A DNA stretch of 42,494 nucleotides from Solirubrobacteraceae bacterium (lineage in GTDB: Bacteria > Actinomycetota > Thermoleophilia > Solirubrobacterales > Solirubrobacteraceae): positions 1-42,494 of the forward strand of contig DASRKZ010000100.1 in NCBI GenBank assembly GCA_035648675.1, given 5' to 3'. Every line of letters begins with the position of its first letter. Position 1 is the first letter of the stretch. A program made the position numbers and the translations under genes. This document shows positions 1 to 42,494 of the stretch, one piece after another. The notes under the pieces were generated by a model, which searched no databases, was not told where the DNA came from, and worked only from the letters and a program-made list of their open reading frames with translations.

Positions 1-588
1 GTGGACAGGACGGGAGCCGTCGTGGACGGCGATGAGTTGATGGCGCTCGCCGCGCTGCACCTGCGCGAGGGGGAGCGGTTGAACGGCGGGGGCGTGGTGG
101 TGACGGTGATGACCAACTACGGCTTCCATTCCGCGATGGAGCGGGCGGGCGTGGCGGTGGCGATCACGCAGGTCGGGGACCGGTATGTGCTGGAGGAGCT
201 GCGCGCGCGCGGCTGGGTACTGGGCGGGGAGCAGTCGGGGCACATCATCGACATGAGCTTCAATCGCACCGGCGACGGGATCGCCGGTGCGCTGCTCACC
301 TTGGAGGCGTTGGCAGGTCGTGACCTGAGCGAGCGCGACGCGATGGAAAAGCTGCCCCAGCGGCTTGTGAACGTGCGCGTGCGCGAGCGCGGCGCGCTCG
401 AGGCGGCGAGTGACGTGAACGAGGCCGTGAGCGCCGCGGGAGCGGCACTGGAGGGGCGCGGACGTGTGCTGGTACGCACGAGCGGCACCGAGCCGCTCGT
501 GAGGGTGATGGTCGAGGCGCCGACCGACGAAGAGGCAGATGAGGTCTGTGAGCGTCTGGCCGCGCTCGTCGAGCGCCGGCTCGGCTGA
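1..588 (+). CDS. glmM: Phosphoglucosamine mutase, C-terminal part (5' end outside window)
   Basis: VGDRYV, GGEQSGH, TGDG and RxSGTEPLVRVMVE motifs; lies directly upstream of glmS. Confidence 0.95.
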   Translation: MDRTGAVVDGDELMALAALHLREGERLNGGGVVVTVMTNYGFHSAMERAGVAVAITQVGDRYVLEELRARGWVLGGEQSGHIIDMSFNRTGDGIAGALLTLEALAGRDLSERDAMEKLPQRLVNVRVRERGALEAASDVNEAVSAAGAALEGRGRVLVRTSGTEPLVRVMVEAPTDEEADEVCERLAALVERRLG

Positions 589-611
589 ATCACGCTGATA
601 TCTTCGGTGCG

Positions 612-2501
612 GTGTGCGGCATCGTTGGCTACGTCGGCAAGCGGGTGGGGGGCCCCCCAGTCCGTGAGCTGCTGCTCGCCGGATTGAAGAAGCTCGAGTA
701 CAGGGGGTATGACTCCGCGGGGATCTCGGTGATCGGCGAGGATCGGATCGAGACGGTGCGGGCCGTGGGCAACCTCGACGCGTTGCAGGCCAAGCTCGAC
801 GGCATGGCCCCGGCCGAGGAGGAGGAGGCGGCGGCGGCCGTAGCGGTCGCGGTACGTCCGCCCACGACCGGCATCGGCCACACCCGCTGGGCCACGCACG
901 GGCGGGTGACCGAGGAGAACGCTCACCCCCACTATGACTCCGCCGACCGCTTCCACGTGGTGGTGAACGGGATCGTCGAGAACTACATGACGCTCAAGGA
1001 GCGGCTGCTCGCCGGGGGCAGCGTCTTCACCTCCGAGACCGACGCCGAGGTGATCGCGCATCTGATCGCCGAGCACTACGACGGTGATCTGGCCGACGCG
1101 GTGCGGGGGGCCTATGCGGAGCTGGAGGGCCACTACGCGTTCGTCGCGATGTGCCTGGAGGAGCCCGAGACGCTGGTGGGCGCGCGGCGGGAGTGCCCGC
1201 TGATCGTCGGCCGTGGCGAGGGCGAGCAGTTCGTGGCCTCCGCCGTGCCGGCCTTCCTGGCGCAGACGCGCAAAGTGCAGTACGTGGACAACGGCGAGAT
1301 CGTCGTGCTGAGGCCCGACGGTGTGACGATCACGACGCCGACCGGTGAGCCGGTGGAGCGCGCGGTGGAGACGGTCGACTGGGACGAGGACACCGCCGAG
1401 AAGGGCGGGTATGAGACGTTCATGCTGAAGGAGATCCACGAACAGGCGGACGCCGTCGCCGAGACGATCGCCGACCGTACCGCGCGGGGGAGCGGCGTCG
1501 ATCTCGAGGAGCAGGGCGTCCTGGACGAGGCGATCCTGGCGGACGTGAGGAGGATCGTGGTGGTTGCCTGCGGCACCTCCTACCACGCGGGTTTGATCGG
1601 GCGCTACGCGATCGAGGAGTGGGCGCGCGTGCCGGTGGAGGTGGACGTGGCTTCGGAGTATCGCTATCGCAACCCCGTCGTCGGCCCGGGAGATCTCGTG
1701 ATCGGGATATCCCAGTCGGGCGAGACGGCCGACACGCTCGCGGCGATGCGCAAGGCGAAGGAACAGGGCGCGGCGGTGCTGGCGATCACGAACGTGATGG
1801 GCTCGCAGGTGACGCGTGACGCCGACGGCGTGCTGTTCACCCGCGCGGGGCTCGAGATCGGGGTGGCCGCGACGAAGACGTTCCTCTGCCAGGTCGCGGT
1901 CGTCTACCTGCTCGCGCTGCGCCTGGCCGAGCTGCGAGGCACGCTCGAGCCGGCGAGGATCGAGGAGCTCGTGGGCGAGGTCAAGCGCTTGCCGCACAGT
2001 ATCGAGCAGGTCCTGGCAGGCATGGATGAGCAGGTGATGCGCGTCGCCGATGCGTATTGGCAGAGCGAGTTCTTCCTGTATATCGGTCGCCACGTCGGCC
2101 TGCCGGTCGCGCTGGAGGGGGCGCTGAAGCTGAAGGAGATCTCCTACATCGCCACCGACGCCTACCCCGCGGGAGAGATGAAGCACGGCCCGATCGCGCT
2201 GCTCGACGAGTCCACGCCCGTGGTCTGCGTGGCGACCGATTCGCCTGTGCTCGAGAAGATGGCGTCGAACATGCAGGAGGTGCGCGCCCGCGGCGCGCAT
2301 GTCGTCGCTGTCACGACGGCCGGCAACGAGCAGATCTCCAGGCATGCGGACTCCGTGATCAGCGTGCCGGCGGTGGACTGGATGTTGCAGCCGATCCTCG
2401 CGGTGATCCCGCTGCAGCTGCTCGCCTACGAGATCGCGCGCAAGCGCGGCCTGAACGTCGACCAGCCGCGCAATCTGGCGAAGACCGTCACGGTGGAGTA
2501 G
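612..2501 (+). CDS. glmS: Glutamine-fructose-6-phosphate transaminase (isomerizing)
   Basis: N-terminal MCGIVG, LEYRGYDSAG, GHTRWATHG, SQSGETADT, C-terminal PRNLAKTVTVE. Confidence 0.98.
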   Translation: MCGIVGYVGKRVGGPPVRELLLAGLKKLEYRGYDSAGISVIGEDRIETVRAVGNLDALQAKLDGMAPAEEEEAAAAVAVAVRPPTTGIGHTRWATHGRVTEENAHPHYDSADRFHVVVNGIVENYMTLKERLLAGGSVFTSETDAEVIAHLIAEHYDGDLADAVRGAYAELEGHYAFVAMCLEEPETLVGARRECPLIVGRGEGEQFVASAVPAFLAQTRKVQYVDNGEIVVLRPDGVTITTPTGEPVERAVETVDWDEDTAEKGGYETFMLKEIHEQADAVAETIADRTARGSGVDLEEQGVLDEAILADVRRIVVVACGTSYHAGLIGRYAIEEWARVPVEVDVASEYRYRNPVVGPGDLVIGISQSGETADTLAAMRKAKEQGAAVLAITNVMGSQVTRDADGVLFTRAGLEIGVAATKTFLCQVAVVYLLALRLAELRGTLEPARIEELVGEVKRLPHSIEQVLAGMDEQVMRVADAYWQSEFFLYIGRHVGLPVALEGALKLKEISYIATDAYPAGEMKHGPIALLDESTPVVCVATDSPVLEKMASNMQEVRARGAHVVAVTTAGNEQISRHADSVISVPAVDWMLQPILAVIPLQLLAYEIARKRGLNVDQPRNLAKTVTVE

Positions 2502-2652
2502 CCAGCGGCCCGCTGGCGCGGCACCAGGCGGCGTCCTCACCCTTCGGGTACGGGCGGTCGCTCGCGTGACCGATCGTCCGGGATCGGCCAGCACGCCACG
2601 CGGGGTGGGTGGGCCTTTTCGATCTGGCCTGGCTTGGCCATCGGGCCGCTGG
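2502..2652. repeat. REP/MITE-like intergenic element, copy 1
   Basis: 11-bp terminal inverted repeat CCAGCGGCCCG (2502-2512) / CGGGCCGCTGG (2642-2652); internal hairpins; shares CGGTCGCTCGCGTG and CAGCACGCCACGC with the reverse strand of 34377-34405. Confidence 0.6.
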
Positions 2653-2695
2653 GGTTACGACCGAGGCGCGCAGGGACCATCTAGCATCGCTGATC

Positions 2696-4264
2696 GTGGA
2701 CTACCCCCGGGACTGGCTGACTCCGCTGCTCGACGCCGAGACGATGCGCGCCCTCGACCGCTGGGCGATCGAGGAGCGGGGGGTGGTCTCGCTCGACTTG
2801 ATGGAGCGCGCCGGGGCCGGGGTGGCGCGGGCGGTCGAGCGGATCGCCCCGGATGGCCCGGTGACGGTGGTGTGCGGGAAGGGGAACAACGGCGGGGATG
2901 GACTGGTGGTCGCCCGCCTGCTGCGCGAGACGGGCAGAGAGGTGACGGTCCTATGCGCGGCGCCCGCGGCGCACTTCGCCGGGGATGCACACGCGAACCT
3001 GGAGCGTCTGGGCGGCGAGGCTCCGCTCGAGCTCGCCGGGGATCGGGGGAGAGCGGTGCAGGCCATCGCGCGGGCGGCGGTGGTGGTCGATGCGCTGCTT
3101 GGCACCGGCTTTCAGGGCGAGGCCCGTGGCGCCGTCGGAGAGGCGATCGAGGCCGTGAACGCCGCGAAGGCGCCGGTCGTGAGCGTGGATGTGCCCAGCG
3201 GGGTGGATGCCTCTACGGGCGTCGCCTCGGGGGCGGCTGTGCGCGCGCGGGCCACCGTGACCTTCCACGCGGGGAAGCCCGGCCTGTGGATCCACCCGGG
3301 CAAGGCCCATGCCGGGAGGGTGGAGAGAGTCGACATCGGGATCCCGCGCGGGGCGCCGGGCGAGCTCGGGACGCTCGCCGCGCCGATCGGCCTGATCGAG
3401 CCGTCGGTGCTCGACGTGCTGCCGCGGAGGGGGGCGTCCTCGACAAAGTTCTCGAGCGGTCACGTGCTCGTCGCGGGTGGCTCGCGCGGGCTGACGGGCG
3501 CACCGCGGATGGCCGCGCAGGCGGCGATGCGCGCGGGGGCCGGCTATGTGACGGCGTGCGTGCCCGCCTCCTTGCAGGCGATCCTTGCCACCGCGGGGCC
3601 GCCCGAGCTGATGACGCGGGGGTTGCCCGACGACGACGACGGCGGCTTGACGGCTGCGGGTGTGGCGAGCGTGCTCGAGGCGAGCGAGCGTGGCGGAGCG
3701 CTGGCGCTGGGACCGGGGCTGGGCCGCGGTGAGGGCGCGGCCGAGTTCGCGCGCGGGCTTGCGCATCGGGCGGAGACCGCGCTGGTGCTCGACGCCGACG
3801 GACTTAACGCCCACGCGGGACGGCTGGGCGAGCTGGCGGGGCGAGCGGCTCCCACCGTGCTGACCCCGCACGCGGGCGAGCTCGGTCGGCTGCTGGAGGT
3901 GGGCAGCGAGGAGATCGAGCGCGAGCGTTTGCGCCACGTGCGGATGGCGGCGGAGATGGCGCAGGCGGTGGTGGTGCTGAAGGGCGACGACACGCTGATC
4001 GCCGAGCCCTCCGGAGGAGTGGCCGTCAGCCCAGGGGGGACTCCCGCGCTGGCGACGGCCGGCACCGGCGATGTGCTGACGGGGGTGATCGCCGCACTGC
4101 TCGCCGCCGCGCTCGAACCGTTCGTCGCCGCGGCCGCGGGCGTGTGGCTGCATGCCGAGGCCGGCCGCGAGGCGGCGCGCAGGCAGGGCGCGAATGAGGG
4201 CGTGGTCGCCTCTGACGTGATCGCGGCGTTGCCGGCCGTGCGGAGGGGAGGTGTGGCTCGATGA
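2696..4264 (+). CDS. nnr: Bifunctional NAD(P)H-hydrate epimerase/dehydratase
   Basis: LMERAG, CGKGNNGGDG, DALLGTG, DVPSG, LTPHAGE and ATAGTGDVL motifs; start placed at GTG 2696 (8 nt after TAGCAT) rather than 2609. Confidence 0.93.
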   Translation: MDYPRDWLTPLLDAETMRALDRWAIEERGVVSLDLMERAGAGVARAVERIAPDGPVTVVCGKGNNGGDGLVVARLLRETGREVTVLCAAPAAHFAGDAHANLERLGGEAPLELAGDRGRAVQAIARAAVVVDALLGTGFQGEARGAVGEAIEAVNAAKAPVVSVDVPSGVDASTGVASGAAVRARATVTFHAGKPGLWIHPGKAHAGRVERVDIGIPRGAPGELGTLAAPIGLIEPSVLDVLPRRGASSTKFSSGHVLVAGGSRGLTGAPRMAAQAAMRAGAGYVTACVPASLQAILATAGPPELMTRGLPDDDDGGLTAAGVASVLEASERGGALALGPGLGRGEGAAEFARGLAHRAETALVLDADGLNAHAGRLGELAGRAAPTVLTPHAGELGRLLEVGSEEIERERLRHVRMAAEMAQAVVVLKGDDTLIAEPSGGVAVSPGGTPALATAGTGDVLTGVIAALLAAALEPFVAAAAGVWLHAEAGREAARRQGANEGVVASDVIAALPAVRRGGVAR

Positions 4265-5388
4265 CCGAGCGCCGCGCGCTGGCGCGTGTGAATCTGGCAG
4301 CGATCGAGCGCAACTGCGCGCGATTGCGGGGCGAGCTGAGGGGCGGCGCGGAGCTGTGCGTGGTGGTGAAGGCCGACGGGTATGGCCACGGCGCGGTGCA
4401 GAGCGCGCGCGCGGCGCTTGCCGGCGGCGCCGGCTGGCTGGCGGTCGCGGGGTCGAGCGAGGCGCGGGAGCTGCGTGAGGCGGGGTTGCGCGAGGCCCGG
4501 GTGCTGGTGATGGGGGCGTTGAGCGCGGTGGAGCTGGAGGAGGCGCTCGCGGCGGATGCGGATGTGGTCGTGTGGAGCGAGCGCCAGGTGGATGCGGTCC
4601 TCGCCGCCGGCGGTGGGCGGGTGCATGTGAAGCTGGACTCCGGCATGGGACGGCTCGGCACGCGCGACCCGGTGGAGGCCTCGCGCGCGGTGGCCGCTGC
4701 ACGGGAGTCCGGGGGGGTCGAGCTGGTGGGGGTGATGACGCACTTCGCCACCGCCGACGACCGCGACGACGACGGCTTCTTCGCGGCGCAGCTCCGGGCG
4801 TTCGCGGAGTGGGCGCGGACGGTGAAGGCCGAACAGCCGGAGCTCGTCGTGCACGCCGCCAACAGCGCCGCGACGCTGCGCGAGGAGGGGGCGCAGTTCG
4901 ACATGGTGCGCTGCGGGATCGCCGTCTACGGGATGGACCCGTTCGGCGCTGACCCGCTGGCCGTAGGGCTCGAGCCCGCGCTCGAGTTGAGCTCCTATCT
5001 GGCCGAGGTGAAGGCGTTTGGCGCGCGGGAGAGCGCCGGGTACGGGCGGCGCTTCGTGGCTGAGCGCGATACCTGGCTCGGCGTGCTCCCGATCGGCTAC
5101 GGAGACGGCTGGAGGCGCGGGTGCTCGAACAACGGCGACGTGCTGATCGCCGGACGTCGCCGGCCGGTTGTGGGCACGGTGAGCATGGACAATCTCACCG
5201 TCGACCTCGGCCTCGAGCCGGCCGGTGAGCTGTCTGGGGAGGAGGCGATCCTGATCGGCGCGCGGGGCGCGGAGCGGATCACCGCCGAGGAGGTGGCGAG
5301 GCGTCTGGGGACGATCAACTACGAGGTGACCTGTGCGCTGACGCCACGCGTGCCACGGTCCTACCACCGCGACGGCGAGCCGGAATGA
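4261..5388 (+). CDS. alr: Alanine racemase
   Basis: PLP-lysine motif VVKADGYGHG, KLDSGMGRLG, GYGDG, VSMD, TINYE. Confidence 0.96.
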   Translation: MTERRALARVNLAAIERNCARLRGELRGGAELCVVVKADGYGHGAVQSARAALAGGAGWLAVAGSSEARELREAGLREARVLVMGALSAVELEEALAADADVVVWSERQVDAVLAAGGGRVHVKLDSGMGRLGTRDPVEASRAVAAARESGGVELVGVMTHFATADDRDDDGFFAAQLRAFAEWARTVKAEQPELVVHAANSAATLREEGAQFDMVRCGIAVYGMDPFGADPLAVGLEPALELSSYLAEVKAFGARESAGYGRRFVAERDTWLGVLPIGYGDGWRRGCSNNGDVLIAGRRRPVVGTVSMDNLTVDLGLEPAGELSGEEAILIGARGAERITAEEVARRLGTINYEVTCALTPRVPRSYHRDGEPE

Positions 5389-6791
5389 GCGATGGGCTCG
5401 AGGCGGCCCGCGCGGCGCTCGCGGGCCGATCCGCCTGGCTGGTGGGGGGCGCCGTGCGCGACCGCGTGCTGGGGCGCTCCTCGGGCGATTTCGATCTCGT
5501 CGTGGACGGCGACCCCGAGCAGGCGGCACGGGCGATCGCCGGCGCCGGGGGGCCGGCGGCGTGCTTCGCGCTGTCCGAGGACTTCGGCGCGTGGCGGGTG
5601 GTGGCGCGCGATGGAGCGTGGCAGGCGGACGTGGAGCGGCTGCGCGGCGATTCGTTGCGCGCGGATCTCCTGCTGCGCGACTTCACCGTCAACGCGATCG
5701 CCGAGCCGATCGAGGGAGGCGCGCCGATCGACCCGCTGGGCGGCCTCGCGGACCTGACGGCGCGCCGGCTGCGGATGGCCGGGCCGGGTGCCTTCGCCGA
5801 AGATCCCTTGCGGGTGCTGCGGTTGGTGAGGATGGCGGTCGAGCTGGAGCTGGAGCCCGAGCCACAGACCAGCAACGCGGCGAGGACACACGCGAGTGCC
5901 CTGAGGGACGTGTCGGGGGAGCGCGTGTTCATGGAGCTGCGCCGGATCCTCGCCGGCGAGCGCGCACGGAAGGGGATCGAGCTGATGGGCGAGCTGGGAG
6001 CGACGGCGGTCGTGCTGCCCGAGCTGGAGGCGCTGCGCGGGGTGCGGCAGAATCGCTTTCATCACCTCGACGTGTACGGCCATACGCTCGAGGTGCTCGA
6101 TCGTACGATCGCGCTGCAGGCGGACCCCACGGCGACCCTGGGCGAGGAGCACTCCGTGGAGATCGCCGAGCTGCTGGAGGAGCCGCTGGCCGACGAGATG
6201 ACCCGCGGAGAGGCGTTGCGCTGGGGGGCGCTGTTGCATGACGCCGCGAAGCCCCTCACGAAAGGAGTGCGCCCCGGGGACGGTCGCGTGACCTTCATCG
6301 GCCACGACGCCCGGGGCGCCGAGCTGGCAAGGACGGTGCTCGGGAGGCTGCGAGCGAGCGAGCGGCTGCGCGCCCACGTCGCCGCCCTCGTGCGCAATCA
6401 CCTGCGCCTCGGCTTCCTCGTCCACGAGCCCCAGCCGCTGGCGCGGCGTACCGCATACACCTACCTGCGGGCCTGCGAGCCGGTGGAGGTCGACGTCACG
6501 CTCCTGTCGGTGGCCGACCGGCTGGCCACACGCGGGGACAGGGCCCAGGAGGCGATTGACGCGCACATGCGGGTGGCGCAGGGGATGCTGAAGGATGCCC
6601 TGCGCTGGCGGGCCGAGGGGCCGCCCCGGCCGCTGTGGCGGGGCGATGAGCTGATCCGTGAGCTCGGCATACCGGTGGGCCCACAGGTGGGGGAGCTGCT
6701 GGAGGAGCTCGCCGCGGGGCAGTACGCCGGCGAGCTCCAAACGCGCGAGCAGGCGCTTGCGTACGCGCGCGCACGACTGGCATCCGGCTAG
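5385..6791 (+). CDS. Class II tRNA nucleotidyltransferase with HD domain (probably CC-adding type)
   Basis: GGAVRD..DFD, xRDFTVNA, EDPLRVLR and HD domain (H...LLHDAAKP); the usual flexible loop before motif B is missing. Confidence 0.85.
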   Translation: MSDGLEAARAALAGRSAWLVGGAVRDRVLGRSSGDFDLVVDGDPEQAARAIAGAGGPAACFALSEDFGAWRVVARDGAWQADVERLRGDSLRADLLLRDFTVNAIAEPIEGGAPIDPLGGLADLTARRLRMAGPGAFAEDPLRVLRLVRMAVELELEPEPQTSNAARTHASALRDVSGERVFMELRRILAGERARKGIELMGELGATAVVLPELEALRGVRQNRFHHLDVYGHTLEVLDRTIALQADPTATLGEEHSVEIAELLEEPLADEMTRGEALRWGALLHDAAKPLTKGVRPGDGRVTFIGHDARGAELARTVLGRLRASERLRAHVAALVRNHLRLGFLVHEPQPLARRTAYTYLRACEPVEVDVTLLSVADRLATRGDRAQEAIDAHMRVAQGMLKDALRWRAEGPPRPLWRGDELIRELGIPVGPQVGELLEELAAGQYAGELQTREQALAYARARLASG

Positions 6792-6803
6792 GCTTCGACG
6801 CGG

Positions 6804-7217
6804 ATGGCTGACTCGGACTGCATCTTCTGCAAGATCCTCGCGGGCGAGGTGCCGGCGACGATCGTCGACGAAGACGAGCGCACCGTGGCCTTCATGGACA
6901 TCAACCCCGCCACGCGCGGCCACGTGCTCGTGATCCCACGCGCGCACTCCGAGGATCTGTTGAGCATCGAGGAGGAGGACCTGCGCGCCGTGGCGGTTGC
7001 CTCGCAGCGTCAGGCGGTCCGCGCGAAGCAGCGGCTGCGGGCCGACGGGGTCAACCTGGTCAACTCCTGCGGCACGCTCGCCTGGCAGACGGTCTTCCAT
7101 TTCCACATGCATGTGATCCCGCGGTATACGGGCGATCCGCTGCGGCTGCCATGGGTTCCCGCGCCCGGAGATCCGGGGGAGATCGCGGCTGCGGCGCAGG
7201 AACTCACGGGGAAATAG
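6804..7217 (+). CDS. HIT family nucleotide hydrolase
   Basis: DCIFCKI N-terminus and histidine triad HFHMHVIP. Confidence 0.95.
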   Translation: MADSDCIFCKILAGEVPATIVDEDERTVAFMDINPATRGHVLVIPRAHSEDLLSIEEEDLRAVAVASQRQAVRAKQRLRADGVNLVNSCGTLAWQTVFHFHMHVIPRYTGDPLRLPWVPAPGDPGEIAAAAQELTGK

Positions 7218-7262
7218 CGAACAGACCGCTACATCTTCGTCGTCGTCGTGTTGAATGACCAA

Positions 7263-7934
7263 ATGATCCGTGCATCCACAGCGATAGTCCTGACGAGCCT
7301 CGCGCTCATACTCGTGCTGCCCGCGGGGTCGCAGGCGACGCTCACCGAAGTCGGTCAGATCCCGCCGACGACCAATCCGGAAACCGTGCCGAGCTGTCCG
7401 GGCAGCCCCTGCCTGGCCGTGAGCCGCACGACGGGCTTCCAGGTGAAGGTTGGCACCGTGCACAATCCCCAGACGGTGCCGCGCGCCGGCACGATCGTCG
7501 CCTGGTCGATCATGCTCGGCAAGCCGAACGCCACCCAGATCAAGTTCTTCAACGCCAACGAGGGCGGGATCTCCACGGCGGGCATCGCGATTCTGCGGCC
7601 CCAGGCGAAGCCGAACCTCACCTACAAGCTGGTCGCGCAGAGCCCGCTCGTGAAGCTCGAACCCTACTTCGGCAAGACCGCCCAGTTCCCGCTCGAAACC
7701 ACCCTGCAGGTCAAAAAGGGCGACGTGATCGCGCTGACCGTGCCCTCGTGGGCGCCCGCGCTGGCCCTGGGCTTCACCAACACGACCTCCTGGCGCGCCA
7801 GCCGGCCGAAAAGCCAGTGCACGAGCACGAGCGCCCAGACGACGCACACGCTGGTCGGCACCTCGGTGCAGTACTACTGCCTGTACCTCACCGCCCGCCT
7901 GACCTACAGCGCGACTTTGATCTCAACGCCTTAG
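7263..7934 (+). CDS. Secreted hypothetical protein
   Basis: Signal-peptide-like N-terminus (MIRASTAIVLTSLALILVLPAGSQA), four Cys, beta-rich composition; start may be 7248. Confidence 0.7.
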   Translation: MIRASTAIVLTSLALILVLPAGSQATLTEVGQIPPTTNPETVPSCPGSPCLAVSRTTGFQVKVGTVHNPQTVPRAGTIVAWSIMLGKPNATQIKFFNANEGGISTAGIAILRPQAKPNLTYKLVAQSPLVKLEPYFGKTAQFPLETTLQVKKGDVIALTVPSWAPALALGFTNTTSWRASRPKSQCTSTSAQTTHTLVGTSVQYYCLYLTARLTYSATLISTP

Positions 7935-7936
7935 AG

Positions 7937-8401
7937 CTATTTGGCAGTCGGGGCGCTGGCGCCGCCGGAGGGGCTGACGGCGGATTCCCCGCCACCTTTG
8001 CTCGCGGTTTCTCCGCCGGCGCCTTTCGCGGTCCCGCCGGCGGAGGTGCCCCCGGCCGATTCGCCGTTGCTTTCGGAGGCGCCACTTTCGCTGCCGCCGC
8101 TCGACGCGGCTTCTTCGGCCGTACTGGATTCTTCGCCTGAGGAGCCGGCGCCTGACTTGCCGGTGGAGGTCGTGGATGTGGTGGAGGTCGAGGTTGTCTG
8201 CACGGCGGCCTTTTCGGCGCTCGTGTCGGTGGGCGGGGTGATGTCAGGGGTGCTCTTCGGCACCGTGTCGCTCACGCTGCTCCCGCCTCCGCAGGCGCCG
8301 AGGCCCACTCCACACAGCAGCACGAGGCTCGCCGTGAGCGCGGCACGGGCCGGCCGGAGGCTGCTCACGCGCTTCGCGCCTCCGGGGCCGGTCGCCCTCA
8401 A
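7937..8401 (-). CDS. Ser/Thr/Gly/Glu-rich putative lipoprotein
   Basis: Lipobox LGAC followed by a low-complexity tail; start uncertain (TTG 8401 or a later GTG). Confidence 0.7.
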   Translation of the reverse strand: MRATGPGGAKRVSSLRPARAALTASLVLLCGVGLGACGGGSSVSDTVPKSTPDITPPTDTSAEKAAVQTTSTSTTSTTSTGKSGAGSSGEESSTAEEAASSGGSESGASESNGESAGGTSAGGTAKGAGGETASKGGGESAVSPSGGASAPTAK

Positions 8402-8694
8402 CCGGTCGACCTCGACGCGAGCGGCCCCATCCGACGACCGCAGGTGGGGCAGTCGTTGAGATCCTTCTGGGCGAGCTGGTCACACCAGGAGCAGAAGCGC
8501 ATGTTCTCCACCGCCCAGGGCAACCGCGATGCGGAGGGAGCGAGCGGCAGCAGCTTGCCCACCACCTCCAGCGGCTCGCCCGTATAGCGATCGAGGTAGA
8601 TCTCTTGCTGGCCGATCTCCGATCGGTCGGCCTCGATCACTATCTCCCGCCCGCTGGCGGGATTGCGCAGCCGGTAGCGCTGGCTTGTGCTCAC
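8398..8694 (-). CDS. Small protein with C-terminal zinc ribbon (98 aa)
   Basis: CSWC...CPTC motif; GTG start 7 nt after TAGAGT; only the 3' part of ORF 8398-9087 looks coding. Confidence 0.75.
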   Translation of the reverse strand: MSTSQRYRLRNPASGREIVIEADRSEIGQQEIYLDRYTGEPLEVVGKLLPLAPSASRLPWAVENMRFCSWCDQLAQKDLNDCPTCGRRMGPLASRSTG

Positions 8695-8773
8695 GCCGGG
8701 AACTCTAGCGAAGCGCCTGGCGGGGACACCCACCGGTGCCGCCGCCTGCCCTTTGGATAGAGTTTCGCCGCCG

Positions 8774-9529
8774 ATGTCCTCCTCGCCCATCTCCAGAAGC
8801 CTGCGCAGTCTCGGCCTTCTCGCCGGCGCCGGCACCCTGCTGCTGGGTGCGAGCGGTTGCGCGGTCAAGCGTAACGACAACGCCGACCTGATCACGGGCA
8901 AGCAGCAGTTCGTGGCCAAATGCGGCTCCTGCCACACGCTCGCGCGCGCGGAAACGAAAGGCATCGTCGGCCCCAACTTCGACGAAGCCTTCCGCCGGAG
9001 TCTCGCCGAAGGCATCGGGCGGAGCACGATCGAAGGAGTCGTCCACGACCAGGTGCTCGAGCCCAACAAGGAAGGCGTGATGCCCAAAGGGCTGGCCGGC
9101 GGGCAGACGCTGAACGATATCGCCGCCTACGTCGCGCAGGCGGTCGATCGGCCGGGCAAGGACACCGGCCTGCTCGCCACCGCGGTGGAAGCGCCCGGCG
9201 CCGGCAAGCCGGCGGTCGAGAAAGCGGGCAAGCTCGAAATCGCCGCCAACCCCGCGGGCCAGCTCGCCTATACGGCCACCAAGGCGACCGCCACCCCGGG
9301 AGCGACGACGATCACGATGGCGAACATGTCCGGCGTCTCCCACAACATCGCGATCGAATCCGGCGAAGGCGGAGCGACGGCCAAGGGCGCATCGCTCGGC
9401 GCGAGCCAGTTCATCACCAAGGGCAGCACCTCGCTCACGGTCAATCTGAAGCCCGGCGCCTACACCTTCTTCTGCCAGGCCCCCGGCCACCGCGCAGCGG
9501 GCATGTACGGCACGCTGACGGTGAAGTAG
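8774..9529 (+). CDS. Cytochrome c + cupredoxin (type-1 copper) fusion lipoprotein
   Basis: Lipobox-like ASGC, heme motif CGSCH with distal VMP, then HN...YTFFCQAPGHRAAGM copper ligands. Confidence 0.88.
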   Translation: MSSSPISRSLRSLGLLAGAGTLLLGASGCAVKRNDNADLITGKQQFVAKCGSCHTLARAETKGIVGPNFDEAFRRSLAEGIGRSTIEGVVHDQVLEPNKEGVMPKGLAGGQTLNDIAAYVAQAVDRPGKDTGLLATAVEAPGAGKPAVEKAGKLEIAANPAGQLAYTATKATATPGATTITMANMSGVSHNIAIESGEGGATAKGASLGASQFITKGSTSLTVNLKPGAYTFFCQAPGHRAAGMYGTLTVK

Positions 9530-9550
9530 AGGCCCTCCGGCCTCCGGCGG

Positions 9551-9661
9551 TTAGAAGACGGCGCGCAGGATCAAGACGAGCGCGACGAGCACGAGGAACA
9601 CCGCGAGCACGTACAGCAGTGCCCGGAACGCATTGTCCTCGCTACGTAGTGGGTTGAGCAT
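9551..9661 (-). CDS. 36-aa single-TM protein downstream of oxidase subunit III
   Basis: MLNPLRSEDNAFRALLYVLAVFLVLVALVLILRAVF; ATG 26 nt after the ctaE stop. Confidence 0.6.
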   Translation of the reverse strand: MLNPLRSEDNAFRALLYVLAVFLVLVALVLILRAVF

Positions 9662-9687
9662 GGCGGCTCTCGCCTGTCTGGACAGGC

Positions 9688-10302
9688 CTAGAGCACGTAA
9701 ACCGTGAAGTAGACGACTATCCACATGATGTCGACGAAGTGCCAGTAGATGCCTGGGATGTCGACGCCGCGGTGCTCCTCGGGGCTGTAGTGGCCGCGGA
9801 AGGCGCGGATGGTCACGATCGCCAGGAGGATGAGGCCGATGAGGACGTGGGCGCCGTGGAGGCCGGTGAGCGAGTAGAAGATCGTCTGCTGGGCGTGGTC
9901 CTGGGGGGCGAAGCCGATGTTCGCGTACTCGTTGATCTGGATGAAGAGGAACGTGCAGCCGAGGAGGAAGGTGGTGAGGATGCCCGCCTTCAGCCCGAAG
10001 CGGTTTCCCCGCTTGATCGACGTCTCGGCCCAGTGGAGCGTGAACGAGGATGAGACGAGGATCGCGGTGTTGAAGCCGGCGACTCCCTCCGGCAGGTGGG
10101 TGCCGGGCGCCGGCCACGGCTCGCCGGAGGCGATGCGGATGAAGAAGTAGGCCGTGAAGAAGGCCCCGAAGATCATCACCTCGGAGATGATGAAAAGCAG
10201 CATCCCCAGCAGCTGGGGCTCGACGCGCGAGCTGCGGTTCGCCGTCGGCGGTCCGTGGTGCTCGCCGTGGTCGGCGGCGTGGGCGATGCTCGCTGCCTCC
10301 AT
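9688..10302 (-). CDS. ctaE: Cytochrome c oxidase subunit III (short 5-TM form)
   Basis: GMLLFIISE, NTAILVSSS, TGLHGAHV, YWHFVD motifs. Confidence 0.95.
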   Translation of the reverse strand: MEAASIAHAADHGEHHGPPTANRSSRVEPQLLGMLLFIISEVMIFGAFFTAYFFIRIASGEPWPAPGTHLPEGVAGFNTAILVSSSFTLHWAETSIKRGNRFGLKAGILTTFLLGCTFLFIQINEYANIGFAPQDHAQQTIFYSLTGLHGAHVLIGLILLAIVTIRAFRGHYSPEEHRGVDIPGIYWHFVDIMWIVVYFTVYVL

Positions 10303-10312
10303 CGGGGCCTCT

Positions 10313-11161
10313 CTAGCCCGCCGCGGCCGGGGCCGCGGTCGTGTTGGCCTGGAGGTCGACGACGACGTGCTCGACCTTCGCCGAGGTGGCGTGGCGTACG
10401 CGCTCGATCAGGTTCGAGCGCATCCAGCCGGAGCGTTCGCCGGGAAGCGTCGAGATCACCACGTCGTCGACCCTGAACAGCTCGAGGGCGTTGATGGCGG
10501 CCGTGTAGGGGTCGGGATCGCCGATCATGCCCGAGCCGATCAGCTCGGCGTTGTGGAGGCGATCGAGCATCGCCGCGAGACGCGCGCGCGCCTCGCGCGG
10601 CGCCGAGCCGCTGCCGTCTTGGAGCGGGACGACGGCGATGAACACGTGCCGGCGGCCGTCCGCGGCCTTCTCCCGGAGATGCTCGAGGAGCTCCTCGCCG
10701 CTCGCCGTCTTATTCGCCAGGACGAGCGTGACGAGGAACGGCAGGCCCTCCTGCTCGAGGTCGGTCACGATGTGCTCGACCGGCAGTCCGGAGGCGTTGT
10801 GGATGCGCTCGATCAGATCCCTGCGCAGCCATCCCGACTGGGTCGCGGGGTAGCTGGAGAGGATGATCTCGTCGGGCCGGCGCTCGGCGATCGCGTCCAT
10901 CGTCGCCGAGAAGGGGTCTGGATCGCCGACTTCCCCGGTCGCCTCGATCCCCTCGCCGGCCACCAGCGAGATCGCCAGGTCGACTCGTACCTGGGCCGAT
11001 TCGCGGACGGCCTCGTCGTAGATGACCAGGCCGGCGGAGGGCTTGCTCTGGGGGACGACCAGGCGAAAGCGGACATCGCCGCTCGCGGCGCGCTCGCGGA
11101 CCGTGTCGATCAGCTTCTTGCCTCCGAGCGTCCGGTTGGCGACCACCAGGATTTCCTTCAT
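10313..11161 (-). CDS. Protein with two tandem USP-like alpha/beta domains
   Basis: Internal duplication: LVVANRT..GDPDP..SGWLRRDLIER..VEH / LVLANKT..GDPDP..SGWMRSNLIER..VEH. Confidence 0.75.
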   Translation of the reverse strand: MKEILVVANRTLGGKKLIDTVRERAASGDVRFRLVVPQSKPSAGLVIYDEAVRESAQVRVDLAISLVAGEGIEATGEVGDPDPFSATMDAIAERRPDEIILSSYPATQSGWLRRDLIERIHNASGLPVEHIVTDLEQEGLPFLVTLVLANKTASGEELLEHLREKAADGRRHVFIAVVPLQDGSGSAPREARARLAAMLDRLHNAELIGSGMIGDPDPYTAAINALELFRVDDVVISTLPGERSGWMRSNLIERVRHATSAKVEHVVVDLQANTTAAPAAAG

Positions 11162-11177
11162 CGGGTGTACTCCCTCC

Positions 11178-13097
11178 TCATTCGCTGGGGGCTCGGACGA
11201 TGCCGGCTCCGGCTGTGGCGGCTCCGGCTCTGGCTGAGGCAGGGGTCGGGGCGAGGATCGCGTGCACCGCTCCGGGCACTCCGTACTCGTACGGACCGCC
11301 GACGATCGTCGGAACCCTGTCGAAGTTGAAGATCGGCGGCGGCGAGGACACCTGCCACTCCAGGGTCATGCCTCGCCACGGGTTGCTCACGGCGCGAGTT
11401 CCGCCACGCCAGCTGGTGACCATGTTGTAGACGAACAGCAGCGTGCTGAAGCCGATGCCGAGGCTGGCGATCGAGATGAACAGGTTCAGGTCGGCGAACT
11501 TCGCCGCGTAGGAGGCGACGCGGCGGGGCATGCCCTGCAGACCGAGGACGTGCATCGGTCCGAAGGTCAGGTTGAAGAAGACGAAGGTGGTCCAGAAGTG
11601 CCACTTGCCCAGGCGCTCGTCGTACATGCGCCCGGTCATCTTCGGGAACCAGTAGTAGACGCCGGCGAAGATCGTCATCAGCGAGCCGCCGAAGAGCACG
11701 TAGTGGATGTGGGCCACGATGAAGTAGGTGGCGCTCACGTGGATGTCGAACGGGACCATCGCGAGCATCACGCCGCTGATCCCGCCGAGGGTGAACGTCG
11801 TGAGGAAGCCGAGCGCGAACAGCATCGGCGTGTCCAGGTGGAGCACCCCTCGCCAGAGCGTCGCCAGCCAGGAGAAGATCTTGATGCCGGTCGGAACGGC
11901 GATGATGCAGGTGGTGACCGCCATCGGGATGCGGATCCAGGCGGCCATCCCGGAGGTGAACATGTGGTGGGCCCAGACGGTGAAGCCGAGCACGACGATC
12001 GCCAGCAGCGAGAAGGCCATCATCCGGTAGCCGAAGATCGGCTTGCGGGACTTCACGGCGATGATCTCGGAGATGATTCCGAAGCCGGGCAACATCATGA
12101 TGTAGACCGCCGGGTGGGAGTAGAACCAGAAGACGTGCTGGTACATCAGCACGTTGCCACCCTTCGCGGCGTTGAAGAAGTTGAAGCCGAGCGTGCGATC
12201 GAGCAGCACGAAGAACTGGGACGCGGCGATGAACGGCGTGGCGATCACGACCAGCAGAGACGTCGCGAAGTTCGCCCACACGAGCAGCGGCATGCGGAAG
12301 AAGCTCATCCCCGGAGCGCGCATGGTGATGATCGTGACGAGGAAGTTCAGCGCGGTCATGATCGACGAGGCGCCCGCGAACTGGACGCCGAGCGAGAAGA
12401 AGGTCTGTCCCACCGGTGCGTCGATCGACAGCGGCGCGTATGCGGTCCAGCCGTCGGCGAAGGCCCCGCCCGGCGCGAAGAAGCTGCCGAGCATCAGCGC
12501 TCCCGCGACCGGCAGCAGCCAGTAGGAGAGGGCGTTCAGGCGCGGGAAGGCCATGTCGGGGGCCCCGATCATCAGCGGCAGCACGAAGTTGGCGAGGCCC
12601 GCGAACACGGGGATCACGAACAGGAAGATCAGGATCGAGGCGTGGACCGAGAACAGGCCGTTGTAGGTGTTGGCGCTCACGAACTGCGCGCCCGGCTGTG
12701 CGAGCTCGGCGCGCATCATCAGGCCGATCAGGCCACCGACGAGCAGGAAGAAGAAGGAGGTGACCGTGTACTGCACGCCGATCACCTTGTGGTCGGTGTT
12801 GACGCGGAAGTAGTCCCTCCAGCTGTGTGCTCCATGGCTGGAGTGGTCCTCGGGGCGCGTCGGACGCCCGATCGCCCAGTAGAACCAGTAGTCGAAGCCG
12901 CCGATCCCGACGAGGAAGAGCAGCGGCACGACGATCAGCGAGACGGTCAGGATCGCTTCGCCGGAGAGGTAGTGATTGAACGTGGTGTGGCCGGTCGAGG
13001 ACCGTACCAGCCAGGTCAGCCCGGCGGCGAAGGCCACGCCGAGCGGCATCAACCAGCCGGCGCGGTAGAAGCCGGGTGCACGGAATTTCGCGGCCAT
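11178..13097 (-). CDS. ctaD: Heme-copper oxidase subunit I, type A2, with N-terminal extra TM helices
   Basis: TDHK, heme-a His (SVHAS), PDMAFPRLN, WFYSHPAVY, WAHHMF, PTGIK, AHIHY; start set at ATG 13097. Confidence 0.95.
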   Translation of the reverse strand: MAAKFRAPGFYRAGWLMPLGVAFAAGLTWLVRSSTGHTTFNHYLSGEAILTVSLIVVPLLFLVGIGGFDYWFYWAIGRPTRPEDHSSHGAHSWRDYFRVNTDHKVIGVQYTVTSFFFLLVGGLIGLMMRAELAQPGAQFVSANTYNGLFSVHASILIFLFVIPVFAGLANFVLPLMIGAPDMAFPRLNALSYWLLPVAGALMLGSFFAPGGAFADGWTAYAPLSIDAPVGQTFFSLGVQFAGASSIMTALNFLVTIITMRAPGMSFFRMPLLVWANFATSLLVVIATPFIAASQFFVLLDRTLGFNFFNAAKGGNVLMYQHVFWFYSHPAVYIMMLPGFGIISEIIAVKSRKPIFGYRMMAFSLLAIVVLGFTVWAHHMFTSGMAAWIRIPMAVTTCIIAVPTGIKIFSWLATLWRGVLHLDTPMLFALGFLTTFTLGGISGVMLAMVPFDIHVSATYFIVAHIHYVLFGGSLMTIFAGVYYWFPKMTGRMYDERLGKWHFWTTFVFFNLTFGPMHVLGLQGMPRRVASYAAKFADLNLFISIASLGIGFSTLLFVYNMVTSWRGGTRAVSNPWRGMTLEWQVSSPPPIFNFDRVPTIVGGPYEYGVPGAVHAILAPTPASARAGAATAGAGIVRAPSE

Positions 13098-13108
13098 CAG
13101 CGACAAGA

Positions 13109-13864
13109 TTACCCCGCGCTCGCAGTCGGAGCGGCGCTGGTCTGGCTCTTTAGCCACGCCTGGAACTGGGCGCGCGGGACGACGTGCACGGCGGAGCGCA
13201 TCGTGGAGTGCCCGATCCCGCAGAGGAGGTTGCAGACGACCGGGTAGGTGCCGAGCCGGTCGGGCGTGGCCCGGTAGTGGGTGGTGATCCCGGGGACCAC
13301 GTCCTCCTGCAGGCGGAAGGCCGGAATCCAGAAGGCGTGGATGACGTCCTTGGACTGCATGTTGAAGTACACCGTGTCGCCCATCGGGATGTAGAGCTGA
13401 TCGGAGCTCAGCGGCTTACCGCCGGTCACCGCGGCGGGGTACTCATACGACCAGTAGAACTGCTGGCCGGTCACCCCGATCTGGATTTCCGGCACCCCGC
13501 TGGGCTTCTTTTCGTTGTCGTTCAGGATCACGAAGGAGTAGGAGACCAGTCCGAGCAGGATCAGCGCGGGGATCGTCGTCCAGATCACCTCCAGGCGCGT
13601 GTTCCCGTGGATCGGAGGCCCATCCTTGAGCTCCTCGCCCGGCTTCATCCGGAACTGCCAGACGGAGTAGAGGATCACCGTCACGACGAGCACGAAGATC
13701 GGTATCGAGACGTCGACGAGGACGTGGTAGAGCCTGTCGGTGTTGTGCGCCTGGGTGGAGGCCTGGACCGGGAACCAATGGATCGTGTAGCCCAGGACGA
13801 TGCCGATCGCCGTGGCGATCAGGGCCGCCACGATCGCGAGGACGAGCGGGCGCTGCTTAGACAT
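13109..13864 (-). CDS. ctaC: Cytochrome c oxidase subunit II (copy 1), no fused cytochrome c
   Basis: HGNTRLEVIWT, DVIHAFW, CuA motif CNLLCGIGHSTM. Confidence 0.93.
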   Translation of the reverse strand: MSKQRPLVLAIVAALIATAIGIVLGYTIHWFPVQASTQAHNTDRLYHVLVDVSIPIFVLVVTVILYSVWQFRMKPGEELKDGPPIHGNTRLEVIWTTIPALILLGLVSYSFVILNDNEKKPSGVPEIQIGVTGQQFYWSYEYPAAVTGGKPLSSDQLYIPMGDTVYFNMQSKDVIHAFWIPAFRLQEDVVPGITTHYRATPDRLGTYPVVCNLLCGIGHSTMRSAVHVVPRAQFQAWLKSQTSAAPTASAG

Positions 13865-13965
13865 CGGCGACGATGACTCCAGGGCGGGGGGAAACGTCTT
13901 TGGGGGCGAGCCTCTCCATCGCGATGCGTGATCCTATTGCCTTCGCCTGACGAACGCCCGAGACC

Positions 13966-13994
13966 TTGACCGCGGAAGCTCCGAGGACTAGATT
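13966..13994 (+). promoter_or_regulatory. sigma70-type promoter for the CBS gene
   Basis: TTGACC-17 nt-TAGATT upstream of ATG 14060. Confidence 0.6.
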
Positions 13995-14059
13995 GAGGCA
14001 ATCGTTGCAAATACCGAGCCGGTGGGTTTGCCTCGGCGCGAGGTGGGAAGGAGAAGGCT

Positions 14060-14476
14060 ATGCAGGTACGAGACGGGATGAGCTCGATGGTCCTCACGGT
14101 TGGACCCGACCACACATTGCGCGACACCGCACGGCTGATGTCCGAGCGCAAGGTGGGCGCGGCGGTCGTGATCGACCCCGAGGGCAGCGGGCCGGGGATC
14201 ATCACCGAGCGAGACATCCTCCACTCCGTCGGTGCCGGGCACGACCCCGACCACGAGGTCGTCTCCGAGAACCTCACACGGGACGTTGTGTTCGCCGCTC
14301 CGGATTGGTCTCTGGAGGAGGCCGCCGCGGAGATGGTGCGCGGCTCCTTCCGCCACCTGATCGTCCTCGAGGAGGGAGAGACCGTGGGAATCCTCTCCGT
14401 ACGCGACATCGTGCGCTGCTGGACCAAGGACGGAGCGATCTGCCCTGTGCTGCCTGCAAGTGCCGCCGCGGAGTGA
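14060..14476 (+). CDS. CBS-domain pair protein
   Basis: GIITERDI and GILSVRDI CBS repeats; AGGAG RBS upstream. Confidence 0.92.
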   Translation: MQVRDGMSSMVLTVGPDHTLRDTARLMSERKVGAAVVIDPEGSGPGIITERDILHSVGAGHDPDHEVVSENLTRDVVFAAPDWSLEEAAAEMVRGSFRHLIVLEEGETVGILSVRDIVRCWTKDGAICPVLPASAAAE

Positions 14477-14479
14477 GAG

Positions 14480-14701
14480 TCAGTCGAGCGGGAGCTCGTC
14501 GATCTCGCGGCGGGTGTCGCCGATCCAGCGGAAGATGCAGTAGAGCGTGAGCAGCACGCCGATGACCGTGAACTCGATGAAGGTCGTGATGCCCACGAGC
14601 GTCAGCGTGACGCCCACCGCGGTCAAGATCGGGAGGATGCTCGGGCCCGGCAGGTGGATCTCTTCGCCGACGGGCGGGATCTCGGGGTCGAGCGGGCTCA
14701 T
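14480..14701 (-). CDS. Two-TM oxidase accessory subunit (subunit IV/CtaF-like, 73 aa)
   Basis: EIHLPGPSILP followed by two TM helices and RW; the ATG overlaps the stop of the upstream ORF (ATGA). Confidence 0.7.
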   Translation of the reverse strand: MSPLDPEIPPVGEEIHLPGPSILPILTAVGVTLTLVGITTFIEFTVIGVLLTLYCIFRWIGDTRREIDELPLD

Positions 14702-14811
14702 GAGATGTAGAGGGCGGCGACCACGAACGTGATGCCGAACATGAACATGCAGATCCCGCACGCGATCAGTCCGGTGCGGATGTTCTTACGTGCGAGGCGT
14801 CGGGTCATCAT
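14698..14811 (-). CDS. 37-aa single-TM protein (not in ORF track)
   Basis: MMTRRLARKNIRTGLIACGICMFMFGITFVVAALYIS; basic N-terminus then TM; translationally coupled to the next ORF. Confidence 0.6.
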   Translation of the reverse strand: MMTRRLARKNIRTGLIACGICMFMFGITFVVAALYIS

Positions 14812-14826
14812 GGGCAGAGACGCATT

Positions 14827-15762
14827 CTATAGATGGGCGTCGGCGACCATCGCGCAGAACAGCAACGCCAGGTAGGCGAGCGAGAAGAGATACAGCTGAA
14901 GCGCGCTCCGGCGGTCGGCCCGCCGGTAGAGACGGATCGCCCCGGCGATGAAGCCGAGGCCGAGCACGACCGAGGCGACCAGGTAGATATCGCCGAAGCC
15001 CCCCGCGCAGAACGGGAGTTGCGTGACGGCGTAGAGAAGCACGGTGTAGAGCAGGATCTGGCGACGGGTCTCGGCCTCGCCCCGGACGACGGGCAGCATC
15101 GGCACGTTGACCTTCGCGTACTCGTCCTTCATCAGCAGGCTCAGCGCCCAGAAGTGGGGGGGCGTCCAGAAGAAGATGATGAAGAACAGCAGCACCGCCG
15201 TGCCGCTCAGCGACCCGGTGACGGCGGCCCAGCCGACGAGCGGGGGGATCGCGCCGGCGGCCCCGCCGATCACGATGTTCTGTGGCGTGCGCCGCTTCAG
15301 CCAGACCGTGTAGAGGAAGACGTAGCCGAGGAAGCCCGCGAAGGAGAGACTCGCGGCGAGCACGTTTACGGTCAGCGAGAGCTCGAGGAACGACAGCGCG
15401 GCGAGCGTGCAGCCGAAGGCGAGCGCGGCGTTCGGGGATACCCGCCCGGAGGGGACCGGTCGCGTGGCGGTGCGGGCCATCCGCGCGTCGATGTCGCGGT
15501 CATACCAATGGTTGACCGCCCCCGCGCCGCCCGCCGAGAGGTAGCCGCCGAGGCAGGTCAGCGCGACCAGCGACAGCGACGGGTCGCCGGCGACATACAT
15601 CGTGGCGATCGTCGTCAACAGCAGCAGCGACTGGACCTTCGGCTTGGTCAGCTCGACGTAGTCGGCCAGCACCTGACGCGTGCGCGGCGCCAAGCCGACC
15701 GATCGAAGATCGTCCAGCGGCGCCTCGATCACTCCGGCGGCGCCGGTTGGGCGCGCGTTCAT
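14827..15762 (-). CDS. ctaB: Protoheme IX farnesyltransferase (heme o synthase)
   Basis: LTKP, DRDIDARMARTATRP, LKRRTPQNIVIGG, WTPPHFWAL. Confidence 0.96.
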   Translation of the reverse strand: MNARPTGAAGVIEAPLDDLRSVGLAPRTRQVLADYVELTKPKVQSLLLLTTIATMYVAGDPSLSLVALTCLGGYLSAGGAGAVNHWYDRDIDARMARTATRPVPSGRVSPNAALAFGCTLAALSFLELSLTVNVLAASLSFAGFLGYVFLYTVWLKRRTPQNIVIGGAAGAIPPLVGWAAVTGSLSGTAVLLFFIIFFWTPPHFWALSLLMKDEYAKVNVPMLPVVRGEAETRRQILLYTVLLYAVTQLPFCAGGFGDIYLVASVVLGLGFIAGAIRLYRRADRRSALQLYLFSLAYLALLFCAMVADAHL

Positions 15763-15808
15763 CGCCGGGGCTCCCCACCACGCACGGCGCGGGGCGCGAA
15801 GCTCACTG

Positions 15809-17512
15809 CTACACCCCTACCTGCGTTGCTCCGGCGGGCACCGTGGCGCCACCGGCGACGGCTGCCCCGCTGCTCCGCCGCTGCACCTCGCGGCGGATGT
15901 CCTTCATCGGTTCCACCGAGCGCACGAGCGGGACCACGTCGAAGTTGTTGACCGGGGGCGGCGAGGCCGTGAACCACTCGAGCGTGTTCGCCTTCCACGG
16001 GTCGGGTCCGGCGATCACGCCCACCTTCAGGCTGCGGGCGACGTTGATGATCGTCACGATCACTCCGGCGGCGAGGATGAACGAGCCGACGGTGGAGATC
16101 TGGTTGTAGAGCGCGAGATGCCCGACGTTGTCGTACTCGTAGACGCGTCTCGGCATCCCGTCGAGGCCCATCACGTGCTGGATCAGGAAGGTGGCGAGGA
16201 AGCCGAAGAACATCAGGTAGAAGCTCAGCTTGCCGAGGCCTTCGTCGAGCATCCGCCCGGTGATCTTCGGGAACCAGTAGTAGATCGCGGCGAAGATCGT
16301 GAACACCGAGCCACCGACGAGCACGAAGTGGATGTGGGCGACGACGAAGTAGGTTTCGTTCAGCTGCCAGTCGACCGGGAAGACGGCGAGGAACACCCCC
16401 GAGATGCCACCGATCAGGAACAGCGCGATGAAGCCGACGCAGAACAGCAGCGGCGTTCTGAATTCGATCGTCCCGCGCCACAGGGTGGCGATCCAGTTGA
16501 GCATCTTCACGCCCGTCGGGATCGCGATGATGAACGAGCTGAGCATCACGAACACGAGGATCGCCTCGGGGATCGGCGTCGTGAACATGTGGTGCGCCCA
16601 GGTGAGGAAGCCGAGGAACCCGATCGCCACGGTCGAAGCCGCGATCGCCTTGTAGCCGAAGATCGGCTTGCGCGCGAACACCGGCAGGATCTCCGAGACG
16701 ATGCCGAAGCCCGGCAACACCATGATGTAGACCTCGGGGTGCCCGAAGAACCAGAAGAGGTGCTGCCAGAGCAGCGCCGAGCCGCCGTTCGCCGGATCGA
16801 AGAAGTGCGTGCCGAAGTGGCGGTCGGTGAGCAGCATCGTCACGGCTCCGGCGATCACCGGCATCGCGACGATGATCAGGATCGAGTAGGTGAGGATCGC
16901 CCAGATGAACAGCGGCAGACGGCCCCAACTCATGCCGCGGGCGCGCATGTTGGCGATCGTCGCGTAGAAGTTGACCGCCCCCAGGATCGAGGAGATCCCC
17001 GTCAGGTGGATCAGGTAGATCCACGCGTCCTGGCCGCCGCTCGGCGAGTAGATCGCGTTGGACAGCGGCGCGTAGCTCGTCCAGCCGGCTTCCGGCGGAT
17101 TCCAGAAGATCGAGGCGTAGAAGACGATTCCGCCGGCCAGCAGCAGCCAGAACGAGAGCGCGTTCAGACGCGGAAAGGCCATGTCGCGGGCGCCGATCAT
17201 CAGCGGCACGAAGTAGTTCGCCAGGCCCGCCATCATCGGTACGACGAACAGGAAGATCATCGTCGTCCCGTGCATCGTGAACAGCTGGTTGTAGGTCTGG
17301 GGGGTCACCAGCGTGTTGTTCGGTGCGCCCAGCTGCAGGCGCATCATCAGCGCCTCGACGCCCCCGAGGCAGAAGAACACGAACGTCGTGACCATGTACA
17401 TGATCCCGATCCGCTTGTGGTCGGTGGTGGTGATCCAGCTGCTCCAGCCGTCCTTCTCTCGCTCGGCTCTATGAGCTACTACCTGGGGGACTGGGGCTAC
17501 GTAGGTGGCCAT
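15809..17512 (-). CDS. ctaD: Cytochrome c oxidase subunit I, type A1
   Basis: TTDHKRIG, TMHGTTM, DMAFPRLN, WFFGHPEVY, WAHHMF, PTGVK, AHIHF. Confidence 0.96.
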   Translation of the reverse strand: MATYVAPVPQVVAHRAEREKDGWSSWITTTDHKRIGIMYMVTTFVFFCLGGVEALMMRLQLGAPNNTLVTPQTYNQLFTMHGTTMIFLFVVPMMAGLANYFVPLMIGARDMAFPRLNALSFWLLLAGGIVFYASIFWNPPEAGWTSYAPLSNAIYSPSGGQDAWIYLIHLTGISSILGAVNFYATIANMRARGMSWGRLPLFIWAILTYSILIIVAMPVIAGAVTMLLTDRHFGTHFFDPANGGSALLWQHLFWFFGHPEVYIMVLPGFGIVSEILPVFARKPIFGYKAIAASTVAIGFLGFLTWAHHMFTTPIPEAILVFVMLSSFIIAIPTGVKMLNWIATLWRGTIEFRTPLLFCVGFIALFLIGGISGVFLAVFPVDWQLNETYFVVAHIHFVLVGGSVFTIFAAIYYWFPKITGRMLDEGLGKLSFYLMFFGFLATFLIQHVMGLDGMPRRVYEYDNVGHLALYNQISTVGSFILAAGVIVTIINVARSLKVGVIAGPDPWKANTLEWFTASPPPVNNFDVVPLVRSVEPMKDIRREVQRRSSGAAVAGGATVPAGATQVGV

Positions 17513-17524
17513 CTTTTTCGATCC

Positions 17525-18370
17525 TTAGGGGTTCTCGACCCGTCCGGGGCCGGTCTGGGAGTTCAGCTTGGCGCGCTCGACCTTCGCTTCGGCGTTGGCA
17601 GCTGCGATCTCCTGCTTCTGGTAGGCGAGCCAGGCGTCGAACTGCGCGGGTGGGACGGCCTTCACGCTCGCCCTCATCGTCGCGTGGCCGCGACCGCAGA
17701 GGGCTGCGCACTGACCGCGGTAGACCCCGGGCTTCGAGATCTTGAACCACGAGTAGTTGTGGTAGCCGGGCACGGCCTGGAACTTGCCCCCGAGTTCGGG
17801 GATCCACCACGAGTGGACGACGTCCGCGGAGACGATGTCGAGCGTGACGGTGGTTTCCGTCGGTACGACCATCTGCACGTAGGAGTAGGGCGCGCCCAGG
17901 CCGTCGGATTCGCTTGAGCCCGGATAGGGATAGATGTACTGCCAGATGTACTGCCGGCCGATGACGGTGATGTTCAGGGATTTGCCGTTCGGGGGGAGCT
18001 TGCGTTCGTTGCTCGCGTACAGCAGCCCGCTATCGCCGGAGAGCTGGTCGCCGCTGGGGCCGGAGTTGGCCGGGTCCTGGATCGAGGAGAGCTTGGCGAA
18101 GGTGAGCACCGCGAGCCCGACGAGAATCACCGCGGCGGCGACCGTCCAGCCGACCTCCAAGCGCGTGTTCCCGCGGATCTGCGCCGGGACGGCGCCCTTG
18201 CGCGCCCGGAACTTCCAGAGCGCGTAGCCGAGGGCGCCCTCGACGGCCACGAAGATCACGAGCGCCACGTAGAGCGTGATCTTGTAGAGCGTGTCGATTT
18301 CGTCCGCGTTCGACGAGCCCCCCGACTTGGGCGTGAAGAAGGCAAGCGTTGAGAGGACGAGATGACTCAA
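17525..18370 (-). CDS. ctaC: Cytochrome c oxidase subunit II (copy 2), no fused cytochrome c
   Basis: GNTRLEVGWT, DVVHSWW, CuA motif CAALCGRGHATM; start placed at TTG 18370, 10 nt after TAGAAT. Confidence 0.9.
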   Translation of the reverse strand: MSHLVLSTLAFFTPKSGGSSNADEIDTLYKITLYVALVIFVAVEGALGYALWKFRARKGAVPAQIRGNTRLEVGWTVAAAVILVGLAVLTFAKLSSIQDPANSGPSGDQLSGDSGLLYASNERKLPPNGKSLNITVIGRQYIWQYIYPYPGSSESDGLGAPYSYVQMVVPTETTVTLDIVSADVVHSWWIPELGGKFQAVPGYHNYSWFKISKPGVYRGQCAALCGRGHATMRASVKAVPPAQFDAWLAYQKQEIAAANAEAKVERAKLNSQTGPGRVENP

Positions 18371-18435
18371 GGCGGCGGGGATTCTATTCAGCCCTGGACG
18401 GGACGCGCTTGATGACTTTTGCCACGAGGGTCGAT

Positions 18436-19251
18436 CTACCTGCCCGAGAAGCGCGCGGGACGCTTTTCGACGAACGCCGTGGCGCCCTCCAGGAAGTCCT
18501 CGCTGCCGGCCATCTCCCGCTGAATCTGGGCCTCCAGCTCGAGCTGCTCGGCCATCCGCGGATACAGCCAGTTGTTCAGCTGGCGCTTCGTGCCCGCGTA
18601 GGAGCGCGTCGGTCCGACGGCCAGGCCCGCGGCGAGCGCGGCCGTCTCCTCGAGCAGGCGCTCGTCCGCGACGACGCGGTTGATCAGACCCCACTCGAGC
18701 GCTCGCGCGGCTCCCAGGGGCTCGCCGAGCATCGCCAGCTCGGTGGCGCGCGCGATGCCGACGCGGGTGGGCACGAACAGCGAGGAGCCGCCGTCGGGGA
18801 CGAGCCCGATGTTGACGAAGGCGAGCAGGAAGTAGCTGCTCTCCGCCGCCACGATCAGGTCGCAGCAGAGCGCCAGCGAGCAGCCGATGCCCACCGCCGG
18901 ACCGTTCACGGACGCGATCACCGGCTTCTCCAGGTCGCGGATCGCGTGCATGATCGGGTGGTAGCGCTCGGTGAGAGCCTTGTAGACGTCCGGGCGCCCC
19001 TCGGGGGTGAGGTCTACGCCGTCGCCCGTGTCCTTCAGGTCGGCGCCCGAGGAGAAGGCGCGCCCGGCGCCCGTGAGGACCACCGCCCGCGCCGCGTCGT
19101 TCTCGGCCACCCGGCGCAGCGCCGCGAGCAGATCGAGGCCGAGCTGCTTGTTCCAGGCGTTCAGCGCCTCCGGTCGGTTCAACTCGACCGTGGCGACGCC
19201 GTCGGCGACGCGCAGGTTGACCGTCTCCAGCGCGACGGGCGGCTCGCTCAT
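18436..19251 (-). CDS. Enoyl-CoA hydratase/isomerase family protein (PaaG-like)
   Basis: LNRPEALNA, AFSSGADL, GLVPDGG, EGATAFVEKR. Confidence 0.92.
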   Translation of the reverse strand: MSEPPVALETVNLRVADGVATVELNRPEALNAWNKQLGLDLLAALRRVAENDAARAVVLTGAGRAFSSGADLKDTGDGVDLTPEGRPDVYKALTERYHPIMHAIRDLEKPVIASVNGPAVGIGCSLALCCDLIVAAESSYFLLAFVNIGLVPDGGSSLFVPTRVGIARATELAMLGEPLGAARALEWGLINRVVADERLLEETAALAAGLAVGPTRSYAGTKRQLNNWLYPRMAEQLELEAQIQREMAGSEDFLEGATAFVEKRPARFSGR

Positions 19252-19274
19252 GGCGATGATCCTATTCTGTGGGG

Positions 19275-20054
19275 ATGAAACGCCCCGTGATCGGCATCTG
19301 CACCGCGCTCGAGCAGGCGCGTTGGAGCGTCTGGGATCAACCGGCGATGCTGCTGGCGCGCAACTACGTCGACGCGGTGCAGCGCGCCGGGGGACTGGCG
19401 CTGATGCTCCCGCCGGATCCCCAGCTGGTCGAGGATCCCGAGGAGGTGCTGGACTTGATCGACGGGCTCCTGCTCACCGGCGGCGCCGACATCGACCCCG
19501 CCTCATACGGTCAGGAGGCGCACGCCGAGACGGTGGACACGGTCCCCGAGCGCGACGTCTTCGAGATCGCGCTCGTCCGCGCGGCGATCGAGCGCGACCT
19601 GCCGGTGCTCGGCGTCTGCCGGGGGATGCAGCTGATCAACGTCGCCCGCGGCGGCACGCTGCTGCAGCACCTGCCCGATCACTTCGGCCACGGCGAGCAC
19701 AGGCGGGCGATCGGCTCGTTCGACGGCGCCGACCACGACGTGCGCCTGCTCGAGGGAACGCTCGCGGCGCGCGCGGCGGGGGAGTGCAAGCACGCGACCA
19801 AGTCCCACCATCATCAGGGCATCGACCGGCTGGGAGAGGGGCTCGTGGTGAGCGGACATTCGCTGCTCGACGACCTACCGGAGGCGATCGAGATGGATAG
19901 GAGCCCGCCCGCCCGGCCGTCCGGTCGTCGCTTCGTGCTCGGCGTGCAGTGGCACCCCGAGGCTGACGTGGCGAGCTCGGTGGTCGGGGCGCTGGTGGAG
20001 GCGGCGATGGTGGAGCCGGCGGGGCGCACGCAGATTCGCGGGATCGCGTCCTGA
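19275..20054 (+). CDS. Peptidase C26 / gamma-glutamyl-gamma-aminobutyrate hydrolase family
   Basis: KRPVIGI, GGADIDP, GVCRGMQ, VQWHPE catalytic triad. Confidence 0.92.
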   Translation: MKRPVIGICTALEQARWSVWDQPAMLLARNYVDAVQRAGGLALMLPPDPQLVEDPEEVLDLIDGLLLTGGADIDPASYGQEAHAETVDTVPERDVFEIALVRAAIERDLPVLGVCRGMQLINVARGGTLLQHLPDHFGHGEHRRAIGSFDGADHDVRLLEGTLAARAAGECKHATKSHHHQGIDRLGEGLVVSGHSLLDDLPEAIEMDRSPPARPSGRRFVLGVQWHPEADVASSVVGALVEAAMVEPAGRTQIRGIAS

Positions 20055-20107
20055 GCGCCGCACTCCGGCGGATTGCCCGCCGGAGGCCGACCTATACTCC
20101 CCGGGAA

Positions 20108-21172
20108 GTGCGGCGGTCGAACGCCATTCGAGCAGCCGCCTGGGGGGTCGTCGTCGCGGGCGTCGCCGCCCCATTGGTGCGCAAGCGGGTCAAGGCTCCG
20201 CCGATCGTCACCCAGACGGTCGCCTTTGCCGCCCCCTTCGGCCTATGCGTGGCGATGCGTCGCTCGCGCACCCGTGACGTGGCCACCTGCGCCTTGCAGA
20301 TGTGGGCCTATCTGGCGGCCTACAAGTCGCCGCACGACGACCCCGCCGCCCAGGAGCGACGGGTGCGCATCGACTACCCGATCGTCGGCGATCGCGTGCT
20401 GGGCTTGGGCGAGCTGCCGACGATGCGCCTGCAACGCGCGCTTGCCCGGTGCGGCCCGGATGGCCCGGAGTGGCACGCTCTCGACCGCGTGCTGGTGTGG
20501 GCGCATTGGGCGTGGTTCATGGTGCCCCACGGCTCGCTCGCCTACATCCTCCTGCGCCACCGCGGGCGCTTCCCGCGGGCCGCCGTGATGACCTACGCGG
20601 TGTTCGACATCGGCGCGACCGTCTACTGGCTGCTCCCGACCGCTCCGCCCTGGTACGCCGCCTCGGCGGCCGCGCGCGGCGCGGCCGAGCGCGGGTCGGA
20701 GGCGTCGCCGTCGGAGGCGCCGGCCGAACGCGGGTCGGGAGTGTCGCCGCCGGAGGCGATGGTCGAGCGCGGGTCGGGAGTGTCGCCGTCGGAGGCGATG
20801 GTCGAGCCGGAGATCCGGCGGATGATGGTCGAGTACGGGGAGTTCTTCTGGCGAGACGGCTGGGGCCCGCTCTACAGTGTCTTCGGAGGTAACCCCTTAG
20901 CCGCGATGCCCTCGCTGCACTTCGCCACATCCCTGATGGCCGCGCTCCTGCTCACCGAGGTAGGGCCGGTCGTCGGCGTGCTCGGCTGGAGCTATACCGC
21001 GACGCTCGGATTCGCGCTTGTCTACCTCGGGGAGCACTATGTGGTGGACCTGCTCGCCGGGGCCGTGTTGACGGCGGCGGTGCGGCGCCTGGCCCCGCGC
21101 GCGGGGCCGGTTGTGGCGGGGGTCGGCCGGGCCGTGGCGGCGCTCGAGGCGCAGGCGCACGCGGCGGGTTGA
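20108..21172 (+). CDS. PAP2-superfamily membrane enzyme (AUR1/PAP2_3-like)
   Basis: PTAPPW, AMPSLH and HYVVD motifs with multiple TM segments. Confidence 0.85.
   Translation: MRRSNAIRAAAWGVVVAGVAAPLVRKRVKAPPIVTQTVAFAAPFGLCVAMRRSRTRDVATCALQMWAYLAAYKSPHDDPAAQERRVRIDYPIVGDRVLGLGELPTMRLQRALARCGPDGPEWHALDRVLVWAHWAWFMVPHGSLAYILLRHRGRFPRAAVMTYAVFDIGATVYWLLPTAPPWYAASAAARGAAERGSEASPSEAPAERGSGVSPPEAMVERGSGVSPSEAMVEPEIRRMMVEYGEFFWRDGWGPLYSVFGGNPLAAMPSLHFATSLMAALLLTEVGPVVGVLGWSYTATLGFALVYLGEHYVVDLLAGAVLTAAVRRLAPRAGPVVAGVGRAVAALEAQAHAAG
20687..20806 (+). repeat. In-frame 39-bp tandem repeat x3
   Basis: GAGCGCGGGTCGG...GGAGGCG unit encoding ERGS(E/G)(A/V)SP(S/P)EA(P/M)(A/V). Confidence 0.9.
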
Positions 21173-21178
21173 GCGGAG

Positions 21179-22354
21179 GTGGGCGAGGAGGAGATGGCGG
21201 GGGAGATGGCGGAAGCGCACAAACAGGAGTTGGGAGGCGAGACGGCCGAGGAGGAGATGCCGCGGGTGACGGTGACGCGTCGCCGGGCGATCACCTTTGT
21301 GTTGTTCGTCCTCTCGGTCGTCGCGTTCCTGTATTTCGTCCTCCCCAAGTTGTCGGGCCTGGGGGCGACGGCGCATCGCATCGAGCGCGGAGACACCTGG
21401 TGGATCGCGGCCGGGGTGGTCTTCGAGCTGCTCTCCTTCGCCGGCTACGTGGTGCTGTTCCGCGCGGTGTTCGTGCGGGGGGGATCCCGCCCGCCCAGCT
21501 TGATCGGCTGGCGCGAGAGCTACCAGATCACGATGGCGGGCTTGGCCGCCACGCGGCTGTTCGCCACCGCCGGCGCGGGGGGCGTGGCGCTGACCGCGTG
21601 GGCGTTGCGCCGCTCCGGCATGGAGGCGCGGCTGGTGGCCAGCCGGATGGTCGCGTTCATGGCGCTGCTGTACGTGATCTATGCGGGCGTGCTGCTGATC
21701 GACGGCGTCGGGCTCGGTACGGGCCTGTTTCCGGGGGGCGGCTCGTTTGCGATCACGATCATCCCCGCGATCGTCGCCGCGATGCTGTTCGCGCTGGCCG
21801 GCGCGATGGCTTTGCTGCCGGGGGATATCGAGCGACGTCTGGCACGGCGGGCGGCCGGCTCGGGTCGGCTCGCCCAGTGGGTGGCCAGCGCGGTGACCGT
21901 GCCGGCGCTGGCGGCCAGCGGGATCCGCACCGCGATCGATCTGATTCGCTCCCGCAATCCTGGCGTGCTGGGCGCGCCGGCCTGGTGGGGCTTTGACATC
22001 TGCGTGCTCTGGGCTTGCTTTCACGCGTTCGGCAGCCCGCCGCCGTTCACGGTCATCTTGATGTGCTACTTCGTGGGTATGCTCGGCAACCTGCTGCCTC
22101 TACCCGGCGGGCTCGGAGGTGTGGAGGGAGGGATGATCGGCGCCTTCGCGGCCTTCGGCGTCGACTTCAACCTGGCGTTGCTCGCGGTCCTGTCCTATCG
22201 GGCGATCTCATTCTGGTTGCCGACGCTGCCCGGCGCGATCGCTTACTTCCAGTTGCGCCGCACCGTGGCGCGCTGGCGCCACCGGCAGAGCCCGCCTTCG
22301 GGAGACGCCGCGCCGGTGGGGGCGATCGAGGCGGCCGGACCCCTGCGGGCCTAG
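21179..22354 (+). CDS. Lysylphosphatidylglycerol synthase TM-domain / UPF0104 flippase-like protein
   Basis: Many TM helices; GAGG, LPGGLGGVEG and YRAISFWLP motifs. Confidence 0.85.
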   Translation: MGEEEMAGEMAEAHKQELGGETAEEEMPRVTVTRRRAITFVLFVLSVVAFLYFVLPKLSGLGATAHRIERGDTWWIAAGVVFELLSFAGYVVLFRAVFVRGGSRPPSLIGWRESYQITMAGLAATRLFATAGAGGVALTAWALRRSGMEARLVASRMVAFMALLYVIYAGVLLIDGVGLGTGLFPGGGSFAITIIPAIVAAMLFALAGAMALLPGDIERRLARRAAGSGRLAQWVASAVTVPALAASGIRTAIDLIRSRNPGVLGAPAWWGFDICVLWACFHAFGSPPPFTVILMCYFVGMLGNLLPLPGGLGGVEGGMIGAFAAFGVDFNLALLAVLSYRAISFWLPTLPGAIAYFQLRRTVARWRHRQSPPSGDAAPVGAIEAAGPLRA

Positions 22355-22407
22355 ACTATAGACCGTGAACAGGCTATACTTCATAAAGTAAAGCGACAGG
22401 AGACGAG

Positions 22408-23457
22408 ATGGCAGCGACAGACGATCAGACAACGGCGGCGGACATCGAGAACGTGATCGTGATCGGGAGCGGCCCGGCGGGCTACACTGCGGCGCTGTAC
22501 ACCTCGCGCGCCAACCTGAGCCCGCTTGTGATCGAGGGCTTCGCCTGGGGCGGTCTCCTGCAGCAGACGACCGACGTGGAGAACTACCCGGGCTTCCCCG
22601 AGGGCATCATGGGTCCTGAGATGGTGCAGAAGCTGCGCGACCAGGCCGAGCGCTTCGGCGCGCGCCTGCTGACCGAGGAGGCCGAGCGCGTCGAGCTGGC
22701 GAGCGAGCCCGGCGGTATCCACAAGGTGTGGGTCGGAGACAAGGAGTACCGGGCGCGCACCGTCGTCCTGGCGATGGGCGCCGAGCACAAGAAGCTGGAG
22801 GTCCCCGGCGAGATGGAGCTGAGCGGCCGCGGGGTCAGCTACTGCGCGACCTGCGACGCGGCCTTCTTCCGCGACACCCCGACGGTGATCGTCGGCGGCG
22901 GGGACTCGGCGATGGAGGAGGCGATCTTCCTCTCGAAGTTCGCAAGCAAGGTGACGATCGTGCATCGGCGCGACGAGTTCCGCGCCTCGAAGATCATGCT
23001 CGACCGAGCGCGCGCGCAGGAGAACATCGAGCTGTTGACGCCCTACGCCGTGAAGGAGTTCGTACCCGGCGAGAACGGCGCCCTGGGACATGCGGCGCTC
23101 GTGAATACCGAGACCGGCGAGGAGCGCATCCTGGAGGTGTCCGGCGCGTTCGTCGCGGTCGGCCACGAGCCGCAGTCGACACTTGTAGGTGGGCAGATCG
23201 ATGTCGACGGGAACGGCTACGTCGCCGTCGAGGGTCGCTCGACGCGGACCAACCGCCCCGGTGTGTTCGCCGCGGGAGACCTGGTCGACCACACCTACCG
23301 CCAGGCGATCACGGCGGCCGGCTCGGGCTGTCAGGCGGCGCTCGACGCCGAGTGGTACCTCAGAGACACACCGCAGGTGCCCACCCCGGAGGGGATGCCT
23401 GTGGGTGACTTGGCCGAGGCGCAATGGGCGCCTACCGCAGCTACGGCCGAGGCGTAG
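22408..23457 (+). CDS. trxB: Thioredoxin reductase
   Basis: [45 protein letters not shown]. Confidence 0.97.
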
Positions 23458-24658
23458 TAAAGGAGCCCTGGCTTCGCACCAGGCGGCGCAGCGCTGGAGC
23501 CGGGCGGTAGCGCTCCTCCCGATACTCCTCCCAGAGGCCGTCCAGCACGGCGAGTACATGGTCGAGCCCGATCTCATCGGCCCACGCGAGCGGGCCGCGC
23601 GGATAGTTGAGCCCGAGCATCATGCCGGTGTCGATGTCCTGTGCGCTGCCCACGCCTTCACCAAGCGCGAAGGCGCACTCGTTGATCACCTGGCAGAGGA
23701 TTCGCTCGAGCACGCCGCCGCCCGCAGGCTGCACCTTGGCGTCAGCGCGGGCGGGTGGGTCCGGGTCCGGATCTGGGTCCGGGGGGCGGTAGGGATCGTT
23801 CGAGTAGTCGTAGTAGCCGCGCCCCGTCTTGCGCCCGTGCAGCCCGGCGGCGACGTAGCGCGCGGAGATCGGCGAGGGCTGCCAGCGGGGCTCGTAGAAG
23901 CTCTGCTCGTAGAAGCTCTTGGAGATCTCGAGGCCGGTGTCGATACCGACGAGGTCCATCAGCTCGAAGGGGCCCATGCGGAAGCCTCCCTCCATGCGGA
24001 CGATCCGGTCGATCGTCTCGATGTCCGCGATCTGCTCTTGCAACATGCGCAAAGCCTCCAGCCCGAACGGCCGGTTGCAGCGGTTGACGAGGAATCCTGG
24101 TCCGTCGGCGGCGCGGATCACCGTCTTACCCATCGCCTCCCCGGTCGCGTGGGCCAGCGCGAGCGCCCGCTCGCCCGACTGCTCGCCGGCGACCACCTCC
24201 AGCAGGCGCATGACTGGGGCGGGGTTGAAGAAGTGCATCCCCACGACCCGCTCGGGACAGGTCGCGGCCGCCGCGATCGCGGTCACGAGCAGCGAGGAGG
24301 TGTTGCTCGCCAGCACGCACTCCTCGCCGAGGATCTCTTCGGAGAGGCGCGCATACAGCTCGTGCTTGAGCGCGAGCCGCTCGGGGGCGGCCTCGATCAC
24401 GAGATCGCAGGGCGCGAGTGCCGCGAGATCCTCGACTGTCTCGAGTCGCTCGGCGGCCGTCCGGGCCTCCTGGGATGTCCCGCGACCGCGTGCGGCTTCC
24501 TTCTCCAGGCCCGCGGCCACGTGTAGCGCGCCGCGCCTCAGGGCCTCGGAGATGGGGTCGTACAGGATCGTCCGCGCGCCGGAGCGCGCGGCGAGCTGGG
24601 CGATCCCGGCGCCCATAGTGCCCGCGCCGATCACGCCGATGACGCGGGCGGCCGCCAT
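23441..24658 (-). CDS. 3-hydroxyacyl-CoA dehydrogenase (duplicated C-terminal domain)
   Basis: [30 protein letters not shown], second C-domain after a Pro-Asp linker. Confidence 0.92.
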
Positions 24659-24659
24659 C

Positions 24660-25820
24660 TCAGTCGGGGACGAGCGCGTTGATCCCGGTCATCGCGCGGC
24701 CGATGATCAGTTTCTGGATCTGTGAGGTGCCCTCGTACAGGGTCGTGACGCGCACATCGCGGAAGTAGCGCTCGACGGGGTGGTCATCGACGTAGCCCGC
24801 GCCGCCGTGCACCTGGATCGCGGTGTTCGCGCACCACACCGCCGCCTCGGTCGCATGGAGCTTGGCGATCGAGGTCTCGAGCGTGTTCGGCCGGCCCTTG
24901 TCCTTGAGGAAGCCCGCGCGCCACACGAGCATCCGCGAGGCGTCGGTCTTCAGCACCATGTCGGCGATCATCGCCTGCACGAGCTGGAAGCTGGCGATCG
25001 GTTTGCCGAACTGTTCGCGCGCCTTCGCGTACTTGACCGACTCCTCGACGCAGCCCTGGCAGATGCCCACGCAGCCGGCGGCCACGGAGTAGCGCCCGGA
25101 GTCGAGCGAGGACATCGCGACCTTGAAGCCCTCGCCGACGTTTCCGAGCATGTCCCCGTCTGAGACCTCGACGTCTTCCAACGCGATCGACGCCGTGTCG
25201 GAGGCGTGCAGGCCCATCTTGTGCTCGATCGTCTGCGAGGTGTAACCGGCCTGGTCGGTGTCCACCAGGAAGCAGGCCACGCCCTTGTGTCCGAGCTCGG
25301 GATCGGTCTGGGCGAAGATCAGCGCCACCTTGGCGTAGTTGCCCATCGAGATCCACATCTTCCCGCCGTTGATCGTCCAGCCGGAGTCGGTCTTCTTGGC
25401 GCGCGTCTTCTGGTTGGCGGCGTCGGAGCCGGTGTCGGGCTCGGTCAGCCCGAAACACCCCAACCACTCCCCCGAGCAGAGCCTTGGCAGGTACTTCCGC
25501 TTCTGCTCCTCGGTGCCCCACCTGAGGATCGCGGAGCACACGAGCGAGGTCTGCACCGAGATGACCGTGCGGATCGACGAGTCCCCCCGCCCGATCTCCT
25601 CGACGATCAGCCCATAGCTCAGATAGTCGAGCCCCGCGCCCCCGTACTCCTCAGGGACGATCGCGCCGAGATACCCCTGGTCGGCGATCTTCTTGACGAG
25701 ATCCACGTCGAAGTGGTGGTTGCGCGCGTTCTCCCGCGAGCGATCGACGATCTCCTTGTCGGTGAACTCGCGCGCGGTCTCCTTGATCAGGCGCTGCTCA
25801 TCGGTCAGGTCGAAGTCCAT
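24660..25820 (-). CDS. Acyl-CoA dehydrogenase
   Basis: GLTEPDTGSDA, REQFGKPI, QVHGGAGY, YEGTSQIQ. Confidence 0.95.
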   Translation of the reverse strand: MDFDLTDEQRLIKETAREFTDKEIVDRSRENARNHHFDVDLVKKIADQGYLGAIVPEEYGGAGLDYLSYGLIVEEIGRGDSSIRTVISVQTSLVCSAILRWGTEEQKRKYLPRLCSGEWLGCFGLTEPDTGSDAANQKTRAKKTDSGWTINGGKMWISMGNYAKVALIFAQTDPELGHKGVACFLVDTDQAGYTSQTIEHKMGLHASDTASIALEDVEVSDGDMLGNVGEGFKVAMSSLDSGRYSVAAGCVGICQGCVEESVKYAKAREQFGKPIASFQLVQAMIADMVLKTDASRMLVWRAGFLKDKGRPNTLETSIAKLHATEAAVWCANTAIQVHGGAGYVDDHPVERYFRDVRVTTLYEGTSQIQKLIIGRAMTGINALVPD

Positions 25821-25868
25821 ATTCGTGTCTGCCTCCTCTCGCCCGCGCCATCGGCCGGGCGGTCGTGG

Positions 25869-27299
25869 TCAACTCGCTGCGCCTGCCGTCCCGGATCCGC
25901 TCAGCTTCGGAGTGCTCCATCGCGCCTGCAGGCGGCGCTCCAGCTCCTCGGCGAGCCCGTCGATCGGCAGGCGCTCCTGCGTCAGCGAATCACGCTCGCG
26001 CAGGGTGATCGTCCGATCTTCGAGGCTCTGGTGGTCGACCGTCACGCAGAACGGTGTGCCGATCTCGTCCTGGCGGCGGTAGCGCTTGCCGATCGCTCCG
26101 CCGTCGTCGTACTCGATCATGCCGAGCCCCGCCCGCCCGCGGAGGGCGCGATGGATCTCGCTTGCGAGCTCCGGCTGGCCGTCCTTCTTGACGAGCGGCA
26201 GGATTGCCGCCTTGATCGGCGCCAGACGCGGGTGCAGCCGCAGCACGGTGCGTCGCTCGCCCTCACCGGCCCCTTCACGCTCGACGACTTCCTCGTCGTA
26301 GGCGTCCACGAGGAACGCGAGCGTCGCCCGGTCCGCGCCGGCGGCGGGCTCGATCACATGGGGTACATAGCGCTCGCCGGTCCCCTGGTCGAAGTACTCG
26401 AGCTTCTCGCCGGAGAACTTCGTGTGCTGGGTCAGGTCGAAGTCGCCGCGGTTGGCGATCCCCTCGAGCTCGGACCAGCGGGCTCCGCCGCCCGGAGCGG
26501 TGGACGGGAAGAGGTATTCGACGTCGCTCGTCGCGGTCGAGTAGTGCGAGAGCTCGTCCTCGTCGTGGGCGCGCAGGCGCAGGTGGTCGGGCCGCAGTCC
26601 GAGATCCTCATACCAGCGCTCGCGCTCGGAGAGCCAGTGCTCGAACCACTGCTTCGCATCGGCCGGCGGCACGAAGAACTCCATCTCCATCTGCTCGAAC
26701 TCGCGCGTGCGGAAGATGAAGTTGCCGGGGGTGATCTCGTTGCGGAATGACTTCCCCACCTGTGCGATCCCGAACGGCGGCTTCTTGCGCGAGAACTGGA
26801 GCACGTTCTTGAAGTTGATGAAGATGCCCTGCGCCGTCTCGGGGCGCAGGTAGGCCTGCGCCCCGGACTCCTTGACGGGGCCGATTGTCGTCTCGAACAT
26901 CAGGTTGAAGTCGCGCGCCTCCGTCAGGTCGCACTCGTCGGTTTCGCCCGGATGCTTCGACGGTTTGCGCCCGCACTCGAGGTCGCCGAGGTGGTCGGCG
27001 CGAAAGCGCTGCTTGCACGTGCGGCAGTCCACGAGCGGGTCGGTGAACCCCGCCAGATGCCCCGAGGCCTCCCAGACGCGCGGATGCTGGAGGATCGCGG
27101 AGTCGATCGCCACGATGTCGTCGCGCTCTGAGAGCATCGCGCGCCACCACTCGTTCTTCACGTTGCTCTTCAGCAGCACCCCGTAGTGGCCGAAGTCATA
27201 CGTGGAGCCGACCCCGCCGTAGATCTCCGAGGAGGGGAACACGAAGCCGCGCCGCTTGCACAGCGCGACGATCTTGTCCATCGTGGCCACGTCCGTCAT
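25869..27299 (-). CDS. glyQS: Glycine-tRNA ligase (alpha2 homodimeric type)
   Basis: SSEIYGG, LRPETAQG, FRTREFEQME, IGKRYRRQDEIGTP; start ATG 27299 (or 27281). Confidence 0.96.
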   Translation of the reverse strand: MTDVATMDKIVALCKRRGFVFPSSEIYGGVGSTYDFGHYGVLLKSNVKNEWWRAMLSERDDIVAIDSAILQHPRVWEASGHLAGFTDPLVDCRTCKQRFRADHLGDLECGRKPSKHPGETDECDLTEARDFNLMFETTIGPVKESGAQAYLRPETAQGIFINFKNVLQFSRKKPPFGIAQVGKSFRNEITPGNFIFRTREFEQMEMEFFVPPADAKQWFEHWLSERERWYEDLGLRPDHLRLRAHDEDELSHYSTATSDVEYLFPSTAPGGGARWSELEGIANRGDFDLTQHTKFSGEKLEYFDQGTGERYVPHVIEPAAGADRATLAFLVDAYDEEVVEREGAGEGERRTVLRLHPRLAPIKAAILPLVKKDGQPELASEIHRALRGRAGLGMIEYDDGGAIGKRYRRQDEIGTPFCVTVDHQSLEDRTITLRERDSLTQERLPIDGLAEELERRLQARWSTPKLSGSGTAGAAS

Positions 27300-27463
27300 C
27301 TCGGCGGATGGTATTGGACGCTTGGCGAAGCCCGCTGAGGACGGCTCACGGCAGGGGGTTGACAATTCCCTTTCCCGATCCCTTGACAAAAGCTAAAAAC
27401 TGTGTTTTTCTTCATGGCAATGGACGGTAGTCAATCCCGAGTGAGACGGACTTCAAAGTGGGT

Positions 27464-27745
27464 GACCGTGCATGGAGCGCCGACCGATCTGCGATCGGTG
27501 GGCCGGGATCTGTTCGAGCGCCGCTACCCATACCTCTCCGGTGGCGCTCGAACAGGTCTCGGCGGGCGCGCTCCATGCCGGTCGAGCAGCGACGGGCCTC
27601 CTCAGCAGCACAGGTGAGTAGCACGGGTAAGTAGGACAGACCTTCGAGCCGTGGGCTTGGAGATAGCCGCCCGCCCCCCGGATCTCAGGGCGCCTCGGGT
27701 CGGCCAGGCCCATGTCAAGCGGGCCGGCCCGGGGGGCGGCCGTAC
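27464..27745 (+). ncRNA. Candidate structured non-coding RNA
   Basis: 23-bp helix 27502-27524/27541-27563 whose only non-Watson-Crick pairs are G-U on the + strand, closed by an outer stem 27464-27480/27568-27583; further stems at 27650-27740; TTGACA motifs upstream. Confidence 0.5.
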
Positions 27746-27766
27746 GGCTCTCTAAGATCGCAGGTC

Positions 27767-28261
27767 GTGGCGCGCATCTTGATCGTGGCCGGTGGCTGCC
27801 GGGGCCGCCGGCTCGCGGGAGATCTGGTGGAGGAGGGGCATGCGGTTCGCATCACCACCCGCGCCGAGTCGGGCCGGGCCGCGATCGAAGCGACGGGGGC
27901 GGAATGCTGGATTGGAACGCCTGAGCGCCTCGCCACGCTGCGCGCCGCGCTGGCGAACGTGACGGTCCTCTGTTGGCTCCTGGGCACCGTCACGGGCCCG
28001 GAGGAGGAGATCCGCGCGCTGCACGGCTCCCGTCTGGAGTTCTTCCTGGGACAGGTGATCGATACGACCGTCCGCGGCTTCGTCTACGAGGCGGCGGGAG
28101 CGGTGCCCGGCGACGCGCTCGCGGAGGGCGAGCGGATCGTAGGCACCACATGTGCGCGCAACGTGATCCCGGCTTCCTTCCTGCGCTCGGATCCGAGTGA
28201 TCTGGACGGGTGGCTGGACGACGCCCATGTTGCCATCGGCATGCTGCTCGCCGGTCGATAA
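27767..28261 (+). CDS. Small Rossmann-like (NAD-binding) protein
   Basis: N-terminal RILIVAGGCRG followed by alpha/beta pattern; GTG 8 nt after TAAGAT. Confidence 0.7.
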   Translation: MARILIVAGGCRGRRLAGDLVEEGHAVRITTRAESGRAAIEATGAECWIGTPERLATLRAALANVTVLCWLLGTVTGPEEEIRALHGSRLEFFLGQVIDTTVRGFVYEAAGAVPGDALAEGERIVGTTCARNVIPASFLRSDPSDLDGWLDDAHVAIGMLLAGR

Positions 28262-28399
28262 GGATCGGCCGCGATCCGGCCTGCCCTGCGTGGTTCGCTA
28301 TCCTAAGACTAATCTCTTAAAACCCGATCTGGATTCATAGAAGAGCGGTTTGTCCTGTCGGCTCTCGCGACGGCTAGCTGTCGAGAAAGGAACAAAATC

Positions 28400-29059
28400 A
28401 TGGCGCTGCAACTTGGCGAGGAAGCACCCGACTTCGAGGCTGACACCACCGAGGGTCGCATCAAATTCCACGACTGGATCGGCGACTCCTGGGCGGTGCT
28501 GTTCTCGCACCCGAAGGACTTCACGCCCGTCTGCACGACCGAGCTCGGCTACATGGCGAACGCCAAGCCCGACTTCGACAAGCGCAACGTGAAGATCATC
28601 GGCCTCTCGGTCGACGCCCTCGACAATCACGAGGCGTGGGCGAAGGACATCGAGGAGACCCAGGGTGCGGCACCCAACTACCCGATCATCAGCGATGACG
28701 ACTTCAACGTGTCAAAGCTCTACGGCATGTTGCCCGCGAGCACGTCCGGCGACCCGCTCACGCGCACGCCGGCCGACAACCAGACGGTCCGGAACGTATT
28801 CGTGATCGGACCCGACAAGAAGGTCAAGCTGATCCTCATCTACCCGATGACGACCGGCCGTAACTTCGACGAGGTCCTGCGGGTGATCGACTCACTCCAG
28901 CTCACCGCCTCGCACAAGGTCGCCACGCCGGTCAACTGGCATCCGGGTGAGAAGGTGATCATCGCGGGCTCGGTCTCCAACGACGAGGCCAAAGAGACCT
29001 ACCCGGATGGGTGGGAGGAGCCCCGCCCCTACATCCGACTCGTGCCGCAGCCCTCGTAG
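28400..29059 (+). CDS. 1-Cys peroxiredoxin (Prx6 family)
   Basis: FSHPKDFTPVCTTE, YPMTTGRNFDE, VATPVNW. Confidence 0.95.
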   Translation: MALQLGEEAPDFEADTTEGRIKFHDWIGDSWAVLFSHPKDFTPVCTTELGYMANAKPDFDKRNVKIIGLSVDALDNHEAWAKDIEETQGAAPNYPIISDDDFNVSKLYGMLPASTSGDPLTRTPADNQTVRNVFVIGPDKKVKLILIYPMTTGRNFDEVLRVIDSLQLTASHKVATPVNWHPGEKVIIAGSVSNDEAKETYPDGWEEPRPYIRLVPQPS

Positions 29060-29065
29060 TCGAAG

Positions 29066-29566
29066 TCAATCGTTGGCGGGGTGGGGGAGCAGCAGCTCCT
29101 CCACCCGCTCCAGCAGGTGCTCGAGGATCCGTGCGGTGGCGCCCCAGATGAGGTGGTCACCGAGGATGTAGGCGTCGGTCTCGAAGGAGATCCCGCGGCG
29201 TTCCATGCGTGTGCGTGTTCTGCTCTCCCGCAGGGCACGCAGTGGGAGCTCGAGCACGGCGTCGACCTCGCGCTCGGATACCCGCCAGGCAAGGCCGGTG
29301 GGGATCAGGCCGACGAATGGGTGGATCAGGTAGTTGGTTACGAAGGTCGAGGTGGGTGGGAGCGTCCCAAGCAGGCGCACCTCCCTGCGGGGCAGCCCGA
29401 TCTCCTCCTCGGCCTCGCGCAGAGCCGTGTCCTCCAGGGCGGCGTCCTCGGGGTCGCGCCGGCCGCCGGGAAAGGAGATCTCGCCCGCGTGGCGGCGCAG
29501 GTCTCCCTGCCGGCGGGTGAAGACGGCATGAGGCTCCCCGGCCGTGAGGAATAGTGGGACGAGCAC
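29066..29566 (-). CDS. Nudix CoA pyrophosphatase
   Basis: AVLVP, R.HAGEISFPGG, ALREAEEEIG, IWGATA; start uncertain (first in-frame GTG past the osmC stop). Confidence 0.85.
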   Translation of the reverse strand: MLVPLFLTAGEPHAVFTRRQGDLRRHAGEISFPGGRRDPEDAALEDTALREAEEEIGLPRREVRLLGTLPPTSTFVTNYLIHPFVGLIPTGLAWRVSEREVDAVLELPLRALRESRTRTRMERRGISFETDAYILGDHLIWGATARILEHLLERVEELLLPHPAND

Positions 29567-29586
29567 CGCCGCGGGGGTTTGAACGG

Positions 29587-30027
29587 CTATCGGGACATGA
29601 GCTGCACGCGCTCGACACGCTCCTCGAACATGACCTCGCCGTCGAGTGCGCGGTGGACAGGACACTTCGCGGCGATCACCCGCAGGCGCTCGAGCTGCTC
29701 CTCGGGCACGTCCTCGGGCAGGCGCATCACCAGCTCGAACCGTGTCGGGCAACCGCGCTCGGCGGGGCTGTACTGCACGTCGACCTCGACATGGCCGAGG
29801 TCCCAGCCCTTGCGCGCGGCGTACATCTCCATCGTGATCGCGGTACACGATGCGAGGCTGACCGCGAGCAGCTCCTGTGGATCGGGGGCGGAGTCATCAC
29901 CGCCCGCATCCAGTGGCTCGTCCACCGTGACCTGGTGGTCGCGCACCTGCACCGTGTGCTTGAACGTTCCGTCGTCGTCGCGTCGCGCGGTGGCTCTCAT
30001 CCGTGTTGGCCTCTCCGTTGCATTCAT
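29587..30027 (-). CDS. OsmC/Ohr family protein
   Basis: DEP..GG, SLASCT and KCPVHRAL two-Cys signature. Confidence 0.92.
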   Translation of the reverse strand: MNATERPTRMRATARRDDDGTFKHTVQVRDHQVTVDEPLDAGGDDSAPDPQELLAVSLASCTAITMEMYAARKGWDLGHVEVDVQYSPAERGCPTRFELVMRLPEDVPEEQLERLRVIAAKCPVHRALDGEVMFEERVERVQLMSR

Positions 30028-30085
30028 CTCGATTCCTCCAATCCACCCCTCCGGCTCCCTCCTACATGGTACTCCGGAAGGAGCG

Positions 30086-31390
30086 TCATGAAAGGGGATT
30101 CAACAGCAAACCCGTGAGCAGCTTGGGAAAGAAGTAGGTCGACTTCGGCGGCATGTTCTCGCCCGCCGCCGCGATCTCGCGGACCTGGTCCACCGGAGTG
30201 GGGCGCATCACGAAGGCCGCGTCGTACTCGCCGGATCTCACCAGCGCGAGCGCCTCGGCGGTGTCGCGCGCGTAGAAGAGGCCGTTGAAGTGGGAGATGT
30301 CATCGTCGCTCAGGCCGAGCGCGTTCTTCAGCAGCAGCGTCTCCAGTACGCCCGTGTCTAGGCGGCGGTAGGCCGCGGAGTGCCCGGGGAGCGCGGCGTC
30401 GGCGATCGCCTGGTCCTTCAACGTCAGGCGCCGCGCGCGCCCGTCGCGAATGTCGATGTAGCCGAGCTCCAGCGGTGGTCCCCCGCCCGTGGGTGGGGCG
30501 ATCTGCTCGACGGGCACCTCGGCGACGTCGAAGTCGCGGCGCAGCGCCTGGTCGAGCGCCTCCCAGCGTCGCTCGTCGAGCCCGCGGACGAGGCGGTGGG
30601 TGGGAAACACGGTCAGCCCGGGGTCCTCGAGCGCGACGAGGCACATCAGGATGTAGCGGTGCTCGCCCTGCGGCGCCGGCCCGGTCGCGCCGCCGATCTC
30701 CTCCGCGTAAGTTTTCATCGTCTCGTAGCGATGGTGACCGTCGGCGATCAGCAGCTCAGCGTCGCGCGTGGCCGCCTGCACCGCGGCGATCGCACGCGGG
30801 TCGGAGACACGCCACAGGCGGTGAACGGTGCCGTCCGCGTCTGTGACCTCGCCCCACGGCGTCCCTTCGGTGGCCGGCGCAAGCGCCTCCCAGGCGGCAT
30901 CCTTGGGATCGGAGTAGAGCGAGAAGATCGGGGAGATGTTCGCCCGAGTGGCTCTCGTCAGACGCAGCCTGTCCTCCTTCGGGCCGGGATGCGTGCGCTC
31001 GTGTGGCCGCACGCGGCCGGGGCCGTAATCCTCGATCCGCACGCGGCAGAAGAAGCCCCGCCGGGTCCGCGCCTGGCCGTCGGGGCCGGTGTAGTCCTGT
31101 GTGTGGGCCCACAACGCGGGCTCGCGGTCGCGTGTGAGCGCCCCCTGGAGCTGCCAGTTCTCGAACAGTTCGCCCGCGGTCGCGTAGACGTCCCGCCCGC
31201 TCTGGCCGCCCGCGTCTCCCGAGTCGCCGTGGGGCAGGTCGATGGCGACGATGTTGTATGGCGAGCGCGCCACCAGCTCGGCGCGCTGAGCGGCGTCGAT
31301 CACGTCATACGGCGGTGCGACCACGTCCGCGAGAGGGCCGACGACGGACAGGTCGTAGTGCAGCGCACGCAGCGGTTGGACGTCGGCCAT
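30086..31390 (-). CDS. DUF1015 family protein
   Basis: PPYDVI, PHERT, IADGHHRYET, MPPKSTYFFPKL; start ATG 31390. Confidence 0.9.
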   Translation of the reverse strand: MADVQPLRALHYDLSVVGPLADVVAPPYDVIDAAQRAELVARSPYNIVAIDLPHGDSGDAGGQSGRDVYATAGELFENWQLQGALTRDREPALWAHTQDYTGPDGQARTRRGFFCRVRIEDYGPGRVRPHERTHPGPKEDRLRLTRATRANISPIFSLYSDPKDAAWEALAPATEGTPWGEVTDADGTVHRLWRVSDPRAIAAVQAATRDAELLIADGHHRYETMKTYAEEIGGATGPAPQGEHRYILMCLVALEDPGLTVFPTHRLVRGLDERRWEALDQALRRDFDVAEVPVEQIAPPTGGGPPLELGYIDIRDGRARRLTLKDQAIADAALPGHSAAYRRLDTGVLETLLLKNALGLSDDDISHFNGLFYARDTAEALALVRSGEYDAAFVMRPTPVDQVREIAAAGENMPPKSTYFFPKLLTGLLLNPLS

Positions 31391-31632
31391 ACGGAGGCGG
31401 AGGCTAGCAGCTGAAGTCGGCGAGCTGCGCGAGTTCTGGGCCGGCGAACTCGTGGTTGAGCCGAGCTCGATCCGGATGCAACGCAAGTCGAACAGCAATC
31501 AGCTCACAGGCCGCATGTGGCGCTCGCGACACGGCGTTCTCACGATCCGTGTGTGCGATACATGCTTTCGGTCAAGTCTCCAGGCATGGATGGATTCCCT
31601 ACGCTCCGGGTGGGAGTAGACTGACCTCACTT

Positions 31633-31706
31633 CGGGGCGTGGCGCAGCCTGGTAGCGCGCACCGTTTGGGGCGGTGAGGTCCCCGGTTCGAATCCGGGCG
31701 CCCCGA
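31633..31706 (+). tRNA. tRNA-Pro(TGG), CCA end not encoded
   Basis: CGGGGCG/CGCCCCG acceptor stem, anticodon arm CACCG-TTTGGGG-CGGTG, GGTTCGAATCC T-loop. Confidence 0.97.
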
Positions 31707-31739
31707 TACGGAGAAAGTCCCTGCAAATTGGCTGGGTAG

Positions 31740-32675
31740 AAGGATCTCGGTCTGACCCAGACCCAGGTGTCGGTCTTGGCCGCGCTGCGTGACGCGCCGC
31801 TAGGCCTCGTCTCGATCCGAGCAGTGGCACGCAGAGCCGGCGTCTCACCGACCGCCAGCGCGCACGCGCTGGACGCTCTGCTTGGAGACGGACTCGTCAA
31901 GCGCGAGTCCACGACACTCGCTGCCGGCTCTGCGAGGCCGGCGGAGCTTCTGCATCTGAATCGCCGTGCGCCGCGCTGGAGGCGGATAGCCCCCTTGCTG
32001 GCTCCTGTGCGACCGCCCGTTCGTCCCGTTGCCCCGCGCGAGCAGCGGGTCCCGCCGGCCCTGCGCCATCTGTTCTGGAACACCGCGCCGGCGCAGCTGG
32101 ACGTTCTCCGCGGCGGCCCCTACATCGCACGCCGGCTGCTGCGCACGATGGATCTCGAGGGGCTTGCGTGGGGCGCGAGCAACCTGAGAAGCGCCGACTG
32201 GCTGCAGGCACAGAAGGCGCGTGGTCTTGACGCCCAGGTGCGGGCGCTTGCCCGCAACCTCGCGGCCACAGCAGGGGATGGCACGAAGGTTGAGTTTCTG
32301 CACGCCGATGAGGTACGCCGGCAGCTGTTGCTGCGCGAGCCGACCGAGGTGGCCGGACTGCGCGTAGCGGCACTCGAGGACCTGATGGCGATGAAGCTGA
32401 AGGTGATCGGCGATCGCGGCGAGGCGCGCGACTACTTCGACGTCATGAGCATCGATGAGAATGGCGCCGTGACGCTCGAGGACGGCATCGCCCTGTTCCT
32501 CGAACGCTACGAGCTCGCATCATCAAGCGAGGCCCTGTCGCACCTGGTCGGTGCGCTCGGCTACCTCGACGACGTGGAGCAGGACGACTCGCTGCCGCTT
32601 GACAAACGTGCCCTCGCTCGCTGGTGGCAGGAGCGCCAACCCCGCCTCGTGCGCGAGCTGAGCCGCCGAGGCTAG
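31740..32675 (+). pseudogene. Fused remnant of an AbiE-like (type IV TA) pair: HTH/antitoxin-like part joined to the C-half of a nucleotidyltransferase toxin
   Basis: HTH-like N-part and LFWN motif, then AMKL..RGEARDYFD; the N-terminal GG..DxD catalytic half is absent; reading frame opens after a stop at 31737 with no start until 31767. Confidence 0.6.
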
Positions 32676-32729
32676 CGCCCCAAGGTCACCTCGACACGCA
32701 ACTCCACTACAGGTTATGCGACCGCTACG

Positions 32730-34340
32730 GTGGAGCTCATGGCTGCTCCGATCGACGCGCGGACGAAGCGCCTGACCCTGATCGCATGCATCATGGGCTC
32801 GGGGATAGTGCTGCTGGACGGCACCGTCGTAAACGTCGCGCTGCCCACGATTCAGCGCGCGCTTGGCGGTGGCCTGGCCGCACAGCAGTGGGTGGTGAAC
32901 GGCTATCTGCTGACGCTCAGCTCCTTGATCCTCGTGGGAGGATCGCTGGGGGATCTGTTTGGCGAGCGGCGCGTCTTCGCGATCGGTGTCTCGGGCTTCG
33001 GCCTCGCCTCGCTCGCCTGTGCGCTCGCGCCCACGATCGAGGTGCTCGTGGCCATGCGCGCGCTGCAGGGGGTGGCCGGCGCCCTGCTCGTGCCCAGCTC
33101 GCTCGCGGTGATCGTCAACACGTTCCCGGGTGGGGAAGGGGGCTCCAAATCCGAGCGCGGCGGCGCGATCGGCAGCTGGACGGCGTGGGGCGCGATCGCC
33201 GGGGTGCTCGGGCCGCTGGCCGGGGGCGAGCTGCTCGCGATCGGCTCCTGGCGGTGGCTGTTCATCATCAACATCCCGCTCGCGATCGTCTGCGTCTGGC
33301 TGATCCTGTTCGCGGTCCCACGCGCCGCGCCGCGCCGCGCCGGGGCCCGCCGGGTCGACGTGCCCGGCGCCCTGCTGTGCGCGGCGGGTCTCGCCGGTCC
33401 GGTGTTCGCGCTGATCGAGCAGCCGCGCCTGGGCTGGGCGAGTCCCGCGGTGATCCTCCCGCTGATCGCCGGGCTGGGGCTGTTGGGGGCATTCCTTTGG
33501 CACGAGTCCCGTGCGAGCGATCCGATGCTCCCGCTCGGGCTGTTCCGCCGGCGCAACTTCTCGGCCGGCAACATCGAGACGTTCTCGATGTATGCGGGTC
33601 TGGCGGTGCTGTTCTTCTTTCTGATCCTGTTCCTCCAGCAGATCGGCGGGTACACGCCGTTGCAGAGCGGTCTGGCGACATTGCCCGTGACCGTGATCAT
33701 GTTCGCCTTCTCCCGCCGCTTCGGGGCGCTCGCCGACCGTTTCGGCCCGCGCTTCTTCATGGGTGGCGGACCGCTTGTGGCGGCCTGCGGGCTGTTGCTG
33801 TTCCAGCGGATCGGCACCCACGTCGACTACGTCTCGGAAGTGCTCCCCGGGCTGCTCCTGTTCGCGCTGGGGCTGTCGATGACCGTCGCGCCGCTCACCG
33901 CCGCGGTGCTCGCCGGCGCCGAACCGTCACAGGCGGGTATCGCATCGGGCGTGAACAACGCGATCGCGCGCGTCGCCGGCCTGCTCGGCACCGCCGCCGT
34001 GGGGGCCGTCGTCGCGGGCTCCTTCAGCTCCGCGCTCGACGAGCATCTGACGGGCGTGAGGCTCGGAGGAGCCGCGCGTGCCGCGGTGATTCAGGCCAAG
34101 CGGCTCCCGCTCGGACGCCCAGATGTGCACGGTCTCATCGGCAGTCAGGCGAGTGCGCTGACGAAGGCCGCCGAGCAGGCCTCCCTGCACAGCTTTCACC
34201 TCGGCATGGCGATCGCCGGCGTGCTCGTCGCGGCCGGGGGTGTCGTGGGAGTGGTGGGGATCCGCAACCCAAAGCGCGTGGTGCGTGCCGAAACATGCCC
34301 CGGAGGGCAGCTCGTGGGGGCTAGTCCAGACGCCGTCTAG
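32730..34340 (+). CDS. MFS drug:H+ antiporter (DHA2, EmrB/QacA-like)
   Basis: LDGTVVNVALPTI, GSLGDLFGERRVF, WRWLFIINIP, about 14 TM segments. Confidence 0.93.
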   Translation: MELMAAPIDARTKRLTLIACIMGSGIVLLDGTVVNVALPTIQRALGGGLAAQQWVVNGYLLTLSSLILVGGSLGDLFGERRVFAIGVSGFGLASLACALAPTIEVLVAMRALQGVAGALLVPSSLAVIVNTFPGGEGGSKSERGGAIGSWTAWGAIAGVLGPLAGGELLAIGSWRWLFIINIPLAIVCVWLILFAVPRAAPRRAGARRVDVPGALLCAAGLAGPVFALIEQPRLGWASPAVILPLIAGLGLLGAFLWHESRASDPMLPLGLFRRRNFSAGNIETFSMYAGLAVLFFFLILFLQQIGGYTPLQSGLATLPVTVIMFAFSRRFGALADRFGPRFFMGGGPLVAACGLLLFQRIGTHVDYVSEVLPGLLLFALGLSMTVAPLTAAVLAGAEPSQAGIASGVNNAIARVAGLLGTAAVGAVVAGSFSSALDEHLTGVRLGGAARAAVIQAKRLPLGRPDVHGLIGSQASALTKAAEQASLHSFHLGMAIAGVLVAAGGVVGVVGIRNPKRVVRAETCPGGQLVGASPDAV

Positions 34341-34458
34341 GACGGTCGTGAGTCGAGCGGGGCGCGGACGCAGGGAGCGTGGCGTGCTGTGCACGCGAGC
34401 GACCGAGGACAAAGCACCGATCGAAGATCGGCTAGCGAAGCGCTCACGCCCGTCCTAG
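34337..34458. mobile_element. MITE/REP-like element, copy 2, bounded by CTAG
   Basis: CTAGGACGGTCGTGAG ... CTCACGCCCGTCCTAG inverted ends (1 mismatch); shares internal blocks with 2555-2601. Confidence 0.65.
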
Positions 34459-34758
34459 ACGGGTTCGCGCGCGTAGGCTCGCATTGCGTCGATGATCGGC
34501 CCGAGCCGGCGGCCGCGCGCGGTGAGCCGGTACTCGACCATCGGTGGGCTGGAGGGGATCACCGTGCGCTCGATCAACCCGGCCGCCTCGAGGTCGCGCA
34601 GGCGCTCGGAGAGCATCCGCGGTGAGATGCCCGCGACCGCGTCGGCGAACTCGTTGAAGCGCAGCGCTCCGGTGAGGGCCGCGTAGACGATCGAAAGCTG
34701 CCAGCGGCGCTCGAGCAGGTCCGCGGTCTGGCGGACCTCCTCGGGGACCGGCTCACAT

Positions 34759-34775
<17 letters not shown>
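34455..34775 (-). CDS. HxlR-family winged-helix regulator
   Basis: [33 protein letters not shown]. Confidence 0.9.
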
Positions 34776-37194
<2,419 letters not shown>

Positions 37195-37216
37195 ATGAGC
37201 TTACGAAAGTTTAGTT

Positions 37217-37245
37217 AGTATAGCGCCAGGTCGTTGCGAGCGCAA
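37217..37245 (-). promoter_or_regulatory. sigma70-type promoter of lon
   Basis: TTGCGC-17 nt-TATACT on the minus strand, 22 nt above the ATG. Confidence 0.7.
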
Positions 37246-37306
37246 GTACTTTTGGGGTCACCCCATAAATGGCGTTGCAGAGCCTTAAATGGGCTTAAGA
37301 GATGTA

Positions 37307-37472
37307 CGAGCCGCACATGTGCGGCTCGCCGGACGGCGCATGCGCCGTCCGCGGGAGGGCCGCATGCGGCCCTCCTCGGGGGCGCGCATGCGCGCCCCCG
37401 CCTGCCGCGCATGCGCGGCAGGAACGTCGGGCCGCATGCGGCCCGACGCAGGCAGGTGCATGCACCTGCCTG
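37307..37472. repeat. Array of seven perfect CATG-centred palindromes (22-24 bp each)
   Basis: Units at 37307-28, 37330-51, 37354-75, 37377-400, 37401-22, 37425-48 and 37449-72 are each their own reverse complement. Confidence 0.95.
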
Positions 37473-37515
37473 AACCACATCAGCCTCCTTCCAATGCGCC
37501 TGTCTGACCCGAGCC

Positions 37516-38472
37516 TTACCCGGGACCGTCGAAGTTGACCTCGACGTTCTCCTCCTCGACGCGCTCCTCGGTCTCCGCGGATGACGTGAGCGCGCGCTTG
37601 TCGGCGTCGAGCAGCGGTTGCGAGAAGAAGCTACGCGGCCACAACCGCCGCGCTCGCACGACGTTGATCTCCGCCGCGATCAGCGTGACCTGGCCGCCGA
37701 GATAGAGCCAGGCGAGCAGGCCGAGGACGAACGCGAACAGGCCGGAGGTCTCCTGCGCGTGGCGGACGACATGCGCGACGTAGTAGCCGCCGATGTGCTG
37801 CAGGATCTGCCACAGCACGGCCGCGAAGATCACGCCGGGGATCAGATCGCGAGTCGGTATCTCCTCAGGGCTGAGGAACCGGAAGGCGGCGAAGAACAGC
37901 AGCAGGTTGAACACCAGCGCGAGCAGGACCCCGCCGATCACGGCAACGAGCCCCTCCGTCTGCGCGGTCACGTAACCGGCGGCGACGGTCGAGACGATCA
38001 GCAGCAGGCCGAGGACGGCGATCAGACCGAGCCCGCGCAGCCGCCAGGCGAGGAAGTTTGGCCGGTGCTTGCGCGGGATGTGCCAGACCTGCTGGAAGGC
38101 ATTCTGGGTGACGCCGACGATCCCGAGGCCGCCGAGCAGCAGTCCGACGACGCCGATCGCCAGCGCGCCGGCGCTGCCTTTGATCGAGTGGATGTTGCTC
38201 TGCAGCTGGTTGCCGATGATCGGGAACTGGCCGAGGGTCGAGTGCAGGACTTCGGTCTGGGTCTTCGGATCTCCTTCGAGCACGAAGCCGAGCACCGTGA
38301 CGAGCACGAGCAGCAGTGGGAACAACGAGACGAAGCCGTAGTAGGCGATCAACGCCGCGAGCTGCCCGGCCTGGTCGTCACCGAACTTCTTGATCACCGC
38401 GGCGGGGAAGCTCAGCCGCCGGTGGCGCTGCTGGATGCGGTCCAGCGCCTGGAGACGATCGGTGAGGCTCAT
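37516..38472 (-). CDS. YihY/virulence factor BrkB family membrane protein
   Basis: AALIAYYGFVSLFPLLL, PG.I.AA.LW, LAWLYL...LIAAEIN; start ATG 38472. Confidence 0.92.
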   Translation of the reverse strand: MSLTDRLQALDRIQQRHRRLSFPAAVIKKFGDDQAGQLAALIAYYGFVSLFPLLLVLVTVLGFVLEGDPKTQTEVLHSTLGQFPIIGNQLQSNIHSIKGSAGALAIGVVGLLLGGLGIVGVTQNAFQQVWHIPRKHRPNFLAWRLRGLGLIAVLGLLLIVSTVAAGYVTAQTEGLVAVIGGVLLALVFNLLLFFAAFRFLSPEEIPTRDLIPGVIFAAVLWQILQHIGGYYVAHVVRHAQETSGLFAFVLGLLAWLYLGGQVTLIAAEINVVRARRLWPRSFFSQPLLDADKRALTSSAETEERVEEENVEVNFDGPG

Positions 38473-38644
38473 CCGATCGCACGCGAACCGATCGCCGCTC
38501 CGATCAAAGCAGCACGGACACCGGCTTGGCGAGAGTCGAATTGGGAGGGGGGTCTCGGTGCGGGAACGCTCGACATGGGGTGTGTCTACCCGATGTGAGC
38601 CGCAAATACGAGCGCTGGACGGCCGCCTGCGAATCGGCGCCGAG

Positions 38645-39235
38645 GTGGGCGAGAGCTCCGATCGGGTCCCCAACGGGCCCGGCCGGCTACAGGAGATGGC
38701 GCTCGTCGTGCAGGCCCGCCGCGAGCTGTTGCTGCGCGCGCACCGCCACCGGTTACGGAAGGAGGATCTGGAGGATTGCTACAGCCAGGCCACGCTCGAG
38801 CTGCTCGCGCAAGCGCGCGGGGGAAGCGCGTTCTCGACTCGCCTGCACATGGCCAATGTGCTCGAGCAGCGGTTCCTCTCGCGGATTCACGATCGCCGCC
38901 GCGCCCTGCGCGGGCGCAGCCCCGCGCAGGCGGCGCTCGACGACGCGCTGTCGTTGGGAGGCTGCGGTGAGGGAGATCTCGAGGTCGCGGATGTCCGCGC
39001 CGAGACCGACAAGCTCGTGATGCTGCGGATGGATCTGCGCAGCCTGGGAAGGGTCATGCCCGAGCTGACACCGGATCAACGACTTGTCCTGATCAGCAGG
39101 GTCGACGCGGGCATCGAATGCGTCGAGTTCTGCCGCCGGTCCGGATGGTCAAAGGAGAAGTACCGCAAGGTCGCCCAACGTGCCCGGGCGCGCCTGCGAG
39201 AGCTGCTGGCCCGTGAGGAAGATTTTTGCGTGTGA
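38645..39235 (+). CDS. Divergent ECF/sigma70-like regulator
   Basis: Region-2-like EDLEDCYSQATLELL..IHDRRRA and region-4-like LTPDQRLVL..KVAQRARARLRELL; start 38645 or 38696. Confidence 0.6.
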   Translation: MGESSDRVPNGPGRLQEMALVVQARRELLLRAHRHRLRKEDLEDCYSQATLELLAQARGGSAFSTRLHMANVLEQRFLSRIHDRRRALRGRSPAQAALDDALSLGGCGEGDLEVADVRAETDKLVMLRMDLRSLGRVMPELTPDQRLVLISRVDAGIECVEFCRRSGWSKEKYRKVAQRARARLRELLAREEDFCV

Positions 39236-39445
39236 GTGTCCCGTTCGGGGCCGGTGGTCGGAGAGGGAGATAGGGACCCCTATGAATATCTCTCCCCCCA
39301 TTCATAGGTGTTCCCAGGGACGCCGGCGATCGATCGGACGGACGAGCGCTCGGCGATGCCCATCCGCTGGCGACCGGAGGCCGGGTACCTCCTTGCCCTG
39401 GCTTCCGGTCGCCTGCTTGCTCGGATGTGCGGCGGTGAGCGGGTA

Positions 39446-40084
39446 ATGCTGCTGCGACGGCGCCCGCGTGAGGTCTACCGCGTATACACCGAGGAGGAGT
39501 ATCTGAACGGAGCCGGGTCGGAGCTCGCGGGCGCACGCGAGTGGCCGGAGATGGTCGAGCCCGCGGGAAAGGGCGCCGGCGAGCGTCGTCGGCTGCGCCG
39601 GGCGGCCGGGGTGGCGATGCTGGCCGGGGCGATGGGAACTGTGGGCGGCGTGGTCGCCACGAACGGCTCACGGGCGCACGACGGCACCGGAAGACGGCCG
39701 GGGAACATGGTTGCCGCAACATCTTCGAAGCGGATCGTGCGAGCCCCCCTGATTGCCCGCTCCACCGGGACACCATCTCGATCGGTCGCTACGCGTCCCC
39801 CTCAGGCCACGAGCCGGCGTCCCCCTCAGGCCACGAGCCGGCGTGTCGCACCGGCCGGACGACATCGCGGGGCCGCGGGTACTCGGCTTCCCCTCCACCC
39901 TCGCGAGGGGGTTGCGAGTGTTGTTGAGAATTCCTCCGGCGCCTCAGCGGATAGAGCGCCCGTCGTCGTCGTTGTCACCACCACCCCCGTTGCCTCGGCC
40001 GATGTGAGCACGACCGCCGGCTCGACGGGCGCGAGCGCCGCATCGGCGGGAGCGGGACGCCCCGAGTTCGGATTCGAGCGCTGA
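39446..40084 (+). CDS. Hypothetical single-TM protein at the head of the transfer operon
   Basis: MLLRRRPREVYRVYTEEEYL, one hydrophobic segment, low-complexity linker, ends EFGFER; abuts the TcpC-like gene. Confidence 0.6.
   Translation: MLLRRRPREVYRVYTEEEYLNGAGSELAGAREWPEMVEPAGKGAGERRRLRRAAGVAMLAGAMGTVGGVVATNGSRAHDGTGRRPGNMVAATSSKRIVRAPLIARSTGTPSRSVATRPPQATSRRPPQATSRRVAPAGRHRGAAGTRLPLHPREGVASVVENSSGASADRAPVVVVVTTTPVASADVSTTAGSTGASAASAGAGRPEFGFER
39793..39844 (+). repeat. Exact 24-bp tandem duplication, in frame
   Basis: GCGTCCCCCTCAGGCCACGAGCCG x2 (RPPQATSR). Confidence 0.9.
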
Positions 40085-40972
40085 GTGATGCGCGTAACTC
40101 AGGGGAATGCACGGGTGAGGATCGGGACGCGGCCGCTGTGGCGGATCCGAACGGCACGAGAATGGCCCCGCTACCTCGTGAGCGCGGTGGCCGTGACGGG
40201 GCTCGCGGCAAGTGTGCGCTTTGCGATCGACCCGCCGCGGCCGGCGACGCCGAGGGTAGCCGCACGCGCACCCGCGCCGACAGACCTCGCGGCCGAGGGC
40301 TTCGCGTCGTTGTTCGCGCGCAGCTATCTGACGTGGAACGCCGCGGATCCCCAAGCCCACGAACAGGGGCTGGCCTCGTTCGCCGGGCCCGGGATCGATC
40401 CGGATGGGGGACTGCAGCCACCCTCGAGCGGTGAGGAGCGGGTGGAGTGGACCGAAGTCGTGCAGGAGCGCGAATTGGAATTGGTGCCCGCCCGCCCCGA
40501 GCACGTCTACACGGTGGCCGCGCAGACCGACGACGCGGGCCTGGAGTACTTGACGGTGAGCGTCGTGCGCACGGCCGGCGGGAGCTTGGCGCTGGGCGGT
40601 TATCCCGCCTTCGTGGGGGCGCCGGCCAGCGGCCCGGCACAGGCATCCTCGTCGCAGGGGCGCCTGCGCGAAGTGGAGGAACCGGCGCTTGCGACGGTTG
40701 TGGGGCGCGCGCTGCGCAACTACCTGTCCGCCTCGGGCTCGGAGCTTGCGGCCGACCTGACGAGCGACGCGCACGTCTCGTTGCCGGCGGGGGGGTTGAG
40801 CCTGGAATCGGTTCAGCGCCTGGACTGGGCGCCGGGCGCGGGTGCGGTGCTCGCCGTGGTGCAGGCGCAGGACGGACGCGGTGCTCGATACACGCTCGCC
40901 TACGAACTCGACGTTGCCCAGGTACAGGGCCGCTGGGAGGTCTCCGCGATCCAGATGAACCCCGACTCCTAA
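40085..40972 (+). CDS. TcpC-like (VirB8-like) conjugal transfer protein
   Basis: N-terminal TM, then FASLFARSYLTW and two NTF2-like halves ending RWEVSAI. Confidence 0.7.
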   Translation: MMRVTQGNARVRIGTRPLWRIRTAREWPRYLVSAVAVTGLAASVRFAIDPPRPATPRVAARAPAPTDLAAEGFASLFARSYLTWNAADPQAHEQGLASFAGPGIDPDGGLQPPSSGEERVEWTEVVQERELELVPARPEHVYTVAAQTDDAGLEYLTVSVVRTAGGSLALGGYPAFVGAPASGPAQASSSQGRLREVEEPALATVVGRALRNYLSASGSELAADLTSDAHVSLPAGGLSLESVQRLDWAPGAGAVLAVVQAQDGRGARYTLAYELDVAQVQGRWEVSAIQMNPDS

Positions 40973-40997
40973 CCCCGAACCGAACGAAGGAGCTCGC

Positions 40998-41408
40998 ATG
41001 AAAACCATCCACCATCCTCGCCTCTCGCGATCGGCGGCGGCGCGATCGGCGGCAGCCGTGGGATGCGCCGTCCTCGCGCTTGCCTGCACGTGGACGGCCG
41101 CCACGCCAGCCGCCGGGCGGGTGGCGATCGAAGCGTCTCCTCAGGCGAACACCCAGCAGTCCGTCCCCTCCGAAAAGGCGGGAACATCGCTCGAATCGGC
41201 CGCCGCGAAGGCGGGTGATACGGCCCGCACGGTGGCGATGAGCCTGATCGGGCTCGCCCTCGCGATCGCGTCGATCGTGCTGGCCTTCCGTCGTGACTTC
41301 AAGGAGGCGGCGGGCGTCTTCGCGGTGGGGATCGTCGCCGTGCTGCTGGCCACCCCGGCGGGCTTGAGCCTGCTGCAAGACACCGTCACGTCGCTGTTCG
41401 GATCCTGA
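40998..41408 (+). CDS. Small membrane protein (TrbC/VirB2- or TcpD-like)
   Basis: Signal sequence plus two TM helices separated by FRRDFK; lies between TcpC- and TcpE-like genes. Confidence 0.55.
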   Translation: MKTIHHPRLSRSAAARSAAAVGCAVLALACTWTAATPAAGRVAIEASPQANTQQSVPSEKAGTSLESAAAKAGDTARTVAMSLIGLALAIASIVLAFRRDFKEAAGVFAVGIVAVLLATPAGLSLLQDTVTSLFGS

Positions 41409-41413
41409 GAGAG

Positions 41414-42001
41414 ATGGAGATTCGCTCCTACCGCGCCGTGTTCGACCTGGAGCGGCGCATCTATCGCGTCGACCGGCTGCGGCTGAACCCCGGTGGGATT
41501 CCGGTGCGGGGCGTCGTCTACTTCCTCGCGATCCTCGCCGCCACGTTGATCCTCGGCGGTCTGCCACTCGTGGGAGACGCGGTCGAGGCGCTCCCCTGGT
41601 ACTTGCGCGATCTCGCGCTGCCGGTGGCGAGCGCCACGGTGCTGAGCGTGATCCGAATCGAGGGCCGGCCATTTCACCTGGCGGCGTATGCGCTGCTGCG
41701 CTACCGCGTCGGCGCGCGCCACCTCGCCGGTGTGCGCCCCTGCGGGGCGCTCGGCGCGTGTTGGCATCCGGAGGAGATCCTGATGCTGCCGGACGGCTCC
41801 GACGGGAGGATGCGCCGGCTGCGCTACACGGGCCCCGGAGCCGTGCTTGTCGCCACTGCGCACGAGCGAATCGAGAGCAGGGGTCCTCTGGGCGGCGCCC
41901 GGCTGACGCTACGCGAACTTCCAGAGGAGCGTGCTCCTACTCAAGGACAGGTGATCGCGCTTGCGCGCAGCGTTCGGATGCGGGTCGGGGGGAGGCGGTG
42001 A
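41414..42001 (+). CDS. TcpE-family (VirB3-like) conjugal transfer membrane protein
   Basis: IRSYRAVFDLERRIYRVD..P.GIP N-terminus, two TMs, IEGRP. Confidence 0.72.
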   Translation: MEIRSYRAVFDLERRIYRVDRLRLNPGGIPVRGVVYFLAILAATLILGGLPLVGDAVEALPWYLRDLALPVASATVLSVIRIEGRPFHLAAYALLRYRVGARHLAGVRPCGALGACWHPEEILMLPDGSDGRMRRLRYTGPGAVLVATAHERIESRGPLGGARLTLRELPEERAPTQGQVIALARSVRMRVGGRR

Positions 42002-42494
42002 AGCCGCCGATCGGCTTCGTATACGGCAACTGCGTCTTCGCGGACGCGCTCGATGACGGCTGGGCCGCCTTCGCGGTCGAGTCGGCCTCGTATGAGTGGC
42101 TCGCGGAGGATGGCAAGCGCGCGAGGTTCCTCGCGCTGCTCGGAGCGCTGGAGGCGATCGAGGCCGACGTGCAGATCCTGCGCGTAGGGCGGCGCTGGGA
42201 CCTGGCGCGGTATGCGCGCGAGCTCGAGAATGACGGGCACAGCGCTCACCACGCACGCGCGAAGCGACGCTATCTGGAGGAGCACAGAGAGCGCCTGACG
42301 GAGATCGGCGACGCGCGGCCGGAGGTGTTCCTGATGGTGAGCCTGCGCGATCCCGAGCGTGACGTCGCGGCCTATGTCTCACGCGCCGCCGAGCGTCATC
42401 CGCGCGAGTGGCTGGAGGGGGTGAGGCGCGCCTTCTCGGTGCGAGACAGACGCGTGCTGAAGGTCTCAGAGCTCGAGCGCGCACGGGTCCGCGC
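41998..42494 (+). CDS. Probable VirB4/TcpF-like ATPase, N-terminal part (runs off window; not in ORF track)
   Basis: GTG overlaps the TcpE stop (GTGA); open to the window end: VKPPIGFVYGNCVF..WAAF..SYEWL; identity inferred from position, Walker motifs not visible. Confidence 0.6.
   Translation, partial: MKPPIGFVYGNCVFADALDDGWAAFAVESASYEWLAEDGKRARFLALLGALEAIEADVQILRVGRRWDLARYARELENDGHSAHHARAKRRYLEEHRERLTEIGDARPEVFLMVSLRDPERDVAAYVSRAAERHPREWLEGVRRAFSVRDRRVLKVSELERARVR

Follow-up and report, generated by a model that had tools for sequence, protein, structure and literature searches.

Arrays of perfect CATG-centred palindromes with paired arm changes form a dispersed repeat family in soil Solirubrobacteraceae

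The palindrome arrays described here are a dispersed repeat family of soil Solirubrobacteraceae genomes. The array from which the analysis started lies in the window (the whole stretch of 42,494 nucleotides of contig DASRKZ010000100.1 that was analysed), and others of the same make-up recur in its genome (G000) and in its relatives. On balance, we favour reading such an array as a small non-autonomous mobile element of three hairpins, whose arms would be homogenised by fold-back copying and which would be spread by a putative enzyme acting in trans. New here are the three unit types A, B and C, a motif at the array end, a TT at the joints between trimers, and the counts of two-arm versus one-arm changes. 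No published description of the repeat family was found in the open literature searched.

The original observation of seven perfect palindromes, including their lengths and spacings, was confirmed exactly at 37307-37472. The lengths are 22, 22, 22, 24, 22, 24 and 24 bp, and the centres lie 23, 24, 24, 23, 25 and 24 bp apart (Table 1). Seven palindromes of at least 22 bp compare with a mean of 0.05 and a maximum of 1 in 60 first-order Markov simulations of the window, where the only other perfect palindrome of at least 16 bp is an 18-mer at 21091. Folded as a single strand, the region gives seven hairpins, each separate from the others and with a loop of 4 nt (z -10.1 as ssDNA and -7.9 as RNA). 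Unit 1 was recognisable in 10/10 array-bearing lon orthologues, either identical or with two-arm changes, and its centre is disrupted in one of them (G075). The window array departs from the clean A-B-C order described below and looks rearranged. The putative lon promoter, about 60 bp from the array, is largely conserved in orthologues with and without an array; a promoter scan program called none there.

Table 1. Features of the lon-yihY region of the window
Feature	Position	Strand	Remarks
lon protease gene	34759..37194	-	downstream of the array, same strand as yihY
Putative lon promoter	37217..37245	-	TTGCGC, 17 bp, TATACT; read by eye
Probable degenerate end-motif copy, lon side	37301..37306	+	GATGTA/C; assigned by eye
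Unit 7	37307..37328		22-bp perfect palindrome whose core is ACATGT; B-like by eye; missing in the closest relative examined, G095
Unit 6	37330..37351		22-bp perfect palindrome; A-like by eye; missing in G095
Unit 5	37354..37375		22-bp perfect palindrome; C-like by eye; one two-arm substitution versus the G095 orthologue
Unit 4	37377..37400		24-bp perfect palindrome; same sequence in G095
Unit 3	37401..37422		22-bp perfect palindrome; same sequence in G095
Unit 2	37425..37448		24-bp perfect palindrome; same sequence in G095 and G078
Unit 1	37449..37472		24-bp perfect palindrome; best-conserved unit at the lon-yihY site
Family end motif	37473..37478	-	GTGGTT then C; consensus GCTGTT/C
yihY/BrkB-family ORF (longest start)	37516..38673	-	stop codon 43 bp from the array

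An assembly artefact was considered and rejected. A separately assembled unitig of run X1, which may be the window's own source, covers 37197-37800 without a difference, and at the same site G095 has four of the units unchanged and a fifth that differs by a two-arm change. The statement that the array is not a tandem repeat, a CRISPR array or a terminator also held: it has no spacers, Cas1 was found in 0/5 genomes, no intrinsic terminator (hairpin plus U-tract) was found in 37100-37620, and Rfam and ARAGORN returned only a tRNA-Pro in the window. Elsewhere in the window (31632-32675), an ORF that matches the AbiEii nucleotidyl-transferase family comes after a tRNA-Pro; this segment is missing at the syntenic place in G070, a close relative without arrays.

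In G000, whose assembly comprises 1.9 Mb and is 63% complete, we found 65 units in 15 arrays (3-7 units per array) as well as one clear singleton. The other 14 arrays adjoin housekeeping or regulatory genes. A strict three-unit pattern matched 88/121 congeners, and a looser pattern matched 17/201 genomes of the family, distributed over 4/45 genera; the number of pattern matches per near-complete congener ranged from 0 to over 100. An order-wide draw gave matches in 22/76 genomes of the family versus 0/174 genomes of four other families, counts to be read with one match in genus g48 uninspected and two matches in G227 that are tandem repeats. Among the 80 matches listed in an all-species scan, 70 belong to Solirubrobacterales or Solirubrobacteraceae. 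Five of the remaining ten listed were viewed and are simple tandem repeats; the other five, from the same assembly as two of those, were dropped unseen. A scan of viral contigs gave 2 matches, neither of them an array, and BLAST against plasmids and phages gave short partial matches only, with no array; the best of these, in a Streptomyces plasmid, is without any perfect palindrome of 16 bp. None of the 30 matches in a metagenome scan was a full palindromic unit. Long (TACATG)n and (GCAT)n microsatellites were encountered in assemblies labelled Metamycoplasmataceae and Nitrospirales (L075, L131, L092 and five further loci) and point to contamination by eukaryotic DNA.

This distribution bears on the proposal that the neighbouring conjugation module uses the array as its single-strand or transfer origin. 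The window does hold a conjugation-like module at 38390-42494, with a TcpC-family gene (40085-40972) flanked by ORFs on both sides and a left part that also occurs in G095, and the array folds strongly as ssDNA. But the chromosomal yihY gene stands between array and module, the 14 arrays at other places in the genome have no conjugation gene among the neighbours scanned, arrays stand at 109 distinct loci of the sample, and no array occurs in the viral contigs, phages and plasmids searched. The transfer-origin reading is thereby largely refuted and is now highly improbable; the module is unlinked to the array. The analogy to Streptomyces telomeres did not survive either: the arrays are internal, here between lon and yihY, and dozens are internal in single-contig chromosomes.

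The anatomy of the family was derived from 145 arrays with 670 units (141 arrays once repeats were removed), a unit being counted only if at least 9 of 11 arm pairs match. The core consensus over the 145 arrays is YRCATGYR, and the spacing between units is 24 in 456/525 steps. The central 20-mers are diverse (342 distinct among 670 units), and only 25/6700 arm pairs are mismatched, with G-U pairs almost absent; the perfect half-length is 12 bp in 797/1060 units. Three unit types, A, B and C, gave the best BIC. Among 512 steps between neighbours, the types followed each other as A to B in 134, B to C in 131, C to C in 55, B to B in 51 and C to A in 37; of the 141 arrays, 108 begin with type A and 103 end with type C. 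The motif GCTGTT/C marks one array end, and arrays of genus g1 usually have it at a single end. Trimers make up nearly all of the arrays examined in genera g16, g46 and g57; many trimers of G302 carry the end motif on both sides, and a degenerate GCTGTT...AACAGC pair borders many g16 trimers. A TT is present at 20/75 C-A joints, compared with 0/191 A-B, 2/189 B-C and 1/69 C-C joints, and could be a 2-nt duplication at the junction of trimers. We infer that the basic module consists of three hairpins in about 80 bp and that longer arrays are joined modules.

Neighbouring units rarely resemble one another. Identical neighbours occurred once in 512 steps; for exact identity between units of one array, the shortage is not significant (1 versus 2.8 expected, P 0.22). 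Near-identical units (at most 2 of 9 bases different) within an array were rarer than in within-genome shuffles in 4/4 genomes, with 2 observed pairs versus 11.1 shuffled in G000, 2 versus 16.8 in G095, 1 versus 11.8 in G023 and 21 versus 36.4 in G302. Trimers are more alike within G302. Two-unit blocks common to different loci of one genome reached about twice the shuffled mean, a value inside the shuffled range.

How the arms stay perfect was examined by comparing G000 with G095. In 35 matched units at 10 common loci, 30 changes affected both arms and 1 affected one arm, a divergence of 9.5% per pair; a further 17 units were without a match within 3 differences. At four-fold sites of four flanking genes, 177/828 positions (21%) differ between the two genomes, and the arm-pair divergence is about half of that. 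Another 15 hand-picked pairs with 66 units gave 38 two-arm and 6 one-arm changes, one-arm counts being lowered throughout by the unit filter (at least 9 of 11 pairs). A two-arm single-base indel was seen at the locus on contig C97, and one array in an ABC-F gene is reversed in place. Arm copying is not universal; decayed arrays with one-arm changes were found in the ABC-F genes of G084 and G114. Beside 888 CATG units we recorded 28 in-phase hairpins with other centres, of which 8 read CACG and 7 CAAG, several are indels (one of them CATATG) and a few are unrelated. No symmetric loop substitution occurred among the 28, and the 15 in-phase units with CACG or CAAG centres keep near-perfect arms, their loop mutations being one-sided.

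By a hand estimate, a mismatch occupancy of about 0.4% together with a flux of 0.095 per pair needs mismatches to disappear about 100 times faster than by point mutation. Such an exit rate is not easily explained by two successive mutations under selection, but it can be provided by copying from arm to arm, and the one-sided loop mutants point to a fold-back form of copying. It is thus likely, from these comparisons of sequences, that both arms change together because one arm is copied from the other. The earlier suggestion of fold-back copying fits the comparative data in both respects, the ratio of 30 two-arm changes to 1 one-arm change and the one-sided loops. Template switching that converts imperfect to perfect inverted repeats has been described in bacteria (PMC5941160) and for RNA hairpins (10.1101/2021.04.15.439925). 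Arm copying is the best-supported part of our overall reading, and it is a step shared with the three alternatives considered below.

We then asked where the arrays sit. With genes called by a codon-based caller built for this analysis, the 109 distinct loci fell into 57 tandem, 36 convergent, 12 divergent and 4 intragenic positions. Of the 95 loci with a neighbouring gene end, 80 lie within 34 bp of a stop codon, and convergent gaps are enriched (36/105 versus 227/1483 gene pairs, P about 1e-6). Some arrays lie in frame inside genes. Among the 30 best orthologues of an ABC-F protein, the linker contains an in-frame array in 12, a decayed array in 3 and no array in 15; in-frame arrays also occur in LeuS and in a further protein that, by its motifs, is probably LysA. 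In those examined (loci L199-L228, L063, L008, L021, L089, L101, L006 and L106), CAT is read as a His codon, and the arrays encode Ala/Pro/His-rich 8-residue repeats in protein loops.

This placement is what would be expected if the arrays were RNA elements selected by the host, in which stacks of stable hairpins shortly past stop codons shield the 3' ends of mRNAs or make transcription from either side pause or stop, while an RNA-binding protein recognises the CAUG loop; copying between arms could still supply the symmetry. Besides the 80/95 loci close to a stop codon and the enriched convergent gaps, the folding of the RNA into seven separate hairpins argues for such a role, as does the rarity of near-identical units in 4/4 genomes, which independent folding would need. 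Similar roles have been proposed for REPs (PMC3733652). Against it, no U-tract follows the hairpins here, the arrays are perfect even inside coding loops, 12/109 loci lie between divergent genes, and the close relative G070 is without arrays. G-U pairs, which are common in RNA-selected stems, are almost absent from the stems of this family. A bias towards stop codons is, moreover, equally expected from the survival of insertions. We consider a host-selected RNA element rather improbable.

Gain and loss of arrays were followed at several sites. At lon-yihY, 10/30 orthologues carry an array. Unrelated small genes occupy the same gap in several congeners (L040, L041, L048 and L056), and the gap may be a hot spot for insertions. 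Between G000 and G095, whole units are gained or lost and some sites are filled in one genome but empty in the other, and some new units appear at the motif-bearing end of an array. In a lon tree of 30 genomes, G070 and G027 are nested in the carrier clade. G070 had no unit in 1.45 Mb (the genome is 53% complete), and 7/7 alignable sites are empty in it, with ragged edges. Neither a clean target duplication nor a precise empty site turned up in the comparisons of G000 with G095, with G070 and among the lon orthologues, where empty sites are ragged. Six loci are common across genera, and many loci are old and inherited. Because the sequenced part of G070 is empty, filled and empty sites coexist and some loci are common across genera, the family is old, once mobile and dispensable.

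Gaps between arrays, among the matches listed, were more even than random in G023 (CV 0.64, P 0.00075, first 2.6 Mb) and G094 (CV 0.69, P 0.015), but not significantly so in G136 (P 0.32) and G302 (P 0.12); the same test on two further partial lists gave P 0.03 and 0.47. Array orientation showed no replichore polarity (15/29, 6/15 and 8/14). Restriction-site avoidance was considered as well; CATG occurs at 0.95, GCATGC at 0.84 and ACATGT at 0.72 of expectation, values that were not decisive.

The evenness raises the alternative that the arrays are double-stranded platforms, placed every 60-100 kb or so, where a protein that organises the chromosome or acts on its topology binds and recognises YRCATGYR every 24 bp, the symmetry of the arms being a by-product of template switching. 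A core and a period that are kept while arms drift, gap variation below random in G023 and G094 among the matches listed, and loci common across genera all speak for a platform. We regard it as unlikely, given that evenness is not significant in G136 or G302 among the matches listed, that these genomes share loci, that near-complete congeners range from 0 to over 100 pattern matches, that orientation ignores the replichores, and that in the rest of the genome the core 8-mers show neither enrichment nor avoidance.

A mobilising partner was sought in carriers and in array-free relatives. Y1/RAYT transposases (PF01797) were detected in 4/121 congeners and 0/19 further genomes, with no units at those five loci, and a regular expression for the HUH motif found nothing in 1682 called genes. 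Y2 transposases (PF04986) were found in 0/5 genomes, a search in which the control set was equally silent. Reverse transcriptase was found in 1/5 genomes, and the one in G000 has no unit nearby; this gene (L465, G000:C32:10880-11533), a 425-aa frame, is missing in four array-rich near-complete relatives. The survey of insertion sequences covered the rve transposases. The rve genes occur in 33/43 genomes and do not track the arrays, being missing in 7 carriers and found in array-free genomes; 20 of their loci of about 3 kb, from over 150 matches, held no array unit. No recurrent mobile gene stood beside the arrays: the 45 largest clusters of 507 neighbouring ORFs, read by eye, are all chromosomal. 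Among 96 candidate genes lost syntenically in the array-free G070, none was an evident mobiliser by eye; this list contains many false entries from broken frames, and both genomes are incomplete.

The hairpin nuclease gene sbcD was present in 1/121 congeners, that one array-free, and in 0/17 carriers versus 44/184 other genomes of the family (P 0.012, with kin not independent). This association is weak. The gene occurs in only 12/45 genera, 140/184 array-free genomes are also without it, and in cells the main targets of SbcCD are much longer palindromes. Lack of SbcCD may be permissive for arrays.

These searches bring in the alternative that no dedicated enzyme exists and that general replication and repair in a lineage without SbcCD, by template switching, slippage and ectopic copying, create, spread and homogenise the arrays. 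That the partner searches found none and that carriers are without sbcD agree with this, as does the correction of imperfect inverted repeats by template switching in bacteria (PMC5941160). The account does not explain, however, why the untemplated loop is invariant, why there is an end motif and an A-B-C order, or why the half-length is 12 bp; slippage would produce identical neighbours, which were seen once in 512, and 140/184 array-free genomes likewise are without sbcD. It is quite unlikely that the arrays arise in this way.

The reading that we favour on balance, the three-hairpin mobile element, would work as follows. A single-stranded unit would form a hairpin with a stem of 10 bp and CATG as its loop. 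Where one arm is mismatched, an intramolecular template switch would overwrite it from the other, the loop being untemplated. Because the loop and the adjoining YR steps are unrepaired yet nearly invariant, YRCATGYR is presumably read by some factor, most likely the one that makes or inserts new copies. The moving unit would be the three-hairpin module of about 80 bp. Longer arrays would result from modules joined at the TT/C junction, followed by loss of single units, and similar units within one array would be removed by slippage or cross-pairing. Copies would survive mainly just past stop codons and in tolerant protein loops. What was observed directly is the family itself, its three types and their order, the GCTGTT/C end, the TT at trimer joints, the two-arm substitutions, the one-sided loop mutations, gain or loss of whole units, the in-frame copies and the absence of arrays from the sequenced part of G070. 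Mobility is supported by the 109 distinct loci, by in-frame copies in ABC-F and LeuS loops whose orthologues include array-free ones, by the sites filled or empty between G000 and G095 and by the greater likeness of trimers within G302. Against this reading, no mobilising enzyme was found among the families searched; evenness in 2 of the 4 best-listed genomes is unpredicted by pure selfish spread, and the many old inherited loci, six of them cross-genus, also fit host selection.

A more specific version, which we put forward only tentatively, makes the family a class of self-templating mini-elements. A ruler enzyme would read the CATG loop of the folded hairpin together with the GTT/C end, cut 12 nt from the centre and recopy each arm from its partner. 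It would insert three-hairpin modules at new sites and into existing arrays, with a four-way junction formed when the ends pair. If true, this would account for arrays of mutually dissimilar hairpins that are fairly evenly spread along the chromosome.

The origin, spread and upkeep of small palindromic repeats is an open question that this family addresses. To our knowledge, RAYT-linked REPs are the only small palindromic repeats with a known enzyme. The present family separates the parts of the problem, with arms that drift in pairs, a loop that is unrepaired but conserved, and sister lineages with and without arrays. The extent to which arms are corrected from a template can be read from it in nature (divergence about half that at four-fold sites, with mismatches at about 0.4%), and comparison of sister genomes provides a direct route to the putative spreading factor. 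Through the arrays, loops of proteins such as LeuS also gain 8-residue repeats rich in Ala, His and Pro. A dedicated hairpin-copying integrase, should one exist, would represent a new kind of enzyme for mobile DNA.

Two other palindromic motifs were noticed in G000. One, CCGATC-TYC-GATCGG, forms a short hairpin with a 3-nt loop, which reads GAA on one strand in some copies. It lies at 8612-8626, 15699-15713, 27484-27498 and 34417-34431 of the window and at about 26 sites genome-wide, about half inside ORFs; strict copies number 18 in G000 and 6 in the array-free G070, and it also occurs beside several arrays in relatives. The other comprises 22 single, mostly intergenic palindromes of 22-24 bp in G000, GTGTGTAAC-YATR-GTTACACAC, often after GGAG or GAGG, one of which is a perfect 24-mer with a CATG centre. 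They lie on contigs C1, C21, C35, C40, C44, C52, C71, C75, C77, C81, C91, C92, C97, C120, C157, C163, C188, C192 and C197, with none in the window, and may serve as a regulator site or represent a further REP-like repeat.

Several known systems resemble the arrays in part. Integron cassette arrays and CRISPR arrays offer only an analogy: a (G)TT junction seems to join the modules, and some new units appear at the motif-bearing end. CRISPR arrays combine identical repeats, foreign spacers and Cas1; the palindrome arrays have neither such repeats nor such spacers and occupy many loci, not one, and Cas1 was found in 0/5 genomes. The attC sites of integrons have a GTTRRRY core and bulged bases, whereas the array end reads GTTC then C or G and the stems have no bulges. 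IS91 and related rolling-circle elements use a Y2 transposase and a GTTC target. An origin of an integrative conjugative element would be confined to that element, and a telomere to the end of a linear replicon; the 15 arrays of G000 stand beside chromosomal genes, and arrays are internal. Cyanobacterial small dispersed repeats of 21-27 nt are an analogue.

BOX elements of streptococci, RPE of Rickettsia and MIRU of mycobacteria are likewise small, non-coding, modular or palindromic and dispersed; they too are sometimes fused in frame to genes, and they are presumed to be moved in trans (PMC3184786). Compared with MITE-like repeats, the present family has only a 6-7-nt end motif, often one-sided, and no clear target duplication, and no autonomous insertion sequence carrying a unit was met in the 20 rve loci searched. 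Correction of quasi-palindromes by template switching shows the same two-arm substitutions and indels, uncorrected loop and in-place inversion (PMC5941160), and here, too, two-arm changes dominate and the loop is uncorrected. That correction is a mutational process at scattered inverted repeats, and alone it gives no fixed loop, period, order or end motif.

The closest likeness is to REP/BIME repeats, which have palindromic units of 20-40 bp at tens of loci per genome in clusters of ordered types, and which lie mostly just past coding regions in tandem or convergent positions, some in frame inside genes (PMC3733652). The units described here are of 22-26 bp (65 in 15 arrays in G000), mainly downstream of genes in tandem or convergent positions. 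In most REP families over 90% of units bear a GTAG-type or CGTC tag at the foot, and CGTC REPs are also without a dedicated transposase, as outlined in PMC3733652. Our units abut and leave no room for a tag; the array end reads GTAG in 10/141, GYRG in 36/141 and CGTC in 0/141, and PF01797 genes, the cognate RAYTs of REPs, are present in 4/121 congeners, none flanked by units. REPs have linkers and units conserved in sequence, whereas here linkers are absent and the arms are unconserved yet perfectly paired (see also PMC8266576 and PMC6006769). REPIN clusters consist of near-identical tandem repeats (PMC3116915), while neighbouring units here avoid likeness. REP membership was rejected on four counts: no GTAG or CGTC tag, no RAYT, no linkers and no conservation of unit sequence. 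Of the original caution that the units might be a known genome-wide REP family, dispersal through the genome proved right; by the tests run, a known REP family they are not. The family is a variant of the dispersed palindromic repeat that stands outside REP and works like REP/BIME.
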